Shown: positions 1 to 32,000 of the stretch, in pieces
How the letters are laid out: the number at the start of each line of letters is the position of its first letter
How positions within the stretch are numbered: position 1 is the first letter of the stretch
Source of the DNA: Trichodesmium erythraeum IMS101
Lineage (GTDB): Bacteria; Cyanobacteriota; Cyanobacteriia; Cyanobacteriales; Microcoleaceae
Assembly (NCBI RefSeq): GCF_000014265.1
Contig: NC_008312.1
Location: 1,860,001 to 1,892,000 of the forward strand
DNA: 32,000 bases
Direction of reading: 5' to 3'
The notes under the pieces: generated by a model
Seen by the model: the letters and a program-made list of their open reading frames with translations, nothing else
Database searches by the model: none
What the model was told of the DNA's origin: nothing
Made by a program: the position numbers and the translations under genes

Positions 1-116
1 TCTGCAAAATATTGAGCGATCGCCAAACTCTCAGTTTTGAATAAACCTACATCATCTGACTGCGGGCAAATGTGTGTAATTCCAGTTTGAGCTTGAAGTT
101 CCTCCGTCAAATCTTG
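1..116 (-). other. In-frame continuation of the 117..2237 reading frame past its TAG. The gene probably extends beyond the window, either nonsense-interrupted or read through.
   Basis: The reverse complement of 1-119 reads TAG then QDLTEELQAQTGITHICPQSDDVGLFKTESLAIAQYFA: 38 sense codons with no stop up to position 1. TESLAIAQYF resembles the Hsp70/actin-fold motif NEPTAAALAY, which is expected at about this distance after the phosphate-1 motif. Confidence 0.6.
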
Positions 117-2237
117 CTAAGTCTTCGCATACCTATTTTTATCACGACGAGAAAAAGCCGTAGGATAGGAAATACACCACTGAATTTGTTTGACTCCTTC
201 CTTGGCGGCAACCGCGCTTACATGTAAGGCTAAATGTTTCAAAAACAATTTGTTAGGATGGTAATTTTTCCACTTCAAGTCTGTTTCTATCCATCCCCTG
301 AGCGGTTCAAACCTGTTGCGATCAGGAATATATATCCTGCCATCAATAATTGGGAAATCTAGGTTTTCCGTCTTATTTGGCTTCCCCCTAGTTGTCAGCA
401 CGCTAGACAAGGGTAACGGTTTGTCAGTCGGGATAAAGCTTTCCGGGACAAAGTATTCAAACAATACAGGCCTGCGGGTTTCTGTCAAAACCTCCGTCAC
501 CTTCAAGTGCAAATTTTCCAACTTCAATGGCTCCGATAAACCGTTACTATTGACATAGATATTGGTGAAAGAAGTGCCGAAATCTACCCCCACTTTCCAT
601 CGTTCTCCCAGCCTAATTTTCTCTGGACTTTTCAGCAGAATCAAGCCAATGGGACTTCCAGAACTATCCTGACACTCAATGAAACTAGGAAATTCTTCTA
701 GGTGAGTTATTTGATAAGCACCCCTACCATCTATAAAAGGATGACGATCTTTCGCTTCCGGTAGAAACACTTGAAAAGTATCCTCTCCAAATTCAGCATC
801 GTAATAAAAAGCATAATAAGAGCGCCATCCATCCGCCAGGAAATTAGGCCATACTTCCAATACCGGAACTTCCGGCAAAGCATTTTTATCTTCTATGGGA
901 TAATCTTTGGAAATCCGATAATTCTGAGGTTGCCGAGGGTCATCTTTCATCCCTGACAAAGGCAAGTCCAGGGTTACCCGCACTTGAGGTCCATCACTAC
1001 TATTTATTTGAGCAAACTCGACCTTAGCGATTAAATCTTCCGGAGTAAAATAGTCGAGAAGTATAGGATTGATAGGTATCAGGGGCGTAATACTTTTACC
1101 CTGAAAAATTAACTTCGTCCCCGGAGGTAGGAAAGCTCCCGGTAGAGCATCTTCTTGGTCTACAAACCGAAATTCTTCCATAAATAAATCCTTGGACTCC
1201 TTCCACTCAACATCTGGCCAAGTAATTTTCTTTTCACGCAAGTCTTGTATTTGTAGGGAAGCCAGAGTTTGCTCCTCGTGTATCCAAATATCTTGAGGCG
1301 GTTTTCCCCAAGCTGAAGAAATGTTCTGGTCAATAATCAATAGAGGTTTTACCTGCCCCTTATTCTTACTAGGAACTAAGCGAACCCAAGAAGACTGAGC
1401 CTCAGCTTTCACCGGACGATTAATACCTTCCAACACCCCTCGATTAATGGCCACACCAAAAAACTGAGGATTATTGCTCAAACTCAGGCCCTGGTCCATT
1501 GGGCGAGGCCCCAAACTATTTTGGAAGTCATCTAGCAATCCGCCGATCGCATCAATTGCCTCTGCTTGGCCCTCATAGGAAGTATCGCCTAAAATTCCCC
1601 GCAAATTTTCTAACCAGCGCCAGAGGAGAGCCTTCTCGCTGACATTGAGATGTGGTTGAGGAGACTCCAACTGACCCGTCAGTTTGTTCCACCAAGGCAA
1701 GCCATTCCATTTTCCTTCTTCAGAGGGGGCCACTATAGTACTAGGAGTAGTAAGACCCACAAGTATACCATACCACAGAAATATATAAATGTCTTGCCAG
1801 GGATTTTTGGTTTCTAAGGCATACAGGGCATTAACTGGATCCGGTAGCAGTTCGTATAGAGAACGGGCGAAAGGATTTTGGTCTTTTTCTAGCCCCAAGT
1901 CTAAAAATTGAGCAGTTATGGGAAAGCGGCGTACTTCTGCCAAAGCAACCGCCGCCAACATCCCCTGCCACTGTTGGACCATTTTATCTCGGATGGGATA
2001 ATAGGGATTATGTAAAGCCATCTCCATGGATAAGGGACGAGCCCACATAGTCGGTACAGAGCTAACACTTTTCATTTCTCCTGGAGCTTGATAATCCAGA
2101 CTAGAGGCCACATCTTGAAAGGCTTTTGCTGGTTGTGCCTCCCATTTACCAGGAGTATCGCTGGATTTCACATCACTATCCCGCTTTAACTTGGGCAGGA
2201 CTAAAACGTAACTTTTGTTGACTTGTGTTCCTGTCAT
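117..2237 (-). CDS. Large uncharacterised protein. About 540 aa of unknown function are followed by the start of an actin/Hsp70-fold ATPase domain. The ORF stops at an in-frame TAG (117-119), but the frame stays open to the window edge.
   Basis: 706-codon ORF. A phosphate-1-type motif KVGVDFGTSFTNIYV lies near aa 550, followed by WCISYPTAFSRRDK (compare Hsp70 VITVPAYFND). I recognised no family motif in the N-terminal ~540 aa. The gene is co-directional with the tubulin-like gene and 238 bp downstream of it. Confidence 0.7.
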   Translation of the reverse strand: MTGTQVNKSYVLVLPKLKRDSDVKSSDTPGKWEAQPAKAFQDVASSLDYQAPGEMKSVSSVPTMWARPLSMEMALHNPYYPIRDKMVQQWQGMLAAVALAEVRRFPITAQFLDLGLEKDQNPFARSLYELLPDPVNALYALETKNPWQDIYIFLWYGILVGLTTPSTIVAPSEEGKWNGLPWWNKLTGQLESPQPHLNVSEKALLWRWLENLRGILGDTSYEGQAEAIDAIGGLLDDFQNSLGPRPMDQGLSLSNNPQFFGVAINRGVLEGINRPVKAEAQSSWVRLVPSKNKGQVKPLLIIDQNISSAWGKPPQDIWIHEEQTLASLQIQDLREKKITWPDVEWKESKDLFMEEFRFVDQEDALPGAFLPPGTKLIFQGKSITPLIPINPILLDYFTPEDLIAKVEFAQINSSDGPQVRVTLDLPLSGMKDDPRQPQNYRISKDYPIEDKNALPEVPVLEVWPNFLADGWRSYYAFYYDAEFGEDTFQVFLPEAKDRHPFIDGRGAYQITHLEEFPSFIECQDSSGSPIGLILLKSPEKIRLGERWKVGVDFGTSFTNIYVNSNGLSEPLKLENLHLKVTEVLTETRRPVLFEYFVPESFIPTDKPLPLSSVLTTRGKPNKTENLDFPIIDGRIYIPDRNRFEPLRGWIETDLKWKNYHPNKLFLKHLALHVSAVAAKEGVKQIQWCISYPTAFSRRDKNRYAKT

Positions 2238-2260
2238 ATCAGTTATCAGTTATCAGTATC
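2238..2260. repeat. STRR-like heptamer array (ATCAGTT x2 + ATCAGTA) abutting the start codon of the large gene
   Basis: The plus strand reads atcagtt atcagtt atcagta tc directly after the CAT (ATG on the minus strand) at 2235-2237. The same heptamer family occurs at 19300-19327 and 19591-19625. Confidence 0.7.
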
Positions 2261-2475
2261 GACAGCTAAAGCCAGAGGCTTGAAATACCTATGACATTTT
2301 TTTCATCCCCTTCAAAAGGGAGGCTTGAAACCTGATTTTTTTGCCATAATTGATATCCTCCCCGTCCTAAAGTCCCGGGAGAACTTATACTGTGCCTAAG
2401 CTCAAGGACTGTTTGACGTTTTATACTTAGCATGCGCTCTGGGCTCCGTAGGTAGTTGCTAACTTAAGTTTTTCC

Positions 2476-3948
2476 TTAAATCCTAGAGGCCATATATACG
2501 GACTTAGCCAGTCCTATAGTCCCACCGGGTGGAGTAGCCTTAAGTCCATCCTTGAGTTTTTTCACCGTATCTCGGGATTTTTTGCCTTTATCGCGACTAT
2601 CCCCAACTATCAGATTTGGCAGTTCATTTCCGGCCAATTTTTTGTTAGGGGGGAAAGCATCGGCTTGAAACAAAGCGATATTATCACCTTCGCACTGATG
2701 CAGAGAGTATAGCCAGCCCAAATAATCTTCACACCAATTATTAATTATTCCAATAGCTTCCTGTTGGTCAACATCAGAAAAGTCCGGTTTAGTCTCCCCA
2801 GATTTACTGCCAGTTTGGTAGAATTCCATCATCCAGGGAGCCAACCTTTGAAAGCGAGCATTTTTTTCCTTTTTCGCTTCTTCTAGTTCGGGAGCAATTT
2901 CTGCTAGCCATGTAAAAGCAAATCTGGTGGCATTCACTAACTCTGGTTGGACTTCTGCCTTGTCTGGGATATCGTCCCAGGAAATAGTCCCACTCTGCTG
3001 GCGAGTCATCAATATCACAGACCCTTTGGCTGTAGATGAATCTCGCCAAAAGTTACGCGCAGCCAATGCGGCGTATAGTTCTAGGAAATGGGGATCGTTG
3101 CGCTGACTATCTTTGCCGATACTAAAATTGACTCGGGATAAGTTTTGATTACCTAGGAGATAAACTTGGTCAAAGATTTCCTGACCTTGAGTGACGTAAT
3201 AACGAAGGGCCGCTTCCGTGTTCAGTAAAAACTGCTCGGAGCGAGCGTAGACCCCATCTGGGTTTTCCCCGGGTGTTGGAGCAAAGCCAAAATAGGGGAG
3301 TACAAAGAGGCAACCAGTTTGAACCCGATCGCGTACTTTGATTTTCTTCAACTTATTATCGATCAGGCGGGCAATAGTCGGCAGTCCAGAAGCCCCGGTC
3401 CCCCCAAATATAGACCCACACAGAAAAATTTTTGCCTCTTTACCGCCACCGGTATCTCCCTGAATTTCCTCGATCAATCTTCCCCAAGGCTCTTGCTCCA
3501 ACCTGTCCAAATCTACCTGACTCATCACCGCTGCACCAATGGCCGGTCTGCCCCTAAATCCTACATCTAAGTTAGCTTCCCGTTCTTCTTTAGTATAAAG
3601 GACATCGAATAAATGGGCCAAAGTAGGTTGTTTTTGCTTGATTGTGTTGTAGTTAAAAAATGTTCTCAGTTCTTTCTCTTGGGCAAAAGGCGACCAATGA
3701 TCGAAAGATTCGATTTTGCTTTTCATCCACCCACAATCTTTTTTGTCCCCAGTAGGGATCAAATCATAAGTTTTTTTATAGAGACTGATACTAGTCCTAG
3801 CACGAGCCAGATTTCCATTAGTTTCATCTGCATCTACAAATAAAACCTTAATGGGCTCTTCAGTAAATAAGCCTATGGCAGCTAATTTAGCTACTGCTTC
3901 AACACATTTAGCCCCCGTTCCACCAATTCCAATCAGATAAAGTCCCAT
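2476..3948 (-). CDS. Divergent FtsZ/tubulin-superfamily GTPase-like protein (Tubulin_2-type)
   Basis: 490-aa ORF. LIGIGGTGAKCVEA at aa 5-18 resembles the FtsZ/tubulin T1 loop. CGSIFGGTGASGLP at aa 177-190 resembles the T4 signature GGGTGSG. Neither is a Walker A GxxxxGK[ST]. The ATG lies 2 nt after the stop of the upstream membrane-protein frame. Confidence 0.7.
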   Translation of the reverse strand: MGLYLIGIGGTGAKCVEAVAKLAAIGLFTEEPIKVLFVDADETNGNLARARTSISLYKKTYDLIPTGDKKDCGWMKSKIESFDHWSPFAQEKELRTFFNYNTIKQKQPTLAHLFDVLYTKEEREANLDVGFRGRPAIGAAVMSQVDLDRLEQEPWGRLIEEIQGDTGGGKEAKIFLCGSIFGGTGASGLPTIARLIDNKLKKIKVRDRVQTGCLFVLPYFGFAPTPGENPDGVYARSEQFLLNTEAALRYYVTQGQEIFDQVYLLGNQNLSRVNFSIGKDSQRNDPHFLELYAALAARNFWRDSSTAKGSVILMTRQQSGTISWDDIPDKAEVQPELVNATRFAFTWLAEIAPELEEAKKEKNARFQRLAPWMMEFYQTGSKSGETKPDFSDVDQQEAIGIINNWCEDYLGWLYSLHQCEGDNIALFQADAFPPNKKLAGNELPNLIVGDSRDKGKKSRDTVKKLKDGLKATPPGGTIGLAKSVYMASRI

Positions 3949-3950
3949 AA

Positions 3951-4136
3951 TTATTCGCTAAAAAAACGACGCAAGTAAATTGAACCTGGGGGAACAAACT
4001 TTAAACTCCCAGGAGTAGTGGTTGCAGTTGGCAACCAAAAAAGTAATAAGATGTCCAACACAAAAAAGATAGTCAAAAACACAAGTGCATCATTACTACC
4101 TTGAAAAAAGCCTATGGCCCCACAAATACTCAATAC
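3951..4136 (-). pseudogene. 3' part of a small 3-TM membrane protein gene split by IS copy A
   Basis: The frame reads ...LSICGAIGFFQGSNDALVFLTIFFVLDILLLFWLPTATTTPGSLKFVPPGSIYLRRFFSE*. The ATG reported by the ORF track (4163) lies inside the IS terminal repeat and is therefore an artefact. This piece joins in frame to 5512..5743 once the IS is removed. Confidence 0.8.
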
Positions 4137-5511
4137 CGGGACTTTAGCAAATTTCAAGCCCAAACAAACCCTAAACTCTCTTTATGAGCGGTAAATACGT
4201 CGATGTTTTCATCTAACCACTCAACAAAACGATAAGATATTGCGGTACGAAATGCTTCTAAAGTATCAGTAAACGTATTTAATGGTTTGTTAGCCCAACG
4301 CCTCTTATACCTCCTGTTAACTGATGCCAGATAATAAATGTATAAGCACAAAATACTAAAATAAAATGCCTTTTAAGGCTGATTTTATCTCTGACTTGAT
4401 ATTCTCTTAATCCTAACCATCCTTTGGCTTCCCTGTAGAAAACTTCCACCCAATTTCTTTGAGAATAAGTAGAATATATCCACTCAGGAGTTACATATTT
4501 GTCTTCTCTATTAGTGATATAATAGTTAATATCAGTGGCCTCAGAAAAACTTTTAGCATTCATAACGATAGCTATAGTTTTTTGACCTGACATCCTAGAT
4601 ATTTCTACTTCTAATGTAGCTACCCAAACTTCTCTAGCATTTTTTGTACTTAGTTGAACTAAGTTGAAAGCTTTCTGAGGTATACTTTCTGCCAGCTTGT
4701 CTAATCTAATTTCCTCTTTAATGTCATCTTGTTTTTTAATGATGACTTTTCGATTTTTAGCTAATCCTCCTATATAAGTTAAACTTCTTTTCTCTAGTTG
4801 ATTTAAGAATGATGTATTGTTACCATAGCCAAATTTCAATTAACACAATTTCTGGTTGGTGTCCTCTGGACAAACATTGATCTACTAGAGACATTGCACT
4901 CGTCTGGTTTCTTGACAAATTCTGGGTCTTTTTTTCCTTTTGGAAAAGAATCAGCTTTCTGATACAAAGCTATGTCTAAAGGTAGACTTTTAACTCCATC
5001 ATAAAGATGAGTTGTCACCACGACTACACCATTATCTGTTTTTCCTATTTCTCCTATATATTGCCGCCCTACTCCTGCAGTAAAATTACCACTTTTTCTG
5101 TGGCCTGAATCGTCTATAATTAAAGCAATAGGATCGAGAAGGTTTTGTTTGGCGACGTTCCCACATTACTTGAAGACGACGCTCATTCACAGCATCTACA
5201 GACCAATTTGCTCGAACTAGAAAATGCCGTAATTTGTGGTACGTGTGACCTACAGTGTTGTTGGCAATTTGAGACAAGTTTTTTCGATCGCTTTCTCAAG
5301 AGTAATCCTCCTATATATTCCCTAAACCCTGTTTTTTGGGCTTTTGTTTTAAAGACATTGTTAAAGCGATCGCACCATCGATGGAAACAAGAGGGCATGG
5401 CCACTGAAGTTGTTTCTTTCATCAAACTTTTCCCAGGCCAGTAATTAACGTAAAATACATATCAGGTATACATTATACCCTTTTTTTTACTATTTTTTCA
5501 CTAAAGTCCCG
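4137..5511 (-). mobile_element. IS701-family-like insertion sequence, copy A (1375 bp), with a decayed transposase
   Basis: Perfect 11-bp terminal inverted repeats: CGGGACTTTAG (4137-4147) and CTAAAGTCCCG (5501-5511). It is flanked by the 4-bp direct repeat ATAC (4133-4136 and 5512-5515). It is identical to copy B (16817-18192) in every line I compared, except for one missing T near 4303. Confidence 0.9.
4154..5425 (-). pseudogene. IS701/IS4-superfamily DDE transposase, broken into at least 5 frames
   Basis: The pieces read FHRWCDRFNNVFKTKAQKTGFREYIGGLLL / ESDRKNLSQIANNTVGHTYHKLRHFL / IALIIDDSGHRKSGNFTAGVGRQYIGEIGKTDNGVVVVTTHLYDG / SAMSLVDQCLSRGHQPEIVLI / KFGYGNNTSFLNQLEKR...YSQRNWVEVFYREAK. 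The last piece has exact Y-2-R-3-E-6-K spacing. Copy A has an extra 1-nt deletion that splits the C-terminal ORF (4279..4839 and 4154..4351). Confidence 0.85.
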
Positions 5512-5743
5512 ATACGGGAAATAGCAAAAATATCCACCACACTACCACCCACTGGTCCACTTCTTTAGATCGGTGAGCTTTTGCGTTGGCGGTCATTAAA
5601 TACCAAATTATAGTTGACAGTACCGATACTACAAAAACTATCATCCCGCCAGGGTTGTAATAATTATTTATCCAAGTCCCTACATCAATATCTGATATTC
5701 TTAGGATTCTGCTTCTATAAAAAAAAGGTTGTACTAGGAACAT
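5512..5743 (-). pseudogene. 5' part of the small 3-TM membrane protein gene split by IS copy A
   Basis: The frame reads MFLVQPFFYRSRILRISDIDVGTWINNYYNPGGMIVFVVSVLSTIIWYLMTANAKAHRSKEVDQWVVVWWIFLLFPV and then runs into the IS end. 232 + 186 - 4 (one TSD copy) = 414 nt, which is 137 codons plus stop, in frame. Confidence 0.8.
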
Positions 5744-6483
5744 TACGATTAATCCTGTCAGGCTAAAAATAATGATCCGAATAATTTCCGATGCTTTTAT
5801 TGAATCTCCTATCAGTTTTAACTATTTATGTTGCATTCCTCCAAGTAGATTGATCCTGGAGTTTAAATTGATCTCCATATTTTTTTGGTCATCCTCAACC
5901 ACTATATTATTCTGGCTAATCACTTGACATCCTCCCGACCCGTCTCTACGGGACAGAGCTGGATTCCCTAATATCAAGTTATAGGATATTTGGTACTTCT
6001 CGCCTACCTGGCCTCTGAAATTAACTGCCTTCGAGTCTTAGGGTTACTTCACAGTTTATCGCAACTCCGACGCCGTCCCTAGACACTGGGAGTCCCCCAA
6101 GGAAAACATTTATACTTGCGTTTATGTCCCTGTCATGTTATTGAAAAGATTCTGGACATTTCTTCTCTTTAATAATCTTCAATAATAATAAAAAATAAAG
6201 TTAATTATTCTATAGAAATTATCAATTATTTTCCCCTACTTCCTACCCCGTAAAAACTTTGTATGGAACGTCTCTAACTCTATATTTTCTGGAGATGTCT
6301 AATATTCAAAGATAATTTTTCTACTACATGACTACGATGAGAAAAACCCTTATAACTAGGAATATATTGGTCAATTTTGATTAATTCCTGCCCGTACTAT
6401 TGCGCTTTATATTCTAGTTGCATTACTAATATTAAGTCTGATTAATTATTCATAATAAAAATGCTCTTCTCACATCAATTTAT

Positions 6484-6525
6484 CCCAATTTCCAACTCCC
6501 AATTCCTAATTCCCAATTCCCTAAA
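6484..6525. repeat. STRR-like heptamer array (CCCAATT consensus, about 6 units)
   Basis: The array reads cccaatt tccaact cccaatt cctaatt cccaatt ccctaaa with strict 7-nt phasing. Confidence 0.75.
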
Positions 6526-6563
6526 ATTTTCCCACCGTGAGTATTCAAACAAAAATAATATAA

Positions 6564-6599
6564 CCCATCCCTCAGCTGAGGGTGGGCTATAGTTTTTTA
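6564..6599 (-). terminator. Possible intrinsic terminator hairpin (GC-rich near-palindrome around CCCTCAGCTGAGGG)
   Basis: cccatccctc-agct-gagggtggg forms about 9 bp with one bulge. On the minus strand it is followed directly by TTATATTATTTTTG. On the plus strand the T-run is 6 nt away. It lies about 400 nt downstream of the DUF1830 stop, so the assignment is weak. Confidence 0.3.
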
Positions 6600-6981
6600 C
6601 CATATTTTATACTGTTAAATTTTCAATTACAATTAATTGATTTTATCTAGATTACTTGGGTAGTCAATTTATGGGTATAGTCAAACCTTGAATATTTCAA
6701 TTTTTGCCCGTATTATTGATACTTTTAGCTACAATTTTTGATAATTTTTGGAATCTTTAAGTCTTACTGATGAATGATTTTTAAGTTAACCTCAGTTTTT
6801 TGTGCAACTTGTTAATATTTTTTGGTTTAACAACTAATTGTCTCTCATCAGAATTTATAAAGTTATTAATCTTTGCTTTTACTAATATAAAAACAGTTAG
6901 TGATGATTCCTAAAAAATATCAACCACTAACTATTATGACATACTCTATCAAACTAATTTTGATAGATTTTAAACTATTAA

Positions 6982-7335
6982 TTATTCATCAACTTTCAAG
7001 CCTTTGCACGAAAAACTTTCTGATTTAATTTCACCATTTTCTTGAGTTTGATGAATTTCTAATTCTGCTTCAGGAGTTGCTTCAAATAAGAAACGTTCTC
7101 CAGGAAAAACTGTACGCTCCCAATATTTGTTTTCTACACTACTAACTCTAGCGATCTGCATTTTACGAGTATTATTCCCATAGAAACAGAGAATCTTTTG
7201 GCTTTGCTGTTTTGGTAGTCTATCTAGTGCTATAGTCACAATATTTAAATTCCCTCTAAGTTTTTGCTGCCAATTAGCAACCCGACTGAATCTGATATCT
7301 TTAAGAGTGCCAATACTGTTATTATAAGCTAACAA
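6982..7335 (-). CDS. DUF1830-family cyanobacterial protein
   Basis: ILCFYGNNTRKMQIARVSSVENKYWERTVFPGERFLFEATPEAELEIHQ matches the DUF1830 core as I remember it (ILCCY.N....IQIARI...N.YFERVVFPG.RLLFEA.PEA.LEIH). The start is uncertain: TTG at 7335 or the GTG about 31 codons in. There is no ATG before the core. Confidence 0.75.
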   Translation of the reverse strand: MLAYNNSIGTLKDIRFSRVANWQQKLRGNLNIVTIALDRLPKQQSQKILCFYGNNTRKMQIARVSSVENKYWERTVFPGERFLFEATPEAELEIHQTQENGEIKSESFSCKGLKVDE

Positions 7336-7439
7336 ATATTACTTAAGTATATTTTTAATTAACTTTTGTAAAACAAAATTAATTTAACTTAAGTTGTCCA
7401 GTATAAACCTAGTATTTTATAAGTATAAATGCCCATAAT

Positions 7440-8705
7440 TTAGCATTTCATACTGATAGAATTACTAATCTTACTAAATAATGTTGATAAAACAGTATTA
7501 GAAAACAAAAAACCTTCAGGATCAGTCAATCTCAGATGTCCCTCTATCGGAAGTTTCTGGTTATCAGAGAAAGGGGTTGCTACACCTTTTTGATTGATAA
7601 ACTCTACCCACCCTAACTTTTGATAGGGTTGTAGATAGATTAATAATTTTTCTACAGTTTTTTGACCAAACTGCTGGGATAATGTTAAGACATTTATCCC
7701 TTGTGCCAAGCGAAATCCTAACATCAGTGTTTCTAACAAAAAATCCTGATTTGATGCATTAATACCCTGACTTTCTAAACTATGATCTTGAAACGATAGC
7801 ACCCATTGATAATATTTTTTCCGCGTACGCGGCCTGGTAAATCTTTGTCCTTCTAAATAGCTGGCTGCACCCATGCCAAAGCCATAATAAGGATGATTTT
7901 CCCAGTAAACTCGATTGTGGCTACACTGATAGCCTTGCTTGGCATAATTAGATATCTCATAATGTTCATATCCCGAAATTGATATCAGTTGCTGTGCAAT
8001 TCGATACATTTCAGCTGCTGTTTCATCTGTAGGTAAAGGAGCATGACCTGGTTTATAGTAATGTCCAAAAGCTGTAACTTTTTCTAGTACAAGGTCATAG
8101 CTGGATATATGAGTTGGAGAAATAGCTATTCCACTTAACAAAGAAATTTGCCATTGTTCTAAAGTTTGGTGGGGCAGTCCTGAAATTAAATCAATACTGA
8201 AGTTAATAATTCCTGCTTGATGCAATGTATTTACTGCTTTGTAAATATCTGAGACATTGTGTAATCGCCCACAAACCTGTAATAAATCATCTTGAAATGC
8301 TTGTACTCCAAGGCTGACTCGATTTACTCCTAGGAATTTATATCCTTGCACTTGTTCTAAGTCAAAAGTTCCGGGGTCCATTTCTATAGAAATTTCAGCA
8401 TTGGCCACAATTCCAAATTTTTGTTCTAGGGCATCTAAAATCCGACTTAATTGACCCACTGACAATAGGGAAGGAGTACCACCACCAAAAAAAATTGTTT
8501 TTAAGGGTTGATCAAAAGACTTTGTAGTGCTTATTTCCTGACAAATTACCTCTACATATTCTTGAATTGGAGAAAAATTATCACCTTTCTTACCATCACC
8601 TACTACAGAGATTGGGAAATCACAGTAATAGCATCGCCGTCGGCAGAAAGGGATATGGACATAAGCCGAACTGGGAATACAATAATTTCCGACTGGCCTT
8701 TTCAC
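7440..8705 (-). CDS. hemW: Radical SAM family heme chaperone HemW / HemN-like protein
   Basis: HIPFCRRRCYYCDF has the CxxxCxxC cluster followed by DF rather than the fourth Cys of true HemN. FFGGGTPSLL is also present. At 421 aa the length is typical of the family. Confidence 0.85.
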   Translation of the reverse strand: MKRPVGNYCIPSSAYVHIPFCRRRCYYCDFPISVVGDGKKGDNFSPIQEYVEVICQEISTTKSFDQPLKTIFFGGGTPSLLSVGQLSRILDALEQKFGIVANAEISIEMDPGTFDLEQVQGYKFLGVNRVSLGVQAFQDDLLQVCGRLHNVSDIYKAVNTLHQAGIINFSIDLISGLPHQTLEQWQISLLSGIAISPTHISSYDLVLEKVTAFGHYYKPGHAPLPTDETAAEMYRIAQQLISISGYEHYEISNYAKQGYQCSHNRVYWENHPYYGFGMGAASYLEGQRFTRPRTRKKYYQWVLSFQDHSLESQGINASNQDFLLETLMLGFRLAQGINVLTLSQQFGQKTVEKLLIYLQPYQKLGWVEFINQKGVATPFSDNQKLPIEGHLRLTDPEGFLFSNTVLSTLFSKISNSISMKC

Positions 8706-9678
8706 TATTAATTAATTGTATTAATATTTACAAATTTTATAATTATATAAAAATATTTTAAATAATTATAAATTTTATTATGGGTAGTAGTACGGTAAAC
8801 CATAAAGGTAATATTTTTTAGGGAAAAAAATATTACTTAAATAAAAATAAAATAACGCTTAACATAATTAGCGGATAAAGTCAAGTTGCAGTTGCAAATC
8901 AAAAAAATCTTCTTCATCTTGCGTTCTCAACTCTGGTTTCCTTCCACCAAAGTGTAAGTATTCAAGAGGATTTGATATTATAAATTACTTTTATTTAGCC
9001 GTATTATTATGGTAATCCTGAGGGTATAAATTATTATATTTTATTAAAGTTAAATAATTTAATAGTAATTAAAAAAAATTGCTATAAATAAGTTTTAGGC
9101 AGTAGATTAACAAGTTAATTTTAATTTTTTTAATCTAGCTAAATAGCTTGGTATCGTGTGTTTTTAGCTATGGACTATATGAAAAACAGGGCGAGATGAA
9201 AAGGTTCAGAGTAACACAGATAAAATTAATATTATAGATACTACCTTACATTTCATAAATGCACTTACTAGAATTAGTCATTCTAGTAGCTTATTTATAA
9301 CATTATTTAATTGATTAGTTATAACTATTTAACTACAATCCTAAATATAATTAGTAATATTCCATAAATTTTAATGATAAATTAAGTAAAAATAGTCACT
9401 TTTTTTTTGTTGTAAGATAGATTTTGTAGTTCAGGAGTAATTTGACAGGCAAGGCAGCATTATTAATTGTCGGCAAATTGATTCTGAGGTTAAAACCTAA
9501 TAATAAAGAGAACCTTAAAGAATGGTATCTCAACTTTATAGATATAATATATGCAACATTGAGCTACCCAAAAATTATCCAAAAATCATGGTTCTTAATC
9601 ATTATTTTATTGGTTAGTACCTCATTAGAGAAATACCTCTTATAAAACAAAAAACAAAACAAAAAACAAACTAAAAAA

Positions 9679-10758
9679 ATGCTTGACGCACTTATTATTA
9701 TTTCATTTGTATTTGCTGGAGCGGGAATAGGTTTCTATAGCATAGAACTACTTCCACCTAACGTATTGCTAGAAGTCACTAACATCGAAGGTTTACGTTC
9801 AGTATTATCTGCCTTCACTTCTTTAATTGGGTTTGTAGTGGGATTAGTATTTCAAACTACATATCGCCGAGTAGAAATTAAATTCAGACAAATGCCTGTA
9901 GACTTATTATTAACTCGGGCGATAGGATTAATAATTGGACTATTAGTGGCCAACTTAATGCTGGCGCCACTGTTTTTACTTCCTATTCCCGATGAGTTTA
10001 GTTTCATTAAACCTCTTGTGGCAGTTTTAGCTAGTGTGATGTTAGGTTTTACTGGAGTTAATGTTGCTGATACTCATGGTCGTGGTTTTTTACGATTAAT
10101 TAATCCTAACAGTCTGGATGCAGTATTAGTAGCTGAAGGTACTCTCAAACCTTCTACTACTAAGATTTTGGATACTAGCTGTATTATTGATGGTAGAATA
10201 GAAAGTCTGTTGAAGACAGGTTTTTTGGAGGGTCAAATTCTGGTACCAAACTTTGTTTTACAGGAGTTACAGCTTATTGCTGATGCTTCTAATGATCAAA
10301 AAAGAGTCAGAGGTAGACGAGGGTTAGATATTTTAAATAGACTTAAAGAGCTTTATCCTTCTCAAATTCAAATCCATTTTGCAGACTATGAAGAAATTCC
10401 TACTGTGGATGCGAAGTTGGTTCGTTTTGCTCTGGAAATTAATGGTACTTTGTTGACGAATGATTACAATTTATCTAAGGTTGCTAGTTTACAAAAGGTT
10501 CCTGTTCTCAATATTAACGACTTGACTCAAGCAGTAAGACCAAGTTATTTGCCTGGTGATACTATTGAAATCAAAATTCGTAAGGAAGGTAAAGAACCTT
10601 CTCAGGGTATTGGCTATTTAGATGATGGTACAATGGTTGTTGTGGAGTCTGGTAGTGGATATGTTGGTGATGAGGTGCGGGTTATTGTGACCAGTTCTTT
10701 ACAAACTTCTGCGGGTAGGATGATTTTTGCTCGTACTCAAGAGTCAGCGATCGCTTAA
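9679..10758 (+). CDS. PIN/TRAM domain-containing membrane protein (YacL-like)
   Basis: The N-terminal part has about 4 hydrophobic segments. A PIN-like region follows (ILDTSCIIDGRI ... LLTNDYNLSKVA). The C-terminal part is TRAM-like (GDTIEIKIRKEGKEPSQGIGYLDDGTMVVVE...GDEVRVIVTSSLQTSAGRMIFA). Confidence 0.8.
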   Translation: MLDALIIISFVFAGAGIGFYSIELLPPNVLLEVTNIEGLRSVLSAFTSLIGFVVGLVFQTTYRRVEIKFRQMPVDLLLTRAIGLIIGLLVANLMLAPLFLLPIPDEFSFIKPLVAVLASVMLGFTGVNVADTHGRGFLRLINPNSLDAVLVAEGTLKPSTTKILDTSCIIDGRIESLLKTGFLEGQILVPNFVLQELQLIADASNDQKRVRGRRGLDILNRLKELYPSQIQIHFADYEEIPTVDAKLVRFALEINGTLLTNDYNLSKVASLQKVPVLNINDLTQAVRPSYLPGDTIEIKIRKEGKEPSQGIGYLDDGTMVVVESGSGYVGDEVRVIVTSSLQTSAGRMIFARTQESAIA

Positions 10759-11193
10759 TCAAATTAAAAGTTAAAACTCGTGCATTCAACAGTCAAAACT
10801 TAAAGCTTAAAAATTTGATCAAAGAGATCAGGCTATTAGTTAGGGTGAGGATCAGTTTAACCATTTTGCAACAACTTTTCAAAGATACAATAGCAACAAT
10901 AGTAGGAGACCTACCTTGCTCCCCTCCCAACGAGGGGATGCTGGTGGGTAGGGACGTTATATAAGGAAGTCTCTACAACAGGTCAACAAATTAAGATTAA
11001 TAAGGATCAAAGTATACCAATAAGTCCTGTCAGAGAGTATGTTCATCACTTAAATTTCTCAATTGTTATCTAAGTATAGTATTAATGCATGAGAATTGGC
11101 TTTATTAAGAATAAAGGAGAAACTAAACTGCCAAAACTTATCCAATTCCGGCGTGAGTAATTTTAGATAAGTTTAGTAGAAAACAATCTAAAA

Positions 11194-11847
11194 ATGAAAA
11201 ATCAACAGCTAATTATTTTTACTCGTTATCCGGAACCAGGAACAACAAAAACACGGTTAATTCCTGTTTTGGGGGCTAAAGGTGCCGCAAACCTTCAGTT
11301 TCATATGACTGAGACAACTGTCATAAAAGCTAAGAAGTTATCTAATATGATGGCATTGTTAGTTGAAGTTAGATTTGCTGGTGGCAATTTACAGTTAATG
11401 AAAAATTGGTTAGGAGTGGAGCTTAATTTAAAATATCAAAAACAGGGTACAGGTGATTTAGGTGAACGTATGGCAAGAGCTTTTGAATCTGCTTTTTATC
11501 AGGAGATGGAGTCTGTTGTAATTATTGGTACCGACTGCCCAAGCTTAACTGTGGATATTATGTTGGAAGCTTTTGCTAAATTAACTGAATATGATGTGAT
11601 CATTGGTCCGGCAACTGATGGGGGTTATTATTTAATTGGCCTCAAAAAAATTATTCCTGAGTTGTTTCAAGGAATTAATTGGGGAACTTCTGAAGTATTG
11701 TCAAAAACTATGGCGATCGCTCAAAATCTTAATTTAGATATTCACTATTTACCTAAACTTTCTGATATTGACCGTCCAGAAGACCTGGAAAAATTACAAT
11801 TTGAAATTCATCAGGACTTACGCAAAGATACTATATATAGTACATAA
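11194..11847 (+). CDS. TIGR04282/DUF2064-type glycosyltransferase (arsenosugar-biosynthesis-associated family)
   Basis: LIIFTRYPEPGTTKTRL, IGTDCPSLT, GPATDGGYYLIGL and INWGTSEVL are characteristic of the DUF2064 family. Confidence 0.75.
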   Translation: MKNQQLIIFTRYPEPGTTKTRLIPVLGAKGAANLQFHMTETTVIKAKKLSNMMALLVEVRFAGGNLQLMKNWLGVELNLKYQKQGTGDLGERMARAFESAFYQEMESVVIIGTDCPSLTVDIMLEAFAKLTEYDVIIGPATDGGYYLIGLKKIIPELFQGINWGTSEVLSKTMAIAQNLNLDIHYLPKLSDIDRPEDLEKLQFEIHQDLRKDTIYST

Positions 11848-11953
11848 TTTTGGTGATATTCACTATAGTTGTATAGGTTTATAGTCGCGACATTAAAACC
11901 TCTACTTTGTGGAGCGCAATTCCTTAGTTTTTTTTAAAAGCTCCAGTTATTAG

Positions 11954-11979
11954 AGTTAAATAAGTTTAATTTTAAGGGC
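11954..11979. repeat. Orphan copy of a 26-nt IS-end-like sequence (AGTTAAATAAGTTTAATTTTAAGGGC)
   Basis: 25/26 identical and in the same orientation as 12215-12240, which abuts the 3' end of an IS5-type transposase fragment. Confidence 0.6.
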
Positions 11980-12214
11980 AGGATATTTAAATCCGATGTC
12001 AGATAATTTGATAACAATTCCTGGCTATTCTTACTCAATACTTTTTCTGATTTTCCTACTCTATAAGTTAAAAAAAATCCAGAATAATACAATTTTGAAA
12101 GTATAATTTTACGAATAGTAAAGTATATAAAAAACAGACGGCAGATGTATAACTAAGAAAAAAAAATGATTGATGAATTCAAAGTGGTATTGAATATATT
12201 TTTTCTGACTTTAA

Positions 12215-12240
12215 AGTTAAATAAGTTTGATTTTAAGGGC
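12215..12240. repeat. Probable terminal repeat of the truncated IS5-type element at 12245-12480
   Basis: AGTTAAATAAGTTTGATTTTAAGGGC lies 5 nt beyond the stop codon of the transposase fragment. A second copy is at 11954-11979. Confidence 0.55.
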
Positions 12241-12244
12241 TAAT

Positions 12245-12480
12245 TTATAAAGTAAATCTTAAATTATCTAGTCTCTTAAGCGTCAGTTGGATTAATGGTC
12301 CATAAATCATTGCTTTACTTACATCTGAATAGACTTCGTAATCCTTACTTAAGCGTCTAAATCTATTTAACCTCCCATAAGTACGTTCAACAAATCTATC
12401 GTTTAGGCTATTGCTCAAAACTTTGTGAGGTTCCTTTGATCACTTCTACTCTGACACCATTGCGACAAATCTGTTTAACA
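12245..12480 (-). pseudogene. C-terminal fragment of an IS5-family (DDE_Tnp_1-type) transposase
   Basis: The minus strand reads SNSLNDRFVERTYGRLNRFRRLSKDYEVYSDVSKAMIYGPLIQLTLKRLDNLRFTL*. This is the classic ERT(F/Y).(W/R)LNRFRRLSKDYE tail. Upstream pieces are in another frame with a stop, and no N-terminal part is present. Confidence 0.75.
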
Positions 12481-12655
12481 ATATTTTATTGCTTACAAAA
12501 TATCTAAACGATATTTAATCACAACACTTAATTTAACTGAGACTAAACTTTTTTTAAATTATCTTTATGAATAAACTCTTAGCTTGCTTATCTTTGTTTT
12601 TTGACTATTGGTAGGTTATAATTTCCAAAAAATTAAATTTGTGAAGGATATTTTT

Positions 12656-12758
12656 ATGGAACCTATTGAGTTTGCTTGAGTAGCGATCGCCATTCCCTTC
12701 TTGAACAAGTCTGTGGAAAATCTAAGAGAGAAGTTAGGGGAAAATGGAATTAAACAAT
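12656..12758 (+). pseudogene. 5' remnant of an unidentified ORF interrupted by the DDE_Tnp_4 IS
   Basis: The frame reads MEPIEFA*VAIAIPFLNKSVENLREKLGENGIKQ, with an in-frame TGA at 12677-12679. It continues in frame at 13895 (LAKLWKTIRAMPENTF...) if the IS and one AAT copy are removed. Confidence 0.5.
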
Positions 12759-13891
12759 AGACATCTCCAAAATAAAAAATAAGGTAAAATTATCAAAACC
12801 ATTTATTTATAAAGTCTCCCAAATGAATCCAACTTTAGAATATATTTATAACCATCCAAAAGAAACAAAAAGAATTATTGGCATTACTTATGAACAGCTA
12901 ATAAAATTAATAGCAAAGGCCCAAATAATAGAATCAGAGAAAAAGAAGGCGATCGCTAAAACAGAAAAAAGATTAATTAAAGCAGGTGGAGTCAGAAAAA
13001 AGAATTTAACAAAGGAGGAAGAAATAATTTTAACGTTATTTTATTTACATCAAATACCGACTTTTCAAACATTAGGAATTAACTTTGGTATAAGTGAATC
13101 AAGTGCTAATAATATTTTTCATTACTGGATAGATATTCTCAGAGAATTACTGCCAGCAAGTTTATTAGAACAAGTAAAAAAAAAAGAAAATGAATTGGAA
13201 TGGGTAAAGGAGATATTAACAGAATTAGAATTAATTGTAGATAGTACAGAACAAAGTAGAGAAAGACCAAGTGAATATAAAGACCAAGAAAAATATAAAA
13301 TATGAAAAAATAAAAATCATACTTTTAAAAATCAAATAATAACGACACCAAAAGGAACAGAAATAGTAGATGTAATAGTAGGAGAAAAAGGTCCAGTAAG
13401 TGATGTAAAAATATTAAGAAAACAACAGGATAAATTTGATAAAAAACAAAAATTTCAAGGAGATAAAGCTTATGAAGGAGTAGAAAGAACTACTACACCA
13501 AAAAAGAAACCAAGAAAAAAAGAAATGCCGCTAGAAATCAAAGAAGAAAATCAAGAAAAAGCCAGAAAGAGAATATTTGTAGAACATGTAATAAGATTAA
13601 TTAAAATATTTGGAATTGCTAGAGAAAGATTCAGATTAAAAGATAATAATTATCAAAAAGTAATCTTAACAATATGTGGTTTAGTGCGACTAAGAATTGG
13701 ATCTTTTATATTAGCATAAACCATCAAAAGCTGAGATAAAAAGAATAAATTAAAGTACAATAAATATTTGAATTAGTAACACAAAGTATCTCTGATGCCC
13801 ATAAAACTGTACAAATTAACTATCTTCATAAGTAGCGATCGCACCACTAAAGATAGTTAGGATAAGCGTTTGAGTATTTTTGGAGATGTCT
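12759..13891 (+). mobile_element. IS5-family / Harbinger-like (DDE_Tnp_4) insertion sequence, 1133 bp
   Basis: The terminal inverted repeats are AGACATCTCCAAAA (left) and TTTTGGAGATGTCT (right). The flanking direct repeat is AAT (12756-12758 and 13892-13894). A TA duplication with ends one nt further in is also formally possible, but only AAT restores the host frame. Confidence 0.8.
12823..13719 (+). pseudogene. HTH_Tnp_4 + DDE_Tnp_4 transposase with a single in-frame TGA (13303-13305)
   Basis: ORFs 12823..13305 and 13525..13719 are in the same frame (offset 702 = 3 x 234), and the stretch between them has no other stop. Motifs: LTKEEEIILTLFYLHQIPTFQTLGINFGISESSANN (HTH), LIVDSTEQ, HTFKNQ, GDKAYEG, RIFVEHVIRLIKIF. 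Confidence 0.8.
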
Positions 13892-14150
13892 AATTAGCCA
13901 AGCTATGGAAAACTATTAGGGCTATGCCTGAAAATACTTTTATGGCTTTAAAACCTTCACAAGATGGTCTTTTTCCTGAAAATTTTGAAGTGGCTATTAA
14001 GGAAATAGAAAAAGTTGCTAATCAAAATTGAGAGCTTAAACAAGATATTATTGATGTAATTGCTTTTGCTGAAAAAGAACATTCAGAAGATGTGAAAAAC
14101 CTGCAAGCTGAGTGTCTTTGTTGCATGAAAATAGCGAACGCAAACTTCCC
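13892..14150 (+). pseudogene. 3' remnant of the ORF interrupted by the DDE_Tnp_4 IS
   Basis: The frame reads LAKLWKTIRAMPENTFMALKPSQDGLFPENFEVAIKEIEKVANQN*ELKQDIIDVIAFAEKEHSEDVKNLQAE, with an in-frame TGA at 14029-14031. The helical, charged character resembles N-terminal modules of cyanobacterial STAND-type proteins, but this is only an impression. The right boundary is undefined because it runs into another IS fragment. Confidence 0.4.
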
Positions 14151-14164
14151 GCCAGAGAAGTCAA

Positions 14165-14455
14165 TTAGAATTCTACTTTGTAGCTTTTTGGTTGACAATT
14201 CTGTATCATGCGCTTAAGGATAGCACACTGTATAACTCTACTGCTTGAGTATCAAATTTTCGAGATCACTTCTGGGAAGATAACTTTGAGCCTAAACATT
14301 TTTGTTTCTGCTAAAGAACGTCGATGGTATCCACTCTCACGTTTCCATTTTTTACCTCCCACTCTATGAATTTCTCTAAATTGTCATCTCTTGAGGTTAA
14401 TAACTTATAGCTGATAACTGAATGCTTACCTTTAATCTCTTTACGGTATCCAACA
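14165..14455 (-). pseudogene. Fragment of an IS5-type transposase (GYHRRSLAETKMFRLK motif), frameshifted
   Basis: The minus strand reads AVGYRKEIKGKHSVISYKLLTSRDDNLEKFIEWEVKNG.., VGGKKWKRESGYHRRSLAETKMFRLKVIF.., RKFDTQAVELYSVLSLSA.. in shifting frames. Confidence 0.6.
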
Positions 14456-14571
14456 GCTAATAATTGAATTACCAAAATTAATAAGGCTGTATTCTTTCAG
14501 CAAATACAAAAAAAATATCAACTCTTATCAAGACTATCAAATATATCTAAAAAGTGTTTTTTTTAATAATT

Positions 14572-15544
14572 GGTAGTCCTGTATATGTAGTGATAAAATT
14601 ACAGTGAAGCGATCGCTTCATTATAATGATTAATGAAATACCAAATAGCTCCTAGATGGGACCGAAGCTTTTTAGAAAAGGATAAAGTCTTTCTGACCAA
14701 CCGAGAAATTCTTTGACGCAAAGTATTATTCAATCTTTCTATATAAGCTGTTAAACCTGAATATTCCCCACTGATTTATGTCTCTCTTCAGGAAAGACAA
14801 GCTCGTAAGCTGACCAAAAATCTGTATAACAAACTGCACACGGCCTTAAGACACCGTGGGTTAGAATTCCATAATCTATGCTGCCCCTTTTTCTCCTCTT
14901 TCCCCTAAGTAAAAACCCACAATTTCTTTAGTTTCTATATCAATCGCTAACCACAGCCATTGTTTATTATTTTTATTGCCTACAAATGACCACATTTCAT
15001 CACATTGAATGGTGAGTTTACCTGTTTTTTTTTAGTACATTTAATAGAGCGTGAAACCTCAGCATACTTATTATTGACGTAATTCTGGAGCCATTTTTCT
15101 GACACGCCTGTTACACGGGTTATACCAGCTAAACTAATTTTTTCTCTATTTTAATTTATCAATAAGTTCTTTGGTTTCATTACTAATATAATCTCTTTGA
15201 CTATTTTCGACAAATTGTCTCTGACAATTTTGACATTGATATTTTTGTTTTTTGTTGTGAATAGTCCCATTTTTGACAATATGATTACTGCCACAACTAG
15301 GACAGATTAATTTATGAATGGACATCTGAATTATATAGATTTTTTCTTATTACTGTCATAGATAATAGCATACTTTTTTCATGATAGTTGAGTTTAATTC
15401 TTGATAGTTTAATGACTGATTATTATGTAGCGATCGCCTAGATAAAAATTTTGAATTATTAAGCATAAAAAACTTAATGTTTTCAAGATTGATGTCAATA
15501 ACTAATCATTTATATTGGCTTATCACTACATATACAGGACCACC
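14572..15544 (-). mobile_element. IS1-family insertion sequence (973 bp), with a decayed transposase
   Basis: About 25-bp inverted repeats: GGTAGTCCTGTATATGTAGTGATAA (14572-14596) versus the reverse complement of the right end, GGTGGTCCTGTATATGTAGTGATAA (one mismatch). There is a perfect 8-bp direct repeat TAATAATT at 14564-14571 and 15545-15552. Confidence 0.85.
14599..15325 (-). pseudogene. IS1 InsA/InsB-type transposase with several stops and frameshifts
   Basis: The minus strand reads MSIHKLICPSCGSNHIVKNGTIHNKKQKYQCQNCQRQFVENSQRDYISNETKELIDKLK* (InsA zinc finger). Further pieces are ..QCDEMWSFVGNKNNKQWLWLAIDIETKEIVGFYLGERGEKG.. and ..SGLTAYIERLNNTLRQRISRLVRKTLSFSKKLRSHLGAIWYFINHYNEAIASL* in other frames. 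Confidence 0.8.
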
Positions 15545-15928
15545 TAATAATTAAATTCTCACATTCTGAAGCTTTATAAGCTGGTTATATAATTAATAAT
15601 TATGCAAAAAATATGGCTAAGTTTAGATTTTTTACTGCATTTATAGTTGGTTTTTATGTCATTAATCGCTGTTTAATTGTTGAAAAATTACATCTATTAT
15701 ATCTGTTATACAGCCTCTAAAATTATAAAGTACTCGGAAGCGTTCGCAAACAAAATCATAAAATTATTAGATGATTTGTGGACTAATTGAATAAACTCTA
15801 TCGATAAAAAATTTGTGTCTTGACATTCATATATTTAAAGGTAACATAGCTATATAACTAATCGCTAAGTGCTGTTAGCGCAGTATTTTAGACAAAATGG
15901 TTATATAAATTCCCTTACTAAAAAATTG

Positions 15929-16612
15929 ATGAGCAGTATTTCGATTATTATTCCGGTGTTAAATGAAGTTGGGACGATCGCCCAAACTATTTCCACAGCT
16001 CAAACAGGAAAAAATGTAGAAATAATTGTAGTTGACGGTGGCAGTAATGATGGTACTATTGAAGTTGTTAAGTCTTTAAATATTAAACTTATTTATTCCC
16101 TCCCTGGTCGTAGTATTCAAATGAATTTTGGGGCAAAGTTAGCAACGGGAAATATTCTTTTGTTTCTTCATGGAGATACTTTTTTACCATTAAATTTTGA
16201 CGAATTATTAAGAGAAATCATAGTTCAACCGAATATTATTGCAGGTGCGTTTGAATTAGGTATTAGAGGAAAAAAAAGAATTTTACGAATAGTCGAGAGC
16301 ATAGTAAATTGGCGATCGCGTTATTTACAAATGCCTTATGGAGACCAAGGAATTTTTCTTTCGGCTCAAGTATTTGAACAAATTGGTTGCTTCCCAGAAA
16401 TACCAATTATGGAAGATTTTGAGTTGATCCAAAAGTTAAGAAAAAGAGGACGAATTGGAATTATATCAAAACCAGTATTAACCTCTGATCGTCGGTGGCA
16501 AAAGTTGGGGATATTGAAAACGACTCTAATTAATCAAGTAATAATTATTGCTTACTTGCTTGGGTTGCCTCCAAAAACATTAGCACAATGGTATCGTAGT
16601 CATCTGAAGTAA
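15929..16612 (+). CDS. TIGR04283-type family-2 glycosyltransferase (arsenosugar-biosynthesis-associated family)
   Basis: Motifs: MSSISIIIPVLNEVGTI...VEIIVVDGGSNDGT...LHGDTFLP...MEDFEL...TSDRRWQKLGILKTTLINQ. I prefer the ATG at 15929 over the GTG at 15869 reported in the ORF track, because family members start just before the IIIP strand. Confidence 0.75.
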   Translation: MSSISIIIPVLNEVGTIAQTISTAQTGKNVEIIVVDGGSNDGTIEVVKSLNIKLIYSLPGRSIQMNFGAKLATGNILLFLHGDTFLPLNFDELLREIIVQPNIIAGAFELGIRGKKRILRIVESIVNWRSRYLQMPYGDQGIFLSAQVFEQIGCFPEIPIMEDFELIQKLRKRGRIGIISKPVLTSDRRWQKLGILKTTLINQVIIIAYLLGLPPKTLAQWYRSHLK

Positions 16613-16620
16613 GACTACCT

Positions 16621-16680
16621 GATTAAATATCAAAGTATTGACTGATATTGGCTAAAGTTTTTTTCTGTCTAAAAAAAAGT
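16621..16680. repeat. Dispersed ~55-nt repeat, copy 1 (partner at 19806-19862)
   Basis: GATTAAATATCAAAGTATTGACTGATATTGGCTAAAGTTTTTTT...AAAAAAAA compared with GATCAAATATGAAAGTATTAACTGATATTAGCTAAAGCTTTTTT...AAAAAAAA. There are 5 substitutions in the first 44 nt. Both copies lie just downstream of a plus-strand gene. Confidence 0.7.
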
Positions 16681-16816
16681 ACCTGTATCAGATCTAAAAC
16701 CCTCACATTTTCCACAAAATAATTGCAGAGGGCAGCAAGGGAAATATATCTGACTACCTCCTCCATAATTTAATTTATTCTGACTAACTGTAAGAAGGTT
16801 TATGCAACTTTCCTAT

Positions 16817-18192
16817 CGGGACTTTAGCAAATTTCAAGCCCAAACAAACCCTAAACTCTCTTTATGAGCGGTAAATACGTCGATGTTTTCATCTAACCAC
16901 TCAACAAAACGATAAGATATTGCGGTACGAAATGCTTCTAAAGTATCAGTAAACGTATTTAATGGTTTGTTAGCCCAACGCCTTCTTATACCTCCTGTTA
17001 ACTGATGCCAGATAATAAATGTATAAGCACAAAATACTAAAATAAAATGCCTTTTAAGGCTGATTTTATCTCTGACTTGATATTCTCTTAATCCTAACCA
17101 TCCTTTGGCTTCCCTGTAGAAAACTTCCACCCAATTTCTTTGAGAATAAGTAGAATATATCCACTCAGGAGTTACATATTTGTCTTCTCTATTAGTGATA
17201 TAATAGTTAATATCAGTGGCCTCAGAAAAACTTTTAGCATTCATAACGATAGCTATAGTTTTTTGACCTGACATCCTAGATATTTCTACTTCTAATGTAG
17301 CTACCCAAACTTCTCTAGCATTTTTTGTACTTAGTTGAACTAAGTTGAAAGCTTTCTGAGGTATACTTTCTGCCAGCTTGTCTAATCTAATTTCCTCTTT
17401 AATGTCATCTTGTTTTTTAATGATGACTTTTCGATTTTTAGCTAATCCTCCTATATAAGTTAAACTTCTTTTCTCTAGTTGATTTAAGAATGATGTATTG
17501 TTACCATAGCCAAATTTCAATTAACACAATTTCTGGTTGGTGTCCTCTGGACAAACATTGATCTACTAGAGACATTGCACTCGTCTGGTTTCTTGACAAA
17601 TTCTGGGTCTTTTTTTCCTTTTGGAAAAGAATCAGCTTTCTGATACAAAGCTATGTCTAAAGGTAGACTTTTAACTCCATCATAAAGATGAGTTGTCACC
17701 ACGACTACACCATTATCTGTTTTTCCTATTTCTCCTATATATTGCCGCCCTACTCCTGCAGTAAAATTACCACTTTTTCTGTGGCCTGAATCGTCTATAA
17801 TTAAAGCAATAGGATCGAGAAGGTTTTGTTTGGCGACGTTCCCACATTACTTGAAGACGACGCTCATTCACAGCATCTACAGACCAATTTGCTCGAACTA
17901 GAAAATGCCGTAATTTGTGGTACGTGTGACCTACAGTGTTGTTGGCAATTTGAGACAAGTTTTTTCGATCGCTTTCTCAAGAGTAATCCTCCTATATATT
18001 CCCTAAACCCTGTTTTTTGGGCTTTTGTTTTAAAGACATTGTTAAAGCGATCGCACCATCGATGGAAACAAGAGGGCATGGCCACTGAAGTTGTTTCTTT
18101 CATCAAACTTTTCCCAGGCCAGTAATTAACGTAAAATACATATCAGGTATACATTATACCCTTTTTTTTACTATTTTTTCACTAAAGTCCCG
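16817..18192 (-). mobile_element. IS701-family-like insertion sequence, copy B (1376 bp)
   Basis: It has the same 11-bp inverted repeats as copy A (16817-16827 and 18182-18192). It is flanked by a different 4-bp direct repeat, CTAT (16813-16816 and 18193-18196). Confidence 0.9.
16834..18106 (-). pseudogene. IS701/IS4-superfamily DDE transposase with the same four frame breaks as copy A
   Basis: All ORF-track fragments are identical in sequence to those of copy A. The C-terminal ORF is longer (228 aa) because the T missing in copy A is present here. Confidence 0.85.
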
Positions 18193-18802
18193 CTATCTAC
18201 TCCCTCACTCCCTAACTCTCTCTCCACTGCTCCTTAAAAAGATTTAGAGAGCAAATTTCCATGTAGGAATACGGTATTTAAGAGTGAGCATGAAAAGAGG
18301 TGTTTCTAGTTAAAGTTAGAGTTCCCCTGAGTGATATGATCATGAGGGAGCAAATTTACCAGCTATATCCATAGAGAGAAAATTTTGGTAAAAAACTTCC
18401 AAGGCAGATGAAAGAGGTTTCCATTAATTTTGCTTCAGAACTTCAAGACTATAAATGACTCAAATACTGGATTTCATTTTTTGAGTTTTTTTTATACCAC
18501 TAGCTTTACTTTTAAAACTAATTTTAGTTATACAAATTGTTAACCCCTAATTTGGGAAGTCAGTAGTCAGAAACTCACCAAAGTGCCCCTATACTCTTGC
18601 TGTAGTTAAATTTAAGAGGCGCGAGAATAATCATAATACTCAAAGTCATTTTCTAATATGAAACATAAGCAGAAACCTAGATAAAATTAACTTTTCTAAA
18701 GTTGAAGACCAATTTTGAGATTAAAATCCAGCAACCTCTTAGAATAAGATTTTGATATCTTCTAAAGATTTTTCAACTCTCACACCAGAGGAAAGAAGAC
18801 AT

Positions 18803-19288
18803 ATGACACAAGCAACAGATTCAGGATTCGTTCAACCTTACAAAGGAGATCCTTTTGTAGGCCATTTATCCACTCCTATCAGTGATTCTGACTTTACCAG
18901 AGCATTTATCGGTAACTTGCCGATTTACCGTCCAGGTCTATCCCCAATTCTACGGGGTCTAGAAGTAGGTATGGCTCACGGTTATTTTATCGTTGGCCCT
19001 TGGACAAAACTCGGTCCATTACGAGATTCCGCAGTGGCTAACTTAGGTGGACTAATTTCTACGATCGCTCTAGTTTTAATTGCCACTATTTGTTTATCTG
19101 CTTATGGCCTAGTTTCTTTCCAAGGAAAAAGTCCTGAAGGAGCAGACCCATTAAAAACTTCTGAAGGTTGGAGTCAATTTACTGGTGGTTTTTTCATTGG
19201 TGCAATGGGTGGTGCCGTTGTGGCTTTCTTCCTACTAGAAAACTTTGAGCTTGTGGACTCCATTTTCCGAGGTTTATTTAACAGCTAA
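18803..19288 (+). CDS. psaL: Photosystem I reaction centre subunit XI (PsaL)
   Basis: MTQATDSGFVQPYKGDPFVGHLSTPISDSDFTRAFIGNLPIYRPGLSPILRGLEVGMAHGYF is a near-canonical PsaL N-terminus. I therefore take the ATG at 18803 rather than the TTG at 18752. Confidence 0.9.
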   Translation: MTQATDSGFVQPYKGDPFVGHLSTPISDSDFTRAFIGNLPIYRPGLSPILRGLEVGMAHGYFIVGPWTKLGPLRDSAVANLGGLISTIALVLIATICLSAYGLVSFQGKSPEGADPLKTSEGWSQFTGGFFIGAMGGAVVAFFLLENFELVDSIFRGLFNS

Positions 19289-19299
19289 ATACCTCATGT

Positions 19300-19327
19300 T
19301 AGTTATCAGTGATTAGTTATCAGTACC
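19300..19327. repeat. STRR-like heptamer array (TAGTTAT CAGTGAT TAGTTAT CAGTACC)
   Basis: Four phased heptamers lie 12 nt after the psaL stop. Confidence 0.7.
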
Positions 19328-19464
19328 TCAGACTGAAACTAGAAACCTGAAAAACTGAAATTTATTTTTTAATCCCCTATTCAAGGGGAAATTTGATAGC
19401 TTGTTTTTCGGTAAAATTAGGCGATCGCTTAATTTGAAATTATGTAATTGAAGGAGAATTTGAA

Positions 19465-19581
19465 ATGACTGGTTCTTATGCAGCATCTTACTTACCTTGG
19501 ATTTTAATTCCTGTAGTTACTTGGTTAATGCCAATTATAGTTATGGGTTTATTGTTTGTCTATATTGAGAGCGATGCCTAG
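19465..19581 (+). CDS. psaI: Photosystem I subunit VIII (PsaI), 38 aa
   Basis: My own translation gives [44 protein letters not shown] at 19451-19456 lies 8 nt upstream of the ATG. The gene is below the ORF-track size cut-off. Confidence 0.85.
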
Positions 19582-19590
19582 TTTATTAAT

Positions 19591-19625
19591 TAGTTATCAG
19601 TTATTAGTGATCAGTAAACAGTCAT
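19591..19625. repeat. STRR-like heptamer array (TAGTTAT CAGTTAT TAGTGAT CAGTAAA CAGTCAT)
   Basis: Five phased heptamers lie 10 nt after the psaI stop. Confidence 0.7.
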
Positions 19626-19805
19626 CCGAGTGAAGCTAAAAACTTGATAATAAAAAATCTAATATTTTTGTTATTCCCTTAAAAGTTCCCCCTATCATTG
19701 CCAGACTACAGTAGGGAAATTTCATAGAGCATCAATAGGATGCTACGTTTATTCAAAATGTAGCATATAAAACCCAGAAAATTGAGGTAAGTATTTAAGG
19801 CTTGC

Positions 19806-19862
19806 TGATCAAATATGAAAGTATTAACTGATATTAGCTAAAGCTTTTTTGGGAAAAAAAAT
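19806..19862. repeat. Dispersed ~55-nt repeat, copy 2 (partner at 16621-16680)
   Basis: See copy 1. Confidence 0.7.
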
Positions 19863-19982
19863 AGATTTTTTTTTAGTCGAAAACTCTTGCCCATGTTAGG
19901 ATTTTGGGATAAAACAGCATAAATATCAAAGGACGAATATAGCCGAATACCCTTTCTATAAATTCCCTGTTTTTCCTAAATA

Positions 19983-20009
19983 TAGGGACGCCCTTATGCA
20001 ACGTCCCTA
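19983..20009. repeat. Small hairpin: TAGGGACG, an 11-nt loop, then CGTCCCTA
   Basis: The stem is a perfect 8 bp. Related degenerate versions occur at about 10947-10975 (tagggacg..gtctcta) and about 6262-6276. Confidence 0.5.
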
Positions 20010-20270
20010 CTTATTTCCGCTTGAAGGTTGGGCTTAAGGGTGATATCTCTACTTATTAAAAATATTTTTTCAACAAACCCTATTTAATCTCTCAAGATAT
20101 CTGACACGAAATATGAGAGGATATCTAGATTAGACTAACTTATTAAAAGATGAAGACATATATTGAAGTTAAAAGCTACTGTTAATAGTTAGAAAGTTCT
20201 GGAAACTATGACAAAATATGTATGCCTAGGACTTAATTTGTTAAAAGTTAAGTTCAGAAAAAAAACTGGT

Positions 20271-20334
20271 ACTCAAATTCAAAATGATATCTAGTAAGTT
20301 ATACTCAAATTCAAAATGATATCTAGTAAGTTAT
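20271..20334. repeat. Perfect tandem duplication of a 32-bp unit
   Basis: ACTCAAATTCAAAATGATATCTAGTAAGTTAT occurs twice without a spacer (20271-20302 and 20303-20334), ending 76 bp upstream of the comB-type ATG. Confidence 0.9.
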
Positions 20335-20410
20335 TAGTGAAAAATAGAACAAATGTCGAGATAAAGTAATACAATAAGTTAGTTGGTACAGTGAAGTTAT
20401 CATATAAATT

Positions 20411-21139
20411 ATGAAAATATTTGTCTATCATACCCCAGAAGAAACTCCTACGGAAAATATGCCAGACTGCGCGATCGCAGTTGATGTCCTCAGAGCAACA
20501 ACAACAATGGCTACAGCTATCTACGCAGGTGCAGAAGCAGTACAAGTATTTAGCGACATTGAAGAATTAATGACGGTCAGCGAAAAATGGTCTGCTGACA
20601 AACGTATTCGTGTTGGGGAACGAGGTGGTAAAAAAGTGGAAGGTTGTGATGAAGGCAACTCACCTTTAAACTTTACATCAGAAACAGTAAAAGGTAAACG
20701 CTTATTTATGACTACTACTAATGGCACCCGTTGTCTTAAGCGTATTCAAAATGCTAAGGTTGTTCTAGCTGCAGCTCTTGTTAACCGCCGCTCAGTAGTT
20801 GAATATCTGAAGGAAAATCAACCAGAAACAATTTGGATCTTAGGTTCCGGGTGGGAAGGTAGTTATTCCCTAGAAGATACAGTTTGTGCAGGAGCGATCG
20901 CTCATAGTCTACTTGCAGAAACTAACTCTCTGTCAGATGAAAATGTAGGTAACGATGAAGTATTTGGAGCTATGTCTCTCTATCTTCAGTGGCAGGATAA
21001 ATTGCATGAACTAATGAACCACGCTAGTCATGGCCAACGTCTCCAACGCTTAGAATGTTATGAAGATTTGAAATATTGTTCTCAAATTGATATATTGGAT
21101 GTTTTGCCTATGCAGAAAGAAATAGGAGTTTTGTCTTAG
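20411..21139 (+). CDS. comB: 2-phosphosulfolactate phosphatase family protein (ComB-type)
   Basis: Motifs include [16 protein letters not shown] and [18 protein letters not shown]. At 242 aa the length is typical of the family. Confidence 0.8.
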
Positions 21140-21180
21140 TTAATTAGTTGTGTCAAATTAATTATACATCTTTATATATA

Positions 21181-22560
21181 GGGCTTACGCAAGGGCACTA
21201 TAATATAGCGTCTACTAATTTAGGCGTTGGCGGAGGATGGTGGCGGCAGCTATATCGCTTAAAAAAAATGTAGCGATCGCCTCAAAATAGATACCATAAT
21301 TAAAATCAAGGTAAAAAGCAGCTATAAAATAAAAATTGCCCCGAATCTTATTGTGGGCTTTTTCAATTCTTGGCTCAAATAGTCTGAGAGTAATTCCTGT
21401 TTGACTTAATCAATAGTTTTTCCTATTTTCATTGCTAATCTTTTTAAGAAATTCTAGACTAACATAGCACAAGCCATGTGATTTTTTTGAATTTTACTAA
21501 GGTGACATTGACAAAATTCGATACCCGTTAATTGTTTAATTCTGCAGTGAAATTCTTCAATTTCCCATCTAGTTTGAGTCTCAAATTCTACAGCATCTAC
21601 TGAAGATTGACTTAAGTCGTTAGTGACCACATATTCTGTTATGTAGGTGGAAACAGTCCCCCAGAATAGCTTGACCTTCTTATCCCTTGGAAAACCTTTA
21701 ATTTTCATTATTTTACCTGATATTTTTTCTGATTTATTCCCACATAATTCTCCTATTTTTTTATATTTTTCTACTCCACCAGTATCATCTACTAGACGAT
21801 TTATTTTTAAAGGACAGTAATATATTTTTCCCATATTATCTATTAATGCCATTAATCTTTGTGTTGCATACCAACTATCCATTAATACTGTCTTAAATAG
21901 TAATTTATTCTTTTTGACCACATTTAATATCATTTCTTCAACACTCTTCTATTTTGGTCTTTTTATTATTATCTGGAGCATAAATCCGATAAGCTATTAT
22001 CCAAAATTGTTCAATAGTTGGATTAAAATATATACAGTTTACCATCCCAATACCACGAATTACTTTATGCTTATTACCACTGTACTGTTGCCTAACTAAC
22101 TCAATTTTACTACCATATTCTTTGTTGAGCACTGTGTCATAAAAAATCAAATAACCTTCTGTGTTAGTGACAATTTATTCTTGAACATTTCGACCTAATT
22201 ATTTGTAATCAAAATTTTCTATTTTTCAATAACGATTTATCGTATCATGGCTAATATTTTCTAGATAATTTGCCAAATTTGTGATAGTATAATTTGTATG
22301 AGAAATAAGTAAATATTGACAGTAATCAATATAGTTAAAATTCATATTTTTGGCTAAAATTAACTAACATAATTCTATAATAATTAGGGTGTTTTGGCAA
22401 AATTTATTTACAGTTAGTAATATTTATCATTATGAAAATTAACTTATAGAGCGTGTCTTTATATAAGTTATGATAATTTTGTCATTCAAGCGATCGCTTA
22501 AAAAATTATAGCGATTACCTGAATTAGTAGACGCTATATATAGTGCCTTTGCGTAAGTCC
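21181..22560 (-). mobile_element. IS4/IS701-superfamily insertion sequence (1380 bp), with a decayed transposase
   Basis: About 40-bp imperfect inverted repeats: GGGCTTACGCAAGGGCACTATAATATAGCGTCTACTAATT (left) versus the reverse complement of the right end, GGACTTACGCAAAGGCACTATATATAGCGTCTACTAATT. The flanks are (TA)n-rich, so I could not define a clean target duplication. Confidence 0.75.
21454..22345 (-). pseudogene. IS4/IS701-superfamily DDE transposase with stops and frameshifts
   Basis: The minus strand reads MNFNYIDYCQYLLISHTNYTITNLANYLENISHDTINRY*.., then IFYDTVLNKEYGSKIELVRQQYSGNKHKVIRGIGMVNCIYFNP.., then VLMDSWYATQRLMALID...RWEIEEFHCRIKQLTGIEFCQC (R-3-E-6-K spacing). Confidence 0.75.
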
Positions 22561-22705
22561 TGATATATATAATATAAACTAAATTCTTTCAACTCTTAAG
22601 ACTGTCTATGAAACCAGCAAGCAAATATATAGAACTGCTGGGAAAAATGGCAACTATACTCAGAAAGTAACCCTGGGAGGAAAACTGCCAACACCTCTAG
22701 ATATT

Positions 22706-23473
22706 ATGGTAGAGGGTAGTACAAAAAAACAGCTTAAATCTAGTAAATCAAATTCACTGGATTTAGTAGAAGAAAGCAATTCATTAACTAATTCTTGTAA
22801 TCAACAAAATATTAGGGACAAAAAACATAAAATATATCAAATAATTTGTGCTGATGTAGCTCATAGTTTGAAAGGAGAATTTCTAAATATTGGAGGTTCT
22901 AACGAATAAATTCGCTACTTATCTAATAACTCACCGGAAATTTTAGAGGAATGTGAACTAATTAAAAGAAGTCTTGAACATAGGCAGATTCGTCTACAAA
23001 TGTTGATAGATTATCTGAATCTAGGTAAGCAAAAGATGAAACCTATTGACATTGAGAAACTAATAGGTGAGGTTGAGCTTTTGTCTAGGCACAGATTACC
23101 TTCAAATATAAAAATGGAAGTTAAGATACAGGAAAATTTGAAAGGTCGAACTATTCTAGGAAATTTTGATCAAATTAAGAGTGTATTGTTTGAACTGATT
23201 AGAAATTCTACAAAGGTATTACATAAACCAGATAGTAAAATCCAAATATTTGCAAGTTATGAAAATGATGGATTGATTACTTTATCTATTAAAGATAATG
23301 GCTCTAGTATTGAGGATGGTTTAAAAAAGAAACTGTTCAAAGAAATCGTAGATAGCGAAAGTGGTTCTGATATAGGATTGTATATCATTAACAGAATTAT
23401 ACATCAAATAGGAGGTGATTTAAAACTAACATCTTCGGAGGAAGGAACTACTATTACTCTTTTTTTTTCATGA
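22706..23473 (+). pseudogene. Histidine kinase core (H-box + HATPase_c) with no sensor domain and one in-frame TAA (22907-22909)
   Basis: ORFs 22706..22909 and 23000..23473 share a frame, and the link IRYLSNNSPEILEECELIKRSLEHRQIRLQ has no stop. Motifs: ADVAHSLKGEFLNI (H-box-like), ELIRNSTKVL (N), IKDNGSSI (G1-like), GSDIGLYIINRII (G2). The frame is open upstream to 22583, 22 nt from the IS end. Confidence 0.7.
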
Positions 23474-23555
23474 GAGTTGAATTTATAAAATATATAAATT
23501 TGTAAGTTCAACTATAACATTTTTCCAAACTTTTATTTTATGGGTTTTAGAAATT

Positions 23556-23869
23556 ATGGTATTGAGAATATTAATTGTAGACGATAATAGAGATACCCTC
23601 AAAAGATATATTAAGTCTTTAAAACGTAGAATCATATCTGAATTTTTTAATGTTGGTATAAAGCAGAATACAGAATCTAAATTCATCATAGAAGTAGAGG
23701 GATATGATGCAGTAATCACAGCACTTAAAAAATTAAGAAATTAACCATTTGAAATTCTCATTGTTGATTTAAGAATTCCAGGTTCATCTGGGCAATAAAT
23801 GGGAGGATTAGAATTAATAGATGAGTCGGTATAGCTCGACTCACTTCGCCCTATTATTGTGATAACTGG
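23556..23869 (+). pseudogene. Response-regulator receiver domain (5' part of a REC-AAA ATPase fusion gene) with three in-frame stops, cut by an IS4 insertion
   Basis: The frame reads MVLRILIVDDNRD...KKLRN*PFEILIVDLRIPGSSGQ*MGGLELIDESV*LDSLRPIIVITG. The stops are at 23742, 23796 and 23832, all in one frame. The acidic pocket DD and the phospho-acceptor D (IVDLRIPG) are present. Confidence 0.75.
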
Positions 23870-23971
23870 CTCACGGGGTGACAAGCCAGTTGAAAGCTAT
23901 ATATATAAAGGGATTTGCCTTCAGGAGCTGAGGAATAATTCAATAAAAAAAAATCCTTATTGGACTGGGAA

Positions 23972-24012
23972 GGGGGTGTAGTGCGAGCGCAGAGCGCTCG
24001 CACTACACCCCC
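23972..24012. repeat. Perfect GC-rich palindrome (19-bp stem, 3-nt loop) inside the left TIR of the IS4 element
   Basis: The sequence is GGGGGTGTAGTGCGAGCGC aga GCGCTCGCACTACACCCCC. Confidence 0.9.
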
Positions 24013-24105
24013 TAACTGGGTTGAATAATAATTCAAGTTGTGCAGTAGAATAATATCATGAAAAAACTTAACTTTATTAATTAATTTTTAATCAAAAATT
24101 ACAGT

Positions 24106-25254
24106 CTAATTAACCACTTTATTCATCGCTTTTATTCCCCTGCGATAATATAGTAATTTATGAGGATTAAGGCTCATTAAATTTTCTACTAATTTCCACA
24201 TTAAATCATCATTTATTGCCCAATAAACACTAGATAACCCTAAGCAAAAACTACTGTTTCTTCTTTCTTTTCTACCTCTTTCATTAGTTCTTGATATATA
24301 TTCTTGAACTCCTTTATTTTTAATTTCTTGTCCTTTAAATGAACTAATTGTGTATGAAATAGCTATTAATAAAATTAGATTATTAAGTCTAGTTTCGTTG
24401 GCTTTTGCTGATTCTAGATTATAACCACCAGTTTTATAATCCTTAAACATGGCTTCTATGCCCATTCTCTGGCTATATATTTTTTTAACTTTTCCACATT
24501 ACTATGATAAATTGGAGAGAGTATACCATTTCTCTGAAACAGAATTGTGACGATATTTCTGTCTTTTATATACAAGTAAATTATATGTTCCTACCTTCAA
24601 AATTTTGGTAATTTTTTGATTCAATAATAGTTGGGATTCACCGATATTTACTTTTAACTCTGAGAGTTGACAATATTTTCTCCCTCGTTTTATCATAGTT
24701 GATTTTTTTTGTCTCAAGACAAAATATACGTCTTTTTTTTTATATTCTTTCAACCAATGGCACAGGAAAATACTGTGGAATTCGAGGGTGCTGTGAGAAT
24801 TATTTTGTGTACTTTCAATAATTTTAATACAGGGCGAATTACTGATTTTTGTTCGGTTAAATTACTAGCTCCTTTATGAGATAAAATCTTCCAATATATA
24901 GGTAAAGCTCTCTTTTTCCAAGCTACAGTTATCATTAAAATATTAATATTTTGCCACTGAGTGCGGTCTAAAATCAACACTAACTCTGAGGTAAAGTTGA
25001 AGAGATTTTTTACCATTATTTTGACTAAAGGGAACCAAAATATAGGTAAACTTAATTCCTTTAGGGTTAAAAATCTTTCGCATAAGTTTTCGCTTACTTT
25101 CTGATTTAATTGGTAGCTGAAAATAATTGGTTAGCTTTGATATTTGTACAGTTTTATGTACTGAAATTAAGTATAATAATATTTGTAATGTTACTACTTG
25201 AGATGGACTCAACTTTTGCTTAATATGGTCTTGATAAAAGCCTAATATATTCAC
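24106..25254 (-). pseudogene. IS4-family DDE transposase split over four overlapping frames
   Basis: The four ORF-track pieces are 24943..25254, 24750..25016, 24502..24753 and 24106..24465. Upstream of the last piece, the sequence reads YSQRMGIEAMFKDYK in frame, with exact Y-2-R-3-E-6-K spacing. Confidence 0.8.
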
Positions 25255-25351
25255 TTTTTCTTCTTTTTTTTTTGTAATTATTAACCCTTTTTTATCATAT
25301 TTTTAACAGTTTTTTTTAATGTTTTAATGAATAAATAATCAACCATGGGTA

Positions 25352-25391
25352 GGGGGTGTAGTGCGAGCGCAGAGCGCTCGCACTACACCCC
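25352..25391. repeat. Second copy of the GC-rich palindrome (18-bp stem) inside the right TIR of the IS4 element
   Basis: The sequence is GGGGGTGTAGTGCGAGCGC aga GCGCTCGCACTACACCCC. Confidence 0.9.
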
Positions 25392-25494
25392 TTCCCAGTC
25401 CAATAAGCGTTTTCTTTTTGTTGAAATATTCTTCAGTTCCCGAACACAAATTCCTTTCTATATATAGCTTTCAACTAGCTTGTCACCCCGTGAG

Positions 25495-26535
25495 GATAAC
25501 TGGTTATGGAAATGTAGAATTAGCAAAGCGAACTTTAACTAAAGGTGTCTTTGATTTTATAGAGAAGTCTGCCACAGCAGTTGAAGATTTAGTGTCAGCA
25601 GTTCAAAGAGCCATAGATACTCGTAAAGAAAAAATAAGGCGAGTGGGAAACCCTTTTACACCAATGACAGGTTTAGAACCTACGGTTTTTGGTGGCAGAT
25701 GGGAACAGGATTCAAAGTTGAGCGCAATAGGAAAAACCAGAAAATAATATCACCTAAAGCTTTTTTTAGAGACACTCTCACCAAACTATGGGAAGACATT
25801 GAAGATAAAACTGATGTATTTGTCATCCTTCTTGACGATCTAGAAAACTTGGCAGCAGTTTCAGATATTTTGATGACATTAAAGTCAGCACTATCCACAG
25901 AGTCACTGATGGAAACTAAAATTTTAGTTGGTTTGGCATCAACTTCCACAAGTTGGCTAGAAATAACATCTGTTCAAAAACATCATCCCCTCTCTAGATA
26001 CTTTTTGAGTAGAGTAGAATTGACTTCGTTAACTGAAAAAGAGGTTCAAGAAACCATCCGAGAGTCTCTTGCAGGAACAGAAGTTTCATTCACTCAAGAA
26101 GTCATGCAGAATATATTTGAATATTCTAGCGGACATCCATTTGAGATGCAGCTACTGTGTTATCACCTTTTCAGTAATCATCTTTCAAGAATTGTAGAAA
26201 TTGACATTTGGGAAAAAGCTTTACAAGCAACTGTGAGGGATGTGGGAAATGCTATTTTTGAAAAGTGGTGTTCTGACCTCAGTATTGATGAAGCAAAAGT
26301 TCTAAGGATACTCGCAGAAAATGAGAATTCTGTAGCACTAGAAAAGCTGGCAACTACTTTTGAGACGGAAAATCTGATGATCCCTCCAAATTATTCAGTT
26401 GAAGAAGTATTGAAAAGTCTTTTGCAGCGAAAGCTGATTAGTAGAGATATTTATGGTAATTATATCGTCAAAGATCTGATGTTTCGTACCTACCTCATTA
26501 CTCATCTGAATTACAATAGCACTGGAAGCCACTGA
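25495..26535 (+). pseudogene. 3' part of the REC-AAA ATPase fusion: end of the receiver domain, then an Arch_ATPase/ATPase_2-like domain with a frameshift and a compressed P-loop region
   Basis: The receiver ends with ITGYGNVELAKRTLTKGVFDFIEKS. Next comes NPFTPMTGLEPTVFGGR, the typical lead-in to this ATPase family. Only LSAIGKTRK* follows before a frame change near 25740. The second frame carries a Walker B-like VFVILLDDLEN and SSGHPFEMQLLCYHLF, plus a C-terminal winged-helix-like tail. Confidence 0.65.
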
Positions 26536-26637
26536 AAGGAGTGTTAGAGAAGTTCAAAAGCTTTCCCCAAATTCAAAAGCAAGCTACGGGTTTTATAGGA
26601 ATTTTCATGTTACAAATTGAAGTGCGGAATCTTGGTT

Positions 26638-28128
26638 CTAATGAATATATTCCCTGAGAATATGGTTTCGCTTTGGATCTTCTAACTTTCTCAATGCTTT
26701 AGCCTCTATTTGCCTAATTCTTTCCCGCGTTAAATTAAAAGTATCACCAATTTCTTTGAGGGTCTTTTCTTGACCATCATCCAAACCGAATCGCATTTGT
26801 AACACATTTCTTTCTCGTTCAGTTAGAGTTTTCAAAACACTTTCTACATCTTCTTGCAAGCAATTTTCAAAGACATATTTTGTTGGTGTTTCCCCATTAA
26901 ATTTAATCATTTCCTTGTAGATAATGTTTTCCCCTTTATTTATAGGGTAGTCTAGAGATAAAGTTTCTTGAGCGCATTCTATAATAAATTGCAACTTCTC
27001 CGTTGTCATTTCCATGCGTGTAGCAACTTCTTCTGCAGTTAGGGGAGAACATTCTATTGAAATTTGCTTAACTATTTTCTTAATTTGGGAAATAGTTTCG
27101 TAGAGATAAACTGGCAACCGAACGATCCGAGAATAGTCACAAATAGCTCTGGTAATAGCTTGTCGAATCCACCAAATACCATAAGTAGAAAACTTATAAC
27201 CTTTTGTATGATCAAATTTTTCTGTGGCACGAAGTAATCCTATAACTCCCTCTTGAATTAAATCTTGGAAGTCTAGACCACGGTTTTGGTATCGTTTGGC
27301 AACTGATGTCACCAGTCGCAAGTTAGCTGTCACCATTTGATTTTTAGCTCGTCTACCTTGCTCGAGGCGATCACACAGTTCCCATTTGCTCATTTTGGCT
27401 TCTGTTGCCCATTCTATTTCGTTAGGCGAACGGTTGAGCTTTTCCTCTAATTTTTCATAAATTTTCTCTAAAGCTAATAGCCCATCAATTTGATGTGCTA
27501 AATGAATTTCTTCCTCAGGGTGCAAGCGGGCGAAGCTATTAACTTGCTTATAATAAAGTTGAATTGAGTCTTCAGTAAATGTTCCAGTAGGCGGTTCTAT
27601 GTCTGGGTCGTAGCTACCTTCACTATTATGTTTATTTGTCAATTCTTCTGTAGGTTCACAATTATTTATAGCTACATTTTCTAGCCAGTAAGTATCATAA
27701 TAATTAGGATTTTGACAATCAATTAACCACCATTTAATTGAAATTTTAATATTTTGATTTTCTCTTCTATGAGGAGCAACTATTATTAACTTATTATATT
27801 TTTTTGTGGCAATTAGCAAGAAATTATTTTTGTTTCTCAAGATTCCCTGAGAAATAGTTATTATTCTTTCTTGCTCTTTATAATTTGTTTTAAATTTTTC
27901 TTGTCTTAATTCTAAAAGAAATACTTGTAATTCCTCTTGGTTCGGATTATAAATTTTATAAGTATTATCAATCGTTTCTCTGCAATAACTTGGTAGTTCT
28001 AGTTGTTCAATATCTAAATGTTCAATTTGGAAATTGAAGCCAAGTTTTTCAAACAAAGCTACTATCTTTTTCGGGCTACTAATTTTTTTTAGATCGTCTA
28101 GTTCTAATGTATGCCCTATCATTATCAT
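26638..28128 (-). CDS. Sigma-70 family (group 2-like) RNA polymerase sigma factor with a ~185-aa non-sigma N-terminal extension
   Basis: Region 1.2-like DSIQLYYKQVNSFARLHPEEEIHLA starts at about aa 187. Region 2 is ANLRLVTSVAKRYQNRGLDFQDLIQEGVIGLLRATEKFDHTKGYKFSTYGIWWIRQAITRAI. Region 4.2 is KTLKEIGDTFNLTRERIRQIEAKALRKL. There is no in-frame ATG between codons 3 and 246. Confidence 0.85.
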   Translation of the reverse strand: MIMIGHTLELDDLKKISSPKKIVALFEKLGFNFQIEHLDIEQLELPSYCRETIDNTYKIYNPNQEELQVFLLELRQEKFKTNYKEQERIITISQGILRNKNNFLLIATKKYNKLIIVAPHRRENQNIKISIKWWLIDCQNPNYYDTYWLENVAINNCEPTEELTNKHNSEGSYDPDIEPPTGTFTEDSIQLYYKQVNSFARLHPEEEIHLAHQIDGLLALEKIYEKLEEKLNRSPNEIEWATEAKMSKWELCDRLEQGRRAKNQMVTANLRLVTSVAKRYQNRGLDFQDLIQEGVIGLLRATEKFDHTKGYKFSTYGIWWIRQAITRAICDYSRIVRLPVYLYETISQIKKIVKQISIECSPLTAEEVATRMEMTTEKLQFIIECAQETLSLDYPINKGENIIYKEMIKFNGETPTKYVFENCLQEDVESVLKTLTERERNVLQMRFGLDDGQEKTLKEIGDTFNLTRERIRQIEAKALRKLEDPKRNHILREYIH

Positions 28129-29027
28129 CTATCTCCAAAATTAATTTATCTTAATATCTTTAGTCCTCATTGATGTCAATTCAAGGCATTATTTTTTCTG
28201 TTTTTTTCGATTAGTAGCAAACTTATAAGAAACATTTTACTTCTATTTACTTCTGTTTCCTGAATTATTCTGATAGGTTTTTATGGGAATCATCTTCTGC
28301 ACCGCTATCGTAATCGTTTATTTTTCCCTAGTGACTCAAAGCTTCAAGTCAAGCAAAGCCTTACCTTTCTTCAACACAAGTAGTAATCACCAGATAAAAG
28401 TTTTAGCTATTACTACCATCAAAGAGCTTAATGAATCCATATATTTTATCATTATACCATATTTATTTTATGATGTCAAAAATGATGCTTCAAATTTTTA
28501 TGTAATTATGTTTGCAGGTGATTTATTAAATAATATATCACTACCATATTTCAAATACTATGTCAAATATTTGTTGTGTTGACTTATATTTCAAGAAAAA
28601 ATTTAGGCTCATTTCCCATCTCTGAGTCAGGTAGAAAATTATTTTGTGGCGCGGGAGTATTTAGACACATTGCAGAAAACGTCCGTAGGGATTAGTAATT
28701 GGAGTTTGGTGATTGAAAAGAAGAAAAACAATTAGGCCTGAGCAATATAGTAGCCGATCATAAATGGTTCGGACATTAGTTAATCCTGAAATTATCTCAA
28801 TAATTACTTTTGAATGCATCACTTTTTCCTGAGCTAAAGCTATATTTTATAAACATTTTTTTTAGAATATAACATAGTTGAAAATATAGAAAAATTATAT
28901 TGCAAAGAAATAGTTTTTTTTAAAGAAGCATATTTAAGAGACTGTTTTTCAAAAAAAAAACTAAAGATGGCCATGAAAAAGTATTGAAGGTAGGAAAATA
29001 AAAAAAACAATGATCACTGTCAAATAA

Positions 29028-29610
29028 ATGTCGCGAAAATCTTTAGCCAAGGCTCTAAGCCCTCGCCAGTGGGAACTACTCGAATCTCTGCTACCGAAAC
29101 CTCTACTCAACGAGGGCCAAAACCAAATGCTAATCTCATAGAAGTAGTAAATAGTATATTCTATATCCTTTACTCTGATTGTCATTGGCGTTCTTTGCCC
29201 CAGGATCTACCACCTTGGCAAACTGTGTCAACAAAATTTTCTAAATGCAACGGATATGTTGTTTGGGAACAAATCAATCATACTTTATGGCGAGAGACAA
29301 GAGTCCAATAAGCAAGACTTAATGGAGAACCTACTGCAGCCATTGTTGATTCTCGTAGGGTAAAAACAACAGCAAAAAGGGGGAAGTATATGGTTATGAT
29401 GGTGGTAAAAAAGGAAAAAGTCTTAAGGGTCATATCTTAGTTGATACTCAAGAAATACTACTAAGAGTAGTGGTAAGTGAGGAAAATATCGGAGAACTCT
29501 TAGGGGCTATAGCCTTGGTCATGAAACAGGGTGAAAATATTCCAGAAACACTAATTATACCACTTATCAAAAAAAATGCTATGCTTCATACTGCTATCAC
29601 ATATATGTAA
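29028..29610 (+). pseudogene. N-terminal half of an IS5-family (IS427/IS1031-like, DUF4096 + DDE) transposase, frameshifted and truncated
   Basis: The pieces read MSRKSLAKALSPRQWELLESLLPKPLLNE / RGPKPNANLIEVVNSIFYILYSDCHWRSLPQDLPPWQTVSTKFSKC.. / GEPTAAIVDSRRVKTT / GYDGGKKGKSLKGHILVDTQEILLRVVVSEENI. No downstream catalytic region is present. Confidence 0.7.
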
Positions 29611-29699
29611 AAAAATTACTTATTCATATTAAAATTGTTAATTATACCTACTTTTTCTAAAGCCTCAATGATGAACTGCTATCCTGTTAATGAAGCTAC

Positions 29700-29960
29700 A
29701 AAATCCTGGTTAATATTTAGCAGAATTTCCTTAAATTTTTTCTCAAAAGTCTGATAAATCTCCAATCTGATACAACTGCCCAATTACTTCTTTTTTTTGT
29801 ATCCATATTCAAGAACTAATAACCTACCTGCTGGTAAAATTTTTTGAGTTATTCAATGTTTTCAAATTGTTGACTCGGTTCAGGATGTTCACCTATTGTT
29901 ATAGGTTTTTGGGTCTAACCCTTGCGATAGTTATGCTGTGTTAACAGTTTGTCTACAACT
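29700..29960 (-). pseudogene. Possible ISAzo13-type transposase fragment
   Basis: The minus strand reads ..KPITIGEHPEPSQQFENIE.. and ..MDTKKKEVIGQLYQIGD.. in different frames. The second piece resembles the DTKKKE(L/V)(I/V)GNFKN motif of that family as I remember it. Confidence 0.35.
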
Positions 29961-30137
29961 GTAAAGTAAGAATTGAGATGAGATCGATTACTTCGGTAGT
30001 CATAAGTCTCTAACTTCTAAAAATATTAACTCACTTAACAAAAAATCAAACCATAGTAAAGTAATTATCTCAATGAGTCACAGCTCCTTCTAAATGCAGG
30101 AAAACTCAACCAGTTATCAAAAAAATAACTGGTGAAA

Positions 30138-30964
30138 ATGCTGTTGACTCAACAAAAAGTAATGGAAAAACTACAACTTGAAATTGAGACATTAAAACTT
30201 AGTCGAGAAACTGATAGTAAAACTTTTTCTAAACCCCTATCAACAGACTTGCTGAAAAAAATCAGACAAAGCAAAATACTCTAAAGATACTGGAAGCTCT
30301 GAGGCAAAAAAGAAACTCCACCGGGGGCAACCAGGTCATCAGAGTAAAATACCTCAAGGATTTCTAAATTGAACAGAATTGAAATCCTAAAACCTTATGT
30401 ATGTATGAATTGTAGTCAAACATATTTTTAAGATGAGCCAATTCAAGTAGAAACCCAACAAGTAGCACAACTGGTAGCTAAAACCATAGAAGTACTAGAG
30501 TACCAACGTCACAGGTGTCACTCTAAAAGCTGTAGTCAAGAGACATCTGCGGATTACTCTGCTCAGATGATATAATTAACTTGATTTAGGGCTCAAGCTA
30601 CAAGCTTTCTTGCCGTAATTAGGTAATTATGGACATTTACCTGAGGAAAAACAACAAGAGATGTTATGGGAGTTGGGAAAAATTAAGATTGGGTTAGAGA
30701 CTTTAGTTAATAAACTTCAAAGTTGTAGTTAATAAACTTCAAAAGTTGGAGTCAGCAATAAAACCTTATTTAGAACAATTATCAAATTGGGTAAAAACTG
30801 AACAACCAGCAATTCATATAGATGAAACGCCTTCGCTACTCAAAGGAATTAAGTAGTGACTATCGGTATTTACAAATAAAGATTTCTGTCTATTTAGAGC
30901 AACAGACACTAGAACCTATCCCACTAATAAAATGCAATGAATCCAAATTGTATAGTGGCGGGCG
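30138..30964 (+). pseudogene. IS66-family transposase, heavily decayed, with its 3' part cut off by the next element
   Basis: The pieces read MLLTQQKVMEKLQLEIETLKLSRETDSKTFSKPLSTDLLKK, ..RGQPGHQSKIPQGF.., ..QQVAQLVAKTIEVLEYQRHRCH.., ..HIDETPSLLKGIK..FTNKDFCLFRATDTR.. across many frames. The right boundary is approximate. Confidence 0.65.
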
Positions 30965-31592
30965 CTACAATTGCTTCAATACAAGCAGAAATACCCTCCT
31001 ATCCTACAACTAGGCGACGATATTTACCTTGATCCCAGGCAAAACAACCCTCTTGTTGAAAACGAGACACAGAAACTTTGATTGCACTTCCTGGTTTCTT
31101 TTTCCTTTTCCCAAGTCGTTTGGGCATTTGAGGTTTAATCCCTCTTTGATACCTTGCTTGTCTTTGTCGTTGCATCATATCCTTTATCAGTAGCAATGAC
31201 TTGAAAGCCCTTACGTGGCCGTCCTCTTTTGTAAGTTTTCAGACTAGTACTATCAATTTAGCAGAATTAGCTGTTCTCTTTCATTGCCATTAACAGGGGT
31301 AATATAGTTAACTACTGGTTATCCATTTCCTTGGCTCAAGGTATGAATTAAAATCTCCTTCCCTTTACGGCCGTAAGCTATATCCTCTCCTTCACCCTGA
31401 CCAGGAAGAAAAAGCTTCATCTACAGCTGTGTAGCTCCAATTGATTAGTCCTTGGTTGTTTGCAATTTCTAAAATTCGTCTTTGTAGATGTTTGAGAGTT
31501 CCATCTTCTTCCCAATGCTTCAGGCATCTGTGTGCTGAACTCTTGGAAGCCCTAATCTCTCAAGCTGTTACATCCCACATTTTGTGCTTCAT
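30965..31592 (-). pseudogene. IS5-family transposase, decayed, apparently inserted into the IS66 remnant
   Basis: The minus strand reads ..SSAHRCLKHWEEDGTLKHLQRRILEIANNQGLINWSYTAVD.., ..YGRKGKE..ITPVNGNEREQL.., ..RGRPRKGFQVIATDKGYD.., ..FAWDQGKYRRLVVGYER.. in shifting frames. The boundaries are approximate. Confidence 0.6.
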
Positions 31593-31630
31593 TATGTAGC
31601 ACTAAAAGATACATGAATCATCATCAGAAT

Positions 31631-31800
31631 TTAAGCCAACAAATTAAACATATTAATTCTATAGAACACAAAAAAATCAGTGGCATGAGTATTGTTTGCA
31701 AACCAGAGATTTCTTTTAGCAGGAGAAAGTACAGGAGCAACTATACTCCTATTGATAGCATCAATTAATTTTTGTAACCATTCAAAATGATTCAAGTGGT
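31631..31800 (-). pseudogene. C-terminal fragment of an IS66-family transposase, in the opposite orientation to the 30138 fragment
   Basis: The minus strand reads FEWLQKLIDAINRSIVAPVLSPAKRNLWFANNTHATDFFVFYRINMFNLLA*. Compare the IS66 tail DNN.AERSIRP.VLGRKNWLFANT..GA. Confidence 0.4.
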
Positions 31801-32000
31801 GTGAACATATGCGTTAGTGTGCGATCGCTTATTATTAAAATCACAGATAATATTTTTGATAACAAGAGGGTAAAAACTCTAAAATCAAGCTCCTTTTTTA
31901 TGTGAGATTAACTACTTTTTGTAATTGATTAATTATTAACAAATTTACTCATTGAAAATATTAAAATATCCATCTTAATATCGGAGTATTTATCAACTTT

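Follow-up and report, generated by a model that had tools for sequence, protein, structure and literature searches.

The window, a 32,000-nucleotide stretch of Trichodesmium erythraeum IMS101 (NC_008312.1, positions 1,860,001 to 1,892,000), carries three co-directional genes on the minus strand at positions 1-5800, encoding a small membrane protein (F3), a tubulin-like protein (F2) and a giant protein (F1). This arrangement, described in an earlier note on the same DNA, was confirmed by sequence and translation. F3 is found in two pieces on the minus strand, a 5' part at 5512..5800 (F3 HMM, E=4e-38, profile positions 2-98) and a 3' part at 3951..4132 (E=1.5e-23), separated by an IS701-family insertion sequence of 1375 bp (4137..5511, minus strand). 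The insertion, which the note had reported, is real: the alignment with the uninterrupted locus of the Trichodesmium copy MAG_R01 breaks exactly at its boundaries, and a 4-bp target duplication (GTAT) is present at 4133-4136 and 5512-5515. Perfect terminal inverted repeats of 11 bp (CGGGACTTTAG) bound the element, which is matched by the IS701 transposase model (E=1.6e-35), the transposase reading frame being broken into several ORFs. A second copy of the element, 99.9% identical, is located at 16817..18192 of the window.

The small gene had been described as starting at 5743 and encoding a 137-aa protein with three transmembrane segments. Neither value held, since in the alignment the F3 homologues begin 19 codons further upstream (MKxxEIIRII...), and the reconstructed product is therefore about 156 aa long with four hydrophobic segments. 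At 5800..5798, the position of the ancestral start codon, the window reads ATA and the Trichodesmium copies MAG_R02 and MAG_R03 read ATG. Judged from this comparison, the ATG>ATA change is a third lesion, additional to the two (the insertion and an in-frame TAG in the giant gene) that had been recognized and that both stood. The F3 gene of MAG_R01 has nonsense lesions of its own, different from and independent of those in the window. The stop codon of F3 sits 2 nt before the ATG of F2, as had been noted, and the two adjacent genes are probably translationally coupled.

F2 (2476..3948, minus strand) is an intact gene of the tubulin/FtsZ GTPase superfamily, in the short form of the Tubulin_2/FtsZl1 type, according to Pfam, Foldseek and its motifs. 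The ORF runs from 3948 to 2476 and encodes 490 aa. The proposal of a tubulin fold was borne out by a match to Pfam Tubulin_2 (PF13809; E=1.8e-8; 34.5 bits, above the cut-off of 27) and by FtsZ as the top Foldseek match, albeit a weak one (E 3e-3). The T1-like and T4-like glycine loops that had been pointed out (GIGGTGA and FGGTGASG) are both present, and their glycines are invariant in 29 homologues from a family of more than 1399. With this weak fold match, and with no T7 catalytic loop identified in F2, a polymerization-coupled GTPase activity is putative.

After a gap of 238 bp, the F1 ORF begins at 2237 and leaves the window, which holds the first 745 codons (1..2237, minus strand) of a gene for a protein of about 1090 aa; translation, homologue and model agree with the earlier description on these points. 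This part has 95% identity to P0121, a complete homologue of 1091 aa. The motifs previously listed (VGVDFGTSFTNIY, ISYPTAF and TESLAIAQY) are present in the translation, and the homologue alignment shows no variation in the ATP motifs DxGTS, DxGGGTSD and GGNG. An AF2 model (pLDDT 80.7) gave Foldseek matches to MreB, the Hsp70 nucleotide-binding domain (NBD), EutJ and PilM (E 5e-7 to 1e-4), in keeping with the actin/Hsp70 fold that had been proposed. By sequence and model, then, the C-terminal half of F1, of which the window holds the beginning, is assigned to the ASKHA fold with its ATP-binding motifs intact. Its fold, like its phosphate-1, phosphate-2 and adenosine motifs, is shared with MreB, FtsA, PilM, EutJ and the DnaK NBD. 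F1 differs from these ATPases in an insertion of about 65 residues, modeled at low confidence, in having no Hsp70 substrate-binding domain, and in an N-terminus of about 540 aa, which matched nothing known, as the note had anticipated. No Pfam family reached its cut-off for F1, neither HSP70 nor the SrfB-like family that had been suggested as a check.

Codon 707 of F1 (117..119, minus strand) is the TAG in question. At 119..117 the MAG_R01 copy, 97% identical, has TGG, and the corresponding tryptophan (W707) is invariant in 36 homologues. The TAG is read as a nonsense lesion; an error of sequencing, confined to one assembly, is possible in principle. The start-codon loss, the insertion and the nonsense codon together bear out the earlier view that this copy is inactivated, and we take the cluster in the window, on its sequence, to be non-functional. 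The three genes themselves are to all appearances real genes rather than chance ORFs, because they have hundreds of homologues and a long-term dN/dS of 0.13-0.18, a value that reflects purifying selection. The dN/dS is raised among the closest Trichodesmium copies (0.38-0.65 for F1).

The three genes stand at the head of a conserved multi-gene cluster, which in this genome is decaying into pseudogenes. The note had proposed a search for syntenic copies in other cyanobacteria, and synteny of the trio is conserved in a sample of 80 non-redundant cyanobacterial loci (denominators vary by gene). The order in this sample is a vWA-like lipoprotein (F4), the 4-TM F3, F2, the giant ASKHA protein F1, and one to six paralogues of a further family, F0. 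F1 directly follows F2 in 68 of 70 loci. On the upstream side, F3 is the adjacent gene in 73 of 79 and F4 occurs in 53 of 70; one or more F0 genes, typically two to four, lie downstream in 56 of 59. In Trichodesmium the cluster extends past the edge of the window by seven genes, and the MAG_R02 cluster has F4 at its 3' end. The F0 paralogues have in common one C-terminal domain of about 110 aa, attached to N-termini that vary (zinc-ribbon, lipoprotein-signal, TM or coiled-coil). F4 has a lipobox cysteine, an invariant D58..S62 inside a DGSGSM motif, a nearly invariant T155 and an invariant D156. Three of its UniRef members are named "VWFA domain-containing protein", and its matches to vWA HMMs are marginal (E~0.06). 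From its motifs, these source names and the marginal matches, we describe F4 as a vWA-like lipoprotein with a MIDAS motif.

The cluster occurs in many cyanobacteria and in some other bacterial phyla. The F1 family comprises 2090 cluster representatives (E<=1e-3), and 175 stretches with a relative were found across 185,579 species genomes. Most copies are chromosomal; those of Gloeothece, Picosynechococcus and Synechococcus NIES-970 are plasmid-borne, and some genomes have two copies. We examined five non-cyanobacterial orthologous operons, L086 (Pyrinomonadaceae, Acidobacteriota) and L087-L090, in which the order is F4-F3-F2-F1-F0. Most of these end with a MotA/ExbB-type protein with a long, ZorA-like coiled-coil tail and a ZorB-like, peptidoglycan-binding MotB/OmpA protein. 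Pfam identified an OmpA-family gene at the end of L086, L087 and L088, and L089 has a SPOR-domain protein in its place. The last two genes of L086 and L087 matched the PADLOC models ZorA1 (E=4e-11) and ZorB1 (E=4e-15), as well as MotA_ExbB (23.3 bits) and OmpA (38-47 bits); the penultimate gene of L090 fell just under the MotA_ExbB cut-off (21.6 bits). ZorB-type matches are to be expected for any MotB/OmpA protein.

Our literature search found no description of the architecture of this cluster. The note's suggestion of divergent FtsZ-like families that sit in conserved neighborhoods of several genes was the right lead. By its sequence features the cluster is a variant, in short form, of the FtsZl1 (Tubulin_2)-vWA-OmpA systems predicted by Makarova and Koonin (2010; PMC2875224). 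That paper predicts a membrane-associated complex for the FtsZl1 operons. It describes a divergent Tubulin_2-type GTPase whose T1 and T4 loops are conserved, linked to vWA, membrane and OmpA/MotB-family proteins (in Deinococcus also to MotA/TolQ/ExbB), and lists one operon with a giant DnaK-like protein (Magnetospirillum amb2961). The FtsZl1 proteins compared from its neighborhood table, however, are all 763-1208 aa long, and the paper describes a coiled-coil C-terminal region, whereas F2 has about 490 aa and its C-terminal half is helical. The paper's Trichodesmium entry is another locus (Tery_1705-1709), and it does not describe the 4-TM partner, the obligatory ASKHA neighbor of about 1090 aa or the F0 array. 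The note's view that the genes form no recognized cell-division, partition or defense cassette needs revision to this extent: no match to TubZ/ParM partition systems or to a PADLOC model was found, but the FtsZl1-vWA-OmpA class had already been described.

Two further systems are comparable. The "GTPase-centric" conflict systems of DO-GTPase/GAP1-N2 type (Kaur et al. 2020, PMC7159879) likewise combine tubulin-superfamily proteins, HSP70-type ATPases (some without a peptide-binding domain), vWA domains, zinc ribbons and TM parts, with a constant core, variable linked genes and a predicted NTP-dependent multimeric assembly near the membrane. Their P-loop (TRAFAC) DO-GTPase and FNIII-repeat parts were not found in the present cluster. 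Their tubulin and HSP70 themes are non-overlapping and belong mainly to Firmicutes and Actinobacteria, whereas here the two always occur together, mainly in cyanobacteria. The second is Zorya (PMC11946911), whose ZorA and ZorB are resembled by the operon ends of L086 and L087, a likeness that suggests envelope-to-cytoplasm signaling. ZorC, D, E, F and G are all missing, however, and neither the cyanobacterial clusters nor the window contains a stator pair. Because the cyanobacterial clusters have no ZorAB-like pair, the analogy is indirect for the window.

Taken as a whole, the explanation that we favor, and hold to be slightly better than an even bet, is a decayed, uncharacterized, envelope-anchored and nucleotide-regulated assembly. 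In such an assembly, the vWA lipoprotein, together with a stator pair or with the TM and lipoprotein members of F0, would face the periplasm and peptidoglycan and signal the condition of the envelope or act on it. The coiled-coil F0 proteins would dock on the cytoplasmic machinery through their common C-terminal domain, and the F2 GTPase, tethered by the 4-TM F3, and the F1 ATPase would be the assembling or switching engines. Whether the role is conflict/defense or envelope maintenance we can only infer. A stimulus-triggered response to conflict or envelope damage, with Zorya-like logic, appears somewhat more probable than a role as a constitutive cytoskeleton.

That constitutive role is nonetheless a serious, if less probable, alternative. 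Membrane-bound filaments of the tubulin-like and actin-like NTPases, aided by the coiled-coil proteins, by the vWA lipoprotein and, elsewhere, by the proton-driven stator, would shape or stabilize the envelope in a Tol-Pal-like or vesicle-forming manner. Makarova and Koonin (PMC2875224) proposed such a membrane-remodeling, envelope-maintenance machine for the parent family, and the membrane, lipoprotein, peptidoglycan-binding and coiled-coil components and the strong long-term purifying selection agree with it. Sequence identity drops roughly with taxonomic distance, which suggests vertical inheritance and a cellular machine rather than a fast-moving defense system. The flanks of the 80 cyanobacterial loci consist mostly of housekeeping genes, with no enrichment in defense genes and with sparse, partly generic PADLOC matches. 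No PADLOC model matched any of the three window proteins, and with such flanks the earlier suggestion of a conflict island in IS-rich accessory DNA is weak. No effector domain (nuclease, protease or pore-former) was recognized in the cluster. Against constitutive maintenance stand the patchy distribution (only those 175 relatives), the plasmid-borne copies in several strains, the dispensability and repeated inactivation in Trichodesmium, and the wide differences in F0 number and architecture among relatives.

The original reading, a self-contained, new three-gene conflict cassette of membrane protein, tubulin-like GTPase and actin-like ATPase, we regard as unlikely. The trio is almost always adjacent and in the same order, matches no PADLOC or named system, and has a distant counterpart in Prevotella, a tubulin-like and giant ASKHA pair with no recognizable F3, F4 or F0. 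The frequent F0 and F4 neighbors and the seven genes past the window edge nevertheless make the triad the 5' part of a cluster of 7-10 genes, and its parent class (Tubulin_2, vWA and OmpA) had already been described (PMC2875224). Very unlikely, in our estimate, is a chaperone or assembly system in which Hsp70-like F1, regulated by F2, folds, exports or polymerizes the F0 coiled-coil proteins, these being the real structural product as an envelope- or surface-associated lattice. The Hsp70-like NBD with its invariant motifs would suit it, as would numerous, coiled-coil-rich F0 proteins, some with lipoprotein signals, whose common domain could be a client tag; F0 export is conjecture, however, and no substrate-binding domain, J-domain, GrpE partner or Pfam HSP70 match was found. 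That the cluster is a plasmid's or island's module for partitioning DNA, in the manner of TubZ/ParM, is scarcely credible: tubulin-fold and actin-fold NTPases are indeed paired and some copies are on plasmids, but most are chromosomal, no centromere-binding protein is present, no phage homologues were found, the NTPases are accompanied by membrane, periplasmic and peptidoglycan-binding proteins, and F2 is classed by Pfam as Tubulin_2 rather than with TubZ.

Three genes lie in a row on the minus strand of the window between positions 1 and 5800, as read from their open frames: a small membrane protein (F3), a 490-aa tubulin-like GTPase (F2) and a giant ASKHA protein (F1). The F2 frame is uninterrupted (3948..2476) and encodes GIGGTGA near the N-terminus and FGGTGASG at residues 181-188. 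F1 starts at 2237, and 745 codons of its 5' part are read before it passes the window edge; VGVDFGTSFTNIY, ISYPTAF and TESLAIAQY are all present, and the motifs listed for both proteins in the earlier note were thus all located. The in-frame TAG reported for F1 lies at 119..117 (minus strand). Because the uninterrupted copy in the close Trichodesmium genome MAG_R01 reads TGG at this site and the Trp is invariant in 36 homologues, the codon is a nonsense lesion. The insertion reported for F3 was likewise recovered, as an element of 1375 bp (4137..5511) with perfect 11-bp terminal inverted repeats and a 4-bp GTAT target duplication; the alignment of the window to MAG_R01, which retains the empty site, breaks exactly at 4151 and 5512. 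The largest ORF fragment of the element matches the IS701-type transposase model NF033540 (E=1.6e-35), and by the transposase model, the inverted repeats and the 4-bp duplication together the element belongs to the IS701 family.

The start of F3 at 5743, and with it a product of three transmembrane segments, had to be revised. In the alignment the homologues begin with MKxxEIIRII..., 19 codons upstream of the ATG at 5743, so the ancestral protein was of 156 aa with four hydrophobic segments. The frame in the window is open back to 5800 and its first codon is ATA; the same codon is ATG in the close Trichodesmium genomes MAG_R02 and MAG_R03. The missing start codon adds a third lesion to the window copy. 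In MAG_R01 (L001, about 6148-6620) F3 has a normal ATG and no insertion element, and carries two nonsense codons, one at codon 5 (GAA>TAA) and one at a Trp codon near 130. As these lesions differ from those of the window, F3 was inactivated independently in two very close lineages. Judged by its best matches the window is from Trichodesmium, its F2 protein being 97% identical to those of MAG_R01 and MAG_R02. Among the closest Trichodesmium copies the dN/dS of F1 is raised (0.38-0.65, from small counts), and the long-term values are 0.13-0.18, which denotes purifying selection. The three lesions and the raised ratio among the closest copies point to a recent relaxation of constraint in the window lineage. 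The cluster genes are intact in MAG_R02 and MAG_R03; the Trichodesmium copy in the window is dead and is being lost.

The tubulin-superfamily assignment proposed for F2 was upheld by Pfam PF13809 (Tubulin_2), which matches residues 5-222 with 34.5 bits (cut-off 27; E=1.8e-8). For its AF2 model (pLDDT 77) the best PDB match, a weak one, is FtsZ (E 2.8e-3, prob 1.0, TM ~0.3). The FtsZ matches in this structure comparison are interleaved with Rossmann-fold dehydrogenases. Residues G9, G10, G12 and K14 of the T1 loop are invariant in 29 sequences, as is the T4 loop G182-G183-T184-G185-A186-x-G188, which reads GGTGASG in F2 and is one residue shorter in the classical tubulin signature. The FtsZl1 family defined by Makarova and Koonin in 2010 (PMC2875224) corresponds to Tubulin_2, an equation made explicit in PMC9871819. 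No obvious T7-type motif was seen by eye in the F2 sequence and AF2 model; the T6-H7 segment of FtsZl1 is also unalignable in the sections of the published description drawn on here (PMC2875224). The length of F2 is 433-615 aa across 83 loci, and no homologue was found in the phage collection.

F1 was modelled through its 95%-identical full-length homologue P0121 (1091 aa) and a 36-sequence alignment (pLDDT 80.7). The model has the two-lobed ASKHA fold, with 130 PDB structure matches at E<=1e-3; over residues ~545 to ~1000 the matches are to MreB, Hsp70 nucleotide-binding domains, EutJ and PilM (E 5e-7 to 1e-4), in agreement with the actin/Hsp70 fold assigned in the earlier note, and viral Hsp70 homologues head the BFVD structure search. 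The ATP motifs D552/G554/T555/S556, G761/G762/T764/S765/D766 and G890/G891/N892 are invariant in 36 sequences, and D759 is nearly so. F1 differs from the Hsp70 chaperones proper in two respects: it has no substrate-binding domain, the region past the nucleotide-binding domain being helical in the AF2 model, and it gives no match to Pfam HSP70, with short FtsA, MreB and EutA matches all below their cut-offs. Among the PDB and BFVD structural matches listed, none covers the N-terminal ~540 aa. The folds of F1 and F2 were revealed by structure comparison only, whereas PDB sequence searches, whether single-sequence or profile, returned nothing significant for either protein. For the three window proteins NCBIfam gave noise alone and PADLOC gave no match. 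SrfB-like and TubZ/ParM identities were also considered, and neither found support in Pfam.

A pattern and tblastn scan over one genome per species returned 175 stretches with a relative. Synteny was counted, after ORF calling and clustering, in the best 80 of these 175 loci, all of them cyanobacterial save one 'uncultured bacterium' MAG. F1 directly follows F2 in 68 of 70 loci, and F3 lies immediately upstream of F2 in 73 of 79. The cassette had been taken as self-contained, a view that does not hold: 53 of 70 loci have a vWA-like lipoprotein gene upstream (F4, ~464 aa, in most cases divergent), and one to six paralogous genes (F0) follow downstream in 56 of 59. The triad opens a larger cluster that is itself conserved. 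The F0 proteins differ at the N-terminus, where they have a zinc ribbon, a lipoprotein signal, a TM helix or long coiled coils, and have in common a C-terminal domain of ~110 aa (...GNYWI...YLVP...LF.C.GY...KPA.V...W.L.E.G.L.F) for which there is no Pfam family. F4 has a lipobox cysteine, invariant D58..S62 (in DGSGSM), a nearly invariant T155 and an invariant D156, residues whose predicted arrangement is that of a vWA MIDAS site. Three F4 members are named 'VWFA domain-containing protein' in UniRef; the Pfam VWA match is marginal (E~0.06 in 1 of 19 members), and the F4 profile found nothing in the PDB.

The complete Trichodesmium cluster is seen in MAG_R02 (L091, 1-11398), where F3-F2-F1 are followed by six further genes, at least four of the F0 family, and then by F4, all co-directional and making ten genes over about 22 kb. 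F4 thus stands at the 3' end and is co-directional in Trichodesmium, whereas most cyanobacteria have it upstream in divergent orientation. No F4 lies anywhere in the 32 kb of the window, which holds only the first three genes of the cluster. Gene content also varies elsewhere. Six loci (L015, L043, L044, L051, L066, L070) have an extra, shorter F1-like gene (590-994 aa) within the array that follows, and three (L046, L056, L061) have F1-like genes of 1314-1380 aa among the F0 genes. In Microcoleus sp. F6_B6 (L010, 10001-11482) a full-length tblastn match to F2 has no long ORF called, and this copy may also be disrupted.

Beyond these loci, the F1 profile matches 2090 cluster representatives at E<=1e-3, of which 802 reach <=1e-30. 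We examined five more distant contigs with a full-length F1, one from a Pyrinomonadaceae (Acidobacteriota) MAG (L086) and four from metagenomes or MAGs (L087-L090), and the order F4-F3-F2-F1-F0 is kept, co-directionally, in all five. By Pfam, an OmpA-family gene ends the operon in L086, L087 and L088. The last two genes of L086 and L087 encode a MotA/ExbB-type protein (583-703 aa, with a long coiled-coil tail) and then a MotB/OmpA protein; they match PADLOC ZorA1 (E=4e-11) and ZorB1 (E=4e-15), MotA_ExbB with 23.3 bits and OmpA with 38-47 bits. In L090, where the scan covered the penultimate gene, that gene reaches 21.6 bits for MotA_ExbB, just under the cut-off, and this locus probably has the OmpA/MotB-family linkage as well. 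Most of the non-cyanobacterial operons thus close with a ZorA-like and ZorB-like pair, scanned in full in L086 and L087 only; the operon ends concerned are L086 8474-10923, L087 14619-17736, L088 13597-16226 and L090 11706-14380. The L089 operon has a SPOR-domain protein in place of the OmpA-family gene. The human oral Bacteroidota member Prevotella sp. oral taxon 299 str. F0039 has a distant pair (L094, 9917-15049) that consists of an F2-like protein of 542 aa and a giant ASKHA protein of 1162 aa, with no F3, F4 or F0 recognisable nearby by profiles.

The distribution of the cluster is accessory: patchy, sometimes plasmid-borne and sometimes duplicated within one genome. Intact plasmid copies occur in culturable strains, namely Gloeothece verrucosa PCC 7822, Picosynechococcus PCC 8807, PCC 7003 and PCC 73109, and Synechococcus sp. 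NIES-970, where they are annotated as hypothetical or unknown save for the Gloeothece F2. In the PCC 8807 plasmid (L093, 9964-18827) every cluster gene is a 'hypothetical protein', and the cluster adjoins an alternate F1F0 ATPase operon and phosphonate transporter genes. The family spectrum of 150 flanking proteins from 80 loci is flat and mostly housekeeping, and we therefore do not use a 'defence island' as evidence. In the window the cluster genes (1-4000) have a GC content of 43-45%, against 28-36% elsewhere. The cluster-versus-flank difference over 69 loci is near zero (median +0.3%), and of the individually listed loci it is those of Trichodesmium and Okeania that deviate, by +7 to +14%; the high GC may point to acquisition from a cyanobacterium richer in GC.

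The cluster was compared with three known kinds of system. As to Zorya, the ZorA and ZorB pair is absent from the window and the cyanobacterial clusters, ZorA-like and ZorB-like genes occurring only in the non-cyanobacterial orthologous operons, and PADLOC found no match to ZorC/D, ZorE or ZorF/G for F1-F4 or for the F0 proteins of L086 and L087; tubulin or Hsp70 partners go unmentioned in the Zorya papers. Tubulin, HSP70 and vWA proteins recur in the conflict systems of Kaur et al. 2020, but those systems are defined by a DO-GTPase with GAP1, and their tubulin and HSP70 themes do not overlap (PMC7159879). Our cluster is set apart on GTPase gene content, there being no P-loop (TRAFAC DO-GTPase) gene among its five recurring families and no GTPase family among 123 downstream proteins.

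The FtsZl1 operons come closest. As set out in the sections of PMC2875224 drawn on here, they combine FtsZl1 with vWA and OmpA/MotB-family proteins, and in some cases with MotA/TolQ; one operon (Magnetospirillum) includes a 1626-aa DnaK-like protein, and a membrane-remodelling complex was proposed. The linked vWA gene may have its counterpart in F4, outside the window, and an OmpA/MotB-family gene is found in L086-L088 and probably L090, whereas MotA and OmpA are both absent from the cyanobacterial clusters scanned. The FtsZl1 class is of ~760-1200 aa with a coiled-coil C-terminus (763-1208 aa in the part of the neighbourhood table covered), and F2, at 490 aa, falls short of it. Those same sections describe for FtsZl1 operons neither the 490-aa form and its 4-TM partner nor the F0 array or a giant ASKHA protein as obligatory neighbour, and their Trichodesmium entry is another locus, Tery_1705-1709. 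The 'B7 + COG1360' genes of the cyanobacterial FtsZl1 operons tabulated there may be the same ZorAB-like kind of pair. Our literature search (Zorya/ZorAB, tubulin-like, Hsp70, vWA, MotA, cyanobacteria) found no description of the cluster architecture. On these comparisons, and judged from gene content and sequence, the cluster is best filed under the FtsZl1-vWA-OmpA kind, as a new variant, rather than with Zorya or the DO-GTPase systems. It is thus related to a class that is itself known by prediction.

The partners are of membrane, lipoprotein and peptidoglycan-binding type, which directs attention to the cell envelope. The cluster products would form an envelope-anchored, nucleotide-regulated assembly in which the 4-TM F3 may tether the GTPase F2; the F3 stop lies 2 nt from the F2 start in the window, and the two genes abut or overlap in two other genomes checked. 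The F0 proteins could serve as adaptors through their common C-terminal domain, and the vWA lipoprotein, with the stator pair or the TM and lipoprotein members of F0, would provide the link to the periplasm and cell wall. We lean towards a triggered response, to conflict or to envelope damage, given that the cluster is accessory in distribution, varies in its F0 array and has a ZorAB-like module outside cyanobacteria. A constitutive cytoskeletal or envelope role is nearly as likely, since the flanks of the loci are housekeeping, sequence identity follows taxonomy and the cluster contains no recognisable effector. We are highly confident of the identity and decay of the window copy; the statement that adds the mechanism to these we hold with slightly better than even confidence, and the conflict-type mechanism by itself falls somewhat short of an even chance. 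The fullest version, a dead copy of an undescribed and widespread envelope machine with a tubulin-fold/ASKHA core, a 4-TM tether, a vWA lipoprotein and, outside cyanobacteria, a Zorya-like proton-driven stator, is offered more tentatively still.

Bacterial tubulin-fold and actin-fold NTPases are usually treated as separate cytoskeletal systems. Here one member of each shares an operon in no fewer than three phyla, namely Cyanobacteriota, Acidobacteriota and, at a greater distance, Bacteroidota. The ZorAB-like link turns the 2010 membrane-remodelling prediction for FtsZl1 into a concrete, testable hypothesis, and would widen the range of outputs for a Zorya-type motor. If stimulus-triggered, the cluster would represent a new class of immunity or envelope repair, with both cytoskeletal folds as the output module of a ZorAB-type sensor. 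The message of the window itself is modest, and the family, not this locus, merits follow-up. Picosynechococcus strains are near relatives of a genetically tractable model cyanobacterium, and their intact plasmid copies make experiments feasible.

Elsewhere in the window, a second IS701-type copy (16817..18192) has the orientation of 4137-5511, from which it differs by 1 nt in length, and is 99.9% identical to it, so the 1375-bp element was recently mobile. The transposase frame is broken in both copies, which were therefore perhaps mobilised in trans; they bracket 11.3 kb that includes DUF1830 and HemN-like genes. Coding density is low over 9000-32000, with only 13 ORFs of at least 120 aa in 5800-32000. 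Inverted repeats of 168 bp lie at 23870-24035 and 25328-25494, with 86% identity between them and a spacing of about 1.3 kb, and a shorter inverted pair at 21173-21224 and 22518-22569.
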